Shown: in pieces, positions 1 to 64,000 of the stretch
Layout: each line of letters starts with the position of its first letter
Position numbering within the stretch: the first letter of the stretch is position 1
Source: Halorussus marinus
GTDB taxonomy: Archaea; Halobacteriota; Halobacteria; Halobacteriales; Haladaptataceae
Assembly: GCF_004765795.1 (NCBI RefSeq)
Contig: NZ_SBIV01000009.1
Location: 1 to 64,000, forward strand
Direction of reading: 5' to 3'
DNA length: 64,000 nt
Translations under genes and position numbers: made by a program
The notes under the pieces: generated by a model
What the model saw: only the letters and a program-made list of their open reading frames with translations
Databases searched by the model: none
Told to the model about the DNA's origin: nothing

Positions 1-2
1 TG

Positions 3-881
3 CTCAACGGCGACAACCTCTACGATCCCGGCGCCGTCGACGCGCTGTTCGCCGACGGTCCGACCATCGGCGCAGTTCGGGTCGACGACCCGTCGAACTA
101 CGGCGTGCTCTCGACCCGCGACGGGCTGGTCACCGACGTGGTCGAAAAGCCCACGGATCCGCCGACGACGCTGGCGAACGCCGGCGCGTACGCGTTCCCC
201 GCGGAGGCGACCGCGTGGCTCGATGTCCCCGCGAGCGAGCGCGGCGAACACGAGCTCACCGACGTGCTCGCGCGAGTGGTCGACGAGTACGAGGTGGGGT
301 ACGTCGAACTCGATCGGTGGCTCGACGTGGGCCGGCCGTGGGAACTGCTCGCGGCCAACGAGTGGAAGCTGGGCGAGCTCGACCGCGAGCTTCGGGGCGA
401 GGTCCACGAGGACGCCGACCTCCGGGGGAGCGTCGTGGTCGAGGCGGGCGCGAGGGTCGACGCCGGAGTCGTGGTCGAGGGGCCGGCGTTGATCCGAAGC
501 GGGGCGAGCGTCGGTCCGAACGCGTACGTTCGCGGGGCGACCTTGATCGGCGAGGACGCCGAGATCGGGCACGGGGTCGAACTCAAAAACAGCGTGGTGG
601 GCCGGGGGACGCACGTCGCACACCTGAGCTACGTCGGCGACAGCGTGCTGGGGCGGGACGTGAACTTCGGTGCGGGGACGAACGTGGCGAACCTGCGTCA
701 CGACGGGAAGGCGGTCGAGTTCACGGTGAAAGGCGAGCGGGTGTCGACGGGGCGCCGGAAGTTCGGGGTGGTGGCTGGCGACGGGGCCAAGACCGCGATC
801 AACACCAGCCTGAACGCCGGGGTGAAGCTGTCGGCCGGCGCCACCACCGCGCCCGGCGAGACCCTCACTCGCGATCGGTGA
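3..881 (+). CDS. Sugar-1-phosphate nucleotidylyltransferase/acetyltransferase (GlmU-like), 5' truncated by the window edge
   Basis: Frame open from position 3 (LNGDNLY...VVEKP...NAGAY...WLDVGRPWELL), then hexapeptide left-handed beta-helix repeats and HLSYVGDS. Confidence 0.9.
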   Translation, partial: LNGDNLYDPGAVDALFADGPTIGAVRVDDPSNYGVLSTRDGLVTDVVEKPTDPPTTLANAGAYAFPAEATAWLDVPASERGEHELTDVLARVVDEYEVGYVELDRWLDVGRPWELLAANEWKLGELDRELRGEVHEDADLRGSVVVEAGARVDAGVVVEGPALIRSGASVGPNAYVRGATLIGEDAEIGHGVELKNSVVGRGTHVAHLSYVGDSVLGRDVNFGAGTNVANLRHDGKAVEFTVKGERVSTGRRKFGVVAGDGAKTAINTSLNAGVKLSAGATTAPGETLTRDR

Positions 882-902
882 TCGGAGTCGCGAGCGCACC
901 CC

Positions 903-1346
903 TCAGTCGGGGTCGTCGACCTCGGTCACCTTCGCGGTGTGCCACGCGTTCGCCGCGAGGTCGTCGAACGCGCCGCGGGCGGCCGGACCCATCGCGAACT
1001 CGCCGTGGTAGGCGTCGGGCTCGCCCGCCGCGCCGGTCGCGGTCCGGACCGCGTCGGCGATCGACTCGTAGTTGTCGCCGATCACGTCGCCGATCAGGAC
1101 GGGCAGGCCCGCGCGCTCACAGAGCTCCCGGGCGGCCTCGCGACCGACGTACACCCGATCGGCCGGCCGGTCGGCGAAGACGAGCGCGAACGGCGTTTCG
1201 CCGAACTGGGCGTCAAGGAACGAGCGGGCTGACTCCTCGCCCCACGCGATGGCACCGACGCCGTCGAGTCGCCGGAGCGCCGAGGCGGCCGCCGAGCAGA
1301 ACGGACACTCCCCGTCGTAGACGAGCACGGCCTGATAGTCGGACAT
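903..1346 (-). CDS. DCC-family (DUF393) thiol-disulfide oxidoreductase-like protein
   Basis: VLVYDGECPFC motif close to ATG 1346; acidic composition. Confidence 0.8.
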   Translation of the reverse strand: MSDYQAVLVYDGECPFCSAAASALRRLDGVGAIAWGEESARSFLDAQFGETPFALVFADRPADRVYVGREAARELCERAGLPVLIGDVIGDNYESIADAVRTATGAAGEPDAYHGEFAMGPAARGAFDDLAANAWHTAKVTEVDDPD

Positions 1347-1394
1347 GCGCGTGCGTACGACCTCGGGGGACAAAAGCGGAGTCGCCGGCTGTCC

Positions 1395-1757
1395 TCAGCG
1401 TTTCGATCGGCCCGGGGGTTCGTCGATCGCCGCCCGATGGTCCAGCATCTCGTCGTACTGACACGCCCGGATCCGCAGGTCCGACTCGGGCGTGGCGGTG
1501 CAGGGCAGGATGAGATCGGCCTCGGCGTCGGCCTCGAAGTAGCGCCGGGCGTCCGACTGGTCGACCTCGCCCGCCAGCAGTTCGGCGGCGCAAGTGGTAC
1601 ACCACCCCTGCTGGCAGTCCGCTGGGAGCCAGACGCCGGCGTCGCGGGCGGCCGCGAGGACGTACTCGGAGTCGGCGACGTCGAGTTCGACCGTCTCGCC
1701 GGCCGCGGCCGCGTCGCAGTCTTCGGGAACTTCGATGACGACGCTGTAGGTACTCAC
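1395..1757 (-). CDS. Plant-type [2Fe-2S] ferredoxin
   Basis: C-x4-C-x2-C (DCQQGWCTTC) plus distal LPC; GTG start. Confidence 0.9.
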   Translation of the reverse strand: MSTYSVVIEVPEDCDAAAAGETVELDVADSEYVLAAARDAGVWLPADCQQGWCTTCAAELLAGEVDQSDARRYFEADAEADLILPCTATPESDLRIRACQYDEMLDHRAAIDEPPGRSKR

Positions 1758-1884
1758 GCGCTCGGATACCGGACAAACGCGGATGAAAGTGTCGGCCGGA
1801 GCGTGCCGGCGTCGGCCGGCCGGCGACCGCCGATCCCGGCGGTCGGTCGGCGGATTCGGACTCCGCCGAGGCGCCTCCGAGCCG

Positions 1885-2544
1885 TCAGGCCGAGTCGTTG
1901 ATCCGGCGGTTCGTCGAGTACGGCGCGTCGCCGGGTTCGCCCCGGACGAAGTGGCCCGCGGGATTGATCTCGCCGTCGCGCTCCATGCTGAGGAGCTCGA
2001 TGAACCACGCCTCGTGTTCGACCTCCTCCTGGAGGATGCGACTCGCCATGTCGTAGGTCCGCGGGTCCTTCCCGTGGGTCATGTCGCAGATCTCGCTCCA
2101 GGTCCGGATCGCACACCGTTCGGCCTCGAGCAGGACTTCGAGGATGCCCTCGGCGTCGAGCTGTGAGAGGTCCGGCGTCTCGCCCTCGAACGGCACCGGG
2201 AGTTCGGCGTGCGGACACGACGCCCGCCCCATGAAATCGCCGATGTCGCCGGGCAGGCTCCCCCCGAGTTCGTACACCCGGGGCGCGACGAGCTCGAAGT
2301 GTGCGCGGTCTTCGAGCCGGGCGTCCTCGGTGATCTCCTTGTAGTCTTCGTGGCCCGCGAGATGCATCCGGAGATTCGTGTAGTAGTAGTATGTGCTGAA
2401 CTCCGCGCCGATCGCGTCGATGAGCCGCTCGCGGAGTTCCTCCGGGTCGAGCCCGCGCTCGCGAAGCGCCTCCATCCCCACGCGCTTGTCGGTCGATCCC
2501 GGTTCGACGCTGCCTGAACCGTGCCGTCGGTCGTCGTCTGCCAT
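1885..2544 (-). CDS. DPS-like (DPSL/thioferritin) ferritin-superfamily protein
   Basis: [35 protein letters not shown] and [25 protein letters not shown] match the Sulfolobus/Pyrococcus DPSL pattern, including the paired cysteines. Confidence 0.88.
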
Positions 2545-2867
2545 GTGTTCTCCCCCGACGCACGGCACGACTCAGACGCCCTTAATGGTTCTTCCCAGCG
2601 AGGAAACACGAGTCGACGGGCGCGAGGAGTTCGAGACGGCGTCCGGTCGGGGTCGGGACACGTCGTGTGCGCCGAATTCGGGCCGTGAAAAACGCTTAAC
2701 TGCGCTCCGGCGGCCCCGAGACAGTCGGCGCCGGGTGCGAGACCGTCGACGTGTCGGTCGGCGACCGCGCCGAGGGCGCCCTCACGGTCACACTCTCGCG
2801 ACCCGACGCCCGAAACGCGCTCGACGCCTACCTCGAAGACCGCGAGCCAGAGTGCGACGAGAGGTGA

Positions 2868-3620
2868 TCAGCGCATCAGTTCGCCGCCGTTGACGTTGAG
2901 CGTCTCGCCGGTGACGAACCCGGCGTCCCGGAGGTACGCCACCGCGTCGGCGATGTCGGCCGGCTGGCCGTAGCGCTCGACCGGGATCGCCGCCAGTTCG
3001 TCTTCTTTCTCGTCTTCGGTCCGGTCGGCGGTCATGTCGGTCTCGACGTGGCCCGGCGCGACCGCGTTGACCCGGATCTCGGGCGCGAAGTCGCCGGCGT
3101 GGCTCTTGGTCAGTCCGAGCAGGCCGGCCTTCGAGGCGGCGTAGTGACACTCGACCGGCGCGCCGGTGTACGCCAGAATCGAGGAGACGTTCGCCACCGA
3201 CGGCGTCGGGGCGTCGTCGGCCTCCCGGTCGGCGGCCTCCCGGAGGTGGGGCAGGGCGGCTTTCGTCACGTTGAACGCGCCGTTGACGTTGGTGTCCATC
3301 ACCTGATCGAAGTCCTCGGCCGAGAGCGACTCGGTGTAGACGTGCTGGTCGACGCCCGCGTTGTTCACGACGTGATCGAGCCCGCCGAACGCCGAGACGG
3401 CCTCCGCGACGAGGTCGTCGGCGTCGGCCGGGTCGCCGACGTCCGCCCGAACCGTGATCGCGTCGGCGTCGGTCTCGGTCTCGATGCGGTCGACGACCGA
3501 CCGCGCTCGGTCGCCGCTCTGTACGTAGTTGACAGCGACGTCGTAGCCGTCGCGTGCGAACCGCTCGGCGATCGCCTTCCCGATGCCTCGCGAGGAGCCG
3601 GTGACGAGTGCTGCTGGCAT
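2868..3620 (-). CDS. Short-chain dehydrogenase/reductase (FabG-like)
   Basis: TGSSRGIG, NNAG, YAASK motifs. Confidence 0.93.
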   Translation of the reverse strand: MPAALVTGSSRGIGKAIAERFARDGYDVAVNYVQSGDRARSVVDRIETETDADAITVRADVGDPADADDLVAEAVSAFGGLDHVVNNAGVDQHVYTESLSAEDFDQVMDTNVNGAFNVTKAALPHLREAADREADDAPTPSVANVSSILAYTGAPVECHYAASKAGLLGLTKSHAGDFAPEIRVNAVAPGHVETDMTADRTEDEKEDELAAIPVERYGQPADIADAVAYLRDAGFVTGETLNVNGGELMR

Positions 3621-3681
3621 ACCGACACCCGGGGTCCCCGGGACCTTGACGCTTATGTCTGATCGGCGTCACTGACCAGAC

Positions 3682-4242
3682 GTGACCGACCCCGATCGGA
3701 CCTCCGACGCCGACCTCGAGGACCTGCTCGACGAACTCGAAGAGCTAGAGGACGCCGTCGACGACCCCCACGAGCGCGAGCAGGTCAGGGAGACGATCCG
3801 GGTCGCCCGTCGGGTCCAGCCGTCCGCGTTCGGCCGGGTCATCCGGGGGTTCGACCGCCACGACGCCGCCGAGGCGCTGGTCGGGAGCGTCGTGTTCGGC
3901 ATCCCCATGCTGGTCGAAGGCGGGACGCTCGAAATCGGGGAGTTCGTCGCGGCGAACCCGACCTCGCTGGTCGTCACCCTCGCCGGCGCCGTCGGCATCG
4001 TGATCGGACTCCTCTACGTCGCCGAGATCCAGCAGGTCGAGATCCACCGGCCGCTGTTCGGCGTGATTCCCAGACGCCTCGCCGGGGTGCTGGGGATCTC
4101 GTTTCTCACGGCGACCGCGACCATGACGGTCTGGGGCCGGGTCGACTGGGCCGAGCCGTGGCTCGCGGTGTGTCAGGTGAGCGTGACGTTCACCGCGATG
4201 GCGATCGGGGCCGCGCTCGGCGACATTCTGCCGGGGTCGTGA
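3682..4242 (+). CDS. DUF2391-like integral membrane protein
   Basis: Acidic N-terminus then about 4 hydrophobic segments; GIPMLVEGG and AIGAALGDILPG. Confidence 0.7.
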   Translation: MTDPDRTSDADLEDLLDELEELEDAVDDPHEREQVRETIRVARRVQPSAFGRVIRGFDRHDAAEALVGSVVFGIPMLVEGGTLEIGEFVAANPTSLVVTLAGAVGIVIGLLYVAEIQQVEIHRPLFGVIPRRLAGVLGISFLTATATMTVWGRVDWAEPWLAVCQVSVTFTAMAIGAALGDILPGS

Positions 4243-4351
4243 GTCGGGTTCGGCAAATTCGGGAGCGTCGCGGGCCGTACCCGGGGGACACAAAGTATAT
4301 CAGCGTGGTGCGGGTAATGGTATCTGTTCCCATAGTGGTTCGTGGTGACGC

Positions 4352-4507
4352 ATGATAGAATGTCCACACTGCGGTTCCGAACTGAATCGGCGGACTAACT
4401 CCCAGACACAGCGGAACGGCGACCCCCTCGGACGCAAGAGTCCGGGCTCGGAACTGGTGTCGTGTCCGGACTGCGACGGCGTGATCGACGGCTTCTCCCC
4501 GCACTGA
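4352..4507 (+). CDS. Small CPxCG-type zinc-finger microprotein (51 aa), not in ORF track
   Basis: Manual translation MIECPHCGSELNRRTNSQTQRNGDPLGRKSPGSELVSCPDCDGVIDGFSPH*; two CPxC knuckles. Confidence 0.8.
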   Translation: MIECPHCGSELNRRTNSQTQRNGDPLGRKSPGSELVSCPDCDGVIDGFSPH

Positions 4508-4633
4508 TCACCGAGCGCCCGTTTTCTCGTCGAGTACTACCGTCGAGCCTGGCCCGTCGCGGGACCGGTATCGCCGATCTCGGGGGTGGCGCCGCCACAA
4601 CAATAAGGAGCGTGAAGCCGTATACAGTGACGC

Positions 4634-5086
4634 ATGACGAACGAAGAGATCACGCGCCTGCTCAAGAAGGCGTACAGCGACGAGATAGAGACGGTGATGA
4701 ACTACCTCACGAACTCCATCGTGCTCGAAGGGGTCAGCGCCGAGGAGGTCAAAGAGAGCCTCGAAACCGACATTCAGGAGGAGCTTGGCCACGCCGAGCA
4801 GCTCGGCAACCGACTCAAACAACTCGACGAGCGCCCGCCGGCCTCCTACGACTTCGAGGCGCGCCAGGAGAGCCTCCAGCCCCCAGAGGACTCGACGGAC
4901 GTGCTCTCGGTCATCAACGGCGTGCTCGACGCCGAAGAGGACGCCATCGAGACGTACCGGGACCTCGTCGACGCCGCGACCGACGGCGACGACCCGGTGA
5001 CCGAGGACCTCGCGGTCACGATCCTGAGCGACGAGGAGGCCCACCGGACGGAGTTTCGGGGGTTCCGCCGCGAGTATCAGGACTGA
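4634..5086 (+). CDS. Ferritin-like (bacterioferritin-related) diiron protein
   Basis: DEIETVMNY, QEELGHA, AEEDAIETY and DEEAHR diiron ligand pattern. Confidence 0.88.
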   Translation: MTNEEITRLLKKAYSDEIETVMNYLTNSIVLEGVSAEEVKESLETDIQEELGHAEQLGNRLKQLDERPPASYDFEARQESLQPPEDSTDVLSVINGVLDAEEDAIETYRDLVDAATDGDDPVTEDLAVTILSDEEAHRTEFRGFRREYQD

Positions 5087-5110
5087 GGACGCGACCGGCG
5101 GGCCGGCGGC

Positions 5111-5118
5111 CTTTTTTC
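5111..5118 (+). terminator. Oligo-T terminator after the ferritin-like gene
   Basis: CTTTTTTC 25 nt after the stop, between convergent genes. Confidence 0.5.
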
Positions 5119-5125
5119 GGCGGTG

Positions 5126-5533
5126 TCACTCCAGAGCGCGTTCGCGCCACGCCACCAGATCCGCCCGATCGCGGGTGTCCTCCGGGAGTTCGTCGAACCA
5201 CCCGGCGTCGGTGATCTCGCCGTCGGGGTCCGAGACTGTCGGCCGGGCCGACTCCGCGCGGGCTTCGAACAGCGGAAGCACGCCTCCCGTCGCGTGGTCC
5301 TCCCACTCGATGTCGACCCGTATCGACAGCGCGAGCCCGTCGAACTCGGCGTCGACGCCCGCCTCCTCGCCGAGTTCGCGCTCGGCGAGCGTCCGGAACC
5401 GCCGCCGGGAGACCCGACGCCGGTAGGTCCGTTCGAGGAAGTCCTCGTGGGCCTCGGTCAGTCGGTGGTAGACGCGCTCGGCGCGCTGGTCGACCCGGGT
5501 CGCGAGATACCAGAGGTCGTCGACCGCCGTCAT
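5126..5533 (-). pseudogene. NUDIX-family protein missing the first half of the Nudix box (probable internal in-frame deletion)
   Basis: MTAVDDLWYLA...RRRFRTLAE-RELGEEAGV...EITDAGWFDELP; the REUxEExGU half is perfect but G-x5-E is absent. Confidence 0.6.
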
Positions 5534-5746
5534 CGGTCGGGCGGTCGGGACGAGACGACTGGAACCGGGCGGCCGAACGGAGTGAGCGAAACGCTCAGGT
5601 GCCGATTGTACCCCGAGAGACCGAATAAGTCTTCGGTCACCCGGACGAAAGAATGGGCGCAGTTCGGCGCGATCGAGGGCCCTCGGAGCGGCCCCGAGCC
5701 GCGAGCAGGCCCAACGCTTTTGATAGCTTGCGGAGTCTGTGTAGAC

Positions 5747-6139
5747 GTGCGAAACGGTGCGATCCTCCTCGGCGGACTCGCGCAGGCGGTGGTCGTCGGG
5801 GTCCTCCTCGTGGTAATCCGGCCGCCGATGGCGGTCTACGCCGCGACCCCGGCGGTCGCCGGCGCGGTCGGCGGGCTCGCCAGCGACCGGTTCCAGTCGG
5901 AGTACGTCGACTCGGGCGGTGCAGGACTGGTCGGCGGGTTGCTGTCGCTCGTGGTCGTCGGGGCGGTCTCGTGGCGGAACTTGGCCGCGCTCCCGCGGGC
6001 GGTCCAGATCGACCTGACGCTGCTGACGGTGGTGTGGAGCTTCGTGGCGCTCGCGTTCCTGTTGCCGGCCTGTCTGTTCGTCAGCGTGCTGGTCGGGCAG
6101 TTCGGCGTCGTCTTGCGGGAGACGCTGTCGGCCCAGTGA
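5747..6139 (+). CDS. Small hypothetical membrane protein (about 4 TM)
   Basis: GTG 5747; hydrophobic C-terminal part of ORF 5123..6139; TTTGATA upstream. Confidence 0.65.
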   Translation: MRNGAILLGGLAQAVVVGVLLVVIRPPMAVYAATPAVAGAVGGLASDRFQSEYVDSGGAGLVGGLLSLVVVGAVSWRNLAALPRAVQIDLTLLTVVWSFVALAFLLPACLFVSVLVGQFGVVLRETLSAQ

Positions 6140-6203
6140 ATCGTCGGGCGGCGTCGCGGTCGAAATCGGGCCGCTTTTACCCCGCGCCGGGTTACTCGAA
6201 GCC

Positions 6204-6386
6204 ATGAGCTTCGACAAGGAAGACCGCGTCGTGTTGCACGACGAACACAGCGACTACGACGGGCAGGAAGGCGAAATCACGCAGGTCATGGACACGATGT
6301 TCGGCGACAGCACGTACACCGTGAGCTTCGAGGACGGCCAGGAGACCGGCATCCCCGAGGACTCGCTGGAAGCCGCCGAGGAGTAA
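6204..6386 (+). CDS. Small acidic SH3-like protein (DUF1918-like), 60 aa
   Basis: Highly acidic; TTTTAC about 27 nt upstream; T-tract downstream. Confidence 0.8.
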   Translation: MSFDKEDRVVLHDEHSDYDGQEGEITQVMDTMFGDSTYTVSFEDGQETGIPEDSLEAAEE

Positions 6387-6420
6387 CGACTTTTTCACTC
6401 CCCGGTACGTACGCCTCCCA

Positions 6421-6846
6421 ATGGCAGAAGTCCCGTTCCACTACGTCGATCTGCGCGCGTTCTGCTACGCCACCGAAGACGACAAGCGCGTCGAGCAGGC
6501 GCTCCGGACGTTCCTCCCCGAGGAGATCGAGATCGAGCGCGCCGAGAGCGAGGGCCACCACGGCGACCGCATCGTGGTGCTGTCCTCGCGGGTCGAGACC
6601 GCCGACGAGATGCGCCACGTCCTCTCGAAAGTGGCGGAGCTCCCGGACGCAGAGAGACTGCTCTCAGAACTCGACGAGCGAGTCGACGACAACTGCTCGC
6701 TTTTCTTGCGGTTCGACAAACAGGCGGCCTACCGCGGGGAGATCGCGCTCGGGGAGGGCATCACGTTCCGTGCGAAAGTCGAGGCCTACCCCGCCGAGAA
6801 GGCGGCCGCGGTCGAGAACGCCCGCGAGGCGCTCTCGGCGCTGTGA
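6421..6846 (+). CDS. Archaeal RNA-binding protein (DUF54 family)
   Basis: FCYATEDDKRVEQAL, EGHHGDRI, LFLRFDKQAA. Confidence 0.85.
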   Translation: MAEVPFHYVDLRAFCYATEDDKRVEQALRTFLPEEIEIERAESEGHHGDRIVVLSSRVETADEMRHVLSKVAELPDAERLLSELDERVDDNCSLFLRFDKQAAYRGEIALGEGITFRAKVEAYPAEKAAAVENAREALSAL

Positions 6847-7056
6847 GGGCGGACGATCGGGGACTTCGGCCCGGTTCGGGACGCCGTCTCTCGACGACGG
6901 TCGGGCGAGGGCGATACCGTCACCTCCGGTTCGTGAGTATAAGGTCCCTTAATCAAACATAGTGTCTTAGATGACGTTGACGTCTTGCGGTTTTGCTCGC
7001 GGCGAGCGCGATCGGCGACTCGAATCGTCGGGTCGCGATCTGTCGCAGCGGTACGC

Positions 7057-7063
7057 TTAAATA
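7057..7063 (+). promoter_or_regulatory. TATA box of the leuA transcript
   Basis: TTAAATA 27 nt upstream of ATG 7090, i.e. leaderless spacing. Confidence 0.65.
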
Positions 7064-7089
7064 GGAGAGTGACCCGAGGTAGGAGTACA

Positions 7090-7170
7090 ATGTCCGACAA
7101 CGACATGTCCTCCTCCGGTACCAGCCGGGGGGATCGAGTTCTTCGAGGGCACGTTAGCTTCCACTACTGA
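7090..7170 (+). CDS. Leaderless upstream ORF overlapping leuA out of frame (26 aa); possibly the true leuA N-terminus before a +1 shift
   Basis: MSDNDMSSSGTSRGDRVLRGHVSFHY*; contains G6 at 7127-7132 and GTT CTT CGA at 7138-7146. Confidence 0.55.
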   Translation: MSDNDMSSSGTSRGDRVLRGHVSFHY

Positions 7171-8317
7171 CGTCGACTCCGCGCGGGTCTTCGATACGAC
7201 CCTGCGCGACGGTGAACAGGCACCGCGGACGTCTTTCTCCTACGACGAGAAACGCGCCATCGCCGCGACCTTGGACGACATGGGCACCCACGTAATCGAG
7301 GCTGGGTTCCCGGTCAACTCCGACGCCGAGTTCGAGGCCGTCAGCGACATCGCCGCGAGCACGAACACGACCGTCTGCGGGCTGGCCCGCGTGGTCGACA
7401 AGGACGTGGAGGCCGCACTCGACTCCGGCGTCGAGATGGTCCACGTCTTCGCCTCGACCAGCGACGTCCAGCTGGAAGACTCCATGCACGCCACCCGCGA
7501 GGAGGTCGTCGAGCGCTCGGTCGCGGCGGTCGAGCGCGTCACGGAGGCGGGCGCGACAGCGATGTTCTCGCCGATGGACGCCACCCGAACCGACGAGGAC
7601 TACCTCGCCGAGGTGGTCGAGGCGGTCTCGGAGGCGGGCGTCGACTGGATCAACATCCCCGACACCTGCGGGGTCGCCACGCCGGCGCGGTTCGCCGAAC
7701 TGGTGACGACGGTCGACGAGCACACCGACGCGCGCATCGACGTCCACACCCACGACGACTTCGGGATGGCGTCGGCGAACGCGGTCGCCGGCTTCGAGGC
7801 CGGCGCCGATCAGGCGCAGGTCTCGGTCAACGGGATCGGCGAGCGCGCGGGCAACGCGGCCTACGAGGAGGTCGTGATGACCGTCGAGAGCGTCTACGGC
7901 GTCGACACCGGTATCGACACGACCCGGATCACCGAGCTGTCGCGGGCGGTCGAGGAGTACAGCGACGTCCCGGTGCCCGCCAACAAGCCGATCGTCGGCG
8001 ACAACGCGTTCGCCCACGAGAGCGGCATCCACGCCGCGGGCGTCATCGAGAACTCAGACACCTTCGAGCCGGGCGTGATGACTCCCGAGATGGTGGGGGC
8101 AACGCGGGAGTTCGTCCTGGGCAAACACACCGGAACGAACTCGGTCCGCAAGCGACTGGAGGATTCGGGCTTCGAGCCGACCGACGACGAGGTCCGGGAG
8201 ATCACCCGCCGGGTGAAAGACTACGGCGCCGAAAAGAACCGCGTCACGACGACCGACCTCGAACGGTTCGCCCGCGAGGCCGGCGTCGCCCGCGAGGAAA
8301 CGGAGGTCAGCGCCTGA
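7133..8317 (+). CDS. leuA: 2-isopropylmalate synthase (LeuA family, short form without the C-terminal regulatory domain); start codon unresolved
   Basis: IEFFEGTL...VFDTTLRDGEQ, HTHDDFG, GIGERAGNA, HESGIH; no ATG/GTG/TTG between the in-frame stop at 7070-7072 and TTG 7271. Confidence 0.9.
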   Translation: MEFFEGTLASTTDVDSARVFDTTLRDGEQAPRTSFSYDEKRAIAATLDDMGTHVIEAGFPVNSDAEFEAVSDIAASTNTTVCGLARVVDKDVEAALDSGVEMVHVFASTSDVQLEDSMHATREEVVERSVAAVERVTEAGATAMFSPMDATRTDEDYLAEVVEAVSEAGVDWINIPDTCGVATPARFAELVTTVDEHTDARIDVHTHDDFGMASANAVAGFEAGADQAQVSVNGIGERAGNAAYEEVVMTVESVYGVDTGIDTTRITELSRAVEEYSDVPVPANKPIVGDNAFAHESGIHAAGVIENSDTFEPGVMTPEMVGATREFVLGKHTGTNSVRKRLEDSGFEPTDDEVREITRRVKDYGAEKNRVTTTDLERFAREAGVAREETEVSA

Positions 8318-8435
8318 TGGCGCCTCGCCGGTTCGCCCCCGTCCGACAGCCGCGCGCGGCGGTCGCCGTCGTTCCGGCGGGTCGCCGGCCCGGCGTGGCA
8401 ACCCCGCGCGCTTCGGGCAACCGTTGCCGAGCGGG

Positions 8436-8447
8436 CAAGAGTTATTA
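8436..8447 (+). promoter_or_regulatory. BRE/TATA of an internal ilvB promoter
   Basis: CAAGAGTTATTA, with TTATTA 30 nt upstream of ATG 8477. Confidence 0.6.
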
Positions 8448-8476
8448 CAGTGGGGCCCGGTACCATTCGACTACAG

Positions 8477-8560
8477 ATGCGACGGTCACTCGCCACTCGG
8501 CCGCTGGCCCGCACGGGGAGCGGCGTGGCCGTCGAGCGCGTGATTATTGTAGGGGCTTGA
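8477..8560 (+). CDS. Putative ilv leader peptide (27 aa) with tandem Val/Ile codons
   Basis: MRRSLATRPLARTGSGVAVERVIIVGA*; codons GTG ATT ATT GTA at 8540-8551. Confidence 0.65.
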   Translation: MRRSLATRPLARTGSGVAVERVIIVGA

Positions 8561-8580
8561 GCCCCTACTACACCTCTTTT
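8549..8580 (+). terminator. Hairpin plus U-tract in the ilvB leader (putative attenuator)
   Basis: GTAGGGGC-TTGA-GCCCCTAC (8549-8568) followed by TACACCTCTTTT. Confidence 0.6.
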
Positions 8581-8699
8581 CCGACCCGACTCGCCGCATC
8601 GATTCCGAACAGCACGCCGCGCGCTCGACAGATGAATTCGACACACGACGCCAGAACCCAGACGTATCGCACACATCCAACCCCGGAGGTGAGCCGACC

Positions 8700-10487
8700 G
8701 TGAGCGACCCGGTCAGCCCATCGTTCGACGCCGAAACCGAAGCCGAAGCCGAGTTAGAGCCAGAGCCCGGCGAGGACCCGTCGGCGACCGACGCCGAGCC
8801 GGGTCGGACCGGCGCCCACTCGGTCGTCGCGGCGCTCGAAAACGCCGGCGCGGAGGCCATGTTCGGCGTGCAGGGCGGTGCGATCATGCCCGTCTACGAC
8901 GCGCTGTACGACTCGGACCTGCGCCACGTCATGATGGCCCACGAGCAGGCCGCGGCTCACGCCGCCGACGCCTACGGCATCGTCTCGGGCACGCCGGGGG
9001 TCTGTCTGGCGACCTCCGGACCGGGCGCGACCAACCTCGTGACCGGGATCGCGGACGCCGACATGGACTCGGACCCGATGGTCGCGCTCACCGGGCAGGT
9101 GCCGACAGACTTCGTCGGCAACGACGCCTTCCAGGAGACCGACACCACCGGCGTCACCGCCCCGATCACGAAGACGAACTACTTCGCCGACCACGCCGAC
9201 ACGGTCGGCGACACCGTTGGGGAGGCGTTCGCCTACGCCGCCGCGGGGCGACCGGGCCCGACGCTGGTCGACCTCCCCAAGGACGTGACCCAAGACGAGA
9301 CCGCGGTCGAGCCCGGGGACGCGACCGTCCCGGACACCTACGACCCCCAGACTGAGGCCGACGACGAGGCGGTCGCCGAGGCGGCCCGACGGCTCGAACG
9401 CGCCGAAAAGCCCGTCGTCCTCGTCGGCGGCGGCGTCATCAAGGGCGACGCCACCGAGGAGTTGCGGGCGTTCGCCCGCGAGTACGAGATCCCGGTCGCG
9501 ACCTCGATGCCCGCGGTCGGCGCGTTCCCCGAGGACGACGACCTCTCGCTGGAGATGGTCGGGATGCACGGCACCGGCTACGCCAACATGGCGACGACCC
9601 ACTGCGACGTGATGCTCGCGGTCGGCACCCGGTTCGACGACCGGCTCACCGGCGGGGTCGACACGTTCGCGCCCGAGGCCGAGGTGCTCCACGTCGACAT
9701 CGACCCCGCGGAGATCTCCAAGAACGTCACGGCCGACGTGGCGCTGATCGGCGACGCCGCCACCGTCCTCGACCAACTCGACGCCGAGATGGAGCGGGCC
9801 CCTGACTGCCGAGAGTGGCGCTCGCAGTGCTGGACGTGGAAGAGCGAGTACCCGATGGACTACGCCACGCCCGACGACGAGCCCCTCAAGCCCCAGTTCG
9901 TCGTGGAGGCGTTCGACGAGGCGACCGGCGACGACACCATCGTCACCACCGGCGTCGGCCAACACCAGATGTGGGCGGTCCAGTACTGGACGTACACCGA
10001 ACCCCGGACGTGGGTCTCCTCTCACGGGCTCGGGACGATGGGCTACGGCCTGCCCGCGGCCATCGGCGCGAAGTTCGCCGCCGACGACGACCAGCAGGTC
10101 GTCTGCTTCGAGGGCGACGGCTCGTTTTTGATGACGATGCAGGAGCTGTCGGTCGCGGTCCGCGAGAACCTCGACATCACCGTCGCGGTGCTCAACAACG
10201 AGTACATCGGGATGGTCCGACAGTGGCAAGACGCCTTCTACGACGGCCGCCACTCGGCCTCGGAGTACAACTGGTGTCCCGAGTTCGAACCCCTCGCCGA
10301 GGCGTTCGGCGCGCAGGGCTTTACCGTCTCGGACTACGACGAGGTGGCCGACACCGTCGAGGCCGCGCTGGCCTACGACGGCCCGTCGGTCGTCGACGTC
10401 CGCATCGACCCCGCGGAGAACGTCTACCCGATGGTCCCGAGCGGCGGGGCAAACGGGAAGTTCGCCCTCTCGGAGGACCAGCTATGA
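8700..10487 (+). CDS. ilvB: Acetolactate synthase large subunit
   Basis: FGVQGGAIMP, HEQAAAHAADAY, TSGPGATN, GDGSFLM..NN ThDP motif; SD GGAGGTGA at 8685-8692. Confidence 0.97.
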   Translation: MSDPVSPSFDAETEAEAELEPEPGEDPSATDAEPGRTGAHSVVAALENAGAEAMFGVQGGAIMPVYDALYDSDLRHVMMAHEQAAAHAADAYGIVSGTPGVCLATSGPGATNLVTGIADADMDSDPMVALTGQVPTDFVGNDAFQETDTTGVTAPITKTNYFADHADTVGDTVGEAFAYAAAGRPGPTLVDLPKDVTQDETAVEPGDATVPDTYDPQTEADDEAVAEAARRLERAEKPVVLVGGGVIKGDATEELRAFAREYEIPVATSMPAVGAFPEDDDLSLEMVGMHGTGYANMATTHCDVMLAVGTRFDDRLTGGVDTFAPEAEVLHVDIDPAEISKNVTADVALIGDAATVLDQLDAEMERAPDCREWRSQCWTWKSEYPMDYATPDDEPLKPQFVVEAFDEATGDDTIVTTGVGQHQMWAVQYWTYTEPRTWVSSHGLGTMGYGLPAAIGAKFAADDDQQVVCFEGDGSFLMTMQELSVAVRENLDITVAVLNNEYIGMVRQWQDAFYDGRHSASEYNWCPEFEPLAEAFGAQGFTVSDYDEVADTVEAALAYDGPSVVDVRIDPAENVYPMVPSGGANGKFALSEDQL

Positions 10488-11152
10488 CCGAAGGCCTCCA
10501 AGGTCCGGCGCCCGACGAGCGCCCACACCCGGACGGTCGGCGCACCAAGCAGGGAACCCGGATCGACCCCGAGGTCGAGGCCGAGCAGGACACCCGGACC
10601 GCGGTCGTCTCCGCGCTGGTCGAACACGAGCCCGGCGTGCTCGCGAAGGTCTCCGGGCTGTTCTCCCGGCGCCAGTTCAACATCGAGAGCCTGACGGTCG
10701 GACCGACCACCGTCGAGGGCAACGCCCGGATCACGCTCGTGGTCGAGGAGACCGACGACGGCATCGACCAGGTCAAAAAGCAGGTCGAGAAGCTCCGGCC
10801 CGTGATCCAGGTCGGCGAGCTCGACGACGACGCGGTCTGTGCCGAACTCGTGGTCCTGAAAGTCCGGGGCGACGAGCCCGACAAGGTCCACGCGATCACC
10901 CAGATGTACGAGGGCCAGACCCTCGACGCCGGCCCGCGGACCATCACGGTCCAGATCACCGGCGACCAGCAGAAGATCGACGACGCGGTCGACGCGTTCC
11001 GGCAGTTCGGCATCATCGAGATCGCCCGGACCGGCCAGACCGCGCTCGCCCGCGGCGACACGCCGACGACGCCCGGCGAGGAGCCGGGCCACGAGAAAGC
11101 CGCCGAGAAGACGAGAAAAGACGACACCCGAACCGGAACATACGATGACTGA
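10484..11152 (+). CDS. ilvN: Acetolactate synthase small (regulatory, ACT) subunit
   Basis: [32 protein letters not shown] overlap with ilvB. Confidence 0.95.
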
Positions 11153-12200
11153 CGAATTCGACACCGAGATCTACTACGACGACGACGCGAACAGCGCGAA
11201 GATAGACGACCGGACCGTAGCCGTACTCGGCTACGGGAGCCAGGGACACGCCCACGCCCAGAACCTCGCCGACAGCGGGGTCGACGTGGTCGTGGGGCTC
11301 CGCGAGAGCTCCGCGTCGCGGAGCGCCGCGGAGGCCGACGGGCTCCGCGTGGCGACGCCGGCCGACGCCGCCGCCGAGGCCGACGTGGTCTCGGTGCTGG
11401 TGCCCGACACGGTCCAGCCCGCGGTGTACGACGACATCGAAGACGGGCTGGAACCCGGCGACACCCTCCAGTTCGCCCACGGCTTCAACATCCACTACGG
11501 CCAGATCGAGCCGCCCGAGGACGTCGACGTGACCATGGTCGCGCCCAAGTCCCCGGGCCACCTCGTCCGGCGCAACTACGAGAACGACGAGGGGACCCCG
11601 GGCCTGCTGGCAGTGTATCAGGACGCGACCGGCGAGGCCAAGTCCGAGGCGCTGGCGTACGCGAAGGCCATCGGCTGTACGCGCGCGGGCGTCGTCGAGA
11701 CCACGTTCCGCGAGGAGACCGAGACCGACCTGTTCGGCGAGCAGGCGGTGCTCTGTGGCGGCGTCACCGAGCTCATCAAGACCGGCTACGAGACGCTTGT
11801 CGACGCCGGCTACTCGCCGGAGATGGCGTACTTCGAGTGTCTCAACGAGATGAAGCTCATCGTCGATCTGATGTACGAGGGCGGGATGCGCGAGATGTGG
11901 GACTCGGTGTCGGACACCGCCGAGTACGGCGGGCTGACTCAGGGCCCCGAGATCATCGACGAGAACGTGCGCCAGAACATGGAGGAGACGCTCGAAGGCG
12001 TCCAGAACGGCGAGTTCGCCCGCGAGTGGATCGTCGAGAATCAGGCCGGCCGACCGGCCTACCACCAGCACAAGCAACGCGACATCGAACACGAGATCGA
12101 GGACGTCGGCGCCGAGCTCCGCGACCTGTTCGCGTGGAGCGAAGACGAGGAGACGGCCGACGAGGAGACCGAACAGGAGCGAGTGAGCGCAGATGACTGA
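11145..12200 (+). CDS. ilvC: Ketol-acid reductoisomerase
   Basis: [37 protein letters not shown]. Confidence 0.97.
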
Positions 12201-12474
12201 CACACACACCACGGACCGATCGATGCGAGACGTGAGCCACACCCACCCGTACGGCGACCACGGCGCGGTAAACCGACCGTTCGAGCGCGGCCCGATCGTC
12301 GTCGCGGACGGCGGCGAGAGAGTCGACGAGTCCGAATCCGCCGACGACGAGGAGCGATCCGAATCGCCCGAGAAGATGAAAGACGTCGACCACACCCCGC
12401 CGCGGGACGCCGAGAGCGCGAATCGGGTCTTCGAGCGCGGCGGAGCCGAAGAGCCCGTAGAGTCCGAAGAATGA
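12193..12474 (+). CDS. Small acidic hypothetical protein inside the ilv-leu operon
   Basis: 93 aa overlapping the ilvC end; internal repeat (MRDVSHT..FERG / MKDVDHT..FERG). Confidence 0.75.
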
Positions 12475-12545
12475 ACGTACGATCCGCTTTTCCGGTCGCA
12501 ACGGCGAACAGCCGACGGCGTCCCACGGCGGAGGGGTCCCGATGA
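12471..12545 (+). CDS. Possible 24-aa bridging mini-ORF
   Basis: [28 protein letters not shown] overlaps with both the upstream stop and the leuC start. Confidence 0.35.
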
Positions 12546-13963
12546 GCGAGGGGACCCTCTACGACAAGGTGTGGGACCGCCACAAGGTGACCACGCTCCC
12601 GACCGGACAGGACCAGCTGTTCGTCGGGCTCCACCTCGTCCACGAGGTGACAAGCCCGCAGGCGTTCGGGATGCTTCGGGAGCGCGACATGGAGGTCGCG
12701 TATCCCGAGCGCACCCACGCGACCGTCGACCACATCGTCCCGACCGACGACCTCGACCGGCCCTTCGAGGGGGCGGCCGAGGAGATGATGTCCCAACTGG
12801 AGGAGAACGTCCGGGAGGCCGGCATCGAGTTCTCGCATCCCGGTACCGGCGATCAGGGCATCGTCCACGTCATCGGCCCAGAGCAGGGGCTCACCCAGCC
12901 CGGCATGACGGTCGTCTGTGGCGACAGCCACACCTCCACGCACGGCGCGTTCGGCGCGCTGGCGTTCGGGATCGGCACCTCCCAGATCCGGGACGTGCTG
13001 GCGACCGGTACCGTGGCGATGGAGAAAAAAGACGTCCGACGCGTCCGGGTCGACGGCGAGCTCGGCGAGGGCGTCGAGGCCAAGGACGTGATCCTGGAGA
13101 TCATCCGCCGGCTCGGCACCGACGGCGGCGTCGGCTACGTTTACGAGTACGCCGGCGAGGCGATCCGGAACCTCGACATGGAGGGCCGGATGAGCATCTG
13201 CAACATGTCGATCGAGGGTGGCGCCCGCGCGGGCTACGTCGAGCCCGACGAGACCACCTACGAGTGGCTCCGGGAGACCGACGCCTTCGAAGACGACCCC
13301 GAGCGCTTCGAGGAGCTCAAGCCCTACTGGGAGTCGATCGCGTCGGACGACGACGCCGAGTACGACGACGAGGTCGTCATCGACGGCTCCGCGCTCGACC
13401 CCGTGGTGACGTGGGGCACCACGCCCGGACAGGGCGTGGGGATCGACGACCCGATCCCCGCCCCGGAAGACCTCCCCGAGGACAAACAAGATACCGCCCG
13501 GCGCGCACAGGAGCACATGCGCGTCGAACCCGGCGAGACGATGGCGGGCTACCCGATCGACGTCGCCTTCCTGGGCTCGTGCACCAACGCGCGACTCCCG
13601 GACCTCCGGCGGGCCGCCCGCGTGGTCGCGGGGCGGGAGGTCCACGACGACGTGCGCGCGATGGTCGTGCCCGGCAGTCAGCGCGTGAAGGCCGCCGCCG
13701 AGCGCGAGGGCCTCGACGAGGTGTTCCGCGAGGCCGGCTTCGACTGGCGGGGCGCGGGCTGTTCGATGTGTCTCGGGATGAACCCCGACCAGCTCGAGGG
13801 CGACGAGGCGTGTGCCTCCTCGTCGAACCGCAACTTCGTGGGCCGACAGGGGAGCAAGGAGGGCCGGACGGTGCTGATGAACCCCCGGATGGTCGCCGCG
13901 GCCGCGATCGAGGGCGAGGTCACGGACGTCCGCGACCTCCCCGAGACGGAGGTGAAAGCATGA
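12542..13963 (+). CDS. leuC: 3-isopropylmalate dehydratase large subunit
   Basis: [33 protein letters not shown]. Confidence 0.97.
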
Positions 13964-14586
13964 CCGAGGACGTCGAGACCGTCGAGCGAGTCACCGGGAC
14001 GGGCGTGCCCGTCCGGGGCAACGACATCGACACCGATCAGATCATCCCCGCCCGGTTCCTGAAAGTCGTCACCTTCGACGGGCTGGGCCAGTTCGTCTTC
14101 CAGGACGTGCGGTTCACCGACGACGACGAGCCGAAAGACCACCCGTTCAACGAGGATCGGTTCCGCGACGCCTCGATCCTCGTGGTCAACGCCAACTTCG
14201 GCTGTGGCTCCTCGCGCGAGCACGCCCCGCAGGCGCTCAAGCGGTGGGGCATCGACGCCATCGTCGGCGAGAGCTTCGCGGAGATCTTCGCGGGCAACTG
14301 CCTCGCGTTGGGGGTGCCGACCGTGACCGCCGATCAGGCGGAGATCGAGGCGCTTCAGGAGTTCGTCGACGAGAACCCCGACGCCGAGATCGACGTCGAC
14401 GTGGACGACGAGACCGTCTCGTACGGCGACCGCGAGATCGACGCGACCGTCGACGACGCCCAGCGCCGGGCGCTCGTCGAGGGCGTCTGGGACACGACCG
14501 CGCTGATGAAATCGAACGCCGAGGCGGTCGCGGAGACCGCCGCGAGCCTGCCGTACATCGAGGCCGGCGCGGGAGGCGACGCGTGA
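13960..14586 (+). CDS. leuD: 3-isopropylmalate dehydratase small subunit
   Basis: [24 protein letters not shown]. Confidence 0.97.
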
Positions 14587-15575
14587 CCGAGACGATCGCG
14601 GTCGTGCCCGGCGACGGCATCGGCCGGGAGGTCACCCCCGCGGCCCGCGAAGTGCTTGCGGCGGTCGATCCGGACTTCGAGTTCGAGACGGCCGAGGCGG
14701 GCGACGAGGTGGCCGAAGAGACCGGCGAACCGCTCCCCGACGCGACCCGCGACCTCGTCGCGAGCGCGGACGCGACGCTGTTTGGCGCCGCCGGGGAGAC
14801 CGCCGCGGACGTGATCTTGCCGCTCCGGCGCGCGGTCGAGTCGTTCGCCAACGTCCGGCCCGTCCGGGCGTACCCCGGCACCGACGCGCTCCACCCCGAC
14901 ACCGATCTGGTCTTCGTCCGCGAGAACACCGAAGGCGTCTACGCGGGCCACGAGACCGAGATTGCGCCGGGCGTAACGACCCTGACACGGGTCGTTACCG
15001 AGGCGGCGTCCGAGGAAATCGCGCGTTACGGCTTCGAGTACGCCGCCGATCGCGAGAAGAGCGTGACCATCGCTCACAAGGCGAACGTGATGCGGACGAC
15101 CGACGGCCTGTTTCTGGAGACCGCCGAGGCGGTCGCCGACGAGTTCGACGTGCCCTACGACGACGCGCTGATGGACGCGCTGGCGATGCATCTGGTCCAG
15201 CGCCCCGAGGAGTACGACGTAGTGGTGTGTCCGAACCTCGCGGGCGACGTGCTCTCGGACCTGGCGGCCGGTCTCGTCGGCGGACTCGGCCTGTTGCCGA
15301 GCGCGAACGTCGGCCCCGAGCGGGGCGTGTTCGAGCCGGTCCACGGCACCGCGCCAGACATCGCCGGCGACGGCGTCGCGAACCCGAGCGCCGCGATGCT
15401 GTCGGCCGCGCTCCTGTTAGAGTACCTCGGCCACGACCGGGCGGGCGAGCGGGTCCGAAGCGCGGTCGAACAGACGCTCTCGACCGGGCCCCACACGCCT
15501 GATCTGGGCGGGTCGGCGACGACGCGAGACGTGACTGACGCGGTGTTGGCGTCGCTCGCGGACTCGGAGAAGTAG
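14583..15575 (+). CDS. leuB: 3-isopropylmalate dehydrogenase
   Basis: [37 protein letters not shown]; operon context. Confidence 0.95.
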
Positions 15576-15597
15576 ACTGTTCTCGCGACCGGCGAAA

Positions 15598-15831
15598 CTA
15601 CCGGAGCGGCTCGCGCCCGCCGATGAGGTTGGTCGTATCGACTGTTTCGGCGCGCGCGCCGCCCTTCTTGACCTCGGTGGCTGTCATGCACTCGAGACAG
15701 CCGAACACTTCGTTGTGGTTGTTCCCGAAGACGCGCGCGAAGTCCCGCGTCACGAACGAACCGCAGCTCTGGCACCGGTTTTCCGCCATCGTGTCGTCGC
15801 CGTTGGTGAGTCTGTTGTCGGTCGTGGTCAT
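15598..15831 (-). CDS. Small zinc-ribbon protein (CxxC-FARVFG-CxxC type)
   Basis: CQSCGSFVTRDFARVFG...CLEC; alternative start at 15790. Confidence 0.8.
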   Translation of the reverse strand: MTTTDNRLTNGDDTMAENRCQSCGSFVTRDFARVFGNNHNEVFGCLECMTATEVKKGGARAETVDTTNLIGGREPLR

Positions 15832-16049
15832 GCGTAGCGATAGTTACACGCCACTAGAGGCACTTTGTTATCCAGTACCTACACCCCCGTAATCAACCGC
15901 TACCGCGACTGGTAACCGGCTGTTACGGTACGTTCCGACGTTCCCCGGACTCCGGAAACAGCGATCATAATTTAAGTTCGCGATCGGGGAAAGCAGTAGG
16001 CTCGGACTTCCCCCGATTGCTTAACTGTGAAGACGGCCTACTCTCGGCG

Positions 16050-16199
16050 ATGCCCGAGATCCAAGTCGACGCGGAAACGATCGAACGGCTCGACAGCCTC
16101 CAGACAGAGGACGAATCGTACGACGAACTCATCAACGAGCTCATCAACATCTACGAGGCCGAGGAGCTGACCCTGTTTCACAGCGGCGACGAGGTGTAG
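16050..16199 (+). CDS. Small acidic ribbon-helix-helix/antitoxin-like protein (49 aa)
   Basis: MPEIQVDAETIERLDSL...ESYDELINELI; TTAACT about 25 nt upstream. Confidence 0.75.
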   Translation: MPEIQVDAETIERLDSLQTEDESYDELINELINIYEAEELTLFHSGDEV

Positions 16200-16786
16200 C
16201 GGGCGAGCACCGTCTCGCCCGCCCGGACGGCGTCGCCGCGTTCGACCGCGACGTCCGCGCGCTCGACCGACGCCGGCAGGAACACGTCCGCGCGGCTCCC
16301 GAACGAGATGTGGCCGAGTCGGTCGCCGCGCCCGAGGCGGTCGCCGGCCTCGACGTAGGGGTGGATGCGGCGCGCGAACGCGCCGGCGATGAGCGTCACC
16401 TCGTGGTCGTCGAACCGGACGTGGACCTTCTCGTTGCGGTCCGACTCCTTGGTGAACGCCGGGCGATGCTTGCCCGGCTCGTGGTCGACGGCCTCGACCT
16501 CGCCGCCGATCGGCGCGCGGTTGACGTGGACATCGGTCACGTTCATGAACACGCCGACCCGGACCCGGTCGCCCTCCTCACGGACGACCGACACGCGACC
16601 GTCGGCCGGCGCGAGGACGCCGTCGCCCGCGGGCGAGCGGTCCGGATCGCGGTGGAACGCGAGCACCGCCGCCGCCAGCGCGAGCGCCGCGAGGCTCCCG
16701 AGCGGCGAGACCACGACCGCCGGGACGGCGAGCGCGAGCGGGACCGCGGCGTAGCGCCACGCTCCCGGGGCGAATCGTCGCCCCAT
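16178..16786 (-). CDS. psd: Phosphatidylserine (archaetidylserine) decarboxylase proenzyme
   Basis: FHRDPDR, APADG, FMNVTDVHVNRAP, FGSR pyruvoyl cleavage site. Confidence 0.92.
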   Translation of the reverse strand: MGRRFAPGAWRYAAVPLALAVPAVVVSPLGSLAALALAAAVLAFHRDPDRSPAGDGVLAPADGRVSVVREEGDRVRVGVFMNVTDVHVNRAPIGGEVEAVDHEPGKHRPAFTKESDRNEKVHVRFDDHEVTLIAGAFARRIHPYVEAGDRLGRGDRLGHISFGSRADVFLPASVERADVAVERGDAVRAGETVLARYTSSPL

Positions 16787-17245
16787 CTACCGGCTCGCGG
16801 TCTCGCGGACCTGCTCCCACTTGCCCTGGGATTCGAGCCGCTGTTGGAGTTCCTCGGCGTACTCCTGGGCGAGTCGCTCGGCGGCCCGGAGCCGGTCGTC
16901 GTCGACGCCGCCTCCGCCGCCGCCGAGCCCGAGCGCATCCTTGACGGAGTCGAAGACTCCACCCCCGCCGGCGCTCGAACCGCCCCCGCCGCCACCGCCC
17001 ATGGCGTCCATCTGCGAGCGGATGTTCTCCATCTCGGGCATCACCTGTTCGACCTTCGAGGTGTCGGCGACGATCCGGGCGGCCTCGGCGTCGCCGGGGT
17101 CCTCGATCTCGAACTCCACGGCGGTCATGACGAGGCCCCACTCCTGTCGGGAGAACTCCGAGTCCGCGACGCGCTGGGAGAACTCCTGATCTACCGCCAT
17201 CCGGTCGCCGACGATGATGTCTTGCCAGCCGCCTCTGTCGGACAT
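16787..17245 (-). CDS. Conserved haloarchaeal hypothetical protein (DUF5799-like)
   Basis: WQDIIVGDRMAVDQEF...FSRQEWGLVMTA; Gly-rich linker. Confidence 0.75.
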   Translation of the reverse strand: MSDRGGWQDIIVGDRMAVDQEFSQRVADSEFSRQEWGLVMTAVEFEIEDPGDAEAARIVADTSKVEQVMPEMENIRSQMDAMGGGGGGGSSAGGGGVFDSVKDALGLGGGGGGVDDDRLRAAERLAQEYAEELQQRLESQGKWEQVRETASR

Positions 17246-17387
17246 GTTCGAACCCTTGGATTGGGGGGCGTATCAGGGTTTTCCTGCCGGGCGAGCGCCG
17301 GCGCTCGGGTCCCCGTCTCGACCCGTGCTCGACCGGCGTCGGTCGGAGCCACCGCGACCGCCGAGAAAAGCGCGGACGGTCGCCGGC

Positions 17388-17783
17388 TCAGAACGCGTCG
17401 CCGTGGACGGTGACCTCCGCCTCCAGCGACTCCTTGACGGCGTCGCCGACCTTGCAGAGTTCGTCGGCGCGCTCGATTACCTTCTCGGCCTGCTCGTCGT
17501 CGACGTCGGCCTCGGTCTTGACGGCGAACGAGACCGCATCGAGCTTGTCGTCGTCGTTGAGCTCGCCCTCGATGTCGATCTCGATGCGGCCGAGCTCGCC
17601 GACGTCGCGCTGTTCGGCTCCGACGCGGAGCGCGGGGACGTAACACGAGCCGTAGGCCGCGAGCAGGCTCTCTAGGGTGTCGGGGGCCGACTCGCCGGTC
17701 GCGTCGATATCGACGCTGTAGTCGCGGATTTCGTTCTGCGCGGCGAAGCCTTCCTCCGAGATGCTGGTAACTTGTTTCGACAT
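17388..17783 (-). CDS. OsmC/Ohr family protein
   Basis: LLAAYGSCY and ELCKV cysteine pair. Confidence 0.85.
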   Translation of the reverse strand: MSKQVTSISEEGFAAQNEIRDYSVDIDATGESAPDTLESLLAAYGSCYVPALRVGAEQRDVGELGRIEIDIEGELNDDDKLDAVSFAVKTEADVDDEQAEKVIERADELCKVGDAVKESLEAEVTVHGDAF

Positions 17784-17857
17784 GCGCGTGAACCGACGGT
17801 CGCCACGTCCCTAAGTATTGCTCATCGGGCAGAAACGGTGGTCGGACGCCGGCGGGG

Positions 17858-18583
17858 CTACTCGTCGAGGTCGAGGGTCTCGTCGCCGTCGAGCACCGTC
17901 ACCTCGGCGTCGCTCCCCGTCGCCGCGACCTCGCGGCTGAAGTCCTCGGGGTCCTGTTCGATCGGCGCGAACGTGTCGTAGTGGATCGGAACCGCGTGGT
18001 CGGCGTCGACCCAGTCGACCGCGAGGGCGGCCTGTGCCGGCCCCATCGTGAAGTGGTCGCCGATGGGGACCGCGGCGACGTCGGGTTCGAGGAACGGACC
18101 GATCACGTCGCGCATCTCGCTCATCAGCGAGGTGTCGCCCGCGTGGTAGAACGACTGGCTGTCGGCGTCCGAGACCTGCGTGGGCTTTGTGTCGCTGATC
18201 ACGAAGCCGGCGGGCATCCCGCCGGTCGCGCCGTAGTCGGTGTCCATCCCGTTGGTGTGGTCGGCCCGGACCATCGTGACGAACGCCTCGCCGACCTCGA
18301 CGGTGCCGCCGAGGTTCATTCCCATCCCCCCGACCGCGTCGAAGTCGCCGAACTCGTCGCGACAGTACGAGACGATTTCGGGGGTCGCGACGAGCGTCGT
18401 CCCCTCGTAGCGGTCCACGTCGCCGATGTGGTCGGCGTGGCCGTGCGTGAGCAGTACGTAGTCTGGGTCGAGTTCCTCGGGGTCGGCGTCGGTCTTGGGG
18501 TTGTCGAAGAACGGGTCGACGAGCAGTTCCGTGCCGTCGACGTCGACGTGGAACGTCGAGTGGCCGTAGTAGGTGAGTTGCAT
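17858..18583 (-). CDS. Metallo-beta-lactamase-fold metal-dependent hydrolase (UPF0173)
   Basis: GHSTF, THGHADH, YHAGDT, PIHYDTF. Confidence 0.92.
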
Positions 18584-18679
18584 GAGTGCGGGCGGACGTA
18601 CGCACGGTTGACACTTAAATGATGCAGGCTATCCGGTCGGACGCCTCCGATCGTCGGGGAAAGTAGCAACGCCTAAGTT

Positions 18680-18693
18680 TTAGGTGTGCCTAA
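18680..18693. promoter_or_regulatory. Palindrome TTAGG-N4-CCTAA (DtxR/Idr-type operator candidate)
   Basis: TTAGGTGTGCCTAA 10 nt upstream of ATG 18704. Confidence 0.7.
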
Positions 18694-18703
18694 TCCGTCT
18701 CGA

Positions 18704-19249
18704 ATGGAACTGAGTCGCCGTGACGCGTTAGCCGCGCTCGCCGCGGGCGGCGTCACGGTCGGTGCGACCGCCGCGCTCGACGGTAACCCCTTCGACGGGG
18801 GCGACGAGCCCGCGCCCGACCGACCCTCGCCCGAAGAGCGCCTCGACGCGCTGGTCGCGGTCGCGGACGTCGTCTACCCCGCCGAGGTTTCAGGCGTCGA
18901 GGAGTTCGTCAGGCGGTACGCGCTCGGCCGGGTCGAAGACCGGGAGGGCTACCGAGACGGAATCGTCGACGCGCTCGACACCCTCGACGAGTACGCCCGG
19001 ACGTGGCACGACGCCGACTTCCGGGCGCTCGACGCCGAGACCCGCGAGTCGGTCCTCGACCAGATGGCCGTCGACGACGCCGACCCCGACCCGGACGGCT
19101 CGGACCGCGAGCGGGTCCGCTACTACGCGGTCAACGAGTTGTTGTACGCCCTCTACACCTCCCCGACCGGGGGCGAACTGGTCGGCATCGAGAACCCGCA
19201 GGGCCACCCCGGCGGGGCGACGAGCTATCGGCGGGGGCCCGGCGAATGA
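18704..19249 (+). CDS. Gluconate 2-dehydrogenase subunit 3-like protein with Tat signal
   Basis: MELSRRDALAALAAGG twin-arginine signal; ends ALYTSPTGG..NPQGHPGG; coupled to the GMC gene. Confidence 0.8.
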   Translation: MELSRRDALAALAAGGVTVGATAALDGNPFDGGDEPAPDRPSPEERLDALVAVADVVYPAEVSGVEEFVRRYALGRVEDREGYRDGIVDALDTLDEYARTWHDADFRALDAETRESVLDQMAVDDADPDPDGSDRERVRYYAVNELLYALYTSPTGGELVGIENPQGHPGGATSYRRGPGE

Positions 19250-20877
19250 CCGACGGGACGACCCCCGACCGGACGCCCTCCGAGCGGGCGGACGTCTGCG
19301 TCGTCGGCGCCGGCCCGGCGGGCGCGCTGGTCGCCCACCGACTCGCCAGCGACGGCCGGGACGTCGTGATTCTCGAAGCCGGCGAGCGGTTCGACTTCGC
19401 GGACCGAACCGAACGGATGGAGCGGGCGATCCGACCCGCCCACCACCCACACTCGGTCTGGGAGATGGGCGGCGAGCGCGACGCCTACACCGCCGCCGGC
19501 GAGCGCTCCTACCCGCTGAACGCCGCGCGGGTCAAGGGCGTCGGCGGCACCACCCTCCACTGGCAGGGGATGGTGATGCGGTTTCGCGAGTCGGACTTCG
19601 AGCCGTGGCCGATCGACTACCGGGACCTCCGGCCGTACTACGCCGAGGCCGAGTCCCTGCTCGGGGTCGCGGGGGCCGACGACAACCCCTTCGGGCCGCC
19701 CCGCGAGGAGCCGTTTCCCCTGCCCGCCTTCGAGCCCTCCCACAGCGACTCCGTCTTCGCCGAGGCCTGCGAGCGCCTCGGCGTGGCGATGCACTCGGTG
19801 CCCAACGCGCGCAACTCCGAGGGGTACGACGGCCGGAGTGCGTGCGTCGGCTACGGCACCTGCAAGCCGGTGTGTCCCTCCGGCGCGAAGTACTCGGCCG
19901 ACCACCACGTCGAGAGAGCCGAGTCCGAGGGGGCGCGGGTGATCGACCGCGCGCCGGTCCAGCGCCTCGAACACGACGCGGCTGGCGACCGGGTGACCGC
20001 GGCCGTCTACGCCGCGCCCGACGGTCGGACCCACCGACAGGAGGCCAGAGAGTTCGTGCTGGCGGCGGGCGGCGTCGAGACGCCGCGACTGCTCCTGCTG
20101 TCGGAGTCGTCGGCGTACCCCGACGGCCTCGCAAACTCCTCGGGCGCGGTCGGGCGGTACTTCATGGACCACCTGTTTGCGGGGATGGGCGGGACGATCG
20201 ATCGGGAGACCCGCCAGAACCACGTCGGATTCATCACCAGCGAGTGCCACCAGTTCTACGACGACCCGACCCGGGGGACCGACGGACCGGCCGGCGGGGT
20301 CCCCGAGTGGTCGGGCGACGGCCCCGAGCCCGGGCCGCTCAAACTGGAGTTCCTGAACTACGCCGGGCCCTCGCCGGTCGAGACGGCGCTCGCCGGCGAC
20401 GAGTGGGGCGACGACCTGCTCGACTCCCTCCGAGAGTCCTACGGCGACTCGATCGCGATGGGCGGGCTGGTCGGCCAGCGCCCTCGGAAGGAAAACCGGA
20501 TCGCGCTGGACCGCTCGACCACCGACGACCACGGCAACCCCGTCCCCGAGATCCACTGGCAACTCGACGACCGCACCGAGGCGACCCTCCGGCGCGCGAA
20601 CGAGATTCAGGCCGCGATCCTCGACGAGCTCGGCGTCGAGGTCTCGTGGACGGTCGGCCCAGAGGCCACCGGGCCGGCGTTCCACCACATGGGGACGACC
20701 CGGATGGGTCTCGACCCCGAGTCGAGCGTCGTGAACCCCCGGCTCCGGACCCACGACCTCCGGAACCTCGCGATCGCGTCGAGCGGCGTCTTCGTCACCA
20801 GCGGCGCGCTCAATCCGACGCTCACCATCGCGGCGCTCGCGCTGAAGGCCGCCGACCACGTCGACGAGCGCCTCTAG
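19246..20877 (+). CDS. GMC-family FAD oxidoreductase
   Basis: VVGAGPAG, GVGGTTLHW, CVGYGTCKPVCP, VGRYFMDH, HHMGTTRMG, NPTLT. Confidence 0.93.
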   Translation: MTDGTTPDRTPSERADVCVVGAGPAGALVAHRLASDGRDVVILEAGERFDFADRTERMERAIRPAHHPHSVWEMGGERDAYTAAGERSYPLNAARVKGVGGTTLHWQGMVMRFRESDFEPWPIDYRDLRPYYAEAESLLGVAGADDNPFGPPREEPFPLPAFEPSHSDSVFAEACERLGVAMHSVPNARNSEGYDGRSACVGYGTCKPVCPSGAKYSADHHVERAESEGARVIDRAPVQRLEHDAAGDRVTAAVYAAPDGRTHRQEAREFVLAAGGVETPRLLLLSESSAYPDGLANSSGAVGRYFMDHLFAGMGGTIDRETRQNHVGFITSECHQFYDDPTRGTDGPAGGVPEWSGDGPEPGPLKLEFLNYAGPSPVETALAGDEWGDDLLDSLRESYGDSIAMGGLVGQRPRKENRIALDRSTTDDHGNPVPEIHWQLDDRTEATLRRANEIQAAILDELGVEVSWTVGPEATGPAFHHMGTTRMGLDPESSVVNPRLRTHDLRNLAIASSGVFVTSGALNPTLTIAALALKAADHVDERL

Positions 20878-21746
20878 GCGAGCCGCCGCCAGCACGCGAC
20901 GAGCGCGACTGCCGGGAGTCCGAACGCGAGCGCGTACGGCGCGGCGTACGCCGTCCCGACAGCGAGCGCGCGCACGGCGACCCCGACCCCGTTCACCGAT
21001 TCGAGAAACGCCGCGATCGGGCCGGTGTCGTACCACGCCGTCGGCTCGGTCGTCGGCGCCTTGGGGCGCTCCTCGGCCAGTTCGACGGTGATCGTCGAGT
21101 ACCGGACCTGCCGTTCGAGCGCCTCGCGAGACGCCTCTGCGCGTTCGATCTCGGTCTGGACGTCCGAGAGCTCTCGCTGGACCGCGAGCACCGTCTCGGT
21201 GTCGTTAGCCGACTCGTAGAGCGTCCGGAGTCGGTCGCGCTCGGCCCGGAGGTTCTCCAATCGAGCGTCGAGGTCGACCAGCCTGTCGGTCACGTCCGTC
21301 GTGTGCGTGCTCGCCGACCGGACCTCTCCCTCGGCCTTCACGCGGTCGAGGAGCGCCGAGTAGTTCTCTGCCGGCACCCGGAGAGTCAGTTCGCCGACGG
21401 TCCACCTCCGGTCGTCGCCGCGGACCCGCTCGGTGGCGTCGCCGACGAAGCCGCCGCGGCGCTCGGTCGCCGCGGTGAGGTTCGAACGGGCGGCGTCGAA
21501 GTCTCCGACGGTCAGCGACACCTCGCCGGTCCGGATCAGCGCCCGATCTCGGGACTGAGACGCGCTCCGATCGGCCGAGTCGCCCGACTCCGCGCCACCG
21601 CCGTCACCGCCCGCCGCCTGCGTCGCCTGATAGCTCGCGTTGGCCGCGCTCTCGGCCGCATCGCCGCCGCTCCCCGAACAGCCTGCGAGGACCACCAGCG
21701 AGGCGACGAGGAGCACGAGGACCACCCGTTTTTTCGTGACTGACAT
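20874..21746 (-). CDS. DUF4349-domain lipoprotein
   Basis: Lipobox LAGC, DVTDRLVDLDARL coiled coil, C-terminal TM segment. Confidence 0.85.
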   Translation of the reverse strand: MSVTKKRVVLVLLVASLVVLAGCSGSGGDAAESAANASYQATQAAGGDGGGAESGDSADRSASQSRDRALIRTGEVSLTVGDFDAARSNLTAATERRGGFVGDATERVRGDDRRWTVGELTLRVPAENYSALLDRVKAEGEVRSASTHTTDVTDRLVDLDARLENLRAERDRLRTLYESANDTETVLAVQRELSDVQTEIERAEASREALERQVRYSTITVELAEERPKAPTTEPTAWYDTGPIAAFLESVNGVGVAVRALAVGTAYAAPYALAFGLPAVALVACWRRLA

Positions 21747-21839
21747 GTCCCGAGACTGGACGCCCGACCGAAATAAGCGTCCGGGAGACTGAAACGGACG
21801 TTTCACCCACTGCTACGGGTCGGTCACGGGGACGGACCG

Positions 21840-22805
21840 CTATGCGAACTCCGGCACGACGTGGTCCTCGTAGACGTCGAAGAAGGCCTCCTGATCCGGC
21901 CCGATCTGGTGGACGTAGACGTGGTCGTACCCGGCGTCGACGAACTCTCGGACGCTGTCGACGTGGGTCTGCGGATCGGGGTCGGTGACGATGCTGTCTG
22001 CCGCCCGGACGTCGTCTTTCGAGACCAGTTCGGTCGCCTGCTCGAACAGTTCGGGGGTCTCCAGTTCGGTCGCCAACTGACCCGGCAGGAGGCTGTTGGG
22101 CCAGTACCGGTGGGCGGTCTCGACCGCCTCGTCCTCGTCGTCGGCGTAACACACCGTCAGTTGGCCGAACGCCGGCCCCTCGCCGCCCTCGTCCCGGAAC
22201 GTCTCGACCACGTCCTGCGGGCCGACCGACCAGAAGCCGTCGCCGATCTCGGCGGCCTTCCGTGCGGTCCTCTCGCCGTACGCCGAGACGCAGATGGGCG
22301 GCGACTCCTCGGGCGTGGTGAACAGGCGGGCGTTCTCGACGGTGTAGTGGTCGCCGTAGTGGGTAACCGTCTCGCCCGACCAGAGTTTCCGGATCACCGC
22401 GACCGCCTCTTCGAGCATCTCCAGTCGGACGCGGTGGGTCGGCCAGTGGTCGCCGAGGACGTGCTCGTTGAGGTTCTCGCCGGTCCCGACTCCGAAGTAG
22501 AACTGCTGGCCGCCGTCCTCGAACATGTCGGCGACGGTCGCGGTCGCCTGGGCGACGATCGCGGGGTGGACCCGCACCGACGGACAGGTGACGCCGACCC
22601 CGACGTCGAGGCGCTCGGTCTCGCGGGCGACCCCGCCGAGAGTCGTCCAGACGAACGGCGCGTCGCCCTGCTCGCCGATCCAGGGGTGGAAGTGATCCGA
22701 GATCGAGACGAAGTCGAAGCCGACCGACTCGGCGCGGACGGCGTGATCGACGAGGTCGTTCGGCGGGTGTTCTTCGCTCGAAAGGGTGTATCCGAACTCG
22801 ACCAT
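21840..22805 (-). CDS. F420-dependent LLM-class oxidoreductase (G6PDH-like)
   Basis: GYTLSSEEH, ISDHFHPW, GVGTGENLNEH. Confidence 0.9.
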   Translation of the reverse strand: MVEFGYTLSSEEHPPNDLVDHAVRAESVGFDFVSISDHFHPWIGEQGDAPFVWTTLGGVARETERLDVGVGVTCPSVRVHPAIVAQATATVADMFEDGGQQFYFGVGTGENLNEHVLGDHWPTHRVRLEMLEEAVAVIRKLWSGETVTHYGDHYTVENARLFTTPEESPPICVSAYGERTARKAAEIGDGFWSVGPQDVVETFRDEGGEGPAFGQLTVCYADDEDEAVETAHRYWPNSLLPGQLATELETPELFEQATELVSKDDVRAADSIVTDPDPQTHVDSVREFVDAGYDHVYVHQIGPDQEAFFDVYEDHVVPEFA

Positions 22806-22942
22806 AGAACGGCCACGCCCCACTGGTCAAAGAGCGCTGTGGCCCCCTCTCGCTCGATGTCATAACCGTTGGGGAAACCCCGAGAATAGTGAAATCGTGT
22901 CCACTGTTTAAGAGACTCACAACCGAAGGGACACACGTACCC

Positions 22943-24250
22943 ATGGCACAACACGAAATCCAGCAGGAACTGTCGGTCGATCAGTACACGCTCGGACTCG
23001 TCGGCCCGGACCAAGAGTGGGCCGGGGCGGTCGCCGACGGCGGCACCATCAGGACCCACACGCCGCCGGCGTGCTGGGGCCCGATGATCACGCCCGAGTT
23101 CAGGGGCGGCCACGAGGTCACCCGACCGGTCCGAGTCGAGAACGCCGAAGTCGGCGACGCGATCGCGCTGAAGATCCGCGACGTCGAGGTGACGAGCGTC
23201 GCGACGAGCACCGGGAGCATGGCCGAACGCGAGGACGCGTTCGGCGACGACCCCTTCGTCGATCACCGGTGTCCGGAGTGTGGCACCGAGTGGCCCGAGA
23301 GCGTGGTCGAGGGCACCGGCGAGGACGCGATCAGGTGCGCCGAGTGCGGCGCGAACGCCTCCTCGTTCGGGTTCGAGTACGGGTACACGGTCGCGTTCGA
23401 CGACGACCGGACCGTCGGCCTGACCGTCGGCGAGGAGGGCGCCGACGACCTCGCGAACGACGCCGAGGGGGCGATGGCGCTACCGGACAACTCCCGCCAG
23501 CACCCGATCTTGCTCTACAAGCCCTCCGAGATCCCGGGGACGCTCGGGCACCTGCGGCCGTTCATCGGGAACGTCGGGACCACCCCGCCGATCGAGATGC
23601 CCGACTCCCACAACGCGGGGGACTTCGGGCAGTTCCTCATCGGCGCCGAGCACGACTGGGGGCTCGAAGACGAGGACGAACTCGCCGAGCGCACCGACGG
23701 CCACATGGACATCAACGCGGTCCGGGAGGGCGCGGTCCTGATCTGTCCGGTCAAAGTCGACGGCGGGGGCGTCTACGTCGGCGACCTCCACGCCAATCAG
23801 GGCGACGGGGAACTGTCGCTACACACCACCGACGTGAGCGGCCGGACGGAGATCGAGGTCGAGGTTATCAAGGACCTCGACATCGACGGCCCGGTGTTGT
23901 TGCCGAACGAGGAGGACCTGCCCCACATCAGCAAGCCCTACACCGACGAGGAGATCGAGACCGGCCGGCGACTCGCCGACCAGTACGGCGTCGACGAGGT
24001 CCGCGAGACCGGCCCGATCCAGGTGATCGGTAGCGGCGCGACGATCAACGAGGCGACCGAGAACGCCTTCGACCGGGCGGGGACGCTCCTCGACATGACC
24101 GAAGGCGAGGTCCGCGCGCGGTGTACGTTCACCGGCGGCGTCGAGGTGGGTCGGCTTCCGGGCGTCGTCCAGCTCGACATGCTGGCGCCGATGGACCGGC
24201 TCGAAGCCCGCGGGCTCGCCGAACACGTCCGGTCGCAGTACGACCTCTGA
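22943..24250 (+). CDS. Acetamidase/formamidase family protein
   Basis: GHEVTRPV, GHMDI, GDLHANQGDGE; zinc-ribbon insert CPECG...CAECG. Confidence 0.88.
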   Translation: MAQHEIQQELSVDQYTLGLVGPDQEWAGAVADGGTIRTHTPPACWGPMITPEFRGGHEVTRPVRVENAEVGDAIALKIRDVEVTSVATSTGSMAEREDAFGDDPFVDHRCPECGTEWPESVVEGTGEDAIRCAECGANASSFGFEYGYTVAFDDDRTVGLTVGEEGADDLANDAEGAMALPDNSRQHPILLYKPSEIPGTLGHLRPFIGNVGTTPPIEMPDSHNAGDFGQFLIGAEHDWGLEDEDELAERTDGHMDINAVREGAVLICPVKVDGGGVYVGDLHANQGDGELSLHTTDVSGRTEIEVEVIKDLDIDGPVLLPNEEDLPHISKPYTDEEIETGRRLADQYGVDEVRETGPIQVIGSGATINEATENAFDRAGTLLDMTEGEVRARCTFTGGVEVGRLPGVVQLDMLAPMDRLEARGLAEHVRSQYDL

Positions 24251-24256
24251 GCCGGC

Positions 24257-24538
24257 TCACGCCGCGGGGTCGCGGACGGTTCCGCCCTGCACGGCAGGGA
24301 ACACCGTCAGGTCGGCGTCCGGCGGGCAGTCCTCGTCCGGTTCGACGCGCTCGCCGTCGACCGAGAGGCGCACGCTCGGTCTGAGGTCGCCGTCGTCGGC
24401 GTAGAGGTGGTCGGCCGCCCCGGGGTGGGCGTCGACGAACGCGGCGGCCGCCTCCGCGACGGTTCCGCCGGCGAACTCGACGCTGACCGTCTTCGCTCCG
24501 GTCACACCGCGTAGCGGACCGTACACGGTAACTCGCAT
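24257..24538 (-). CDS. SAMP/MoaD-like ubiquitin-like protein with a 7-aa extension after the di-Gly
   Basis: YGPLRGVTG...FPAVQGG-TVRDPAA*. Confidence 0.85.
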   Translation of the reverse strand: MRVTVYGPLRGVTGAKTVSVEFAGGTVAEAAAAFVDAHPGAADHLYADDGDLRPSVRLSVDGERVEPDEDCPPDADLTVFPAVQGGTVRDPAA

Positions 24539-24642
24539 GGGTCGACCCACGGGCCGCTCCCAGTAAAACCACCGACCCCAGCGCCCGTCGGTGGCGGCGG
24601 GGTCCGCGTTCGGTTGCCGAAGATCCGAAAGCACTTTACTGT

Positions 24643-24658
24643 TTTAGGTGGGCCTAAA
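24643..24658. promoter_or_regulatory. Palindrome TTTAGG-N4-CCTAAA (DtxR/Idr-type operator candidate)
   Basis: TTTAGGTGGGCCTAAA upstream of the flavoprotein-FecCD unit. Confidence 0.75.
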
Positions 24659-24738
24659 TAACATGACGAGAGCAATCGACGGGTTCGAGAACGCGGGGCG
24701 TCGGACGGACGCCCACGGACCGATGGGGTGGGACGGCG

Positions 24739-25722
24739 ATGACTGACGCCGACCGACCCGAGCGCGCGCCCGGAGCCGACCGGGACGTCGCGGTCGTCGG
24801 CGGCGGGCCCGCGGGCTGTTCGGCGGGCGTGTTCCTCGCCCGCGCGGGCCTCGACGTCGCGATCTTCGATCGCGGACGCTCCTCGCTCAAGCGCTGTGCC
24901 CACCTCGAAAACTACCCCGGGTTCCCGGCCGGGATCGACATCGAGACGCTGTACGACCTGCTTCACGACCACGCCGAGACCGCCGGCTGTGACGTCGTCG
25001 CCGATCTGGTCGAGTCGGTCGACCGCGCCGACCGCGGCGAGGGGTTCGTCGTGACCCCCCAAGAGGGCGACCCGATCGACGCCCGGCGAGTCGTCGCCGC
25101 GACCCGCTACGGCGGCGAGTACCTCCGCGGGCTCGACGACGAGGCGGCGATGTTCGAGACCCACGAGCACGCCGGTGAGCGCCACGAGAGCTTCGACGGT
25201 GCGTACGCCGACCGCGACGGCACGACGCCGGTCGACGGGCTCTACGTCGCCTCGCCCTCCGAGGCGGCCGACACCCAGACGGTGATGGCGGCGGGACGGG
25301 GCGCCCGGGTGGCCCGCCGGGTCGTCGCCGACGCGCGCATCGACGACGGGTGGTGGGAGGACGTCGCCGACGGCGTCGACTGGGTCCGCCGCGAGGCCGA
25401 ACTCGACGACGAGTGGACCGACCGCGAGACGTGGGTCGAGTGGTTCGACGACTACCGCGCCGAGGACGCGCCGGTCGATCCCGGCTCCGACCGCTACGAG
25501 CGGGTCCGGGCGGCGGCCATCGACGACGCCCGATCGTCGTACGTCGGCCCGGCGGAGATCGAGTCGCGGGCCGCGGCCGGCCACGAGGCGCTCGCGCGCC
25601 ACCTCGACGCGGATGCGATCGTCGACGCGGTCGACGAGACGGCGCTCCTCGCGGCGATGGACGACGAAGTGGTCCGCGAGTACGTCGACGCCGACGCCGA
25701 TCGACCGGAGGTCGGCGAGTGA
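24739..25722 (+). CDS. TrxB-like FAD-dependent oxidoreductase
   Basis: VVGGGPAG, HLENYPGFPAGI, TPVDGLYVA; no CxxC. Confidence 0.85.
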   Translation: MTDADRPERAPGADRDVAVVGGGPAGCSAGVFLARAGLDVAIFDRGRSSLKRCAHLENYPGFPAGIDIETLYDLLHDHAETAGCDVVADLVESVDRADRGEGFVVTPQEGDPIDARRVVAATRYGGEYLRGLDDEAAMFETHEHAGERHESFDGAYADRDGTTPVDGLYVASPSEAADTQTVMAAGRGARVARRVVADARIDDGWWEDVADGVDWVRREAELDDEWTDRETWVEWFDDYRAEDAPVDPGSDRYERVRAAAIDDARSSYVGPAEIESRAAAGHEALARHLDADAIVDAVDETALLAAMDDEVVREYVDADADRPEVGE

Positions 25723-25724
25723 CG

Positions 25725-26846
25725 ATGGCGGGCGAAACGCCGGACGCGACCCCCGTTCGCGAGCGGTGGTCGTCGTGGTTCGACGGCCCGCTGTTCGCCC
25801 TCTGTGTGGCGAGCGTCGCGGTCGTCGTCGCGGGCGGACTCGTGCAGGTCAGCTACGGCGCCTTCTCGATGACCGTCGCCGAGGCCTGGCGGGCGGTGTT
25901 CAACCCCGCGGTGGTGTTCGACCGATTGGCGTGGGAGGCGTTCCTGTTTGGCGCCGAAGTGCCCGAGATGAGCAAACAGAGCCTCATCGTCTGGAACATC
26001 CGACTCCCGCGGGTGTTCGTCGCCGTCCTCGTCGGGATGAACCTCGCGGTCTCGGGCGCGATCTTTCAGGCGGTCACCCGCAACGAGCTCGCGAGTCCGT
26101 TCATCCTCGGGGTCTCCTCGGGGGCGGGACTGATGATCCTGCTGACGCTCGTCGTCTTCTCGGGGCTGGCGACGTTCCTGCCGATCATCGCGGCCCTCGG
26201 GGGCTCGATCGCCTTCCTGATCGTCTACGCCATCGCCTGGAAGAACGGGACCTCCCCGGTCCGGCTCGTTCTGGCCGGCGTGATCGTCGGGACGGTCTTT
26301 CAGAGCCTCCAGACCGCGATGTTCTTCTTCGCCGACGACATCGGCGTCGTCCAGTCGGCGATCGCGTGGACCACGGGGTCGCTGACCGGCACCGACTGGG
26401 AGCAGGTACGGATGGCGCTACCGTGGAGCGCGCTCGCCATGGCGCTCGCGTTGGTCAGCTCCCGGCAGTTGAACGTGCTGTTGCTCGGAGAGAGCACCGC
26501 CAAGTCGCTGGGGATGAACGTCGAGAAGGTCCGGTTCGGCCTCTCGGGGGTCGCGGTGCTCGCGGCGGCCGCCAGCATCGCGGTCGCGGGCATCGTCGGC
26601 TTCGTCGGTCTGATCGTTCCCCACATGGTCCGGAACATCGTCGGCACCGACTACAAGAAGCTGGTGGTGGGCTGTGTGTTCGCCGGACCGGCGCTGATGG
26701 TGGGCGCCGACGTCGGTGCGCGCCTCGGGATGAGCGTTCTCACCGGCGCGGACGTCCAGATTCCGGTCGGCATCGTGACGGGGCTGGTCGGCGGCCCGTA
26801 CTTCCTCTACCTGATGCGGCGTCAGGACGAGATGGGCGAGATCTGA
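25725..26846 (+). CDS. FecCD-family iron-chelate ABC transporter permease
   Basis: IRLPRV, FQAVTRNELASPFILGVSSGA, GFVGLIVPH, PVGIVTGLVGGPYF. Confidence 0.95.
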   Translation: MAGETPDATPVRERWSSWFDGPLFALCVASVAVVVAGGLVQVSYGAFSMTVAEAWRAVFNPAVVFDRLAWEAFLFGAEVPEMSKQSLIVWNIRLPRVFVAVLVGMNLAVSGAIFQAVTRNELASPFILGVSSGAGLMILLTLVVFSGLATFLPIIAALGGSIAFLIVYAIAWKNGTSPVRLVLAGVIVGTVFQSLQTAMFFFADDIGVVQSAIAWTTGSLTGTDWEQVRMALPWSALAMALALVSSRQLNVLLLGESTAKSLGMNVEKVRFGLSGVAVLAAAASIAVAGIVGFVGLIVPHMVRNIVGTDYKKLVVGCVFAGPALMVGADVGARLGMSVLTGADVQIPVGIVTGLVGGPYFLYLMRRQDEMGEI

Positions 26847-26933
26847 GGACTCGCCACGCGTCCGAACCCCGTCGGGAACGACCCGACGGAGCTATCGGTC
26901 CCGAGCGCGTCGACACGCTCGAACCACCCACCC

Positions 26934-27677
26934 ATGACAACTGCACCCGATCAGGACGCGTACGACGTGATCGTCGTCGGCGGCGGAGTCGCCGGCCTCT
27001 CGGCCGGGACGTTCACCGCCCGGAACGGACTCGACACCCTCGTCGTCGACGCGGGCGGGTCCATCCTCCGGCGAAACGCGCACCTCGAAAACTTCCCGGG
27101 GTTTCCCGCCGGCGTCGACCCCCGTCGACTGCTCGATCTGCTGGGCGAGCAGGCCGAGCGGGCCGGCTGTGAGCGCCTGCAAGCGGAAGTCGCCCGGGTC
27201 GAGTCGACCGCCGACGGGTTCGTCGTCGAAACGACCGACAGACACGGCTTTCGGGGCGAGTACGTCGTCGCCGCGACCAAAAACGAGACCGACTACCTCG
27301 CCGACGTCGACGGCGTCGGGATCGTCGACCGCGGGAAGACGTTCGTCGACACCGACGAGCGGGGCCGGACCGGCGTCGACGGCCTGTACGCGGCCGGGCG
27401 CCTCGCAGAGAAGCCCCATCAGGCGGTGGTCAGCGCCGGCCACGGCGCCGAGGTCGCGGTGACGTTGCTCGAAGACGACGACCGACCGTTCTACCACGAC
27501 TGGGTCGCCCCGGAAGGGTACTTCACCGACCGGGGCCGGGACCTCCCGCCGGGTTGCGAGGAGATCGACGACGACGAACGTCGCGACCGAGACGCCGAGT
27601 CGCGCCGGGTACTGCGCGAGCGCTTCGACGGGCCACAGCCCGACGACCAAGAGACCCACCCGAGCCTCACGGAGTGA
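26934..27677 (+). CDS. TrxB-like FAD-dependent oxidoreductase (paralog of 24739..25722)
   Basis: VVGGGVAG, HLENFPGFPAGV, TGVDGLYAAG, HQAVVSAGHG. Confidence 0.87.
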   Translation: MTTAPDQDAYDVIVVGGGVAGLSAGTFTARNGLDTLVVDAGGSILRRNAHLENFPGFPAGVDPRRLLDLLGEQAERAGCERLQAEVARVESTADGFVVETTDRHGFRGEYVVAATKNETDYLADVDGVGIVDRGKTFVDTDERGRTGVDGLYAAGRLAEKPHQAVVSAGHGAEVAVTLLEDDDRPFYHDWVAPEGYFTDRGRDLPPGCEEIDDDERRDRDAESRRVLRERFDGPQPDDQETHPSLTE

Positions 27678-27700
27678 GCGGCGAACCGGACCCTTTTTGT

Positions 27701-27716
27701 TTTAGGCATACCTAAA
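27701..27716. promoter_or_regulatory. Palindrome TTTAGG-N4-CCTAAA (DtxR/Idr-type operator candidate)
   Basis: TTTAGGCATACCTAAA 8 nt upstream of ATG 27725. Confidence 0.75.
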
Positions 27717-27724
27717 GACGCGTA

Positions 27725-27892
27725 ATGGCCGCTGGTACCCAGTCGCGTCGAGACGCCGACTCGGGCCCGACCCCCGACGAGGGCCCCGAAATATCCGTCT
27801 GCGAGAGCTGTCCCGGAACGACGGTGTTCCTCGAATCGGGCAACACCGATGGGTGGATCTCGACCGACACGACCGCCGCCGTCACCCGGTGA
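27725..27892 (+). CDS. Small protein (55 aa) with CxxC, not in ORF track
   Basis: MAAGTQSRRDADSGPTPDEGPEISVCESCPGTTVFLESGNTDGWISTDTTAAVTR*. Confidence 0.75.
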   Translation: MAAGTQSRRDADSGPTPDEGPEISVCESCPGTTVFLESGNTDGWISTDTTAAVTR

Positions 27893-27992
27893 ACCGGACG
27901 AACTCACGAAAAATCGACCGACGTCGAACGAAAAGCTCGGTCGAGCCTCGCTGGCTATTTTGGAACTCGTTCGAGACGACAGCGCCCGTCGT

Positions 27993-28538
27993 CTAGCGGG
28001 TCGCCGACTCGACCACGAGGGAGTCGTCTTCGAGGTAGTGTTCGATGTGGTGGGCGTGCTCCTCGATGACTTCGAGCTGTTCGCGGAGCATCTCGCCGGT
28101 CGCGTAGTCGCCGAGCCCCTCGGCGAGTTCGACGTGCTGGCGGTAGCTCTCGATGATGTCGCCCATCATTTCGAGGTCGTTCGCGAGCGACGTCCGGACG
28201 TCGTAGACGTCCTCGTCCTCGGGCTCGACGGTCGCGTGGGCCGCGAGAGTCGTCATGTTGGCGTGGGGAACCCCGCCCAGCGCCTGGAGGCGCTCGGCCA
28301 CCTCGTCGGCCGCGTCCTCGACGTCCTCGTAGACCTCTTGGAGGAAGACGTGGACGTCGAGGAACTCGGCGCCCTCGACGTTCCAGTGGTGCTTGTGGAG
28401 CTGGTGGTACAGGACGTACGCGTCCGCGAGGTCGGCGTTCAGCGCTTCGACGATCTGTTCGGCCTTCTCCTCGTCGAGACGGAGCGAGTTCTCCTCGACG
28501 GTACCTGCCTCTTGTCGGACGGTTTTCTGGGTGTTCAT
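27993..28538 (-). CDS. dpsA: DNA starvation/stationary-phase protection protein DpsA
   Basis: LNADLADAYVLYHQLHKHHWNVEGAEF..H, DEVAER. Confidence 0.95.
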   Translation of the reverse strand: MNTQKTVRQEAGTVEENSLRLDEEKAEQIVEALNADLADAYVLYHQLHKHHWNVEGAEFLDVHVFLQEVYEDVEDAADEVAERLQALGGVPHANMTTLAAHATVEPEDEDVYDVRTSLANDLEMMGDIIESYRQHVELAEGLGDYATGEMLREQLEVIEEHAHHIEHYLEDDSLVVESATR

Positions 28539-28691
28539 TACAGTTCGTACTACACCGTCAAGCCCCTTATACGTTCCTAATTCGGAAAACAATCTTTCGG
28601 GTTGTCTAAAACTCGTTTTCGTTCGGAGAACCGCGCGACGGTCTCGGACGGCTCACGACCGGGCGAAGGCCCCGGCGTCCGGTCCGGTTGA

Positions 28692-31226
28692 TCAGTCGCT
28701 CGGCGTGCCACCGGGCGAATCGGCCTCGACGAGCGAACTCGCCCCGACGCGACGGGCCCAGATCAGCAGCATGCTCGGGAACACGAACACGCTCACGACG
28801 AACGACAGCGAGAGCCCGAGCACGACGAGCATCCCGAAGGCCCGGATCTGGGGACTGACGTGAAGCAGTAGCGTCCCGAACGCGCCCCCGGAGGTGAGCG
28901 TGCTCCCGAGCAGGGCGCCGCCCGTGCCGGTGACCGCGTTCCTGAGCGCGGCGACCGGCGCGTGGCCCCGATCGAGCTCCTGCGCGAAGCGGTCGCTGAC
29001 GTGGATGTTGTAGTCGACCCCGAGCCCGACGATCAGGCTCATCAGCAGGGCGGTCACGAACGTCACCGGCGTGCCAGACAGATACATCCCGCCGAGCACC
29101 AGCCCGATGACGAGTCCGATCGGGACGACCGTGAGCGCCCCGAGGGTCGCGCTCCCCTCGGTGAGCCGGTAGCTGATCGCGAGCACGATCCCGATGACCC
29201 CGAGCGCGAGCAACATCGTCCGGACGATGCCGTCGGCCATCTGGCCGAGTTCGGCGTTCGCGAACGTCGCCTGTCCGACCGGGGTCGCGGTCAGCGCCTC
29301 GCCGGCCTCGACGGTGGCCGCGATCCCGTGCATCGCCTCTGCGCGATCGTCGACCTCGAGGCCCTGCTCGACCGGCACGAGCACTCGGAGCGAACGGAAC
29401 TCCCCGCCGCGCCGTTCGAGCACCTGACTCGCGCGCTCGGGGGCGGCGTCGTACAGCGCGGCGTACACTGCCTCCACGTCTCGCTCGGGCACGCCGTCGC
29501 CGTCGGTGTCGGCCGCCCGGAGCGTCTCGGCGAACTCGCGGTCGGTCGCCGCGACCGACCGCATGACCGACAGCGGCGAGACCACCGCGGCGCCCCCGCC
29601 GCGTTCGAACACCGCGTCCCGACCGTTCGCGTCTTCGACCCCGGCGGCGACCCGGTCGAGCGCCGCGGGGTCGGTCACCTCGCCCTCGACCAGTATCATG
29701 GTCATCCGGCGATTCCGGTCGGCCGACTGGTAGGCGTCCTCGACGTACTGCTGATGGCGGTAGTACGGGTCGTCGGTGGCCTCCCACGCGAGAGGCCCCG
29801 GGAGCTCGGTCTTCCACTCGGCGACGTCGCTCGACGTCTGGTAGGCCTGCCGGTCGATGTCGGTCCACGCGACCGCGCCGCCGGCGCCCGCGACGACCGC
29901 GAGCACGATCACGACCGGCGCCGCCTTCCGGGCGGCCGCGACGCCGGCGCCCAACACCGGTCGCAGGTACCGGCCCTTACCGAGCGCGGGCTTGCGCCGG
30001 TCGAAGCCGACCCGTTCGAGGAGTCCGTCGACGCTCACCTTCAGCGCGGGCACGAGCGTCGTGAACACCACGAGCGCGGAGACGACCCCGAGCGTGATCC
30101 CGACCCCGAGCTGTCTGATGACCCCCATCGGGCTGGTGATGTTCGCGAGGAAGCCGACCCCCGCGGTCACCGTCACCAGCACGAACGCGACCCCCACCGA
30201 CGACAGCGCCCGACCCATCGGGCGTCGAACGCCCTCGTCGGCGCCGCGCTGTTCGCGGTAGCGCATGAAGACGTGCAGCCCGTAATCGATGCTCAGTCCC
30301 GTGATCAACACCGGGCCGATGATCGCGGTCATCCCGGCGGGGATCGACAGCCAGCCGAGGATTCCGAACATCCACAGGACCGACACCACCACGCCGACGA
30401 AGCCCACGACCACGTCCGCGAGGTCACGGTAGGCGAACCCGAGGACCGCGAGGATGAAAAGCAACGCCGCCGGGAGGATCAGCTCCGCGGTGTCGGCGTT
30501 CTGTTGGCGGTAGTAGGAGGCCGCGGCGTGATCGCCCGTGGTGAAGTAACCGGCTTCCGAGCGCTCCTGGGCGGCCTCGTACAGCGCCCGCTGAGCGTCG
30601 GCGGGCGGAGCCGGCGCCCGGTTTGTGGCGCCGTCGGCCGTCTCGAACTCGAAGACCATCCGGCGGCTCTCCGCGCTCGCGGTTCCGGGCTCGTAGCTGT
30701 CGGGCACGAGTTGGAGCGCCGCCGAGCCCTCGGCGAGCGAGTCGGCGACGAGCTGTCGGACCTCGCGGTCGCTCAGCCCGTCGAGCGCCCGGATCTGTGC
30801 GTCGAGCCCGGCACTCGGGTCGCCGGCCGCCCGCTTGCCGACGACGTTCGAGACGCCGAGGACGCCGTCGCCGGCGAGCGCGCCCGCGACCGACTCGTTG
30901 TCCCGCACCGCCCGCTGGTAGCGCAACGATGCGACCAGCGAGTCCTTCGAGAGGACGTTGCCGCCGTCGGTCCGGACGTAGACCGAGGACCTCGTGGTGT
31001 TTGCGGTCCGGTTCTCCTCGCCGCCGTAGTGGCGGCTCATGTAGTCGGCTTTCTGTGCGACCTGCGTGTCGCCGAACGCGTCGCTGTCGGTCTGGGCCGA
31101 CCCCTGCATCTGGAGCTGGGTGATCCCGCCCGCGACGCCGGCGGTCAACAGCAACATCACGACGAGGACCGCGCGGTTGCGGTCGGTCACGACGTCGACG
31201 AGTCGATTCAGCGTGTCTCGTATCAT
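28692..31226 (-). CDS. MMPL/RND-superfamily transporter
   Basis: Two repeats with GLSIDYGLH and GLGVDYNIH; about 12 TM segments. Confidence 0.92.
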   Translation of the reverse strand: MIRDTLNRLVDVVTDRNRAVLVVMLLLTAGVAGGITQLQMQGSAQTDSDAFGDTQVAQKADYMSRHYGGEENRTANTTRSSVYVRTDGGNVLSKDSLVASLRYQRAVRDNESVAGALAGDGVLGVSNVVGKRAAGDPSAGLDAQIRALDGLSDREVRQLVADSLAEGSAALQLVPDSYEPGTASAESRRMVFEFETADGATNRAPAPPADAQRALYEAAQERSEAGYFTTGDHAAASYYRQQNADTAELILPAALLFILAVLGFAYRDLADVVVGFVGVVVSVLWMFGILGWLSIPAGMTAIIGPVLITGLSIDYGLHVFMRYREQRGADEGVRRPMGRALSSVGVAFVLVTVTAGVGFLANITSPMGVIRQLGVGITLGVVSALVVFTTLVPALKVSVDGLLERVGFDRRKPALGKGRYLRPVLGAGVAAARKAAPVVIVLAVVAGAGGAVAWTDIDRQAYQTSSDVAEWKTELPGPLAWEATDDPYYRHQQYVEDAYQSADRNRRMTMILVEGEVTDPAALDRVAAGVEDANGRDAVFERGGGAAVVSPLSVMRSVAATDREFAETLRAADTDGDGVPERDVEAVYAALYDAAPERASQVLERRGGEFRSLRVLVPVEQGLEVDDRAEAMHGIAATVEAGEALTATPVGQATFANAELGQMADGIVRTMLLALGVIGIVLAISYRLTEGSATLGALTVVPIGLVIGLVLGGMYLSGTPVTFVTALLMSLIVGLGVDYNIHVSDRFAQELDRGHAPVAALRNAVTGTGGALLGSTLTSGGAFGTLLLHVSPQIRAFGMLVVLGLSLSFVVSVFVFPSMLLIWARRVGASSLVEADSPGGTPSD

Positions 31227-31400
31227 CGGACACGCGGACCGACGACACGGTACTCAAAAAAGCCGGAACCACAGTTTCAGACTCAGCAACTGCGGGCCGC
31301 CCGGTTCGATCGGGGTCGAGGCGCGCGATCCAACCGTGAGTCAAACGCGCGTTTCACCTTACGGAGCGTATTAGGCCACAGCCGGCGTCTATCGACATGT

Positions 31401-32171
31401 ATGTCGACGAAACGAACCGTCATCTCGGTTTTCGCGGCCGTCCTCCTGACCGCGGGCTGTCTCGGCGCCGCCGCCCCGCTCGGCGGTGCGGACTCGCCCG
31501 CCCCGAACTCGACCGCCCCGCCGACCAATCAGACCGGCGCCGACGCCACGGTCAGGGTCGGCGCGTCCGGCGAAGCGACCGCCGATCCCGACCGCGCGGT
31601 CGCGGCCGTCGGCGTCGAAGCGACCGCGGCCGACGCCGAGACCGCCCGCCAGCGGGTCGCCGAGAACGTCTCGACGCTCCGGGACGCGCTCGCGGCCGCC
31701 GGGATCGAAGACGATCAGGTGACGACCCGCCACTACGCGATCCGACAGGTCCACGAGTCGGAGCGCTCGGAGTCGACGCCCACGCGCTACGAGGCCGTCC
31801 ACTCGTTCGAAGTGCGCATCTCGGACGTCGACGCGGTCGGGTCGGTCATCGAGACGGCGGTCGACAACGGCGCGACGAACGTCGGTCGCGTCGAGTTCAC
31901 CCTCTCCGAGGAGACCCGCACCGACCTCCGCGAGGAGGCGCTGGCCGCCGCGATGGACAGCGCTCGGGGCGACGCCGAGACCCTCGCGTCGAACGCGAAT
32001 CTCAGCCTCGCCGGCGTCACGTCGGTCTCGACATCCGACGTGCGCGTCCAGCCCTACCGCGCGGAGGCCGAGATGGCCGCCGACGGCGCGGCGACGAGCA
32101 TCGAGTCGGGCCCCGTCTCGGTCCACGCGCAGGTGCAGGTCGCCTACGCGGCGACCGAAGCGTCCGAGTGA
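31401..32171 (+). CDS. SIMPL (DUF541) domain lipoprotein
   Basis: LTAGC lipobox; GEATADPDRA, AVDNGATNV, GPVSVHAQVQVAY. Confidence 0.87.
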   Translation: MSTKRTVISVFAAVLLTAGCLGAAAPLGGADSPAPNSTAPPTNQTGADATVRVGASGEATADPDRAVAAVGVEATAADAETARQRVAENVSTLRDALAAAGIEDDQVTTRHYAIRQVHESERSESTPTRYEAVHSFEVRISDVDAVGSVIETAVDNGATNVGRVEFTLSEETRTDLREEALAAAMDSARGDAETLASNANLSLAGVTSVSTSDVRVQPYRAEAEMAADGAATSIESGPVSVHAQVQVAYAATEASE

Positions 32172-32192
32172 CGACCGCGGGGCGGGGTCGGA

Positions 32193-33896
32193 CTACCGGT
32201 CGACCGACCCGAGCACGATGTCGAGACTCCCCAGCGACGCCACCAGATCGGGGACGTACTCGCCCTCCGACATCGCCTCCAGCGCGTGGAGGTTGTTGAA
32301 ACACGGGCTTCGGATCTTGAACCGGGCGGGCTGGGAGGTGCCGTCCGACCGGATGTAGATGCCCATCTCGCCCTTCGCGGCCTCGACCGCCCGGTAGATC
32401 TCGGTGTCGGGGTCGGGCTTGATCGTCCGGGGGACGTTCGACTGGATCGTCCGCTCGTCCTCGGGCCAGTCTTCGAGCAGGTCGAGACACTGCCGGATGA
32501 TCTTCGCGGACTCCTCGACCTCCTGTAGTCGGACCAGCACGCGGGCGTAGTTGTCGCCGTGGGGCTCGGTCACGACGTTCCAGTCGAGCTCGTCGTAGTA
32601 GCCGTAGGGGTCGTCTCGCCGGAGGTCGTAGTCGACGCCCGATCCGCGGGCGACCGGCCCGGTACAGCCGTAGGCCTTGGCGGTCTCGGCGTCGATGACG
32701 CCGGTGTCGACCGTCCGCTTCTGGAAGATCTCGTTTCGAGTCATCATGTCGTGGTACTCCTCGACGTGCTCGGGCAGTTCGTCGAGGAAGTCCCGGACCT
32801 TGGCGAACCACTCCTCGCGTGGCTCGGGGATGTCCCAGACGACCCCGCCGAGCCGGAAGTAGTTGAACATCATCCGCTGGCCCGTGAGGTCTTCGAGGAT
32901 GTTCTGGACGATCTCCCGGTCCCGGATCGCGTACATGAAGATGGCGGTGAAGTCGCCGTACACGTCGAGCGCGAACGTCCCGGCCGCGATCATGTGGCCC
33001 ATGATGCGACCGAACTCCACCGCCATGGTCCGGAGGACTTGGGCGTACTCCGGGACGTCGATGTCCGCGAGGTCCTCCGCGACGCGCGCGTAGGCCCACT
33101 CGTTCGGGATGTTCGCGGTGTAGTCCCACCGGTCGGGGTAGGGCATGATCTGGTACCGGTAGTTTTTGGTCTGACACATCTGCTCTTCACACCGGTGGAG
33201 GTAACCGATGTCTGGGTCGACGTCGGCGACCTGCTCGCCGTCCAGCACCGTCTTGAGGTGGAGCACGCCGTGGGTCGCCGGGTGGTGGGGCCCGATGTTG
33301 AGAAACATCGTGTCGGAGTCCGACGACCCGTCCGATTCCTCGCCCGAGGCGGTCTCGCGCTTGGTTTCGGCGAGGGGGTTGACGTGCTCTTTCAGCGTCA
33401 CCACCTGCGGCCGGTCCTGATCGTAGTCTTTGCTTAAGGGGTGGCCCTGCCACGTCTCGGGCAGGAGGATGCGCCGGAGATCGGGGTGGCCCTCGTACTC
33501 GATACCGACGAGGTCGTAGGCCTCTCGCTCGTGCCACTCGGCGGTCTTGTACACGCCCGAAGCCGATCGGTGGACCGGGCGCTCGCGACCCACCGGGACG
33601 ACGACGTTGACCTCCTGAGTGGGATCGTCGTACTTCCGGAGGTGATAGATGCTCTCGTAGCGGTCTTCGTACTCTTGAGCCGTGAGACACGAGAGGTGGT
33701 CGAACCCCGCCTCTCGCTTGAGCGCCCCCAGAACGCTCTCGACGTCGTCGGGTCGGATCACGAACGACTCGGCGTTGAGGTGGGTCTCACGCCTCACCAC
33801 CCGGTCGCCGAGCATCGCCTCGATGGCGTCGCAGTCGACGCGTTCGAGTCTCGGTACCTCCGCCGCGCCGGAGTCGGTCTCTGATGGGTCACTCAT
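32193..33896 (-). CDS. nuoCD: NADH dehydrogenase-like complex subunit CD fusion, stand-alone copy
   Basis: EREAYDLVGI..GHPDLRRILLP, NIGPHHPATHGVL, GYLHRCEE, SLDIVLGSVDR. Confidence 0.93.
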   Translation of the reverse strand: MSDPSETDSGAAEVPRLERVDCDAIEAMLGDRVVRRETHLNAESFVIRPDDVESVLGALKREAGFDHLSCLTAQEYEDRYESIYHLRKYDDPTQEVNVVVPVGRERPVHRSASGVYKTAEWHEREAYDLVGIEYEGHPDLRRILLPETWQGHPLSKDYDQDRPQVVTLKEHVNPLAETKRETASGEESDGSSDSDTMFLNIGPHHPATHGVLHLKTVLDGEQVADVDPDIGYLHRCEEQMCQTKNYRYQIMPYPDRWDYTANIPNEWAYARVAEDLADIDVPEYAQVLRTMAVEFGRIMGHMIAAGTFALDVYGDFTAIFMYAIRDREIVQNILEDLTGQRMMFNYFRLGGVVWDIPEPREEWFAKVRDFLDELPEHVEEYHDMMTRNEIFQKRTVDTGVIDAETAKAYGCTGPVARGSGVDYDLRRDDPYGYYDELDWNVVTEPHGDNYARVLVRLQEVEESAKIIRQCLDLLEDWPEDERTIQSNVPRTIKPDPDTEIYRAVEAAKGEMGIYIRSDGTSQPARFKIRSPCFNNLHALEAMSEGEYVPDLVASLGSLDIVLGSVDR

Positions 33897-34053
33897 TGTG
33901 AATCACTGCGGCGGGACGGCCCGCGACCCGGGCGTGGTCGGTCGCGGCGTCGTTCCCACTCCCCGATAGGGCTACCCGGCTGACGCCATTAGGACTACCG
34001 TCTGTCTCCGGTCGGTTCGTCCGCGAAAAATTGTCCGGTTCCGAGTCGCGGGC

Positions 34054-34827
34054 TCAGTACTGCGGTTGCTCGCGACGCTCGTCGCGTCGCCCGCCGCTCT
34101 GAGGTCCCTCCCGGTGGCGCTTTGACTCCCCGCCGTGGCGCTCGCCGGCTTGGTGGCCCTCGCTACGCATCGCGGTCTGCTGGACCGGGCTCAAACTGCC
34201 CTCGGAGCGCCCGCCGTACTGATTCTGCTCGCCGCGGCTCTGTTGGCCGTGCTGAGGCTGTTGACCGTGCTGGCCCTGCTGACTCTGTCGCTCGTGCTGG
34301 GGCTGTTGACCGTGCTGGCCGTGGACGGACTGGCCACGTTCGCCGTGCTGGCCCCTTTGGCCGCCCTGTCGCCCGGTCTGTTGGTGCTCGCCCCGCCGGC
34401 CGGACTGCTGGCCACGCCGTCGGCCGTACCGCCGGCTCCGACCGCCGCCCTGCTGGTGCTGACCTGCCTCGCGGTGCTGGCCGCCCTGCTCGCCCACCTG
34501 CTGGCGGCCGTGTTCGTCGATGTCTCGCCGGCCGCGCTGGTGCTGGCCGGGGTGATGGCCGCCCTGCTGGCCGTGCTGGGACTGTCGCGACTGCTGGCCG
34601 CGCTGGGATTGGTGGTGCTCACCGCGCTGGGACTGCTGGCGGCGACCGCCCTGCTGTTCGTGACCGCGCTGGCGTCGTCCCCGTCCGGTCGACTCGCTTC
34701 GTCGGCTCTCCGTGCTTCGTTTTCGGCCGCCGCCGGAGTACCGGCCACCCTCGTTCTGTCGGTTCCCCCGGTCGCGACGGTTCTGTTCGCCGGTCGTTCC
34801 CCGCTGATTCTGATTCTGTCGTGCCAT
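34054..34827 (-). CDS. Gln/Gly/Arg/His-rich low-complexity protein (257 aa)
   Basis: ATG 34827 preceded by GGAGGT; repeated QHGQQ/GQHGQ units. Confidence 0.65.
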   Translation of the reverse strand: MARQNQNQRGTTGEQNRRDRGNRQNEGGRYSGGGRKRSTESRRSESTGRGRRQRGHEQQGGRRQQSQRGEHHQSQRGQQSRQSQHGQQGGHHPGQHQRGRRDIDEHGRQQVGEQGGQHREAGQHQQGGGRSRRYGRRRGQQSGRRGEHQQTGRQGGQRGQHGERGQSVHGQHGQQPQHERQSQQGQHGQQPQHGQQSRGEQNQYGGRSEGSLSPVQQTAMRSEGHQAGERHGGESKRHREGPQSGGRRDERREQPQY

Positions 34828-34966
34828 CGTTCGGACCTCCGTCGGGAGGGTCGCCACGATTTTGCTTATGTGTAGTGGGCGGAGGCTGACAACACGCGCC
34901 ACGGGCGTCGGGTCCCGACCGTCGCAGGTGGGCACTCTTAAGACGCGGCGCACACACCTCTCGGAC

Positions 34967-36040
34967 ATGGAACCACGGGATCTCTCTTCGCACACCGTGT
35001 ATCAGGCCGGACGGGGCGTCGAGGAGGTGGCCCGCGAACTCGGGCTCGACCCCGACGACCTGGTGAAACTCGCGTCGAACGAGAACCCCTTCGGCCCGAG
35101 CCCGGCCGCCGTGGAGGCGATCAAGGCGGCGGCCGAGTCGGCCAACTCCTACCCGAAGGCCTCCCACGCCGACCTGACCGAGAAGCTCGCCGACGAGTGG
35201 GGCGTCGCTCCGAGCCAGATCTGGCTCGGCAACGGCGGCGACGGGGTGCTCGATTACCTCGCGCGCGCGGCGCTCGACCCCGGCGACAGAGTGCTGGTCC
35301 CCGAGCCCGGGTTCGCCTACTACGCGATGAGCGCGCGCTTTCACCACGGCGAAGTCGCCGAGTACCGCCTCTCGAAGGCCGACGACTTCGCGCTCGACGC
35401 CGAGACGGTCCTCGGCGACTACGACGGCGAGCGCGTCGTCTACCTCACCAGCCCGCACAACCCCACAGGCGGGCGATTCTCGCTCGACGCCGTCGCGACC
35501 ATCGCCGACGAGACCGACGAGGAGACGCTCGTGCTCGTCGACGAAGCTTACGGCGAGTTCGCCGACGGGCCGAGCGCGGTCGAACTCGTCGACGAACGCG
35601 ACGACGTGGCGGTCCTCCGGACGTTCTCGAAGGTGTACGGGCTCGCCGGCGTCCGACTCGGGTACGGCGTCGTCCCCGAGGAGTGGGCCGACGCCTACGC
35701 CCGAGTGAACACGCCGTTCGCCGCCAGCGAGATCGCGTGTCGGGCGGGCCTCGCGGCGCTCGACGACGGCGCCCACGCCGAGAAGACCGTCGAGACCGCG
35801 GCGTGGGCCCGAGAGTACATGTCCGAGACGCTCGACGCGCCGACGTGGGAGAGCCACGGCAACTTCGTGCTCGCGGAGGTCGGGGACGCCGAGGCGGTCG
35901 CCGACGAACTCCAGCGTCGAGGCGTCATCGTCCGCGATTGCAGTAGCTTCGGGCTCCCCGAGTGCGTCCGGATCACCTGCGGCACGAAAGCCGAGACGCG
36001 GCGGGCGGTCGCCGAGTGCAACGAGGTGCTCGCGGAGTGA
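34967..36040 (+). CDS. hisC: Histidinol-phosphate aminotransferase
   Basis: KLASNENP, PHNPTG, DEAYGEF, RTFSKVYGLAGVRLGY. Confidence 0.96.
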   Translation: MEPRDLSSHTVYQAGRGVEEVARELGLDPDDLVKLASNENPFGPSPAAVEAIKAAAESANSYPKASHADLTEKLADEWGVAPSQIWLGNGGDGVLDYLARAALDPGDRVLVPEPGFAYYAMSARFHHGEVAEYRLSKADDFALDAETVLGDYDGERVVYLTSPHNPTGGRFSLDAVATIADETDEETLVLVDEAYGEFADGPSAVELVDERDDVAVLRTFSKVYGLAGVRLGYGVVPEEWADAYARVNTPFAASEIACRAGLAALDDGAHAEKTVETAAWAREYMSETLDAPTWESHGNFVLAEVGDAEAVADELQRRGVIVRDCSSFGLPECVRITCGTKAETRRAVAECNEVLAE

Positions 36041-36543
36041 GCGTCGCGGTCACAGGCACCCCCGGCACCGGGAAGACCTCCGCGGTCGAGGCCCTCGACA
36101 CCGACCTCGACGTGGTCCACCTCAACGAACTGATCCGCGAGGCCGACCTCTGGACCGAGCGCGACGCCGATCGCGACAGCCTCGTCGCCGACCTCGACGC
36201 GGTTCGCGAGCGCCTCGCCGGTCGCGAGGAGCTCCTCGTGGAGTCGCACCTCGCGCACAATCTGGACGTCGACCGGGTCGTCGTCCTCCGGTGTCACCCC
36301 GAGGAGCTACGACGGCGCCTCACAGAGCGGGGCGAAGCCGACGAGAAAGCCGCCGAAAACGCAGAGAGCGAGGCGCTCGACGTGATCCTCTCGGAGGCCG
36401 TGGCCGAGCACGGCATCGAGAACGTCTACGAGATCGAGACCACCGACCGGACGCCCGAGGAGGTCGCCGGGGAGATCGCGGCGGTGCTGGCGGGCGAACG
36501 CGAACCGAGCGCCGGCGAGGTCGACTACCTCGAATACCTATGA
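36037..36543 (+). CDS. Adenylate kinase (AK6/Fap7-type)
   Basis: GTPGTGKT P-loop, VESH, LRCHPEEL. Confidence 0.9.
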   Translation: MSVAVTGTPGTGKTSAVEALDTDLDVVHLNELIREADLWTERDADRDSLVADLDAVRERLAGREELLVESHLAHNLDVDRVVVLRCHPEELRRRLTERGEADEKAAENAESEALDVILSEAVAEHGIENVYEIETTDRTPEEVAGEIAAVLAGEREPSAGEVDYLEYL

Positions 36544-37148
36544 CTCTCGACCAGCTCCGACCGGTCGCCGACCGACTGCTCGGGCCGTTCGTCTCGCTGT
36601 CGACCCGGCTCGGGCTGACCCCCGACGCGATCAGCGTGGTGGCGTTCGCGCTGGCGGCCGCGGCGGGCGCGACCTTCTACCGCGGCGGCGCCGAGCCGGC
36701 GTGGTACCTCCTCGGCGCGGTGCTCGTGTTCCTCAACGGCTGGCTCGACCTGCTCGACGGCGCGCTGGCCCGCGAACTCGGCACCGACTCGGTGGCGGGC
36801 GACATGCTCGATCACGTCCTCGACCGCTACGCGGATATCGTCATCATCGCCGGGCTGGCCGCCGGCGTCGACCGATACGCGCTCGGCCTCGCCGCGGTGA
36901 CGGGCGTCCTGATGACCTCCTATCTCGGCACGCAGGCGCAGGCGGTCGGGCTCGATCGGGTGTACGGCGGACTGCTCGGTCGGGCCGATCGGCTCGCGCT
37001 CGTCGGCGCTACCGGCGCGCTCGCGGCGTTCGTGACCGCGACGCCCGGCGGCGTGTCGCTGGTCGGCTGGCTACTGGTCGTGTTCGCGGTCGTGGGTCAC
37101 TTCACGGCGCTCCAGCGGTTCTACTACTCGTGGCGGGCGCTCGCCTGA
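36540..37148 (+). CDS. CDP-alcohol phosphatidyltransferase
   Basis: DLLDGALAR...GDMLDHVLDRYAD signature. Confidence 0.93.
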   Translation: MTLDQLRPVADRLLGPFVSLSTRLGLTPDAISVVAFALAAAAGATFYRGGAEPAWYLLGAVLVFLNGWLDLLDGALARELGTDSVAGDMLDHVLDRYADIVIIAGLAAGVDRYALGLAAVTGVLMTSYLGTQAQAVGLDRVYGGLLGRADRLALVGATGALAAFVTATPGGVSLVGWLLVVFAVVGHFTALQRFYYSWRALA

Positions 37149-37220
37149 CCGGCCGAACACGCCGCCGGCGTCGCCGCCCGCAGCGTGGAATTTAAGAGCG
37201 CACGCGAACTACCTCCGGGC

Positions 37221-37745
37221 ATGGTTCAGTGTGAGATGTGTGGTGCCGAGACGGGCTCGCCGAAGACCATCAAGGTCGAGGGGGCCGAGTTGGACGTTTG
37301 CGACAACTGCTCGGACTTCGGGACCGAGGTGAAGACCCAGCAGGACACCGGCTCCACGTCGACGAAGTACTCGACGTCCTCGTCGTCCTCGGGCGGCTCG
37401 TCGTCGCCGAGTACTTCGTCGAGTTCGTCGCGGTCGCGGCGCTCGGACATGTTCGACGACATGGACGAGATCGCCCAGGACTACGACGAGCGCGTCCGGA
37501 ACGCCCGCGAGACCGCGGGCCTGAGTCAGGAGGATCTCGCCAACGACCTCAACGAGAAGGCCAGCCTCATCCGGAAGATCGAGCGCGGCGACATGCTCCC
37601 CAGCGACGAGGTCCAGGAGAAGCTCGAATCCGAACTCGACATCAGCCTCACCGCCGGCGCCTCCCCCGACGAGGACGAAGACTGGGACGGCGGCAGTTCG
37701 ACCGGCGAGTACACCCTCGGCGACGTCGTGAAGCGGAAGGACTAG
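37221..37745 (+). CDS. mbf1: Archaeal multiprotein bridging factor 1
   Basis: CEMCG...CDNC zinc ribbon, HTH (GLSQEDLA..IRKIERG), TLGDVV. Confidence 0.93.
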   Translation: MVQCEMCGAETGSPKTIKVEGAELDVCDNCSDFGTEVKTQQDTGSTSTKYSTSSSSSGGSSSPSTSSSSSRSRRSDMFDDMDEIAQDYDERVRNARETAGLSQEDLANDLNEKASLIRKIERGDMLPSDEVQEKLESELDISLTAGASPDEDEDWDGGSSTGEYTLGDVVKRKD

Positions 37746-37750
37746 GCCAC

Positions 37751-37868
37751 GAGCTTTTCTTCGGGCGCGCCGAAAGACGCGGCGCGCCCTTGCAAAAGCT
37801 CGATCAAAACCACTGCGGGCCTCCCGCTGGTCGGCCCTCGGACCGCTCGCTCACTGCGTTCGCTCGCG
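37751..37868. repeat. Palindromic intergenic element (REP/MITE-like)
   Basis: GAGCTTTT..GGGCGCGCCG-loop-CGGCGCGCCC..AAAAGCTC hairpin, then CGCTCGCTCACTGCGTTCGCTCGCG. Confidence 0.5.
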
Positions 37869-37994
37869 GAACTACTGGTACTCTCTTTGTGGACTGTTGG
37901 GGTTCGCTCGTTCGGCTTTGGTTCTGCGGTCGCACCCGATCGGCTCTCTTCGTTCTCGCAACCTATTAGTCGCGGCCCGGCGGACACTTCGGGT

Positions 37995-38639
37995 ATGCAA
38001 ATCGTCGTCAATCTCAAGGCGTACCCCTGCGACCCGGTCGAGATCGCGACCGCCGCCCGCGACGCGAGCGAGGCGGCCGGCGTCCCGATCGCCGTCGCGC
38101 CACAGGCCGCCCACATCGAACGCGTCGCCGAGACGGGCGTCGAGACGTGGGCCCAGCACGTCAGCGGCGTCGAGCACGGCAGTCACACCGGCTCGACGCT
38201 GGCGGAGGCCGCCGCCGAGGCGGGAGCGACCGCCACGCTTCTCAACCACTCCGAGCGCCGGCTGACGCTCGCGGACATCGACGACGCGCTGTCGGCGGCC
38301 GACCGCGCGGGCCTCGAGACCTGCGTCTGTGCGAACAACCCGGCCCAGATCGGCGCGGTCGCCGCGCTCGGCCCCGACGCGGTCGCGGTCGAGCCTCCCG
38401 AGCTCATCGGCTCAGGCACGCCGGTCAGTCAGGCCGACCCCGACGTGGTGACCGACGCGGTGGCGGCCGCCGAGGCGGTCGACGACTCGGTGTCGGTCTA
38501 CTGCGGCGCGGGCATCTCGACCGGCGAGGACCTGGTGGCCGCGGGCGACCTCGGCGCGGAGGGCGTCTTGCTCGCCAGCGGCGTCGCGAAGGCAGACGAC
38601 CCCGAGGCGGCGCTCGAAGAGCTGGTCGCGCCGCTGTAA
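37995..38639 (+). CDS. tpiA: Triosephosphate isomerase (archaeal type)
   Basis: [28 protein letters not shown]. Confidence 0.96.
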
Positions 38640-38803
38640 CGCTGTCGGAGGCTGTCGAGAGGGCGACCCGCCGATTGGTCGGCGTCACGAAATTTGGCAG
38701 TCGGCGCGTCGACTTCGAGCCGGCGCTCTCGGGCGTTCGATCGGCCTTCGAGCACAAGTCGGCGTTCGCGAGTCGTTAAAAGACGCTCACGGACGGGGGC
38801 GAC

Positions 38804-39931
38804 CTACTCGTCGGTCGCGTCGGTCTCCTCGTCCGAGCCGGGGCCGCCTGCGCGCTCGGCCCCGTCGGCCTCGGCGTCGCCGAGTATCCCGGCCACGTCG
38901 GCGTGGTCGTACAGCAGATCGCGCATGATCTCGACCGTCTCGGCGTCCCGAGTGCGCCCGCTCCGGACCACGTCCTCGGCGCGTTCGACGGTCGTCAGGG
39001 TGTCCGACTGGACCAGCAGGATGGGGACGCCCTTCTCCTCGGCCTTCCCGACCACGGCGCCCGGCGGCCGGAACCCGCCGGTCAGGATCAGACACTTCAC
39101 GCCCGGCGCTTCGAGCGCGACCCGCTGGAGGTCGGGGCGGTCGCCGCCGGTGATGAGCGCGGCGTCTTTCGTCCGCCGGAGATGTCGGAGCGCCGAGTCG
39201 CCCGACATCGCGCCGACGAGGAATCGCTCGACGAAGGCGTCGGCCGGCGCGTCGGTCAGCCGCTCGGCCGACAGCTCCTCGGCGAGGGCCGCGACGGTGA
39301 CCCCCGCCAGCTCCTGTTCGCGCGGGACCACCCCGAGCACGGGCACGTCCCGGCCTTCGAGGAACGGCACGACCTCGGTGTCGAGGTCGTCGAAGCTCGC
39401 GTCCGGGACCGCATTGAACAGGACGCCGAGCAGTCGGTCGCCGACGTCGTCGGCCGCCGCGAGCACGTCGTCGACGTCGCCGGCCTGTCCGTACTCCGAG
39501 AGCAACAGCACCTCGGCGTCGAGCAGGTCGGCGACCTCGGGGTCGGTCAGGCCGACGATGCCGCCCGTGGTGAGCTTCCCGCCGCCCTCGACGATCATGA
39601 GGTCTTTGTCCGCGGCGAGCGCCTCGAAGCTCTCCCGGACGCCCTCCCGGAGCTCGTCGGGGTCCTCGCGGCCGCGGATCGCCTGCTCGACGAACGTCGG
39701 CGAGTAGACGACCGGTTCGAGCTCGTGCATCTCGGCGTCCAGATCGAGCAGTTCCCGGGCCAGCATCGGGTCTTCGTCTAAGGTCTTGCCGACGTTGCTC
39801 TGGAGCCGGGTGCCCTTGGGTTTCATGTAGCCGACCGACTGGCCGCGCTCGGCCGCGAGCTTCGCGAGCGCGAGCGCGACCGCGGTCTTGCCTGTGCTGT
39901 CTTCTGTCGCGGTGACGAGTATGGTTTTCAT
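38804..39931 (-). CDS. Phosphotransacetylase N-terminal-like (BioD/DRTGG) protein
   Basis: STGKT, GYMKPKG, LITGGDR; no Pta catalytic domain. Confidence 0.88.
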   Translation of the reverse strand: MKTILVTATEDSTGKTAVALALAKLAAERGQSVGYMKPKGTRLQSNVGKTLDEDPMLARELLDLDAEMHELEPVVYSPTFVEQAIRGREDPDELREGVRESFEALAADKDLMIVEGGGKLTTGGIVGLTDPEVADLLDAEVLLLSEYGQAGDVDDVLAAADDVGDRLLGVLFNAVPDASFDDLDTEVVPFLEGRDVPVLGVVPREQELAGVTVAALAEELSAERLTDAPADAFVERFLVGAMSGDSALRHLRRTKDAALITGGDRPDLQRVALEAPGVKCLILTGGFRPPGAVVGKAEEKGVPILLVQSDTLTTVERAEDVVRSGRTRDAETVEIMRDLLYDHADVAGILGDAEADGAERAGGPGSDEETDATDE

Positions 39932-42090
39932 AGCTCCTCCCTATCTACGGTGAGTCGCACGTCCACGGCGTCGACCCCGTCGGGGCCGGCGACGAGGGGG
40001 TTGACGTCCAGTTCGAGGATCGCGGGGAAGTCGGTCACGAGCTGCGAGAGCCGCTGGAGGCTCTCGACGATGGCTTCCCGGTCGGCGGGGTCGCGTCCGC
40101 GCGCGCCCCGGAGCAGGGGCGCCGACCGGATCCCGTCGACCATCTCGGTCGCCTCGCGCTCGCTGACGGGCGCGACCCGCGTCTCGGTGTCTTCGAGAAT
40201 CTCGACGAAGATGCCGCCGAGCCCGAACAGCAACAGCGGGCCGAACTGCGGGTCGCGGTTCATCCCGATGATGGTCTCGGTGCCGGCGTCGAGGTCGACC
40301 ATCTCCTGAACCTGAACGCCCAAGATCTCGGCGTCGGGCTGGTAGTTGCGCGCCCGGGTCACGAGGTCCTCGAAGGCGTCGTAGACGTCCTCGTTCGGGA
40401 CACCGACCCGGACGCCCCCGATGTCGGACTTGTGGAGGATGTCCGGGCTGACGATCTTCATCACGACCTCGCCGTCGATGCCCTGAGCCGCCTCGACGGC
40501 GTCCTCGGGGGTCTCGGCGATGGTGCCGTCGGGCGTCGGGATGCCGTAGGCGTCGAGCAGGTCCATGGCCTCGACGCCGAGGCGGTTGTCGCCGCGCTCG
40601 TCGGCGCGCTCCAAGATCTCGCGGGCGCGCTCGCGGTCCACGTCGAACCGCTCGGGGGCCTCGTACTCGCGGTCCCGGACGTTCCGGTACCGGACCATCG
40701 CGTCGAGGCTCCCGACCGCCCGGGCCGGGTCGAAGTAGTTAGGGATGCCGCCCTCACGCAGGATCTCGCGGGCGGAGTCGGTGCGCTCGCCGCCCATCAG
40801 GACCGACGCGATCGGCTTGCCGTGCTCGGCCTGCAGGTCGGTGATCACCTCCGCGAGGTCGTCGAAGTCGATGACCGCGGTCGGGGCCGAGAGCACGACC
40901 GCCGACCCCACGTTGTCGTCGGCCAGCGCGAGGTCGAGCGCCTCGGCGAACCGGTCGACGTCGGCGTCGCCGATGGCGTCGATCGGGTTGTAGATGTTGG
41001 CCTCGTCGGGCATCGCACCCGAGAGCGCATCGAGGGTCTCCTCGGAGAACGAGGCGAGCGAGAGCGCCGAGTCGCCCACCGCGTCGGTGGTCATCACGCC
41101 CGGACCGCCCGCGTTTGTCACGATCGCCACGTCGTCGGAGTCTGGCAACGGCTGGCCCGACAGGATCTGGGCGAAGTCGAACAGCTCCTGGACGTTCTCG
41201 ACCCGGAGGACGCCGGCCTGTTCGAGCCCGGCCTCGTAGGCCTGCTCGCTCCCCGCGAGCGTTCCGGTGTGCGAGGAGACCGCCTGTGCGCCGGCCTCGG
41301 TCCGGCCGGACTTGACCATCACGATCGGCGTGTCCTCGGTCGCCTCGCGGGCGGCGTCGATGAACTCCGCGCCGTTCTCGACGCCCTCCAGATAGCCGAG
41401 GATGACGTCGGTGTCCGGGTCCTCGGCCCACGCCTCGACGAAGTCGGTCTCGTCGAGCACCGCCTTGTTGCCGAGCGAGACCACGTCCTTGAAGCCGATG
41501 CCCTGATCGTTGGCCCAGTCGAGGACCGCGGTGATGAACGCGCCCGATTGGCTCATGAACGAAATCGAGCCCGACAGCGCGTTCTCGGGGCCGAACGTGG
41601 CGTTCAGCCCGACCGGCGTGCTCATCACGCCGAGGCTGTTGGGCCCGACCAGATTCAGGTCGTACTCCTCGGCGACCGCGGTGAGTTCTCGCTCGCGGCT
41701 GGCGCCCTCGCTTCCGGTCTCGCCGAAGCCGGCGGTGATGACGACCACGTTTCGAACCCCGGCCTCGCCACACTGCTCGACCGCCTCGACCGCGATCGAC
41801 GGCGGCACGACGACGACAGCGAGGTTCAGTTCGCCCGGTACCGACTCGATATCGGGGTAACAGTCCAGTCCCAACACGTCGTCGTAGTTCGGATTCACCG
41901 GGACCGTCTCGCCCGCGAAGTCGGCGACGAGGTTGTCGACGATGGCGCGGCCGATGGACCCCTCGCTCTCGGTCGCGCCGACGACGGCGACCCGATCGGG
42001 GTCGAACAGTCCCGACAGCCCGCCGGTCGCCCGGCCGGCGTCCGAGGCCTGCGTCTCTTCGCTATCCAGACCACCCGTGTTCTCGTCCAC
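39928..42090 (-). CDS. acd: Acetate--CoA ligase (ADP-forming), fused alpha-beta
   Basis: VGPNSLG, SQSGA, SSHTGTLAG, TNAGGPG, KIVSPDILHKSDIGGV, ELDVNP. Confidence 0.94.
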   Translation of the reverse strand: MDENTGGLDSEETQASDAGRATGGLSGLFDPDRVAVVGATESEGSIGRAIVDNLVADFAGETVPVNPNYDDVLGLDCYPDIESVPGELNLAVVVVPPSIAVEAVEQCGEAGVRNVVVITAGFGETGSEGASRERELTAVAEEYDLNLVGPNSLGVMSTPVGLNATFGPENALSGSISFMSQSGAFITAVLDWANDQGIGFKDVVSLGNKAVLDETDFVEAWAEDPDTDVILGYLEGVENGAEFIDAAREATEDTPIVMVKSGRTEAGAQAVSSHTGTLAGSEQAYEAGLEQAGVLRVENVQELFDFAQILSGQPLPDSDDVAIVTNAGGPGVMTTDAVGDSALSLASFSEETLDALSGAMPDEANIYNPIDAIGDADVDRFAEALDLALADDNVGSAVVLSAPTAVIDFDDLAEVITDLQAEHGKPIASVLMGGERTDSAREILREGGIPNYFDPARAVGSLDAMVRYRNVRDREYEAPERFDVDRERAREILERADERGDNRLGVEAMDLLDAYGIPTPDGTIAETPEDAVEAAQGIDGEVVMKIVSPDILHKSDIGGVRVGVPNEDVYDAFEDLVTRARNYQPDAEILGVQVQEMVDLDAGTETIIGMNRDPQFGPLLLFGLGGIFVEILEDTETRVAPVSEREATEMVDGIRSAPLLRGARGRDPADREAIVESLQRLSQLVTDFPAILELDVNPLVAGPDGVDAVDVRLTVDREEL

Positions 42091-42429
42091 GTTCGACGGT
42101 TCGCCGGAGTCGCGCTTAAAAGTGGCGTCACGTTACAGCGCCGCGGGAATCGACGCCGGCGGGGCGAGGCCCACCGGCGCGACCGAGCCCTCGTCGTCGC
42201 GTCGGTGATCGCGGACGTAATCGAGTCGTAACCGAACACAGGTCGACCCGGACTCGTGCTGGGCCGAGTCGTCGGGGCCGCGGGCCGACCGGTCGGCGAG
42301 CAGTCGGCGTCGCGGTCGCCGGTAACGCGAATTATTCACTCGGGACGAAATCAAGAATTCGGACGGTTCGACGGCGTGAAGCTGGTAAATGGTGCATAAT
42401 TATACGTCCGCATCTGCTGGGTTCACTCG

Positions 42430-43941
42430 ATGTCAGAATCCGGGAAGACAGCCAAACCACTGTCGACGGCGCTCCCCGACCCCGAGGACGCGGACAACGT
42501 CGAGTACGACCCGTCGCTCGACCGACTCAGAGCACTCTCGTCGCACCTCGAAACCGAGACGGCCTTTGGCTCGCCGTCGTACGTCAGCGACGAGCGCTCG
42601 CGCAACGCCGACCGGACGAAAAACGCGGTCGACGACGACTTCGGCGCCGGCGACTACGCACACGTCGAGGCCGCCGTCGAGTACGCCCGCTCGAACGAGA
42701 TGGTGTGTCTCGACCGCCGGATGGGCCGCCACCCAGACCACTCGTACGTCTGCCGGCTCTACGTCCCGGCCGAGTACGGCCGGATCGCGCTGGCGTGGGC
42801 GAAGCTGTTCGAACCCGTCGAGGGCAACCCCGAGCCGGACTTCCGGACGGTGCAGGTGCCCGACGCCGACGAGACCGCGATCCGAATCCTGCCCGAGGAG
42901 GGGCTGACCGCGGTCCGCGGGAGCGACTACACCGGCGAGGCCAAAAAGTCGTTCCTCCGGCTGTTCATGTTCTACGCGAAGAAGAAGGGCGGGCTCGGGC
43001 TCCACGCCGGGAGCAAGCGCGTCACCCTCGAACGCGACGGCGACCTCGAGGAGGTCGGCCAGCTGTTCCTCGGGTTGTCGGCCACCGGGAAGTCGACGCT
43101 GACCGCACACGGCCTCTGGCTCGACGCCCCCGAGTCCGCGACCATGCTTCAGGACGACGTCTGTGCGCTGTTGCCCGACGGCACCGTCGCGGGCAGCGAG
43201 GGCAACGGGCTGTACGTCAAGACCATCGGCCTCGACGCCGACGAACAGCCCGCGATGTACGAGGCGGTGACCCACGAGTCGGCGGTGCTGGAGAACGTCG
43301 ACGTGGCAGACGACGGGACCGTCGACTTCGACAGCGATCGGCACACCGCGAACGGCCGGGCGGTCATCGAGCGCGACCACCTCGCGTCGGCGGGCGAGGA
43401 CGTCGATCTCGACTCGGTCGATCAGATCTTCTTCATCACGCGCAACCCGACGATGCCGCCGGTCGCGAAGCTCTCGCCCGAACGGGCCGCCGCGGCGTTC
43501 ATGCTCGGGGAGTCCATCCAGACCAGCGCGGGCGACCCCTCGAAGGCCGGCGAGTCGATCCGCGTAGTCGGCACCAACCCCTTCATCGTCGGGTCGAAGG
43601 GCGAGGAGGGCAACCGCTTTCGGGAACTGGTGGCGGATCTCGACGTCGACTGCTTCGTGCTCAACACCGGCCACCTCGGCGCGAAGTCGAAAGACATCGG
43701 CGTCGCCGAGTCGGTGACGCTCCTCCGGGAGATCGCGCGGGGCACCGTCGAGTGGGAGTTCGACGACACCCTCGGGCTGACGATCCCCAGCGAGGTGCCC
43801 GGAATGGACGTCTCGGCGTTCTACGTCCCCGACCACGTCGAGGAGTTCGACCGCGAGCAAGAGCGGATGCGGACCGAGCGCCGGACCCACCTCGACACCT
43901 TCGCGGACCTCGCCGACGAGATCCGGGACGCGGTGTACTAG
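42430..43941 (+). CDS. pckA: Phosphoenolpyruvate carboxykinase (ATP)
   Basis: YTGEAKKS, LHAG, GLSATGKST, QDD, EGNGLYVK, LNTG. Confidence 0.9.
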   Translation: MSESGKTAKPLSTALPDPEDADNVEYDPSLDRLRALSSHLETETAFGSPSYVSDERSRNADRTKNAVDDDFGAGDYAHVEAAVEYARSNEMVCLDRRMGRHPDHSYVCRLYVPAEYGRIALAWAKLFEPVEGNPEPDFRTVQVPDADETAIRILPEEGLTAVRGSDYTGEAKKSFLRLFMFYAKKKGGLGLHAGSKRVTLERDGDLEEVGQLFLGLSATGKSTLTAHGLWLDAPESATMLQDDVCALLPDGTVAGSEGNGLYVKTIGLDADEQPAMYEAVTHESAVLENVDVADDGTVDFDSDRHTANGRAVIERDHLASAGEDVDLDSVDQIFFITRNPTMPPVAKLSPERAAAAFMLGESIQTSAGDPSKAGESIRVVGTNPFIVGSKGEEGNRFRELVADLDVDCFVLNTGHLGAKSKDIGVAESVTLLREIARGTVEWEFDDTLGLTIPSEVPGMDVSAFYVPDHVEEFDREQERMRTERRTHLDTFADLADEIRDAVY

Positions 43942-43948
43942 CCCGCGA

Positions 43949-44170
43949 TCACTCCGCGTTTCGCGAGCAGGTGTCGATCCCGAACAGTGCGTTCACGCCG
44001 CAGAACTGCGTGGCGGCGTTGAACAGCAGTCCGCCGCCCGCGAGCGCCGCGACGACCGCGAGGGGACCGCGACCGGTGACCGACGCGACGACCGCGAGTC
44101 CGGCCAGCGCCGCGCCGGCGACGCCGCGGGCGAGGCGGTCTGTGCCGCCGACGTTTTTCCGTAGTGGCAT
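43949..44170 (-). CDS. DUF2892 (YgaP-like) membrane protein
   Basis: KNVGGTDRLAR...FCGVNALFGIDTC. Confidence 0.85.
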   Translation of the reverse strand: MPLRKNVGGTDRLARGVAGAALAGLAVVASVTGRGPLAVVAALAGGGLLFNAATQFCGVNALFGIDTCSRNAE

Positions 44171-44259
44171 AGACGCTACTGAGGACCGAACGCAGTTAAC
44201 GGTACTCCCGGCGGAAGTGGCCCCGAAGTAATATGTGTGCAAAGAGTCAAGAATCGGCC

Positions 44260-44436
44260 ATGTCCGAGAACGACGCCGAGTGGGTCGGCTTACTGACCAC
44301 CGGGCTGGCCGTGTTCGTCGTCGCCCACCTGTTGCTCGCGGATACGATCTGGTACCTGCAGTACGGATCGTACGCGGTCGCGTTCGCACTGCTGTTGGCC
44401 GCCATGGTTCGATCCGACGCGGCCGAGACGGCGTGA
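44260..44436 (+). CDS. Small 2-TM hypothetical protein
   Basis: 58 aa hydrophobic; TAATAT about 27 nt upstream. Confidence 0.6.
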   Translation: MSENDAEWVGLLTTGLAVFVVAHLLLADTIWYLQYGSYAVAFALLLAAMVRSDAAETA

Positions 44437-44470
44437 GCGCAGTGACTCCGCGCTCGGACTTCAGCCGACG

Positions 44471-44878
44471 TTACGCCGCGCGGTCGTGGGCCCGTCGGAC
44501 CGCCCGCTCTAAGGCCTCCCGATCCGGGGAAAATCGGAGATGCGAGTCACAGTCACAGTCCGACGCCCCGAGGCCCGCGATCGGCTCGGCGTCGAGCGCG
44601 CCGCTGACCGCACACTCGACGTCGGCGTCCGCGGTCCTGACGGCCTCGACGATCCGGCTCGCGGGGTGGCCCAGCAGGTAATCGACGTGCCAGTGGCGGG
44701 CGTCGCGCTCCCCGCGGGCGAGTTCGCGGTGGCGCTCGACCCGCGCGAACCCGCCCGGACCGAACGCGCTCCCGGTGTAGGCGTACCAGCCCGCCGGGAG
44801 GTCCCGGGCGCCCGCGGCGCCGAACTCGACGGTGGCCGACTCGCGGAGTTCCACCACGAGCGTGTAAGTGCCTTTCAT
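44471..44878 (-). CDS. GIY-YIG/Uri-superfamily endonuclease (DUF123)
   Basis: KGTYTL, YAYTGSA, HWHVDYLL, GASDCDCDSHL. Confidence 0.88.
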   Translation of the reverse strand: MKGTYTLVVELRESATVEFGAAGARDLPAGWYAYTGSAFGPGGFARVERHRELARGERDARHWHVDYLLGHPASRIVEAVRTADADVECAVSGALDAEPIAGLGASDCDCDSHLRFSPDREALERAVRRAHDRAA

Positions 44879-44880
44879 AC

Positions 44881-45306
44881 TCAGAGGTGCGAGAGGACGA
44901 GCGCCCCGCCGACCGCGAGCATCGTCAGGCCGTTCAGCGCGACCGACTGCTTGTGGTACTGGGCGAACGCGTCCTCGCCGGCCCGGTCCATCTTCGGCAC
45001 GAGCACCCACCGGGCGTACGCGGCGTTGGCCGCGCCGATCCCGGCGAGCGCGAGCACGCCCAGCCGGTTCGAGTCGAACTCCCCAGACAGCCCGGCGGCG
45101 ACCGCCCCGAGGCCCGCGATGGCGCCGAGCGCGACGCCGAAGACGTAGTACTTGGGGAAGATGGCGTTGACCACCCGCCCGGCGTCGTCGCCGAGCACGT
45201 CGAAGACGGTGGGCGCGCCCACGAACGAGAAAAACAGCATGCTCCCGAGCCAGACGCCGAGCGCGGCGTCGACGACGACCGCGAGCGCGGTTTGTGCGAG
45301 GCTCAT
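44881..45306 (-). CDS. DUF4149 membrane protein
   Basis: WLGSMLFFSFVGAPTVF, FPKYY, FAQYHKQSVALN. Confidence 0.82.
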   Translation of the reverse strand: MSLAQTALAVVVDAALGVWLGSMLFFSFVGAPTVFDVLGDDAGRVVNAIFPKYYVFGVALGAIAGLGAVAAGLSGEFDSNRLGVLALAGIGAANAAYARWVLVPKMDRAGEDAFAQYHKQSVALNGLTMLAVGGALVLSHL

Positions 45307-45355
45307 GCCCGGCGGTTGGGAGCCCGCCCAAATCAACCGTTTGGAACCGGCCGAG

Positions 45356-45832
45356 CTACTCGGCCACGTCCGCGACCGTGCCGCCCGAGAGGTCGACGAG
45401 CGTCTCGGGGTCGATCGGGAACACCGCCTCGGGCGTGCCGGCGGCGGCCCACACCGTCTCGAAGGTGGTCAGCGTCTCGTCGACGTACACCGGCACGTCG
45501 GCGTCGTGGCAGAACGGCGGCACCCCGCCGATCGACCACCCGAGGACCGACTTGATCTCGGCGGCGTCGGCCATCCCGACCGCCTCGGGGGCGACGCCCC
45601 TGTGCTCGGCGACCTTCGCCTCGCTGACCCGGTTGGCGCCGCTGGTGACGACGACGACGAGCGAGTCGTCGGCCCGCATCGCGATACTGCTGGCGATCTG
45701 GGCCACGTCGCAACCGATCGCCTCGGCGGCGTCGGCGGCGGTCTTGGTCCCCTCGGGGAACTCTTCCACGTCGGGGTCGAAGCCGTACTCCCTGCTCGCG
45801 CGCTCGGTGAACTCGCTCGCTCGCTGGTGCAT
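45356..45832 (-). CDS. YbaK/EbsC aminoacyl-tRNA editing-domain protein
   Basis: TKTAADAA, GWSIGGVPPF, WAAAGT. Confidence 0.9.
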   Translation of the reverse strand: MHQRASEFTERASREYGFDPDVEEFPEGTKTAADAAEAIGCDVAQIASSIAMRADDSLVVVVTSGANRVSEAKVAEHRGVAPEAVGMADAAEIKSVLGWSIGGVPPFCHDADVPVYVDETLTTFETVWAAAGTPEAVFPIDPETLVDLSGGTVADVAE

Positions 45833-45914
45833 GGCACAGAGTAGCGAGCCCCGGGTTCAAATAGGTCGGGCGAAACGGCAAACCGCGCGGCTCGGTCGAC
45901 CGACTCCTCCCGGC

Positions 45915-46730
45915 TCACTCCGGGGGCGCGTCCCAGTCGTCGCCCCGATCGACCGGGTCGTACCCGAGGACCTCGCGAGCGTGATCGAGGTCGACCCACC
46001 GGCGGTCCGGGTCGTTGTCGCTGACGCCGTAGAAGACGTCGAACTCCACGCGCTCGTCGGCGAGACAGCACTCGACCATGTGGGCGAAGTCCCGGCGGGA
46101 CTGCCAGGTCCCCTTCAGCCGGGCGACCATCCGGTCGTACTCCGCGCTGTCGCGCTCCCACCGGCCGTCCTCGACGCCGCGCTCGGCGTCGCCGTAGGGG
46201 TGGTCGTACTCGGGGTCCCGGATGCTACAGATCCGGAGAGCGTACACCCGGAGGTCGCGGTTCTCGGCGTAGAATCGCGCGAAGTCCTCGCCGGCGGCCT
46301 TCGAGGCGCCGTACGGCGAGTCGGGGCGGACCGGGTCGGCGTGGTCGACGCTCAGTTCGAAGTCCCGCGAGTAGATCTCGGGCGCGTTGTCGACCTCGTA
46401 CATCCCGACGGCGTGGATCGAGGAGGCGAACACGAAGCGTTCGACGCCGGCGTCGGCGGCGGCTTCGAGCGCGTTCTGGGTGCCGACGACGTTGTTCTCT
46501 AACACGTCGGGCCACGTCCCGTCGGTGCTGGGGTAGGCCGCGAGGTGGACCACGGCGTCCTGACCGTCGAAGGCCGGACGGATCGCGTCGTAGTCGCTCA
46601 CGTCCGCGACGACCGTCTCGCGGTCGGGGTGGTCCTCGCGGTCGAGCAGCGTGAACTCGTGGTCGTCGCCGAGGGAGTCGGTGACGGCGGTGCCGACGGT
46701 GCCGTGCGCGCCGGTGAGCAAGACGTCCAT
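45915..46730 (-). CDS. NAD-dependent epimerase/dehydratase-family oxidoreductase
   Basis: TGAHGTVG, VHLAA, FASSIHA, YGASK. Confidence 0.9.
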   Translation of the reverse strand: MDVLLTGAHGTVGTAVTDSLGDDHEFTLLDREDHPDRETVVADVSDYDAIRPAFDGQDAVVHLAAYPSTDGTWPDVLENNVVGTQNALEAAADAGVERFVFASSIHAVGMYEVDNAPEIYSRDFELSVDHADPVRPDSPYGASKAAGEDFARFYAENRDLRVYALRICSIRDPEYDHPYGDAERGVEDGRWERDSAEYDRMVARLKGTWQSRRDFAHMVECCLADERVEFDVFYGVSDNDPDRRWVDLDHAREVLGYDPVDRGDDWDAPPE

Positions 46731-46827
46731 ACAATCTGCGGGAGCGACACGCCCTTAGTTCGGTCGGGGAAAACCTGCCCCAATCCAAAGGGAAAACTGT
46801 TTGAAATCGCTGGCCGCACTCCGAGGC

Positions 46828-48603
46828 ATGCAAGTCCGTATCAGCGACGGGGCGACCGACGACGAGGCCGCCGCCATCGCGGCGGCGCTCGCCCGCCACG
46901 TCCGCGACGAGGTGGAAGTGTACGTCGGGGACGCAGACGCCCCCGCGGTCGTCCGCGACCGGCCGACCGCCGGATCGACCGAGCGCCCGACGGCCGGCGT
47001 CGAAGCCGACCACGCCGACGGCCTCGGCCCCACCGACCGCGAGGAGCGCCTGTGGGACGAGATCGAGGACATCGAACTGGGCGGCCCCGAGAAGTACAAA
47101 GCGCGCCTCGACGAGCAGGGCAAGCTGTTCGTCCGGGATCGGCTCGACCTCTGGTTCGGCGAGGACGGACTGCTGTTCGAGGACGGGAAGTTCGCGAACT
47201 TCGACGCGTGGCACCCCGACAGCCCCGAAGTCGAGGCCGACAACGACGACCGACTCCCGGGCGACGGCCTGCTGACCGGCGCCGCCGAGTTCGAGGGCCG
47301 ACAGCTCCACTTCATGGCCAACGACTTCACGGTCAAGGCGGGGTCGATGGCCCAGAAGGGCGTCGAGAAGTTCCTCCGGATGCAACAGCGCGCGCTGAAG
47401 TCGGGCAAGCCCGTCCTCTATCTGATGGACTCCTCGGGCGGCCGCATCGACCAGCAGACCGGCTTTTTCGCCAACCGCGAGGGCATCGGGAAGTACTACT
47501 ACAACCACTCGATGCTCTCCGGGCGGGTGCCCCAGATCTGCGTGCTCTACGGGCCCTGCATCGCGGGCGCGGCCTACACGCCGGTGTTCGCGGACTTCAC
47601 GATCATGGTCCGGGACATGTCGGCGATGGCGATCGCCTCCCCCCGGATGGTCCAGATGGTCACCGGCGAAGACATCGAACTCGAGGAGCTGGGCGGCCCG
47701 GACGTCCACGCCCGCCAGTCGGGAAGCGCCGACCTCGTGGCCGACGACGAGGAGCACGCCCGCCAGCTCGTCGCCGACCTCGTCTCCTATCTCCCCGACA
47801 GCGCCGACGAGAAGCCGCCCCAAACCGAAGGGACGCCCCCGTCGAAGGCCCCCGAGGGAATCGACTCGATCGTGCCCCAAGAGCCCAACAAGGGCTACGA
47901 CATGACCGACGTGATCGACCGGGTGATCGACGCGGGGTCGTACTTCGAACTCAAGCCCGAGTACGGCAAGGAGATCATCACCGCGTTCGCCCGGATCGAC
48001 GGCCGGCCGGTCGGCATCGTCGCGAACCAGCCCGCCCAGCGGGCCGGCGCAATCTTCCCGGACGCCGCCGAGAAGGCCGCGGAGTTCATCTGGACCTGCG
48101 ACGCCTACGATATTCCGCTCCTGTACCTCTGTGACACCCCCGGCTTCATGGCGGGCTCGCAGGTCGAGAAAGACGCCATCCTCGAGAAGGGCAAGAAGTT
48201 CATCTACGCCACCTCCTCGGCGACCGTCCCCAAGCAGACCGTCGTCGTCCGGAAGGCCTACGGCGCGGGCATCTACGCGATGGGCGGCCCCGCCTACGAC
48301 CCCGAGAGCGTCCTCGGACTCCCGTCGGGTGAGATCGCGATCATGGGGCCCGAAGCCGCCATCAACGCGGTCTACGCCCGGAAGCTCGCCGAGATCGACG
48401 ACGAGGACGAGCGCGCCCGCAAAGAGCAAGAGCTCCGCGAGGAGTACCGCGAGGACATCGACGTCCACCGGATGGCGAGTGAGGTCGTCATCGACGAGAT
48501 CGTCCCGCCGAGCACCCTGCGGACCGAACTCGTCAACCGGTTCGACTTCTACGAGGGCATCGAGAAGGACCTGCCCGACAAGAAGCACGGCACGATCCTG
48601 TAA
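46828..48603 (+). CDS. Acyl-CoA carboxylase carboxyltransferase (beta) subunit
   Basis: DFTVKAGS, DSSGGRI, GPCIAGAAY, DTPGFMAG, RKAYGAG, KKHG. Confidence 0.94.
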   Translation: MQVRISDGATDDEAAAIAAALARHVRDEVEVYVGDADAPAVVRDRPTAGSTERPTAGVEADHADGLGPTDREERLWDEIEDIELGGPEKYKARLDEQGKLFVRDRLDLWFGEDGLLFEDGKFANFDAWHPDSPEVEADNDDRLPGDGLLTGAAEFEGRQLHFMANDFTVKAGSMAQKGVEKFLRMQQRALKSGKPVLYLMDSSGGRIDQQTGFFANREGIGKYYYNHSMLSGRVPQICVLYGPCIAGAAYTPVFADFTIMVRDMSAMAIASPRMVQMVTGEDIELEELGGPDVHARQSGSADLVADDEEHARQLVADLVSYLPDSADEKPPQTEGTPPSKAPEGIDSIVPQEPNKGYDMTDVIDRVIDAGSYFELKPEYGKEIITAFARIDGRPVGIVANQPAQRAGAIFPDAAEKAAEFIWTCDAYDIPLLYLCDTPGFMAGSQVEKDAILEKGKKFIYATSSATVPKQTVVVRKAYGAGIYAMGGPAYDPESVLGLPSGEIAIMGPEAAINAVYARKLAEIDDEDERARKEQELREEYREDIDVHRMASEVVIDEIVPPSTLRTELVNRFDFYEGIEKDLPDKKHGTIL

Positions 48604-48609
48604 TCGGGG

Positions 48610-49041
48610 TCACTCGCCCCTCAGGGCGTCGGCCAACACCGCCAGCGCCAGCCCCAGCAGTCCCACGTCGCGGGCGATCACGTCGCCGAAGCGCCCGGAC
48701 GTCGCCCACACGACCGCGAGGTAGCCGATCGTGGCGGTCAGCGACGCGGCGGCCACCGACGCCGCGACGCCGGTGTACCGGTCGGCGACCAGTAGCAGGG
48801 CGAACCCGATTTCGAGCCACCCGTTGACGAGCATGAACGCGACGGGCGAGACGACCAACAGCGGTGCGAGCCAGTCGACGACGTACACCGCCCACGCCCC
48901 GGGGTTCAGTAGCTTGTGGACACCCGCCGCGAGCAACATCCCGCCGAGCCCCCACCGCGCGAGCGTCGGGGACGGCGGGAGCGCCCGGGCCGCTCGGTCG
49001 GCCACCGATTCGAGCACCGACGAACCGTCGCTGGTCGACAT
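48610..49041 (-). CDS. DoxX-family membrane protein
   Basis: ARWGLG..AGVHKL, EIGFALLL, RDVGLLG. Confidence 0.8.
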   Translation of the reverse strand: MSTSDGSSVLESVADRAARALPPSPTLARWGLGGMLLAAGVHKLLNPGAWAVYVVDWLAPLLVVSPVAFMLVNGWLEIGFALLLVADRYTGVAASVAAASLTATIGYLAVVWATSGRFGDVIARDVGLLGLALAVLADALRGE

Positions 49042-49315
49042 GCGGCCGGCTACGGACCCGGCCGCCGAAAGTCCCGCGGTCGAGCGACGCCACCCCCCGG
49101 CGCGGGCTCGGAGCCCTCGAACGAGGCGCGTAACGCCGAGTTGTCCGCCGAAACCGACGCTACAGGGGGCGTCGCCCGGATCGGGGCGGCGAGCGCGACG
49201 GTCGGTTCGGCCGGGTTAATCCGGCGTGTCACCGACTAAGGAGCCTCATAACAATCCGGGAGCCCGTCCTCTTTGCGTCCGTGAGGCGGAGCGCTCGCGC
49301 CCGCACCTGATATCT

Positions 49316-49687
49316 ATGGGCTCTGACGGACGCTACTGGCCGACGGCGACTCGGACGTACCACCGCGCGACCGACCCCTTCTCGAGGGCGAGCCGCGCCG
49401 AGCGAGCGCTCTGGGCGCTCGTGGCGGTCGGGCTCGTCGGCGATCTCGCCACGACCTACTACGGCCTCCAGCTCGGGCTGGTCGAGTCGAACCCGGTCGC
49501 CCGGGCCGCGATCGAGCGGTTCGGGTTCGCGGCGATGGGCGGGCTCAAACTGTTCGCGCTGGGCGTCGGGGTGGGCTGTCGCCGCCTGCTTCCCGACAGC
49601 CACGGCGCGCTGGTGCCGGCCGGGCTCGCGGTCCCGTGGCTGGCGGCCGCGGGTATCAACCTCTCGCTGTACGCGGCCGTGCTCTGA
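49316..49687 (+). CDS. DUF5658-like membrane protein
   Basis: DLATTYYGLQLGLVESNPVA...KL. Confidence 0.75.
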   Translation: MGSDGRYWPTATRTYHRATDPFSRASRAERALWALVAVGLVGDLATTYYGLQLGLVESNPVARAAIERFGFAAMGGLKLFALGVGVGCRRLLPDSHGALVPAGLAVPWLAAAGINLSLYAAVL

Positions 49688-49703
49688 GAAGACTGAAGCC
49701 GCG

Positions 49704-50171
49704 CTACTGGTTTGTCTGCTTCAGCGACAGGACCGTCCGGTCGAACTCACAGACCAGCGTCTCCTCGTCGTCGTCTCGGTCCACCGTGAACGCCTCGACG
49801 TGCATCGTCACGACGCCCCGTTCGCCGTCGGAGGTCTCGCGCTTGTCGGTCACGGTCGACTGCGCCCGGATGGTGTCGCCGTGGAAGACCGGGTTGGGGT
49901 GTTCGACCCCGTCGTACGAGAGGTTCGCGACGATCGTCCCGTCGGTGGTCTCGGGGATCGAGAGCCCGACCGCGAGACTCATGGTGTAGAGCCCGTTGAC
50001 GAGCCGGTCGCCGAACTCCGTGTCGGCGGCGAAGTCGGCGTCGAGGTGGAGGGGCTGTTGGTTCATCGTCATATCGCAGAACCGCTGGTTGTCGCTCTCG
50101 CTCACCGTCCGGCGTTTCTCGTGTTCGATGGTCTCGCCGACCTCGAACTCCTCGTAGTACAGTCCCGTCAC
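49704..50171 (-). CDS. MaoC-family (R)-enoyl-CoA hydratase/dehydratase
   Basis: GLYYEEFEVG, MNQQPLHLD, PVFHGDTI; GTG start. Confidence 0.9.
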   Translation of the reverse strand: MTGLYYEEFEVGETIEHEKRRTVSESDNQRFCDMTMNQQPLHLDADFAADTEFGDRLVNGLYTMSLAVGLSIPETTDGTIVANLSYDGVEHPNPVFHGDTIRAQSTVTDKRETSDGERGVVTMHVEAFTVDRDDDEETLVCEFDRTVLSLKQTNQ

Positions 50172-50330
50172 GACCGGGGGGTCGGCGCGCTCGGTCAAAA
50201 ACCCCGCCGGTTCGACGCCGGTGGCGCGCTCGCTTCCCGAGTATGGAGCGCCTACGACGGCGGTAATCGGCCCATAACAAAGGGTACGTCGGCGGTAACT
50301 CGGGATGCAGTCCGGTAACCGAGACAATCC

Positions 50331-51545
50331 ATGTCCGAAGACCGACGCCAGTTCGTGTGGGCGCGACCCGGAGGGGAACGTGAGCGCGCCGACTCGCCCG
50401 CCGGCCGGAACGCGGTGCCGAGGACACCGCAGGGCGACCAGCCCCCGGTCGGCGACAGCTCGGACGCACGCGGGGACCGACCCCCGCGTGTGCGTCCGGC
50501 GACGGGCGGCGCGACCGGGCGCGAAGCGGCGCGCCCGCCGAACGCGGCGTCGAGGGGCCCGACTGGCCGCCGATCGGACGATCCCCGAGTGCGGTTTCGA
50601 TTCCGGGCCCGCGGCCCGGTCGAGGTCGCATCCGCCGCGGGGGACCGAAGCGTGTACCTCGGTTGCGCGGACGGCTACGCGCGTGCGCTTGCCCCGGACG
50701 GCTCGGTCCGTTGGACCGTCCGGCTTGGCGGACGCGTCTCCGCGCCGTCGGTCGCCGACGGACTCGTCTACGCGGCGGCCGCCGACGGGACGGTGGTCGC
50801 GCTCGATCCGGCGACCGGGGAGCGCCGGTGGACGTTCGCGACCGGCCGGGAACTGCGGGCCGGGCCGGTCGTCGCCGACGGGACGGTGTACGTCGCGGGC
50901 GACGGCGGTCGGGTAACGGCCCTCCACGCCGAAGACGGGACGCGGGCCGGGAGCTTCCGGAACGCGGCCCGAGCCATCTGTGCGCTCGCGGTCGACGGCG
51001 ACCGCCTCTTTCTCGCGGGTCTCGACGGCGGCGCGTACGCCCACGACCGAACCGACGGTCGGGAACGCTGGCGGGTCGCGCCCGACGCGGCGGTCCACGG
51101 CGCCCCGACCGTCGAGGGCGAGACGGCCTACGTCGGCACCGTCGACGGCGGTCGAATCCGCGCCGTCTCCGCCGTCACGGGCCGAGAGCGGTGGCGATTC
51201 GACGCCGGCGCCGGCGTCTGGGCGTCACCCGCGGTCGTCGGCGACGCCGTCGTCGCGGGGAGCGCCGACGGCGCCGTCTACGCGCTCGACGCTCCAGACG
51301 GCGCCGAGCGATGGCGCATCGAGACCGGCGCCCGGATCTGGGCGTCGGCGGTCGTCGCGGACGGCACCGCGATCGTCGGCAACGAAGCGGGAGTCGTCTA
51401 CGCGATCGACATCGAGACCGGCTCCGTCGAGTGGCGCCATCGGCCCGGGGAGGCCGTGGTCGCGCCGGCCGCCGTCGCGGACGCGACGGTGTACGTCGCC
51501 GACCGCGGCGGGGCCGTCAGTGCGCTTTCGAAGGACGTACGTTGA
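50331..51545 (+). CDS. PQQ-like beta-propeller repeat protein
   Basis: Repeated ALDxxTGxxRW and SPAVxDG units. Confidence 0.8.
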   Translation: MSEDRRQFVWARPGGERERADSPAGRNAVPRTPQGDQPPVGDSSDARGDRPPRVRPATGGATGREAARPPNAASRGPTGRRSDDPRVRFRFRARGPVEVASAAGDRSVYLGCADGYARALAPDGSVRWTVRLGGRVSAPSVADGLVYAAAADGTVVALDPATGERRWTFATGRELRAGPVVADGTVYVAGDGGRVTALHAEDGTRAGSFRNAARAICALAVDGDRLFLAGLDGGAYAHDRTDGRERWRVAPDAAVHGAPTVEGETAYVGTVDGGRIRAVSAVTGRERWRFDAGAGVWASPAVVGDAVVAGSADGAVYALDAPDGAERWRIETGARIWASAVVADGTAIVGNEAGVVYAIDIETGSVEWRHRPGEAVVAPAAVADATVYVADRGGAVSALSKDVR

Positions 51546-51571
51546 AGGCCGGCCCGATCCGTTTTTTCGAT

Positions 51572-52429
51572 ATGGCTCGCAGAACGCTCCTGTTCACGCC
51601 GGGCGACCGCCCGGAGATGCTCCGCAAAGCGCCGAGCGCCGGCGCCGACGTGATCGTGTTCGACCTCGAAGACGCCGTCGCGCCGGGCCGGAAAGACGAG
51701 GCCCGCGAGGCGATACACGCGGTGCTGGCCGACCCCGAGTTCGCCCCCGACTGTGAGGTCTGCGTTCGGCTCAATCCGACCGGCATCGCGGCCGACGACG
51801 ACCTCAGCGGCGTGCTCGGCGAGGGCGCGGGCGAGACGCTCGACTCGGTGATGTTGCCCAAGACCGAGTCGCCCGACGACGCCGAGACGCTCGTCCGACT
51901 CCTCGACGAGCGCGACGCCGACGTTCCGATTCTGGCGCTGGTCGAGACCGCCGCCGGCGTGCTGGCGGCCCGGGAGATCGCGGCGGTGTCTGCGGTAGAC
52001 GCCCTCGCGTTCGGCGCCGAGGACCTGTCGGCCGACGTGGGCGCGACCCGAACGACCGAGGGAACGGAAGTGCTCTACGCCCGCGAGCACGTCGTCCTCG
52101 CGGCGAGCGCGGCCGGCGTCGACGCCATCGACACGATTCATACGGACATCGAGGACACCGATGGACTCGCCGAGGCGACCGAGTTCGCGATTCAGTTGGG
52201 GTACGACGGCAAGATGACGATCCACCCCGCGCAGGTACCGGTCGTCAACGAGGCGTTCACGCCCGACCCCGATCGGATCGAGTGGGCCGAGCGCGTCCTG
52301 TCGGCCAAGCGCGAGGCCGACGCCGACGACAGGGGCGTCTTCCGGGTCGACGGCGAGATGGTCGACGCGCCGCTGGTCGCACAAGCTAAGCGGGTGCTCG
52401 CGTACGCCCGCGCCGCCGACGAGGCCTGA
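51572..52429 (+). CDS. CitE/malyl-CoA lyase family (HpcH/HpaI) CoA-ester lyase
   Basis: RRTLLFTPG, DLEDAV, MLPK, FGAEDL, GKMTIHPAQV, GEMVDAP. Confidence 0.93.
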   Translation: MARRTLLFTPGDRPEMLRKAPSAGADVIVFDLEDAVAPGRKDEAREAIHAVLADPEFAPDCEVCVRLNPTGIAADDDLSGVLGEGAGETLDSVMLPKTESPDDAETLVRLLDERDADVPILALVETAAGVLAAREIAAVSAVDALAFGAEDLSADVGATRTTEGTEVLYAREHVVLAASAAGVDAIDTIHTDIEDTDGLAEATEFAIQLGYDGKMTIHPAQVPVVNEAFTPDPDRIEWAERVLSAKREADADDRGVFRVDGEMVDAPLVAQAKRVLAYARAADEA

Positions 52430-52449
52430 AACGCAGTCGATCGCCGGTC

Positions 52450-53751
52450 TCAGGGCCAGAGCCCGCGGACGCTCTTCGCCTCGGCGATCCGGTCGAGCGC
52501 GACGATGTAGGCGGCGTCGCGCCAGCTCACGTCGCGGGCTTCGACCTCGGCTCGAACGTCGTTCCACGCCGAGAGCATGTGGTCTTCGAGCTCCTCGTTG
52601 ACGCGTTCGAGCGACCACTGGCGACGGTTGATGTCCTGGAGCCACTCGAAGTACGACACCGTGACTCCGCCGGCGTTCGCGAGGATGTCGGGCACCACGT
52701 CGATGCCCCGCTCTTCGAGGATCGAGTCGGCGGCGAAGGTGGTCGGACCGTTGGCGCCCTCAACGACCACGTCAGCATCGACGTCGCCGGCGTTGTCGGC
52801 GGTGATGACGTTCCCGATCGCGGCCGGGATCAGCACGTCCACGTCGAGTTCGAGGATCTTCTCGTTCGAGAGCTTCTCGGGGGCGTCGTGAGTCATGACC
52901 GCTTCGGGCTGTTCCTCGTGGGAGGGGACCGCGTGGGTGTCGAGGCCGTCGGGGTCGTAGATCGCCCCATTGACGTCGCTGACCGCGACGACGTTCGCGC
53001 CCCAGTCGTCGAGCGCTCGGGCCGCGTTGGCTCCCACGCTCCCGAACCCCTGGACCGCCACCGTCGTCTCTTCGAGGTCCTGATCGTAGTAGTCGACGAC
53101 CTCGCGGGCGATGATAGCGACGCTCCGACCGGGAGCCTCCTCGCGGCCGTAGCTCCCGCCGATCACGGGCGGCTTGCCCGTGACCACGCCGGGGATCGTC
53201 TCGCCTTCCTGCATCGAGTAGGCGTCCATGAACCACGCCATCGTCTGGGCGTCGGTGCCCATGTCCGGCGCCGGGATGTCGCGTTTCGGGCCGATCGCGT
53301 CGCGGATCTCCTCGGCGAACCGGCGGGTGAGTCGCTCTTTTTCCTCGGTGCTCAGTTCCTTGGGGTTCACGACGATCCCGCCCTTGCCGCCGCCGAACGG
53401 CAGGTCCATCACCGCACACTTCCAGGTCATCCACATCGACAGCCCCACGCACTCTTTCTCGCTCACATGGGGGTGGAAGCGAAGCCCGCCCTTGTACGGG
53501 CCCCGGACGTCGTCGTGCTGGGCGCGGTAGCCCGTGTACACGTCGACGCTCCCGTCGTCGCGCTTGAGCGGCACCGCGACCCGGTGGACCTTCGTCGGGT
53601 GTTTGAGTCGCTCGATCACGCCGGGATCGACGTCGAGGTGGGCCGCGGCGTGCTCGAGTTGGCGGCGCGCGGTTTCGAGCGCGGACTCGGGCGCTTCGGT
53701 CTCCTCGTCGGTCCCGTGCTGTTCCGTGGATTCGGTTTTGCCTGAAGACAT
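52450..53751 (-). CDS. gdhB: Glutamate dehydrogenase
   Basis: [42 protein letters not shown]. Confidence 0.93.
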
Positions 53752-54058
53752 GGTGTGTAGTCGCGTCGTCCGCCGACTCGCTGGGCTCGCCGCCCGGTCG
53801 GAGCGGCGAGCGTGTCGGTCCGGCGCGAGTCGCGCTGGCGGCGCGTCGTGGGGCAAAGGTTTCCGTAGCCGTATAAAATATTAATGCTATAGTTACGACT
53901 TAGGGCCTTATACACACACGTATGACGGATGCAGAATCGTAATCGTATTAACCGAAACGCCCGCTCGCGACCGTCTATGGCGCCGAGGCGGCCACTGGTT
54001 TCGGAAACGGTATCAGTCCCCGTCGTGACGGAGTAGGTGACGCCAGACAGTACCACCC

Positions 54059-55315
54059 ATGTCCGAGCAAGCAAACCCCTTCGAGAGCCTACAAGAACAG
54101 ATCGACGACGCCGCCGCGTACGTCGACGCCGACGACGACGTGCTGGCGCGTCTGAAACACCCTGAACGCGTCCTCGAAACCAACCTCTCGGTCGAGATGG
54201 ACGACGGTTCGGTCGAGGTGTTCAAGGCGTTCCGATCCCAGTTCAACGGCGACCGCGGCCCGTACAAGGGCGGCATCCGATACCACCCGGGCGTCTCGCG
54301 CGACGAAGTGAAGGCGCTCTCCGGGTGGATGGTCTACAAGTGCGCCATCGTCGACATCCCCTACGGCGGCGGCAAGGGCGGCATCGTCATCGACCCCAGC
54401 GAGTACAGCGAGGCCGAACTCGAACGGATCACCCGGTCGTTCGCGACGGAACTGCGGCCCCTGATCGGTGAGGACCGCGACATCCCCGCGCCCGACGTCA
54501 ACACCGGCCAGCGCGAGATGAACTGGATCAAAGACACCTACGAGACGCTGGAAAACACCACCGAGCCCGGCGTCATCACCGGCAAGGCCCTCGACAGCGG
54601 CGGGAGCGAAGGCCGGGTCGAGGCCACCGGTCGGTCGACGATGCTGACCGCCCGCGAGGCGTTCGACTACCTCGACAAGGAGATCGAGGGCGCGAGCGTC
54701 GCGGTGCAGGGCTACGGGAACGCCGGCTGGATCGCCGCGAAGCTCATCGACGACCTCGGTGCGAACGTCGTCGCGGTCAGCGACTCCAGCGGCGCCGTCT
54801 ACGACGAGGCGGGCTTCGATCCCCGCGACGTCAAAGACCACAAGAACGAGACCGGTAGCGTCACCGGCTACCCCGGTGCCGACGAGGAGTTCACGAACGA
54901 GGAACTGCTCACGCTCGACGTCGACCTGCTGGTCCCCGCCGCGCTGGAGAACGCCATCGACGGCGACCTCGCGGCCGACGTCGCGGCCGACGTGGTGGTC
55001 GAGGCCGCCAACGGGCCGCTCACGCCCGAGGCCGACGACGTGCTCGCCGACACCGACACCTACGTCTTCCCCGACATCCTCGCGAACGCCGGCGGGGTCA
55101 CGGTGTCGTACTTCGAGTGGGTCCAGAACCGCCAGCGGTTCTACTGGACCGAAGCGCGCGTCAACGAGGAACTCGAACGGGTCATCACTGACGCCTTCGA
55201 CGAACTGGTCGCCACCTACGACGAGACCGACGCTCCGACGATGCGAACCGCCGCGTACGCCGTCGCCATCGATCGCGTGCTCGGCGCGTACGAAGAGGGC
55301 GGCAACTGGCCCTGA
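54059..55315 (+). CDS. gdhA: Glutamate dehydrogenase (second paralog)
   Basis: [42 protein letters not shown]. Confidence 0.92.
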
Positions 55316-55564
55316 AGCGGGGCTCTTTTGCACCCGTGCTCTTAATAGGTAGAGGCGGCCGAGATCATGTAGGCGTCGGAGTCCCGTCGTGTTCTTCTCG
55401 ATAGTCCGGACCGTCATCACCGCGGCGGATCGAACAGGACGACGTGAAAGTGAGGATGAGGATCTGGCCTCGATTTACCAAAATGTCTGTTCTGTGTTAT
55501 CGTTTGGATGGCGCCGTCCCCGTGAACGCCGAAACGTGACGGATGGCGGGTCGGGGCTCGGGGC

Positions 55565-56707
55565 TCACAGCCCGAGTTCGCGACCGATGACTAAGTGCTG
55601 GATCTCGCTGGTCCCCTCGCCGATCTCCATGAGCTTCGCATCCCGGAGGAACCGCTGGGGTGCAAAGTCCTCGGTGTAGCCGTAGCCTCCGAGCACCTGG
55701 ACGGCGTCTTCGGCCACCTCGCGGGCGGCCTCGCTGGCGTCGAGCTTCGCGAGGGCGCTCTCGTGGCTCACGCGCTCGCCCTGATCGTACGTCCAAGCGG
55801 CCTTGCGGGTCAGCAGGCGGGCCCGCTCTACCTTCCGGTCCATCGAGACCACCTTGTTTCGGATCGCGTCGAACTCCGAGATCGGGTGGCCGAACTGCTC
55901 GCGCTCGGTACTGTAGGCCTTGGCGGCCTCGAACGCCCCCTGAGCGAGCCCGGTCGAGAGCGCGGCGATCGAGATGCGACCGCCGTCGAGGGTCTTTTTG
56001 GTCTGGTCCCAGCCCTCGCCCATCTCGCCGAGAAGCCGGTCCTCGGAGAGGCGCACGTCGTCGAGCCGGATCTCGCAGGTCGGCGAGGCGTTTAACCCCA
56101 TCTTGTCCCAGACGGTGGTGACCTCGAAGCCGTCGTCTTCCTCGGGGTCGACGATGAACGTCGAGATGCCGTCGTAGCCGGCCTCCGAATCGGTGACCGC
56201 CTTCACGAGCACCGAGCCGGCGACGTTGGCGTTGGTGATGAACTGCTTGGTGCCGTTGAGCACCCACTCGTCGCCGTCCCGTTCGGCGGTGGTGTCCATG
56301 TCGCTGGCGTCCGACCCCGAGCCGGGTTCGGTCAGCGCCCACGCGCCCAGATGCTCGCCCTCCGCGAGCGGCCGGAGCCACCGCTCTTTCTGGGCGTCGG
56401 TGCCGAACAGCTCGATCGGCTTGGTCGCAAGCGAGACGTGGGCGGCGTACGAGAGCCCGACGGAGCCCGAGACCCGGCCGAGCTCCTCGGCGACCAGCGA
56501 GTACATGAGCTGGTCGCCCCCGAGCCCGCCGTACTCCTCGGAGACCGGCACGCCCATCACGTCGAGGTCCGCGAGCTGATCGAAGATCTCGGCGGGAAAG
56601 CGGTGTTCGTCTTCGATCTCCTGTGCGATGGGTTCGATCTCCGCCTCGCAGAACTCCCGGACGGTGTCCCGGATCATCCGATGCTCGTCGGGAAGGCTGA
56701 AGTCCAT
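55565..56707 (-). CDS. Acyl-CoA dehydrogenase
   Basis: ALTEPGSGSD, GTKQFITN, REQFG, GGYGY, IGEGTSEIQ. Confidence 0.95.
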   Translation of the reverse strand: MDFSLPDEHRMIRDTVREFCEAEIEPIAQEIEDEHRFPAEIFDQLADLDVMGVPVSEEYGGLGGDQLMYSLVAEELGRVSGSVGLSYAAHVSLATKPIELFGTDAQKERWLRPLAEGEHLGAWALTEPGSGSDASDMDTTAERDGDEWVLNGTKQFITNANVAGSVLVKAVTDSEAGYDGISTFIVDPEEDDGFEVTTVWDKMGLNASPTCEIRLDDVRLSEDRLLGEMGEGWDQTKKTLDGGRISIAALSTGLAQGAFEAAKAYSTEREQFGHPISEFDAIRNKVVSMDRKVERARLLTRKAAWTYDQGERVSHESALAKLDASEAAREVAEDAVQVLGGYGYTEDFAPQRFLRDAKLMEIGEGTSEIQHLVIGRELGL

Positions 56708-56845
56708 GGGCAAAAATTGCGCGAGCGACGTATTAAAAACAGCGAAGGGTCGGGCGCCGGCGGGCCGCGACTCTGATCTCTCGGAGCGTGGGGCTCGAAC
56801 GCCCGGAGTCCGAAACGTTTTGCGAGTCGCCGGAGACGACACGCC

Positions 56846-57787
56846 ATGGCGAGCGCGCTGGAGACGGTTCGAACCGCGATCGAGTGGCTGGCGGCCTCGG
56901 CGGTCGCCGACCTGCTGGCGGCGACGCTGATCGTGATCCTCGGGTGGTACCTCGGCCGGCTCGCGGTCCGGGTCGTCGGCCGGTCGGTCGCCCGGCGGTT
57001 CCAGCGACCGAGCCTGACCAAGACGGTGTTAGGCGCGATTCGGGGGGTCGTGATGATCGGGGCGGTGATCGCGGCCGCGCGCGTCCTGAACTTCCGGGGG
57101 ACCGAGATCCTGCTGTCGGTGACCGTGTTCTCGGCGGTGCTTGGCCTCGTGCTCGCGCCGATCGTCGGGAGCGTCATCAACGGCCTGTTCATCCTCGCCG
57201 ACCAGCCCTACGAGATCGGCGACATGATCGAGCTGGTCGACCGGGGCAAACAGGGGTACGTCGAGGACATCACGATCCGGTACACCAAGATCTTCACGTT
57301 GGAGAACACGTTCCTCGTGATTCCGAACGCGAACATGCGCGAGCGCGACGTCATCAACTACTCCGCGGAGGACACCCGGTCGCGGCTCTCGCTCACCCTG
57401 CTGGTGACCTACGAGAGCGACGTCGAGGCGGCCCGCGCCATCATGGAGCGGGCGGCCCGCGAGACGACCGAGGTCGTCGAGGGCGGACCGGACATCCGCG
57501 TGGGGAGCGCGCGCTACCCGTCGGCGCCGGTCACCTACATCAAAGAGTTCGCCGACCACGGGGTGTTGCTCGACCTGCGCTACTGGGTCAAAGAGCCCTA
57601 CTACATGGGTCGAGTCGAGTCGAAGCTCAACGAACGCATCTGGGACGAACTCGAGGGCGCGGACGTCGAGATCGCCTACCCCCACAGCCACCTCGTGTTC
57701 GACGAGACCAGCGGCACCGCTCGGGTCGAGATCGACCGCGACGGGCCACACCGATCGGCTCGGGGGGAGTCCGACGCCTCGGACTGA
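56846..57787 (+). CDS. Small-conductance mechanosensitive channel (MscS family)
   Basis: GLFILADQPYEIGD, IPNA, INYS, IAYPH. Confidence 0.92.
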   Translation: MASALETVRTAIEWLAASAVADLLAATLIVILGWYLGRLAVRVVGRSVARRFQRPSLTKTVLGAIRGVVMIGAVIAAARVLNFRGTEILLSVTVFSAVLGLVLAPIVGSVINGLFILADQPYEIGDMIELVDRGKQGYVEDITIRYTKIFTLENTFLVIPNANMRERDVINYSAEDTRSRLSLTLLVTYESDVEAARAIMERAARETTEVVEGGPDIRVGSARYPSAPVTYIKEFADHGVLLDLRYWVKEPYYMGRVESKLNERIWDELEGADVEIAYPHSHLVFDETSGTARVEIDRDGPHRSARGESDASD

Positions 57788-57806
57788 GGCCGCCGGGAAC
57801 CCGGCG

Positions 57807-58208
57807 TCAGGACTCGACGGTGAGGACCTCGGCGTCGAGTTGCTCGCGCAGAAACCGCTCGATGTCGGGGTTGGCGGTCAGCGCCCGGAACATCCGTCGC
57901 CACCGCCCGACCTGCTTGTGGCCGATGACGACCACGTCCGCCCGCTCGGCCGCGACCTCTTCGAGGATCGTCTCCTCGACGAGGAACCCCTCTCGGACCA
58001 CGTAGCGCGTCCGCGAGAGGCCCTCGAACGCCGATTCGACCGCGCGCTTTAACTGCCCGCGGGTCACGTCCCGACCCCTGTGGTAGAGGTTGACGTGGAG
58101 GACGGTGAGCGTGGCGTCGCGCTGGTCGGCCACGCGGATCGCCTCCGCGAGGGTCCGTCTGGAGTGGCGAGTCAGCGGGTACCGGACGGGGACGACGACG
58201 CGAGTCAT
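57807..58208 (-). CDS. Universal stress protein
   Basis: VVVPV, TLTVLHV, ILEEVA..ADVVVIG. Confidence 0.85.
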   Translation of the reverse strand: MTRVVVPVRYPLTRHSRRTLAEAIRVADQRDATLTVLHVNLYHRGRDVTRGQLKRAVESAFEGLSRTRYVVREGFLVEETILEEVAAERADVVVIGHKQVGRWRRMFRALTANPDIERFLREQLDAEVLTVES

Positions 58209-58235
58209 GTCGGCTCTCACGCCGCCAAAGCCCTT

Positions 58236-59618
58236 CTATCGCTCGGCTCCGGGCGTCCGGCCGGCCGCCCCGGCGGTCTCGACGATCCGGCCGTCGACGG
58301 TCGGGTCCACGCCCGTCTCCCGGGCGTACTCGACGAGCACCTCGTACTGGATCCCGTGGCGCTCGACCCGGAGGTCCTCGCCCAGCGAGGGGAACTCGTC
58401 GTCGGTGTGGAGCACGTAGTCCGAGAGCGCGACCGAGTAGGTCCGGTCGGGATCGAGGGGGTCGCCGTCGACCCGGACGGACTCGACGGTGCAGGCGGTC
58501 GGGTCCCACGCGATCTGGGCGCCGCTGATCTGGGCGTGCCACCAGTCCGGTTCGGCGAAGTCGAGGTCCGGGCCCGCGGCCCACTCGAACGCCGACCGGA
58601 GCGCCGATCCCGGCACCTCGGCGACGACGACCCGCTCCTCGAAGGGGATGACGCTCACCAGATCGGCCGCGGTCACCTCGCCCGCGATCGCGTCGCCGGT
58701 CCGGACCCCGCCGGCGTTCTGGAGGCCGACCGCGGCGCCGGTCGCCCACCGGTAGGCGTCGGCGACGAAGTTGCCCAGTCGGTTCTCCCCCCCGAACAGC
58801 GTGGTCTCGGCGCGGTCGATGGGGTCGGCCACCTCGCCGACGGTCTCGTCGAGGCCGGCCTCGGCGAGGCGGGCGCGCATCGCCGACGCGACCGCCTCGT
58901 CGACCGGGGCGTCCGCGACCGGGTGGCGAGTCACCTCGCCGGTCGCCAGGTCGACTTCGAGGACGACCGACCCGCCGTCGCCGGGTCGGGTGAGCAGCGT
59001 GCCGTCGATCCGGTCGCGGCGCTCTGTCGGGACGTGACCGCCGAGGATGGCGTCGGCGTCGACCGCCCGCGCAAGGTCTTCGTCGCCCCGGCCGAGGTGC
59101 GAGAGCACCACCGCGTAGTCGGCGTCGAGGCCCGCGAGCGCCTCGCGAGCGCCCGCGATCGGGTCGCGGAACTCCAGATCGGTCGCGAAGGGGTTGAGCG
59201 AGGCGGTCCGCGGGGTGGTGACGCCGACGAACCCCACCGTCGCGGCGCCGGCGTCCAGCGTCGTCGCGGGCGCGACGCCGACGTCGGCGCCGAACTGTCC
59301 GCCGTCGCCCGTCCGCACGTTCGCGCTCACCCACGTCTGGGGCGAGTCGGCGATCAGTTCGGCAAGCGCCGCCCGGCCGTGGTCGAACTCGTGGTTGCCG
59401 AACGTCTCGACGTCCGGGTCGACCGCCTCGTAGAAGTCAAGCGCCTGCGCGCCCTCCTCGACGAGCGCGAGCACGCCCGGGGAGGTGTTGTCGCCCGATC
59501 CGACGATCAGGGTGTCCTCGTCGGCGCGCTCTCGGAGCAGTCCGGCGAGCCGACCGGCCCGTTCGGGGGAGTCGTAGACGTTCTCGACGTCGGAGTAGTG
59601 GAGGAGGCGGGGCGCCAT
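58236..59618 (-). CDS. Metallophosphoesterase / 5'-nucleotidase
   Basis: HYSDVE, GSGD, FGNHEFD, LSHLG, GGH, NAGGVR. Confidence 0.9.
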   Translation of the reverse strand: MAPRLLHYSDVENVYDSPERAGRLAGLLRERADEDTLIVGSGDNTSPGVLALVEEGAQALDFYEAVDPDVETFGNHEFDHGRAALAELIADSPQTWVSANVRTGDGGQFGADVGVAPATTLDAGAATVGFVGVTTPRTASLNPFATDLEFRDPIAGAREALAGLDADYAVVLSHLGRGDEDLARAVDADAILGGHVPTERRDRIDGTLLTRPGDGGSVVLEVDLATGEVTRHPVADAPVDEAVASAMRARLAEAGLDETVGEVADPIDRAETTLFGGENRLGNFVADAYRWATGAAVGLQNAGGVRTGDAIAGEVTAADLVSVIPFEERVVVAEVPGSALRSAFEWAAGPDLDFAEPDWWHAQISGAQIAWDPTACTVESVRVDGDPLDPDRTYSVALSDYVLHTDDEFPSLGEDLRVERHGIQYEVLVEYARETGVDPTVDGRIVETAGAAGRTPGAER

Positions 59619-59709
59619 TACCGATCCGTTGTCAGGGTCGCGGTATGACTCCTTCGAGACGGTCCCGGAGTCAGTACGCCTAAGCCCCTCGACCGACTAC
59701 GCGGGTGTG

Positions 59710-59949
59710 ATGAACGCGACCACGACCGGCGACGGCGAGACGGTGTACGTCGCCCGCGAGGAAGACGAGCGCGGCTCGAAGGGGCCGTTTTTCGTCGTCT
59801 ACCGCGGCGAGGACCGCGAGCGCCGGTACGGCTACTTCTGTGGCAACTGCGAGCGGATCGACAACGCGATGGACGCGATGGGTCGCATCGAGTGTAACGT
59901 CTGTGGCAACATCCGCAAGCCGACCGAGTGGGACGCCGCCCACGAGTAG
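59710..59949 (+). CDS. Small zinc-binding protein (DUF5816-like)
   Basis: GSKGPF..YGYFCGNC..MDAMGRIECNVCGN..WDAAHE. Confidence 0.82.
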   Translation: MNATTTGDGETVYVAREEDERGSKGPFFVVYRGEDRERRYGYFCGNCERIDNAMDAMGRIECNVCGNIRKPTEWDAAHE

Positions 59950-59991
59950 CCCGGCCACTCGACTTTTACTCGGCGTCGCCGAACGACCACT

Positions 59992-60525
59992 ATGTCAGAG
60001 GTACGCGAGGGCGTCGTCGAGGAACTCGACGAGCACAGCGAGACGATGACGCTTCGGGAGTTCGTCCAGACGGTCGAGCGACGTCACCCGAGCGATCGAC
60101 GCGGGATCGACCCGGATCTGCTGGCGGCGTACGCCGAGGCGGTCTACTTCGACGTCGATCTCGGGGCGCTCGACGACCGGGTGACCGACAGCGAGTCGTG
60201 GTCCGAGGGCGAACGCTTCTACGAGGTCGGCGACGGACGGATCAGCGCGTACCCGCCCGACTGGCACGACGCGATGGACGGGATCGACGACATCCGCGAC
60301 GTGGTCGAACTCATCCAGACCGAGGTCGCCGACGCCGAAGGCGACATGTGGGGTGCGGTCACCGAAGAGCGCGGCGTCCCCGAGTCGAAGGTGCTGGCGG
60401 TCGGCGAGACCGTCGCGAACATCGACAGAGAGGCCGCCCGCGAGCGAATCAAGGAACTGCGCCAGAACGGCGAGATCGAGGAGTTCGCGTCCCAACACCG
60501 GAATCCGACGATCCGTCTCTCGTAG
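59992..60525 (+). CDS. Acidic hypothetical protein
   Basis: 177 aa with haloarchaeal acidic composition; TTTTAC about 25 nt upstream. Confidence 0.75.
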   Translation: MSEVREGVVEELDEHSETMTLREFVQTVERRHPSDRRGIDPDLLAAYAEAVYFDVDLGALDDRVTDSESWSEGERFYEVGDGRISAYPPDWHDAMDGIDDIRDVVELIQTEVADAEGDMWGAVTEERGVPESKVLAVGETVANIDREAARERIKELRQNGEIEEFASQHRNPTIRLS

Positions 60526-60582
60526 CCCGGGCCGGTCGGTCGCAAGAAAGTTTATTACCCCGTCGGTCGTAGCCGAACGTGG

Positions 60583-60906
60583 ATGCCCACTGTTAGCACA
60601 CCACCCGTCGAGGAGGCGCGGTCCATCTTCAGCGAACTGGGCTACACCGTCTCCGGCGGCGAGGGGAGCGAGTTTCGGGCCGAGCGGAAGTGGCGTTCCG
60701 TCCGCGTGACCGCGCTGGCGGAGTCCGACGAGACGCCGGACGACGGCGACATGCGATGCTTCGTAACCTGGGACGACCACGCGCCCGAGCTCCGGCGGAA
60801 ACTCCGACGGCTCGATCCGACCTACGAGTGGGCAGTGATCGGCGTCCGCGAGTCCGGCGACTACGAGGTGGCGCGCGCGCCCCCCAGCGCCGCACCCGCG
60901 GTCTGA
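60583..60906 (+). CDS. Conserved haloarchaeal hypothetical protein
   Basis: ARSIFSELGYTV..RAERKWRSV..YEWAVIGV; TTTATTA upstream. Confidence 0.78.
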   Translation: MPTVSTPPVEEARSIFSELGYTVSGGEGSEFRAERKWRSVRVTALAESDETPDDGDMRCFVTWDDHAPELRRKLRRLDPTYEWAVIGVRESGDYEVARAPPSAAPAV

Positions 60907-60924
60907 AACGACGCCGTTTTCGGT

Positions 60925-62115
60925 TTATCGGTCGCCCAGCGCCGCGGCGGTCGCGGCCAGCCCCGACTCGACGTCGACGTCCGCGCCCTGAGCGTCGAGC
61001 GCGTCGCCGAGCGCGGCCATGAGGTACGACACGGTCTCGGCGCGGGCCGAGTAGCCCATACAGCCGATCCGGAAGATATCGCCGTCGAGGTCGCCCAGGC
61101 CGGTCGCGATTTCGAGGTCGTACTGGTCTAACAGATACCCCGTCACGTCGGTGTCGGTCACGCCGTCGGGGACCCGGACGGCGTTGAGGCTCGGGAGCCA
61201 GTAGTCGTCGGGGGCGTTCATCTCGAGCCCCATCGCCTCGACGCCGGACTTGAGCGCGCCCGCGACGTCGCGGTGGCGCGCCCACCGCTGTTCGATGCCC
61301 TCCTCGGCGACGAGCCGGAGCGCCTCGCGGAGCGCGTAGACGTTGGTGATCGGCGCGGTGTGGTGGTAGGCCCGGTCTTCGCCCCAGTACCCCTCCAGAA
61401 GCGAGAGATCGAGGTACCACGAGCGGGCCTCCTCCTCGCGGGAGAGCACCTTGTCCATCGCGCGGTCGTTGAGCGTCAGCGGGCTCGCGCCCGGCGGACA
61501 CGACAGGCACTTCTGGGGGCCCGAGTAGGCCACGTCGATCCCCCAGTCGTCGACTTTCAGCTCGACGCCGCCCAGCGACGTGACCGAGTCGGCGATCACC
61601 AGGGCGTCGTGGTCGTGGGCCACGTCGGTCAGTTCGGGGACGTTCGGCTGGAGCACGCCCGTGCTGGTCTCGGCGTGGACGAACCCGAACACGTCCGGCT
61701 GGTGCTCGTCGAACGCCGCGGCCACGTCGGCGGGGTCGAGGGGCTCGCCCCACGGCGCGTCGACGTGGACGACGTCGCCGCCGGCGCGCTCTGCCATCGA
61801 CGCCATCCGACCGCCGAAGTAGCCGTTGGTCGGCACCAGCATCGTGTCGCCGGGCTCGACTACGTTGGCGACGGCGGCCTCCATCGCGGCCGACCCGGTC
61901 CCCGAGACCGGGATCGTCCACTCGTTGTCGGTCCGGAACGTGTAGCGCAAAAGCTCCTGAACCTCGTCCATGATCTCGACGAACGACGGGTCGAGGTGGC
62001 CGACCAGCGGCGTGCTCATCGCCCGGAGCACGCGGGGATGCACTTCGCTGGGACCGGGACCCATCAGCGTCCTGTCCGGGGGTGTCAGCTCGCCAACGGC
62101 AGGTTTCTCTACCAT
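60925..62115 (-). CDS. Class V PLP aminotransferase (alanine/serine-glyoxylate type)
   Basis: LMGPGPS, GTGSAAMEA, HAETSTG, SGPQKCLSCPPG, YHHTAP. Confidence 0.93.
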   Translation of the reverse strand: MVEKPAVGELTPPDRTLMGPGPSEVHPRVLRAMSTPLVGHLDPSFVEIMDEVQELLRYTFRTDNEWTIPVSGTGSAAMEAAVANVVEPGDTMLVPTNGYFGGRMASMAERAGGDVVHVDAPWGEPLDPADVAAAFDEHQPDVFGFVHAETSTGVLQPNVPELTDVAHDHDALVIADSVTSLGGVELKVDDWGIDVAYSGPQKCLSCPPGASPLTLNDRAMDKVLSREEEARSWYLDLSLLEGYWGEDRAYHHTAPITNVYALREALRLVAEEGIEQRWARHRDVAGALKSGVEAMGLEMNAPDDYWLPSLNAVRVPDGVTDTDVTGYLLDQYDLEIATGLGDLDGDIFRIGCMGYSARAETVSYLMAALGDALDAQGADVDVESGLAATAAALGDR

Positions 62116-62704
62116 GGGCCGTGATACCGCCCCCGGCGACTAAAAGACTTCCACCCGACCGCGGGGATTATTCGGCTGTTGTCGCGGGGCGTCGGTCGGG
62201 TAACGCGGGATTGATGGACAGCCACTCGACCTGTCGCCGAGAAACAATCTGTTTCCCGAGCGAACGGGCGCGAACGGTCACGCCCGTTTATTCGGGATAC
62301 CGGTGTAGCCGAGAGCGCCCGGGGATGAACGGGGGCGTCCGCCGGGCGAGAGTTCCCAACGACACGACCGGACTGCGGGAGACGCGCGGCGCCGACCGAC
62401 GACCCGGCGGACGCGGTCCGGCCCGTCCGGGACCGATCACATGGGGGAGGGGTCGGTCCCGACGCGGCGGGGCCGTCGTCACGGGGGACGGCGGGTCGCC
62501 GGTCGGCGCCGTTGCGCTCCGTACCGAGCCGTCGAGATCGAGGGGCCGAAGCGACCGGCGGCGGGCGAACCGTCGTCCGCCGGCCGGCGCATTTTCCGAT
62601 TTCGGTGCGCGGGAGTCGAGCGTCGAGGCGCGCTGTTTTCAGACCGGTCGGGACCGAACGGGCGACAAGAGACTTATATCGCCCGAGCGCCAATCGACTA
62701 CTCC

Positions 62705-63667
62705 ATGATGGTCGGCCACGCGATGGTGGCGTTCGCGCTCGCCACCGCCGTCGCGGCGCGGCGGTGGCCCGCCGAGCGAGCGCTGGCGTTCGGCGTCGTG
62801 GCCGGCGGGTTCGCCGCGGTCCCCGACGTCGACATGGCGTACGCGATGTTCGGGCTCGCGCAGGCGGGCCTGGGCGGCGTCTGGGAGATGACGTCCGCGT
62901 TCTGGGGGAGTTCGACGCTAGTCCACCGCGCGGTCACCCACTCGCTGGTCGTCGGCGCGGTCGGTGCGGTCGGGTTCGGACTCGCCGCCTGCGAGAGGTG
63001 GCCGGCCCGGCTCCTCGCGGTCGGGTTCGCGAGCGCCCTCGTCGCGGTCGCGTTCGCGACCGGGGGCGGACTCGCGGGCGCGATCATGACGCTGTTCGTA
63101 CTCTCGGGGCTCGCACTCGCGGTCGTCGCGGCCGGAACCACCGATCTCGGGCCGCGTGCGGTGGTCGTCGCCGCGCTCGTCGGGCTGTTGAGCCACCCCT
63201 TCGGCGACGTGTTCACCGGAACCCCGCCCGCGTTCCTCTATCCGTTCGAGCCGAGCCTGCTCGACGCCCGGGTGGTGTTGCACGCCGACCCGACGCTGAA
63301 TCTGGTGGGCGTGTTCGGGATCGAACTCGCCACCATCTGGGCGGCGGGCTACGTCTACCTCCGGGCGACCGACCGCCGGCTGTTCGCCCACGTCGACGCC
63401 CGCGCGGCGGTCGGGATCGCGTACGCCATCGCGGCGGTGGTGTTGCCCGCGCCCTCGGTCGACGGCTCCTATCAGTTCGTGTTCTCGATTCTGGCGCTCG
63501 GTTTCGTAGGCGTCGCGCCCCAACTGCTCCCGTCGCGGTCGATCCTGACCGCCGAGTGGCACGAGACGGTAACGTGGGCGCTGACGGGGCTGGGCGCGGT
63601 CAGCGTCGCGACGCTGGCGTACACGCTGACCTACCTCGCGTCGACGGGGTCGGCGTATTTCTTGTAG
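62705..63667 (+). CDS. Membrane-bound metal-dependent hydrolase (YdjM/DUF457-like)
   Basis: VGHAM, PDVD, HRAVTHS, SHPFGDVFT. Confidence 0.87.
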   Translation: MMVGHAMVAFALATAVAARRWPAERALAFGVVAGGFAAVPDVDMAYAMFGLAQAGLGGVWEMTSAFWGSSTLVHRAVTHSLVVGAVGAVGFGLAACERWPARLLAVGFASALVAVAFATGGGLAGAIMTLFVLSGLALAVVAAGTTDLGPRAVVVAALVGLLSHPFGDVFTGTPPAFLYPFEPSLLDARVVLHADPTLNLVGVFGIELATIWAAGYVYLRATDRRLFAHVDARAAVGIAYAIAAVVLPAPSVDGSYQFVFSILALGFVGVAPQLLPSRSILTAEWHETVTWALTGLGAVSVATLAYTLTYLASTGSAYFL

Positions 63668-63716
63668 AACCCCGAGACCCTCACATTTCTTGTAGCGGGA
63701 GTGAGAACCCCGGCGT

Positions 63717-64000
63717 ATGGCACGCCGCGCGCCGACGCTAGAGAGCGTGGTCGAAGACGAGCGAGTGAACGCGGGGCTCGCGTGGCTACTCGTCGCGTTC
63801 ATCCTTCTCGTGGTCGTCGAGAGCGCTCTCGACGGCGACTTCCTCTGGGCGGGGTTCGCGGCGTTCGTCGCGGGGGTGGCGATCGCCCCGGCCGCGATCT
63901 ACCGCGATCCCAACGCGATGCTCCCGTGGGAGGTGCTCGTGCTCGCCGCGCTCCCTCTGCTCGGCCGGGCGCTCGCGACGATGGTGCTCACCTCGCGGGT
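63717..64000 (+). CDS. Hypothetical membrane protein, 3' truncated by the window edge
   Basis: MARRAPTLESVVEDERVNAGLAWLLVAF...MLPWEVLVLAALP, open to the end. Confidence 0.75.
   Translation, partial: MARRAPTLESVVEDERVNAGLAWLLVAFILLVVVESALDGDFLWAGFAAFVAGVAIAPAAIYRDPNAMLPWEVLVLAALPLLGRALATMVLTSR

Follow-up and report, generated by a model that had tools for sequence, protein, structure and literature searches.

In bacterial leu leader-peptide attenuators, the ribosome reads Leu codons of a leader to control leucine genes. In Ty1, a slow codon drives a +1 shift that gives a trans-frame product, the shift site being a P-site CUU followed by the rare Arg codon AGG (CUU-AGG-C). [quoted passage not shown] Atkins et al. 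2016 (PMC5009743) state that functional examples of starvation-induced frameshifting were not known, and a 2021 review (PMC8211752) lists a single archaeal frameshift as demonstrated, which is of the -1 type.

For leuA2 of Haloferax volcanii (HVO_1510), Pfeiffer and Dyall-Smith 2021 (PMC8305020) raised slippage, and control by leucine, as speculative ideas. In the accessible sections of that paper, the choice between a CTG start and slippage was left open, and DNA was compared within Haloferax only. Our literature search, with most subscription papers outside its coverage, returned only this speculation and no demonstration of a leuA frameshift. HVO_1510 belongs to the same orthologue set as the leuA gene described here.

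The leuA start region in Halorussus marinus

The window analysed was a stretch of 64,000 nucleotides from Halorussus marinus (contig NZ_SBIV01000009.1). A first-pass annotation, made from the letters alone, had reported that its leuA has no usable in-frame start. We confirmed this start problem as above chance and not due to assembly error. The earliest canonical in-frame start, TTG 7271, lies 3' of the DTTLRDGEQ codons (Table 1), and the frame is closed upstream by TGA 7070-7072. Both coordinates checked, although contig X1/1 carries a G at 7072, showing that the upstream stop varies between strains. The placement of the TATA-like box predicts a leaderless mRNA from ATG 7090, out of frame with leuA, as had been proposed together with the need for a +1 shift. 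The uORF is predicted to contribute the first 17 residues to a trans-frame LeuA of 408 aa. The G6 run and GTT-CTT-CGA were found in the overlap at the positions first given, and CTT is the one Leu codon inside the uORF.

Table 1 Features of the leuA start region and its surroundings (positions in the window).
Feature	Position	Strand	Basis or remark
TATA-like box TTAAATA	7057-7063	+	Sequence; 33 nt 5' of uORF ATG; presumed function
uORF, frame 0 (P0002)	7090-7170	+	26 codons; ATG 7090, TGA 7168-7170
Hairpin within uORF	7111-7132	+	Arms 7111-7119 and 7124-7132; predicted 5' stimulator
G6 run	7127-7132	+	Sequence
GTT-CTT-CGA (Val-Leu-Arg)	7138-7146	+	Sequence
Predicted slippery P-site GUU-C (Val)	7138-7141	+	Would re-pair on UUC 7139-7141; presumed mechanism
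Leu codon CTT, predicted A-site sensor ("hungry" codon)	7141-7143	+	Conservation
leuA main frame (+1)	7142-8317	+	Probable short 2-isopropylmalate synthase; stop 8315-8317
DTTLRDGEQ catalytic codons	7193-7219	+	Sequence
Branched-chain amino acid cluster downstream	8700-15575	+	ilvB, ilvN, ilvC, small ORF, leuC, leuD, leuB-like

From its sequence, the gene product appears to be an archaeal 2-isopropylmalate synthase (LeuA), short and without a regulatory domain. It had an HMGL-like catalytic domain (Pfam PF00682 and PF22617) with DTTLRDGEQ. A quick tree (160 columns, built without a characterised reference) placed it in the LeuA clade, apart from CimA or AksA (SH-aLRT 96-99), and the gene lies ahead of ilv/leu genes. 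In this downstream cluster ilvB (TPP domains) and leuC (aconitase) were named by Pfam, and the rest from translations. The NCBIfam scores stayed below the cut-offs (467 against 517 bits for NF002085, 424 against 485 for TIGR02090). A Pfam search found no C-terminal allosteric domain LeuA_dimer (PF08502) in this LeuA, in agreement with the first reading, and all 143 complete halophile bodies span 305-395 aa from the DTTLRD anchor. The protein is poor in Leu, with 12 of 393 residues (3.1%) against 8.1% genome-wide, and falls in the lowest 0.1% of 1438 long ORFs. CimA has a normal Leu content (8.3%) and a low Ile content (2.4% against 3.6%).

Conservation of the uORF and of the frame relation

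A leuA orthologue was present in all 221 Halobacteria genomes searched. We compared 148 Halobacteria leuA loci; because these are related and were picked as top hits or for genus spread, the counts below are not independent events. Counting from 26 nt 3' of the AT-rich box, the first ATG to follow was in the uORF frame in 145/148 loci, thus out of frame with leuA. In L030 this ATG sits in the third frame, with a G8 run, possibly a homopolymer error. The distance from box to ATG was 33-35 nt in 104/148 loci, and 118/148 had no in-frame ATG, GTG or TTG from the box to five codons 5' of DTTLRD. The span from ATG to the Leu codon measured 14-21 codons, in seven length classes, every one of whole codons. 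Over this span, none of the 145 loci had a stop in the uORF frame, whereas 34 loci had one in the leuA frame and 58 in the third frame. The uORF stop followed 6-9 codons 3' of Leu in 134/148 loci.

The uORF codons Arg-Val-Leu were conserved and the G6 run was not. Val was encoded by GTT in 147/148 loci (GTG in L084), and Leu occupied the sensor position in 148/148 (CTT 143, CTC 5), while the uORF parts 5' of this position had only three Leu among their 2411 codons. The next codon was CCA in 103, CGA in 34, CAA in seven and CGC in two of 146 loci. In the H. marinus genome GTT, CTT and CGA are minor codons, making up 5%, 4.5% and 12% of their own families.

Selection changed frame at the Leu codon. 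Read in the uORF frame, the CGA/CGG, GTT/GTG, CTT/CTC and GAT/GAC variants are synonymous; read in the leuA frame, they amount to E>G, F>C, F>S and I>T. Past the switch, GGN, ACN and Leu codons vary silently in the leuA frame only. Up to Leu, substitutions are thus silent in the uORF frame, and from there on in the leuA frame. Nucleotide invariance alone is little proof, because TTC and GAG are preferred codons in any case; where Phe is conserved, 130-144 of 140-146 loci have TTC.

Hairpin and anti-SD pairing

The core pairs of the hairpin end at 7131, 6 nt 5' of the P-site Val codon. All six core pairs formed in 97/107 distinct regions, against 5% with swapped 5' arms and 7% with shuffled ones, the register being the best pairing and chosen identically for the controls. 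Compensatory changes occurred at three hairpin positions. Taken alone, the hairpin of this locus did not differ significantly from dinucleotide shuffles (z -0.8). RNAalifold on a MAFFT sequence alignment returned no consensus pairs, because loop lengths vary by lineage. The G6 run, which the first-pass annotation had brought forward, has no role as a homopolymer and belongs to the 3' arm of the hairpin.

A second possible partner of this G-rich arm is the 3' tail of 16S rRNA. The anti-SD duplex reached -14.6 kcal/mol at this locus and a median of -6.5 across halophiles, a modest excess given that 14% of coding controls were equally strong. In many methanogen loci it was about -10, calculated with the halophile 16S tail. 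We rejected anti-SD pairing as the only stimulator in halophiles, as it is weak across loci and G>C covariation favours the hairpin. The covarying hairpin is the predicted 5' stimulator adjoining the E site.

Methanogen leuA and halophile cimA

Among the methanogen-type loci, 63/95 had a Leu codon (TTA 46, CTT 9, CTA 7, CTC 1) after TTT, CTT or GTT, a tally that shows codon variety and not Leu frequency, as the filter demanded Leu. Both basal loci had TTG. The codon before Leu was near-invariantly NTT in the methanogens. Five methanogen loci had the uORF stop directly 3' of the Leu codon. In L162 and L169, the stops of the leuA and uORF frames would confine a shift to five codons, the last of them Leu. 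By hand count, 18 of the 63 motif-bearing loci had an in-frame ATG at most 70 nt from DTTLRD, so the shift may be dispensable there.

Halophile cimA, the isoleucine-pathway paralogue, had a +1 uORF with the Ile codon ATT in 31/31 loci, preceded by TTT in nine and GAA in 22. The predicted sensor codon matches the pathway, Leu for leuA and Ile for cimA, which together with the presence of Leu in every Halobacteria locus supports the role for leucine that was first suggested. In all 22 GAA-type loci a hairpin core ends 6 nt 5' of GAA, and a covariance-model match identified this hairpin as Rfam RF03001. The Rfam motif named in the first-pass annotation does not apply to this leuA and belongs to cimA: RF03001 gave nothing in this window at gathering (cut-off 47.9 bits), nor over positions 6800-8800 at E <= 10. 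In a scan of 20 sources it matched 2/3 cimA (L199, L207), 0/15 halophile leuA and 0/2 methanogen leuA. Disruption of cimA in Haloferax leads to Ile auxotrophy (PMC4300041), and the cimA uORF (sORFribo45/HVO_0644A) was called translated by Ribo-seq in the accessible part of PMC10117724 (Suppl. Table 5D). In methanogen leuA and in halophile cimA, the element coexists with the regulatory domain. The idea that the shift replaces allosteric feedback can thus hold for Halobacteria only.

Proposed mechanism

We think it likely that leuA is made via a leucine-responsive programmed +1 ribosomal frameshift from the uORF. Ribosomes would start at the leaderless ATG 7090 and read 17 codons. With charged Leu-tRNA plentiful, they would keep the frame and stop at 7170, leaving a 26-aa dead-end peptide. 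With Leu-tRNA scarce, the Leu codon CTT would wait empty in the A site, and the Val-tRNA in the P site could re-pair one base on, from GUU to UUC, with help from a duplex 6 nt upstream, either the hairpin or the anti-SD pairing. The leuA frame would then be read on to give the 408-aa enzyme. Re-pairing of GUU-C on UUC makes two of three pairs, with a first-position mismatch, and is weaker than that of CUU-U; the GTG of L084 cannot re-pair at +1. Translation of the uORF, the slip, its exact register and the leucine response at this locus are what we infer from these patterns.

The Haloferax protein was well covered by proteomics, and the 18-aa in-frame peptide over the site was never seen in the accessible part of PMC8305020 (Suppl. 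S2.f), as a shift predicts. The same source, as far as accessible, maps the Haloferax TSS 2-4 nt 3' of the ATG, with stated uncertainty. The leuA uORF was absent among the entries listed in two Haloferax Ribo-seq tables (rich medium).

The ilvB leader may be a third, -1 version of the switch. A +1 shift from it into ilvB was rejected, with an immediate stop in 105/105 loci, and Gelsinger 2020 Table S1 (rich medium) lists neither an annotated nor an alternative start in the interval that separates ilvB from its upstream neighbour. When the genome was crudely scanned for other uORF/+1 cases, none convincing emerged, and leuA and cimA themselves were missed. ARAGORN tRNA gene counts were discarded, as false matches inflate them in this GC-rich genome.

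Alternative explanations

The uORF might stall at Leu to sense leucine while LeuA is started separately, freshly or by re-initiation, at a non-AUG codon of its own frame. This would suit the Leu/Ile match and the close uORF stop, and near-cognates do lie 3-4 codons after Leu (ACG in 96/146; CTG, TTG, ATA). For Haloferax, an in-frame CTG was proposed and the earliest identified peptide begins just 5' of DTTLR, according to the accessible text of PMC8305020. We nevertheless regard a separate start as unlikely. None of the candidate codons is kept across loci (ACG/ACA/ACT/ACC; six Leu codons and ATA), Gly-Thr-Leu vary synonymously like translated residues, and the near-invariant NTT before Leu would stay unexplained. 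Ten loci have in-frame stops 20-29 nt 5' of Leu, excluding upstream starts such as CTG, which was rejected as not conserved. A start at ATC 7133, raised in the first-pass annotation, fails likewise, the homologous codon being GTC in 77, ATC in 60, AAC in seven and ACC in two of 146 loci. That annotation had also favoured a CUU-N slip of the prfB and Ty1 kind, in which Leu-tRNA in the P site shifts +1 from CUU-C to UUC; a variant is a -2 slip of Leu-tRNA onto the same UUC. CTT-C occurs in 141/146 loci and re-pairs well with a GAG anticodon by textbook pairing rules; still, we give either slip little credence. The Leu codon varies (CTT, CTC, CTA, TTA, TTG), and CTC-C, CTT-G, CTA-T, TTA-C and TTG-G allow at best poor re-pairing at +1, the near-invariant slippery codon being the preceding NTT. 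What follows Leu differs between loci (Pro, Arg, Gln, Ala, stop), the Ile codon of cimA is unable to slip in this way, and shortage of the P-site amino acid would not promote a slip.

A real +1 shift at a fixed low rate, merely limiting LeuA without responding to leucine, deserves equally little credence. The minor codons GTT, CTT and CGA could slow decoding constantly, but it is the amino acid that is kept rather than the codon (five Leu codons, including CTC, the major one in halophiles), Ile replaces Leu in the Ile-pathway paralogue, and Leu is avoided in the upstream uORF and in LeuA. Slippage of RNA polymerase in the G6, with some transcripts one G short, would fuse the frames if one G of 7127-7132 were lost. 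We rejected this very improbable reading: a C interrupts the run in most loci (GCG in 88 and GGC in 11 of 146 at the codon), its bases covary with the other hairpin arm, and the uORF frame is still selected 3' of it. Finally, the homopolymer within the overlap had suggested an extra G introduced by sequencing or assembly, or else a pseudogene peculiar to this strain. This is refuted by the frame relation common to 145/148 loci, by a leuA body intact over 374 codons and by two independent contigs (not raw reads) without gaps: X1/1, which may come from the source or a near strain, covers 6917-7500 with two substitutions, and X2/25 covers 7079-7301 with five. As a whole, the first-pass interpretation was partly supported.

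Comparison with known systems

It seems reasonably probable that Halobacteriota run branched-chain synthesis by a family of "hungry-codon" frameshift switches, in which enzyme output tracks uncharged tRNA. Each would be built from a leaderless uORF, a slippery P-site codon with a 5' duplex 6 nt before it, and a single codon cognate to the pathway. If true, this is a natural amino-acid-sensing programmed frameshift, with a control logic not shown in any organism in the searchable literature: starvation-induced frameshifting would purposely turn on the pathway of the missing amino acid. It would give RF03001 its function, explain leucine control of a LeuA without allosteric domain, solve the annotation problem of HVO_1510 and correct the N-termini of hundreds of LeuA and CimA entries. 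The proposed shift site, the predicted sensor role of the Leu codon, the hairpin, the cases in methanogens and the mirror element of cimA go beyond the accessible text of Pfeiffer and Dyall-Smith 2021 (PMC8305020).

The element resembles prfB (RF2), as described in the accessible parts of PMC2377451, PMC5009743 and PMC6321510, in its short frame-0 leader and in a functional product that would arise only after a +1 P-site slip, with a slow A site as sensor and an SD-like or hairpin duplex by the E site. As there, a short frame-0 ORF overlaps a +1 ORF without a usable start of its own, and the P-site codon can re-pair at +1 (2/3 pairs). The prfB site is CUU-UGA, with CUU-U in the P site, a stop in the A site and release factor as signal, in those same parts. 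Here, in archaea, the site is GUU-CUU-CGA: the predicted P site holds Val GUU-C (Phe/Leu NUU in methanogens), the A site has a sense codon for Leu (or Ile), and an amino acid would serve as signal.

The leu attenuators differ in that the element has one Leu codon and its output is the reading frame rather than transcription; a bacterial-style scan found no terminator-like site, and leuA lacks its own start. RF03001, the Ile-version sister element, shares the hairpin, the 6 nt, the predicted P-site codon, the pathway-cognate codon and the position upstream of a LeuA-family gene; its hairpin sequence is unrelated to that of leuA. Metabolite-responsive antizyme frameshifting likewise yields a trans-frame product by a +1 shift, according to the accessible text of PMC5009743. 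Unlike antizyme and Ty1, the leuA element has no CUU-AGG-C (AGG never follows the Leu codon in 146 loci) and no A-site stop, and its proposed sensor is the aminoacyl-tRNA of the pathway's own product.

Among archaea, fucA1 (-1), HSTV-2 (+1) and Mg-chelatase are likewise interrupted genes with frameshift expression shown or predicted; the accessible parts of PMC8211752 and PMC5009743 present these cases as -1 or viral, with no amino-acid sensing. The leuA element, unlike them, is chromosomal, +1 and spread across Halobacteria and several methanogen families.

Anatomy of leuA and its upstream ORF

All coordinates that the first-pass annotation gave for the TATA-like box, the ATG, the closing TGA and the catalytic motif ahead of the first in-frame start were confirmed (see table). 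The domain search recognized HMGL-like and post-HMGL domains in the window LeuA and no allosteric domain, in agreement with the proposed lack of the C-terminal regulatory domain. The closest named relatives were Halorussus proteins (identity up to 91–92%). Public protein models of the family ranged from 345 to 453 aa, a spread reflecting uncertain starts. An ilv/leu cluster stands 3′ of leuA. A small hairpin spanning the start codon (7090–7106) was predicted here and in many other loci.

Features of the leuA region and of the cimA paralogue (window positions unless stated)
Feature	Position	Strand	Remarks
TATA-like TTAAATA	7057–7063	+	33 nt 5′ of ATG 7090
uORF, 26 codons	ATG 7090 to TGA 7168–7170	+	
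Hairpin with G-rich 3′ arm (former G6)	7111–7132	+	6 nt between core and Val codon
leuA frame	closed 5′ by TGA 7070–7072, end 8317	+	+1 relative to the uORF
Catalytic DTTLRDGEQ of leuA	7193–7219	+	5′ of first in-frame ATG/GTG/TTG
First in-frame canonical start of leuA (TTG)	7271	+	
Second leaderless uORF	8477–8560		within 8441–8703, between leuA and ilvB
Ile-codon +1 uORF of L141 (cimA)	about 75 nt 5′ of cimA DTTLRD		G000:C2

A leuA orthologue was present in 221/221 Halobacteria genomes searched. We collected 5′ regions from 158 loci (149 distinct). Thirty of the 158 belonged to the same family as the window; the others were top hits or chosen for genus spread, so that counts are not independent. 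L088 was dropped for its short flank, giving a final set of 148, with L247 and L271 anchored by hand. Counting from 26 nt 3′ of the most AT-rich box onwards, the first ATG was in the uORF frame in 145 loci, in the leuA frame in two (L095 and L105, where the uORF ATG was also present) and in the third frame in one. The box-proximal ATG is out of frame with leuA in nearly all loci. In L030, a G8 run with one extra G puts the ATG in the third frame. From the box to five codons before DTTLRD, 118/148 loci had no in-frame canonical start; there were scattered GTG/TTG in 25 and ATG in five. The ATG lay 14, 15, 16, 17, 18, 19 or 21 codons from the putative sensor Leu codon (7141–7143 in the window), and a stop intervened in the uORF frame in 0/145 loci, in the leuA frame in 34 and in the third frame in 58.

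Codon conservation and the change of the frame under selection

In 146 loci the uORF codons at the sensor read Gly/Asp/Glu, then Arg (CGA 143, CGG 3), Val (GTT 145, GTG 1) and Leu (CTT 141, CTC 5); Arg-Val-Leu was also read in the hand-anchored L247 and L271. The single GTG was in L084. All changes at the Arg, Val and Leu codons, only a handful of independent events, were silent in the uORF frame and non-silent in the leuA frame (E>G, F>C, F>S). Two codons further 3′ this was reversed: in the leuA frame, Gly and Thr were each encoded by four different codons and Leu by six, and the uORF-frame changes were radical. Judged from this reversal, the frame under selection changes at or just 3′ of the sensor Leu codon. 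The invariant TTC-TTC is weak evidence by itself, because conserved Phe columns of leuA use TTC in 130–144 of 140–146 loci anyway.

Upstream of the sensor the uORFs were nearly Leu-free (3 Leu in 2411 codons). The window LeuA had 3.1% Leu vs 8.1% genome-wide, within the lowest 0.1% of 1438 ORFs. As fourth leuA-frame codon after the site (7154–7156), rare Leu codons were found (TTA 69, TTG 14, CTA 12 of 146), TTA making up 1.2% of Leu codons genome-wide. The rare codon at this and orthologous positions gives a third-frame stop in 116/146 loci. It may serve to bypass the Leu isoacceptor that is starved, or to catch ribosomes that have shifted wrongly.

Loci outside Halobacteria

A +1 uORF with x-Arg-like-NTT-Leu was found in 63/95 distinct non-Halobacteria leuA loci, with a filter that demanded Leu, so that these figures give codon spread and not Leu rate. 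The sensor was TTA (46), CTT (9), CTA (7) or CTC (1), preceded by TTT (45), CTT (17) or GTT (1). Two basal Halobacteria loci had TTT-TTG. Re-pairing at +1 is impossible for TTA-C, CTA-T, CTC-C and TTG-G, and NTT-Y always yields UUY. Since the Leu-codon variants cannot re-pair and NTT-Y can, the codon preceding Leu (Val GUU in the window) most likely occupies the P site, with Leu in the A site. CUU, proposed earlier as the slippery codon, would thereby be displaced from the P site. An A-site Leu fits leucine sensing, because only there does a Leu codon slow under leucine shortage. Hungry A-site codons and P-site re-pairing are described as cooperating in +1 shifting (PMC2377451).

In five of these loci the uORF stop directly followed Leu; a leuA-frame stop confined the possible shift to five codons in L162 and L169. 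As exceptions, L178 and L151 kept a site-like sequence and had no ATG-started uORF. By hand count, an ordinary in-frame ATG was present in 30/32 motif-less vs 18/63 motif-bearing loci. The element was missing alongside such an ATG in several methanogen families (L170, L280, L284, L304–L337). As some of these loci are close kin of motif-bearing ones (L170 vs L183 on the tree), repeated loss of the element seems likely.

The upstream hairpin and RF03001

The G run noticed in the first-pass annotation belongs to a G-rich stretch that forms the 3′ arm of a covarying hairpin, a predicted 5′ stimulator of the shift. All six core pairs formed in 97/107 distinct regions, compared with 5.4% for 5′ arms swapped between loci and 7.3% for shuffled ones. 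Core pairs alternated between G-C/C-G/U-A (53/29/25), G-C/C-G (59/48) and C-G/G-C (84/11). RNAalifold on the plain alignment returned no consensus structure, and the window hairpin by itself was not significant (z −0.8).

In many methanogen loci the sequence GAGGGAUC can pair with the 16S 3′ tail (about −10 kcal/mol, computed with the halophile tail as proxy), which leaves 2 nt between the duplex and the predicted P-site codon. Weak 16S pairing tended to go with a hairpin fold instead (29 loci listed). Upstream hairpins and internal SDs are reported to be interchangeable as +1 stimulators on 70S ribosomes (PMC6321510; see also PMC3639245). The methanogen loci L165 and L186 had a 16S rRNA gene within about 2 kb of leuA.

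The Rfam motif RF03001 (“leuA-Halobacteria”), placed upstream of such genes in the first-pass annotation, gave no match in the window. Among 20 scanned loci it matched at two cimA loci only; despite its name, it thus sits at the isoleucine-pathway paralogue. In 22/22 GAA-type cimA loci, 6 nt separate its hairpin core from the GAA codon, the spacing also seen ahead of the Val codon in leuA. The motif reportedly originates in a study whose main text leaves it unnamed.

The cimA paralogue

The isoleucine-pathway gene cimA offers a natural control. L141, the cimA paralogue of the window genome, encodes the regulatory domain, and its +1 uORF reads Glu-Arg-Phe-Ile. A +1 uORF with Ile ATT was found in 31/31 distinct halophile cimA loci (top hits plus two further loci, including L190–L218, L265 and L266), the preceding codon being TTT in nine and GAA in 22. 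These form two types, a short TTT-ATT and a GAA-ATT carrying the RF03001 hairpin. Three methanogen-type cimA loci read Arg/Cys-Phe-Ile. CimA contains 8.3% Leu and 2.4% Ile. In Haloferax volcanii the cimA uORF, sORFribo45, is leaderless and translated according to Ribo-seq, and its printed DNA includes GAA-ATT (PMC10117724 Suppl. Table 5D); disruption of cimA caused Ile auxotrophy (PMC4300041).

A quick tree set LeuA, CimA and short AksA-like clades apart and placed the window protein within LeuA, where its sister is a basal form of full length that already bears the Leu site. Read from this tree, the element is older than the loss of the allosteric domain.

A second uORF before ilvB

The last codons of the second uORF read Ile-Ile-Val-Gly-Ala and lie on a hairpin. 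Among 105 distinct loci, ATT-GTA-GGG was nearly invariant. From its Val codon the third (−1) frame was open for at least 20 codons in 105/105 loci, met the ilvB start by an RTGA overlap in 81/105, and had its own ATG in only 74/105. These features hint at either a −1 shift or an ORF that couples translation by passing ribosomes to ilvB.

Model and alternatives

We consider it probable that leuA is made by a leucine-responsive +1 shift, with Val-tRNA slipping from GUU to UUC before an empty Leu codon. A ribosome would initiate at ATG 7090 and translate 17 codons, and Val-tRNA would sit on GUU while the Leu codon stays empty. With leucine, the frame would be kept until the stop at 7170; in its absence, the tRNA in the P site would slip onto UUC, giving a 408-aa LeuA. 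Several points count against this: the leuA uORF is not among the entries listed in two Haloferax Ribo-seq tables (rich medium), the published Haloferax TSS lies 2–4 nt 3′ of the uORF ATG, L084 and L030 are exceptions, and GUU-to-UUC re-pairing is mismatched at the first position.

Ribosome stalling combined with a non-AUG start of LeuA is unlikely. A +1 shift with Leu in the P site suits the window's CTT and is improbable in view of the variants that cannot re-pair. We rate a shift at a fixed rate equally low; the Ile codon of cimA speaks against it. Polymerase slippage, with a G run at hand, is very improbable. An extra G from sequencing or assembly error, once offered as an alternative, is ruled out, with a negligible residual chance, by the uORF-frame ATG in nearly all loci and by contigs from public runs (X1/1 and X2/25; contigs only, X1 possibly the source) that span G6 without a gap.

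Relation to known systems

The start problem of HVO_1510 was set out by Pfeiffer & Dyall-Smith 2021, who suggested either that a CTG in frame is the start or that translation begins at an ATG out of frame and slips, speculated on leucine control, and noted that an 18-aa in-frame peptide across the site was never detected in Haloferax despite high coverage (PMC8305020). Atkins et al. 2016 knew of no functional starvation-specific trans-frame products (PMC5009743), and De Lise et al. 2021 counted one demonstrated archaeal frameshift, a −1 (PMC8211752). The literature searched, largely without subscription papers, held no demonstration of the leuA/cimA element; the accessible text of PMC13759103, PMC4454726 and PMC7261190 had nothing direct on it, and the main text of PMC5737381 lacks the RF03001 motif name. 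The broad idea has already been published as a speculation; the position and register of the site, the geometry of the hairpin and the RF03001 link are results of comparison. On comparative grounds we take the element to be a genuine recoding signal that is deeply conserved. For Ty1 and for bacterial leu attenuators, the features compared are general background. The element would operate much as prfB does, yet it is not a member of that system, nor does it belong to Ty1 or RF03001.

Follow-up and report, generated by a model that had tools for sequence, protein, structure and literature searches.

A conserved leader element precedes ilvB in haloarchaea, far beyond what chance would give. It contains a tiny gene situated before the genes for Ile/Val/Leu synthesis and carrying Ile and Val codons at its end, and it looks, from its sequence, like an amino-acid sensor read by the ribosome, comparable to those of bacteria but differently constructed. 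The arrangement comprises a TATA box, a leaderless ORF of 22-52 codons ending in Ile-Val-Gly, a GGGG/CCCC hairpin whose loop holds the stop codon, and then a G-poor tract. It was found at 146 of 150 haloarchaeal ilvB loci (46 of 48 genera), these loci being the 150 with the best scores among 205 matches from 201 genomes. A relaxed pattern matched 192 of 201 genomes by row count, compared with 34 of 201 for the reversed control. Alignment A1, which contained wrong stretches in L007 and L019, was excluded from all counts.

An earlier sequence-only reading of the window (the whole 64,000-nt stretch of Halorussus marinus DNA analyzed here) had proposed an ilv attenuator and an alignment of ilvB upstream regions as its check; a leaderless upstream ORF with an Ile/Val-rich end is indeed kept at the 146 loci. 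The leaderless ORF, the branched-chain control codons, the start site and a mapped RNA end within the leader have stood; the proteobacterial ilvGMEDA/ilvBN wiring has not. The bridge ORF, the internal ATG, the leuA frameshift leader and the Arg sister element described below go beyond that reading.

The leader ORF and its promoter

The following features of the window concern the leader promoter, the leader ORF and the downstream genes.

8417..8427 (no strand): palindrome GCAAC-C-GTTGC just 5′ of the BRE, a possible transcription-factor site; present with up to two mismatches at 47 of 145 loci, in 45 of them at -57 or -60 from the ATG
8435..8447 (+): BRE-like element and TATA box of the internal leader promoter, identified by conserved position, the start site (TSS) of an ortholog and a step in RNA depth
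8477..8560 (+): leaderless leader ORF encoding MRRSLATRPLARTGSGVAVERVIIVGA followed by a stop codon, ortholog of HVO_1509; in-frame ATG at 145 of 146 loci (GTG in one), 22-52 codons
8540..8551 (+): control codons GTG ATT ATT GTA, identified by codon conservation
8700..15575 (+): operon ilvB-ilvN-ilvC-(93-aa ORF)-leuC-leuD-leuB, which the leader would control

The TATA sequence TTATTA was confirmed at 8442-8447; 35 nt separate its first base from ATG 8477, which opens a 27-aa peptide. When TATA-anchored ATGs were located irrespective of frame, all 140 shared the frame of the Ile-Val codons, and this conservation of frame speaks for translation of the leader ORF. Upstream of its last codons the peptide is unconserved. 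The codon at position 0 is Ile at 143 of 145 loci (both ATT and ATC occur) and Val at the other two, and position +1 is Val at 145 of 145. Ile and Val together make up 24% of the eight codons before this motif, compared with 5% in the preceding part of the ORF and 5-8% when the other frames are read; Val to Ile and Ile to Leu replacements are seen outside the motif set. Typically three to five of the last seven codons specify branched-chain amino acids (BCAA). In the window, Val or Ile accounts for six of the last 11 residues, and the A/T-ending codons are as atypical as had been claimed: in seven flanking genes ATT is used for 1 of 87 Ile codons and GTA for 5 of 256 Val codons. This rare codon is favored at the control site, with ATT found at 121 of 146 loci. 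We infer that the leader switches in response to Ile and Val.

In Haloferax volcanii, HVO_1509 is named 'uncharacterized'; published supplements place its TSS 3 nt 5′ of the ATG, a leaderless start (PMC4983044), and a leader RNA 3′ end 47 nt beyond the stop codon (PMC7237163). At locus L138, RNA depth rose at the leader ATG in four out of four runs, from upstream levels approximately 12-50 fold lower in three of them and from 0 to 300 in the fourth. Judged by read depth, most ilvB RNA comes from the leader promoter. The ratio of ilvB to leader depth was 0.13, 0.44, 0.78 and 1.02 over four runs, for which growth conditions are not stated, and in three runs of one study fragment ends accumulated where the G-poor tract ends. 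Several observations count against an attenuator. Depth did not fall at the mapped 3′ end but approximately 70-125 nt beyond it, near the ilvB start, and run X24 showed no fall at all. HVO_1509 is listed as undetected by Ribo-seq and MS in rich medium, and its start has no row among the entries listed in another Ribo-seq table. Consultation of TSS, Term-seq and Ribo-seq data, as had been advised, thus supplied the start and the RNA end in an ortholog, while translation of HVO_1509 went undetected in two datasets.

No Rfam covariance model matched over the leader (positions 5500-16500 of the window, E up to 5), and Pfam and NCBIfam contained no family for the leader peptide or the bridge peptide. 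In exact peptide look-ups none of three peptides from the window and one of seven from relatives were on record. When genomes were scanned strictly for additional members of the family, the ilv leader was the sole find; looser scans added argG and unconvincing matches. Extra pattern matches in other genomes were mostly due to chance, the exceptions being second ilvB copies and one duplicated leader. In non-halophile Halobacteriota, short ORFs were screened for four or more Ile/Val among their last 10 codons, and no such leader was seen before ilvB at 18 of 18 loci; the single match to the screen, at L291, was without the leader architecture. The leader was likewise not seen at loci where a full-length leuA abuts ilvB.

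RNA structures and the mapped RNA end

The predicted structures and the tracts that follow the leader stop codon are as follows.

8480..8534 (+): 5′ stem inside the leader ORF (8480-8489 with 8525-8534), identified by partner-swap energies
8549..8568 (+): G-run/C-run hairpin, its loop containing the stop codon at 139 of 146 loci; stem of 5-11 bp
8569..8585 (+): G-poor C/A/U tract; 5% G versus 24% in the following 34 nt, and no more than a single G in 35 of 46 genera
8595..8607 (+): CGCATCG and a short T-run, equivalent of the mapped RNA 3′ end (Ile+61); motif at 124 of 146 loci
8613..8629 (+): 3′ arm of a long helix with 8520-8540, identified by pairing and partner swap; lineage-level, not class-wide

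The hairpin is the one universal structure of the leader. In the window it is a perfect 8-bp stem with TGA in the loop, as described earlier; the CTCTTTT said to follow it directly does not, TACAC intervening and the run of four T beginning 8 nt past the stem. Because T runs are short (within 25 nt of the hairpin none exceeds 2 at 105 of 146 loci) and approximately 40 nt separate the stem from the RNA 3′ end mapped downstream, the proposal that this hairpin acts as an intrinsic terminator was not supported. A terminator scan found nothing there. The core pairs of the hairpin are invariant, so that no covariation is seen within the set (one double change occurs, in L200), and covariation therefore says little here.

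An unstructured G-poor tract, as in factor-dependent (Rho/FttA-type) attenuators, is present after the stop codon. In the 7 nt after the CGCATCG-type motif at least three T were found at 59 of 124 loci and none at 31 of 124, the latter counting against the attenuator. Two other roles considered for the CGYAYCG motif were rejected: a matched landing codon for ribosome hopping, since by eye no co-variation with the take-off codon was visible, and a third promoter, since it has no TATA and its spacing to the ATG is 34-37 nt.

All the helices listed in the sequence-only reading exist in the window: 8480-8489 pairs with 8525-8534 with one G-U, and both the 10-bp 8531-8540/8620-8629 and the 8-bp 8520-8527/8613-8620 pairings are perfect. 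Over 46 genera, the 5′ stem was more stable with cognate than with non-cognate partners (-22.4 versus -19.1 kcal/mol, p=0.0002), and it reappears with differing sequences in five family/genus alignments. The long helix is weakly shared across genera (p=0.007 in one of six windows; p=0.009) and its 3′ arm lies past the mapped end. As for the role of competing antiterminator assigned to these helices, nothing conserved competes for the 3′ arm of the hairpin (partner swap p=0.67), and with no conserved competing helix across genera the antiterminator model was rejected. The complementarity of CACCTC (8571-8576) to the ilvB Shine-Dalgarno (SD) sequence GGAGGTG is genuine in the window, and its occurrence is local; CACCTC occurs at 5 of 146 loci and swapping of tail and SD gave p=0.89, which rules out conserved SD sequestration.

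The leuA leader, the bridge ORF and argG

The leader lies between leuA and ilvB, in a region with the following additional features.

7057..7062 (+): TATA box TTAAAT of the leuA leader transcript, 33 nt 5′ of ATG 7090
7090..7170 (+): leaderless leuA leader ORF of 26 aa; leuA goes on in the +1 frame, with a putative +1 slip at the conserved GTT CTT C (7138-7144)
7136..8317 (+): leuA (2-isopropylmalate synthase) without the allosteric domain, its conserved N-terminus having no in-frame start
8317..8703 (+): bridge ORF of 128 aa, identified by frame conservation, in the -1 frame relative to the leader ORF; its ATG overlaps the leuA stop and its TGA overlaps the ilvB GTG
8632..8703 (+): internal ATG in the bridge frame (23-aa ORF) with a stop overlapping the ilvB start; at 128 of 146 loci, mostly 83-92 nt past the Ile codon
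8685..8703 (+): ilvB SD and GTGA start/stop overlap; RTGA at a candidate ilvB start at 146 of 146 loci, GGAG within 20 nt at 87 of 146

GTTCTTC was found, with a constant frame offset, at every one of the 117 loci that hold the 5′ end of leuA. The TATA-anchored ATG is in the leader frame at 115 of these and in the leuA frame at 4. Judged by its reading frames, leuA seems to depend at all 117 loci on a +1 slip, located at a Leu codon. The out-of-frame start of haloarchaeal leuA2 (HVO_1510) has been reported, with the speculation that ribosomes slip when Leu is lacking (PMC8305020).

Around the leader lies the bridge ORF, frame-locked yet sequence-free, which runs from the leuA stop to the ilvB start; this nested arrangement is new here. 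The bridge starts at -1 to +12 from the leuA stop at 146 of 146 loci, and its frame is identical and open past the motif at 145 of 146, across 44 spacer lengths. It ends exactly at the ilvB start at 126 of the 146 and within -10 to +15 of it at 136. Among genus representatives, the frame is open past the motif in 46 of 46 and up to the exact overlap in 43 of 46, versus 6.1 expected from shuffles. In the four leader copies without an upstream leuA the bridge never reaches a start-overlapping stop: three stop at +59 to +71 and one continues in the ilvB frame. No translation of the bridge ORF was seen. At locus L170 the ilvB ATG itself occupies the site of the internal ATG.

The gene argG is preceded by the same architecture with Arg codons at 30 of 30 loci; Arg accounts for 120 of 300 last-ten codons and 73 of 563 earlier codons. 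According to published data the arg leader RNA ends 74 nt past its stop codon, and the small ORFs called with harringtonine include the arg leader peptide, which also has Ribo-seq coverage. The arg leader shows no frame lock to argG (11/10/9 over the three frames). The identity of the control codons tracks the pathway product, with Ile/Val/Leu before ilvB and Arg before argG.

Proposed mechanism and its alternatives

We consider it on balance probable that the leader is a ribosome-read Ile/Val attenuator of haloarchaeal design, with termination of the U-tract/FttA type and a bypass via the bridge under Leu starvation, i.e. an OR gate. The internal promoter would start a leaderless RNA at the leader ATG, as shown in a relative. 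With ample Ile/Val, the ribosome would get to the stop codon in the hairpin loop and depart, the hairpin would fold and the G-poor tract would be exposed; transcription would then stop at a short T-run approximately 60 nt past the Ile codon. The RNA end itself has been mapped, and its presumed cause is U-tract/FttA (aCPSF1) termination, not a hairpin terminator of the bacterial kind. When Ile/Val are scarce, the ribosome would stall at ATY-GTA, cover the G-run and remain coupled to the polymerase, blocking termination, and the read-through RNA would load ribosomes at the internal ATG, from which they would be passed to ilvB by the stop/start overlap. When Leu is scarce, the +1 slip would yield LeuA and the same ribosomes would reinitiate on the bridge ORF, cross the attenuator and be delivered to ilvB; since they would cross in another frame, Leu hunger would bypass the Ile/Val switch. 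The argG leader would be the same switch with Arg codons. Stalling normally uncouples the ribosome from the polymerase and favors termination, so the blocking step needs a stalled ribosome that stays coupled over approximately 60 nt; that archaeal coupling is backed by little direct evidence counts against this step. FttA acts on U-rich RNA via Spt5, in parallel to Rho via NusG (PMC13681488), and FttA/aCPSF1 is a nuclease recruited by Spt5 (PMC13681488; PMC7515710).

The same sensor could have a translational output. The vacant leader would pair with the region before the internal ATG, a stalled ribosome would open it and the short ORF would couple to ilvB, RNA ends being secondary products of polarity or decay of untranslated RNA. 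We regard this as unlikely, while giving it more weight than the explanations that follow. The near-constant distance of the internal ATG agrees with it, as do the long helix ending 2 nt 5′ of ATG 8632 in the window, the weak partner-swap signals given above and the fact that depth drops close to the ilvB start and not at the mapped end. An alternative start has been called in published data 5 nt 3′ of the internal ATG, but the GTG that the call names is absent from that place. Moreover, the cognate pair tops its row in only 1-3 of 46 genera, the helix is missing in two of five alignments (f5 and g3), a third (g4) shows only a different downstream fold, and in the window the part 8520-8530 survives a modelled stalled ribosome. 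The classical bacterial attenuator of the sequence-only reading, in which the G/C hairpin is the intrinsic terminator and the alternative helices the antiterminator, we find improbable. It would account for the universality of the hairpin, whose 5′ arm a stalled ribosome would cover, and termination by hairpins is possible in H. volcanii (59% at one tested hairpin; PMC7237163). Here, however, the stem has no U-tract, the mapped end is displaced from it, its 3′ arm lacks a partner and the stop codon lies inside the loop, so that a terminating ribosome covers the hairpin too.

A hungry-codon frameshift, in which the ribosome stalled on the leader would shift by -1, enter the bridge frame and read on to ilvB, has the leuA leader with its putative +1 slip as precedent, and the -1 frame is open from motif to ilvB at 136 of 146 loci. 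It is nevertheless very improbable: read from the sequence, there is no slippery site for tRNA re-pairing, the frame is lost in leader copies without an upstream leuA, and the arg leader is not locked to argG. We give equally little credence to the absence of any amino-acid sensing, where a constitutive leaderless ORF or small hydrophobic-tailed peptide would load ribosomes or stabilize the 5′ end and a DNA-binding factor at the palindrome would regulate. The failure to detect HVO_1509 translation and the recurrence of the palindrome fit such a case, but control codons that become Arg before argG in an unchanged architecture, a peptide unconserved outside its last codons and the preference for rare codons speak against it. 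Least probable of all is opposite polarity or transcriptional interference, where a stalled ribosome would bring about termination and a promoter further downstream would be repressed by read-through. Uncoupling does promote factor-dependent termination, and a second TATA lies approximately 32 nt before argG in 19 of 30 arg leaders; no second TATA is found before the ilv internal ATG or ilvB, and since the leader promoter supplies most ilvB RNA, termination upon starvation would close the pathway when it is needed.

The proposed Ile/Val attenuator of haloarchaeal design can be compared with known systems. Enterobacterial ilvL (ilvGMEDA) and ivbL (ilvBN) are SD-led leaders with at least 10 control codons and a four-segment switch with an intrinsic terminator; they share Ile/Val(/Leu) control codons before acetolactate synthase, whereas the haloarchaeal leader is leaderless, typically has the few BCAA codons described above and lacks the four-segment switch. 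In the Rho-dependent tnaC and mgtL attenuators the position of the ribosome on the upstream ORF sets access of the termination factor to a G-poor tract, as we propose here. To our knowledge Archaea have no Rho, and the factor would be FttA/aCPSF1 instead. Mycobacterial leaderless polycysteine sORFs are translational attenuators that unmask an SD sequence; they too are leaderless sensor ORFs with codons matching the pathway product, but SD masking is unconserved in the haloarchaeal leader. Features are also shared, as far as the available parts of the reports describe them, with the actinobacterial ilvB attenuators, the M. tuberculosis ilvB1 'LVVI' uORF (PMC13236596) and the Corynebacterium ilvBNC uORF (PMC10272879, PMC11857589): the ilvBNC transcript opens with a short uORF that has three to four BCAA codons, including the control codon GUA, near its end, and RNA ends lie in the leader. 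Theirs, by the same partial accounts, consist of an antiterminator and a Rho-independent, U-tailed terminator, neither of which is conserved in the haloarchaeal leader; the latter differs in its stop within the hairpin loop, its RNA end approximately 40 nt past the stem and its nesting in the bridge ORF. The leuA2 report concerns the same operon and the same speculated slippage on Leu lack; in the portions of it available to us the slip site is unnamed, ilvB and attenuation are absent from the main text and HVO_1509 is absent from the supplement (PMC8305020).

More tentatively, and with somewhat less confidence than in the attenuator itself, Halobacteriales may possess their own family of ribosome-read attenuators (Ile/Val-ilvB and Arg-argG) that set FttA/aCPSF1 termination without an antiterminator, with Leu integrated by the leuA +1 frameshift and the bridge into a purely ribosomal OR gate. 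This gate may have arisen in place of the lost allosteric domain of LeuA. The bridge ORF provides a clear case of an open frame under selection whose protein is not, and the reading would give HVO_1509 and smORF361, two small ORFs so far anonymous, a function. The leader occurs throughout the order, including H. volcanii, a genetic model in which its start and end have been mapped, and archaeal attenuation and the role of FttA in it become testable with a 150-nt reporter insert.

Conservation of the Ile/Val leader

The window is haloarchaeal (genome GC 66.9%), and every feature listed in the sequence-only reading was found in its place.

Features of the leuA-ilvB region
Gene order: leuA (to 8317), ilvB (8700), ilvN, ilvC, 93-aa ORF, leuC, leuD, leuB
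8317-8703, + strand, bridge ORF; its ATG overlaps the leuA stop and its TGA the ilvB start
8477-8560, + strand, leaderless leader ORF of 27 aa, with control codons at 8540-8551
8549-8568, G4/C4 hairpin
8632, internal ATG in the bridge frame, opening a 23-aa ORF that ends on the ilvB start

Analysis of 201 Halobacteria genomes detected ilvB in all of them. Among the best 150 of 205 ilvB matches, ATTGTAGGGG was present with two or fewer mismatches in 146 loci, covering 46 of 48 genera, and its first nine bases were exact in 121. Related genomes are not independent, and genus-level counts are the fairer measure. The four loci lacking the motif comprise two degenerate versions, one leuA-type leader in front of ilvB, and one additional ilvB copy whose leader has Ile-Ile-Gly instead. 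A relaxed pattern matched 192 of the 201 genomes and a reversed control 34, as counted among the matches listed. Forty of 45 named haloarchaeal loci carry the motif; of the others (L192, L196, L200, L209 and L211), L192 extends only 135 nt upstream of ilvB, L200 has a double change that preserves the stem, and leuA adjoins ilvB in L209 and L211. A screen of 18 loci from non-halophile Halobacteriota did not show the leader, and Rfam gave no match covering it.

An ATG in frame with the motif is found in 145 of 146 loci, and all 140 ATGs chosen solely by a TATA-like box at -34 to -25 share that frame, which is kept although the ORF varies from 22 to 52 codons. This bears out the proposal of a conserved leaderless uORF with Ile/Val codons across Halobacteria. 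Of the eight codons before the motif 24% encode Ile or Val, as against 5% further upstream in the ORF and 5-8% in the two remaining frames (46 genus representatives). The Ile codon of the motif is ATT in 121 loci and ATC in 23; outside the set, variants exchange one branched-chain codon for another. The control codons are indeed atypical, ATT accounting for 1 of 87 Ile and GTA for 5 of 256 Val codons in flanking genes.

Several other arrangements were observed. In genome G146 (L118) a leuA-type leader replaces the Ile/Val leader before ilvB. Second ilvB copies in L208, L154 and L133 retain an Ile-Ile-Gly leader, with Ile-Ile-Gly repeated three times in L208. A hairpin motif of similar type (loop GCAT) is repeated in L151 and L155, from one genus, away from amino-acid genes; by the screen applied it is not a leader. 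A palindrome upstream of the BRE (8417-8427), fixed in position in about one third of loci, may be a regulator site. The 93-aa ORF (12193-12474), which overlaps the ilvC stop and matches nothing in Pfam or NCBIfam, may be another coupling ORF; in L152 a second ilv leader copy precedes a short homolog of it, without ilvB.

RNA structure and transcripts of the leader

The G4/C4 hairpin is the sole universal helix, with the stop codon within its loop in 139 of 146 loci. The covariation expected of it was not found because its core is invariant. A 5' stem within the leader ORF recurs using different sequences (p=0.0002). The postulated switch of competing helices is not conserved, the 3' arm of the hairpin having no partner (p=0.67); the long helix (8520-8540 with 8613-8629) gave a weak signal across genera (p=0.007 in one of six windows, and p=0.009), the cognate partner being best of its row in 1-3 of 46 genera. 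Pairing of CACCTC with the ilvB Shine-Dalgarno sequence likewise fails, CACCTC occurring in 5 of 146 loci (tail versus SD, p=0.89). CTCTTTT does follow the hairpin, but its T4 run begins 8 nt past it; a terminator scan over the leader found none, and the longest T run past the stem is at most 2 in 105 of 146 loci, contrary to a U-tailed terminator. The conserved features 3' of the hairpin are a G-poor tract of 17 nt (5% G versus 24% in the next 34 nt) and, in 124 of 146 loci, a CGYAYCG motif, often followed by T's.

The H. volcanii leader peptide (locus L138) is the database entry "uncharacterized protein HVO_1509". In the accessible data of PMC4983044 its leaderless start maps 3 nt upstream of the ATG. 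We mapped raw RNA reads from four runs of two studies, growth conditions unspecified, to L138. Depth rose at the leader ATG in all four (upstream/leader 0/307, 70/2132, 23/1144 and 6/67), in agreement with the predicted start site. The available tables of PMC7237163 place an RNA 3' end 47 nt past the HVO_1509 stop, which on L138 is 61 nt past the Ile codon and directly after CGCACCG-TTTTC; intergenic RNA ends are described there as a T stretch finishing at C. Fragment ends accumulate where the G-poor tract ends in three runs of one study, where library bias is possible.

The ilvB/leader depth ratios were 0.13, 0.78, 0.44 and 1.02. Depth drops some 70-125 nt beyond the published 3' end, near the ilvB start, and shows no drop in run X24. 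This profile speaks against a simple termination picture; a 152-nt RNA would probably be under-sampled in such libraries. Fragment ends and a patch of reads from the opposite strand cluster 0-30 nt into ilvB (L138:434-500, three runs) and may reflect a decay boundary, polarity or an artefact of the libraries. Ribosome footprints, predicted on the leader, did not appear in the published material available: HVO_1509 is recorded as undetected by Ribo-seq or MS in rich medium (PMC10117724), and the part of the PMC7261190 start table at hand has no entry at its start. In that table ilvB has two alternative start calls, 5 nt and 35 nt 3' of the internal ATG; the GTG named for both is absent at either place.

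The bridge ORF and leuA

All 146 loci have a start codon at -1 to +12 relative to the leuA stop. In 145 of them this start opens the bridge in the leader's -1 frame, uninterrupted across the leader, with spacers of 44 different lengths; the end of the bridge coincides with the ilvB start in 126 loci and falls between -10 and +15 of it in 136. The exact overlap is reached in 43 of the 46 genus representatives, where shuffles predict 6.1. Because the product is Arg/Pro-rich with 7% acidic residues and matches no Pfam or NCBIfam family, selection appears to act on the frame and not on the protein. Four leader copies without upstream leuA have lost the bridge and arg leaders show no frame lock, which ties it to leuA and not to a leader frameshift. 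The internal ATG is present in 128 of 146 loci, mostly 83-92 nt past the Ile codon, and in L170 the ilvB ATG itself occupies this position. In the short internal ORFs (8632-8703 and orthologs) a GTATCG-like word (Arg-Tyr-Arg) is often repeated; it looks like the motif at which the RNA ends.

The conserved N-terminus of leuA has no in-frame start codon. In 117 of 117 loci GTT CTT C lies inside a leaderless ORF (7090-7170) with leuA in +1, which suggests a +1 frameshift into leuA under Leu hunger with GTT CTT C as putative slip site; slippage when Leu is scarce has already been speculated upon (PMC8305020, accessible text). The median bridge length, 117 codons, is similar to that of the LeuA allosteric domain, and the bridge may, speculatively, sit in its place. 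In Halorutilales (L209:807-2396) LeuA retains this domain and overlaps ilvB directly, with no leader, possibly the ancestral state. Locus L211 likewise has full-length LeuA abutting ilvB without a leader.

Arg sister element and proposed mechanism

A scan of the same genome located matching architecture with Arg-Arg codons upstream of argG (G000:C2:539208-539405). In the best 30 of 121 argG loci (L251-L280), a TATA-anchored ORF with at least two Arg among its last ten codons was present in all 30; Arg takes 120 of 300 last-ten codons versus 73 of 563 earlier, the fold test placed the stop in a hairpin loop in 21, and 19 have a second TATA upstream of argG, together with an AT-rich spacer that may hold factor sites. 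The L279 peptide is smORF361 among harringtonine-called starts in the available part of PMC7261190; it has Ribo-seq coverage, and an RNA 3' end lies 74 nt past its stop (PMC7237163, available tables).

For the Ile/Val leader the promoter, the leaderless start, the conserved reading frames, the control codons and one mapped 3' end are established, and it would work like a leader-peptide attenuator. Bacterial ilv attenuators, as outlined in the accessible text of PMC13236596, have a U-tailed terminator and an antiterminator; in the haloarchaeal leader neither is conserved. With Ile/Val plentiful, the ribosome would depart at the loop stop and expose the G-poor tract, and transcription would end at the T-run, likely via FttA/aCPSF1, a nuclease that cleaves U-rich RNA and is brought in by Spt5 as NusG brings in Rho (PMC13681488; PMC7515710, available parts). 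With Ile/Val scarce, a stalled ribosome would cover the G-run and block termination. Ribosomes would load at the internal ATG of the read-through RNA and couple to ilvB; termination-reinitiation occurs in haloarchaea. Leu hunger would bypass the switch by way of leuA and the bridge ORF. Since stalling usually favours termination, the scheme is weakest in requiring coupling to be kept up for about 60 nt. We give this termination-based version slightly better than even chances; that the sensor has a translational output is improbable.

A "leuA-Halobacteria" motif is said to come from Weinberg 2017 and a trp leader was reportedly proposed in Methanothermobacter; the former is absent from that main text and from our literature search, the latter did not surface in it, and either may bear on priority. 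The literature searched, with most subscription papers outside reach, describes no haloarchaeal ilv or arg attenuator. Already known are the annotated HVO_1509 ORF and its ends in public tables, which in the parts available carry no regulatory reading.

The Ile/Val leader is a real, order-wide element, distinguished by its presence in a model organism and by its nested wiring. Judged from these comparisons, the ribosome very probably senses branched-chain amino acids on it, and the strongest argument for sensing is that codon identity tracks the pathway product within one architecture.
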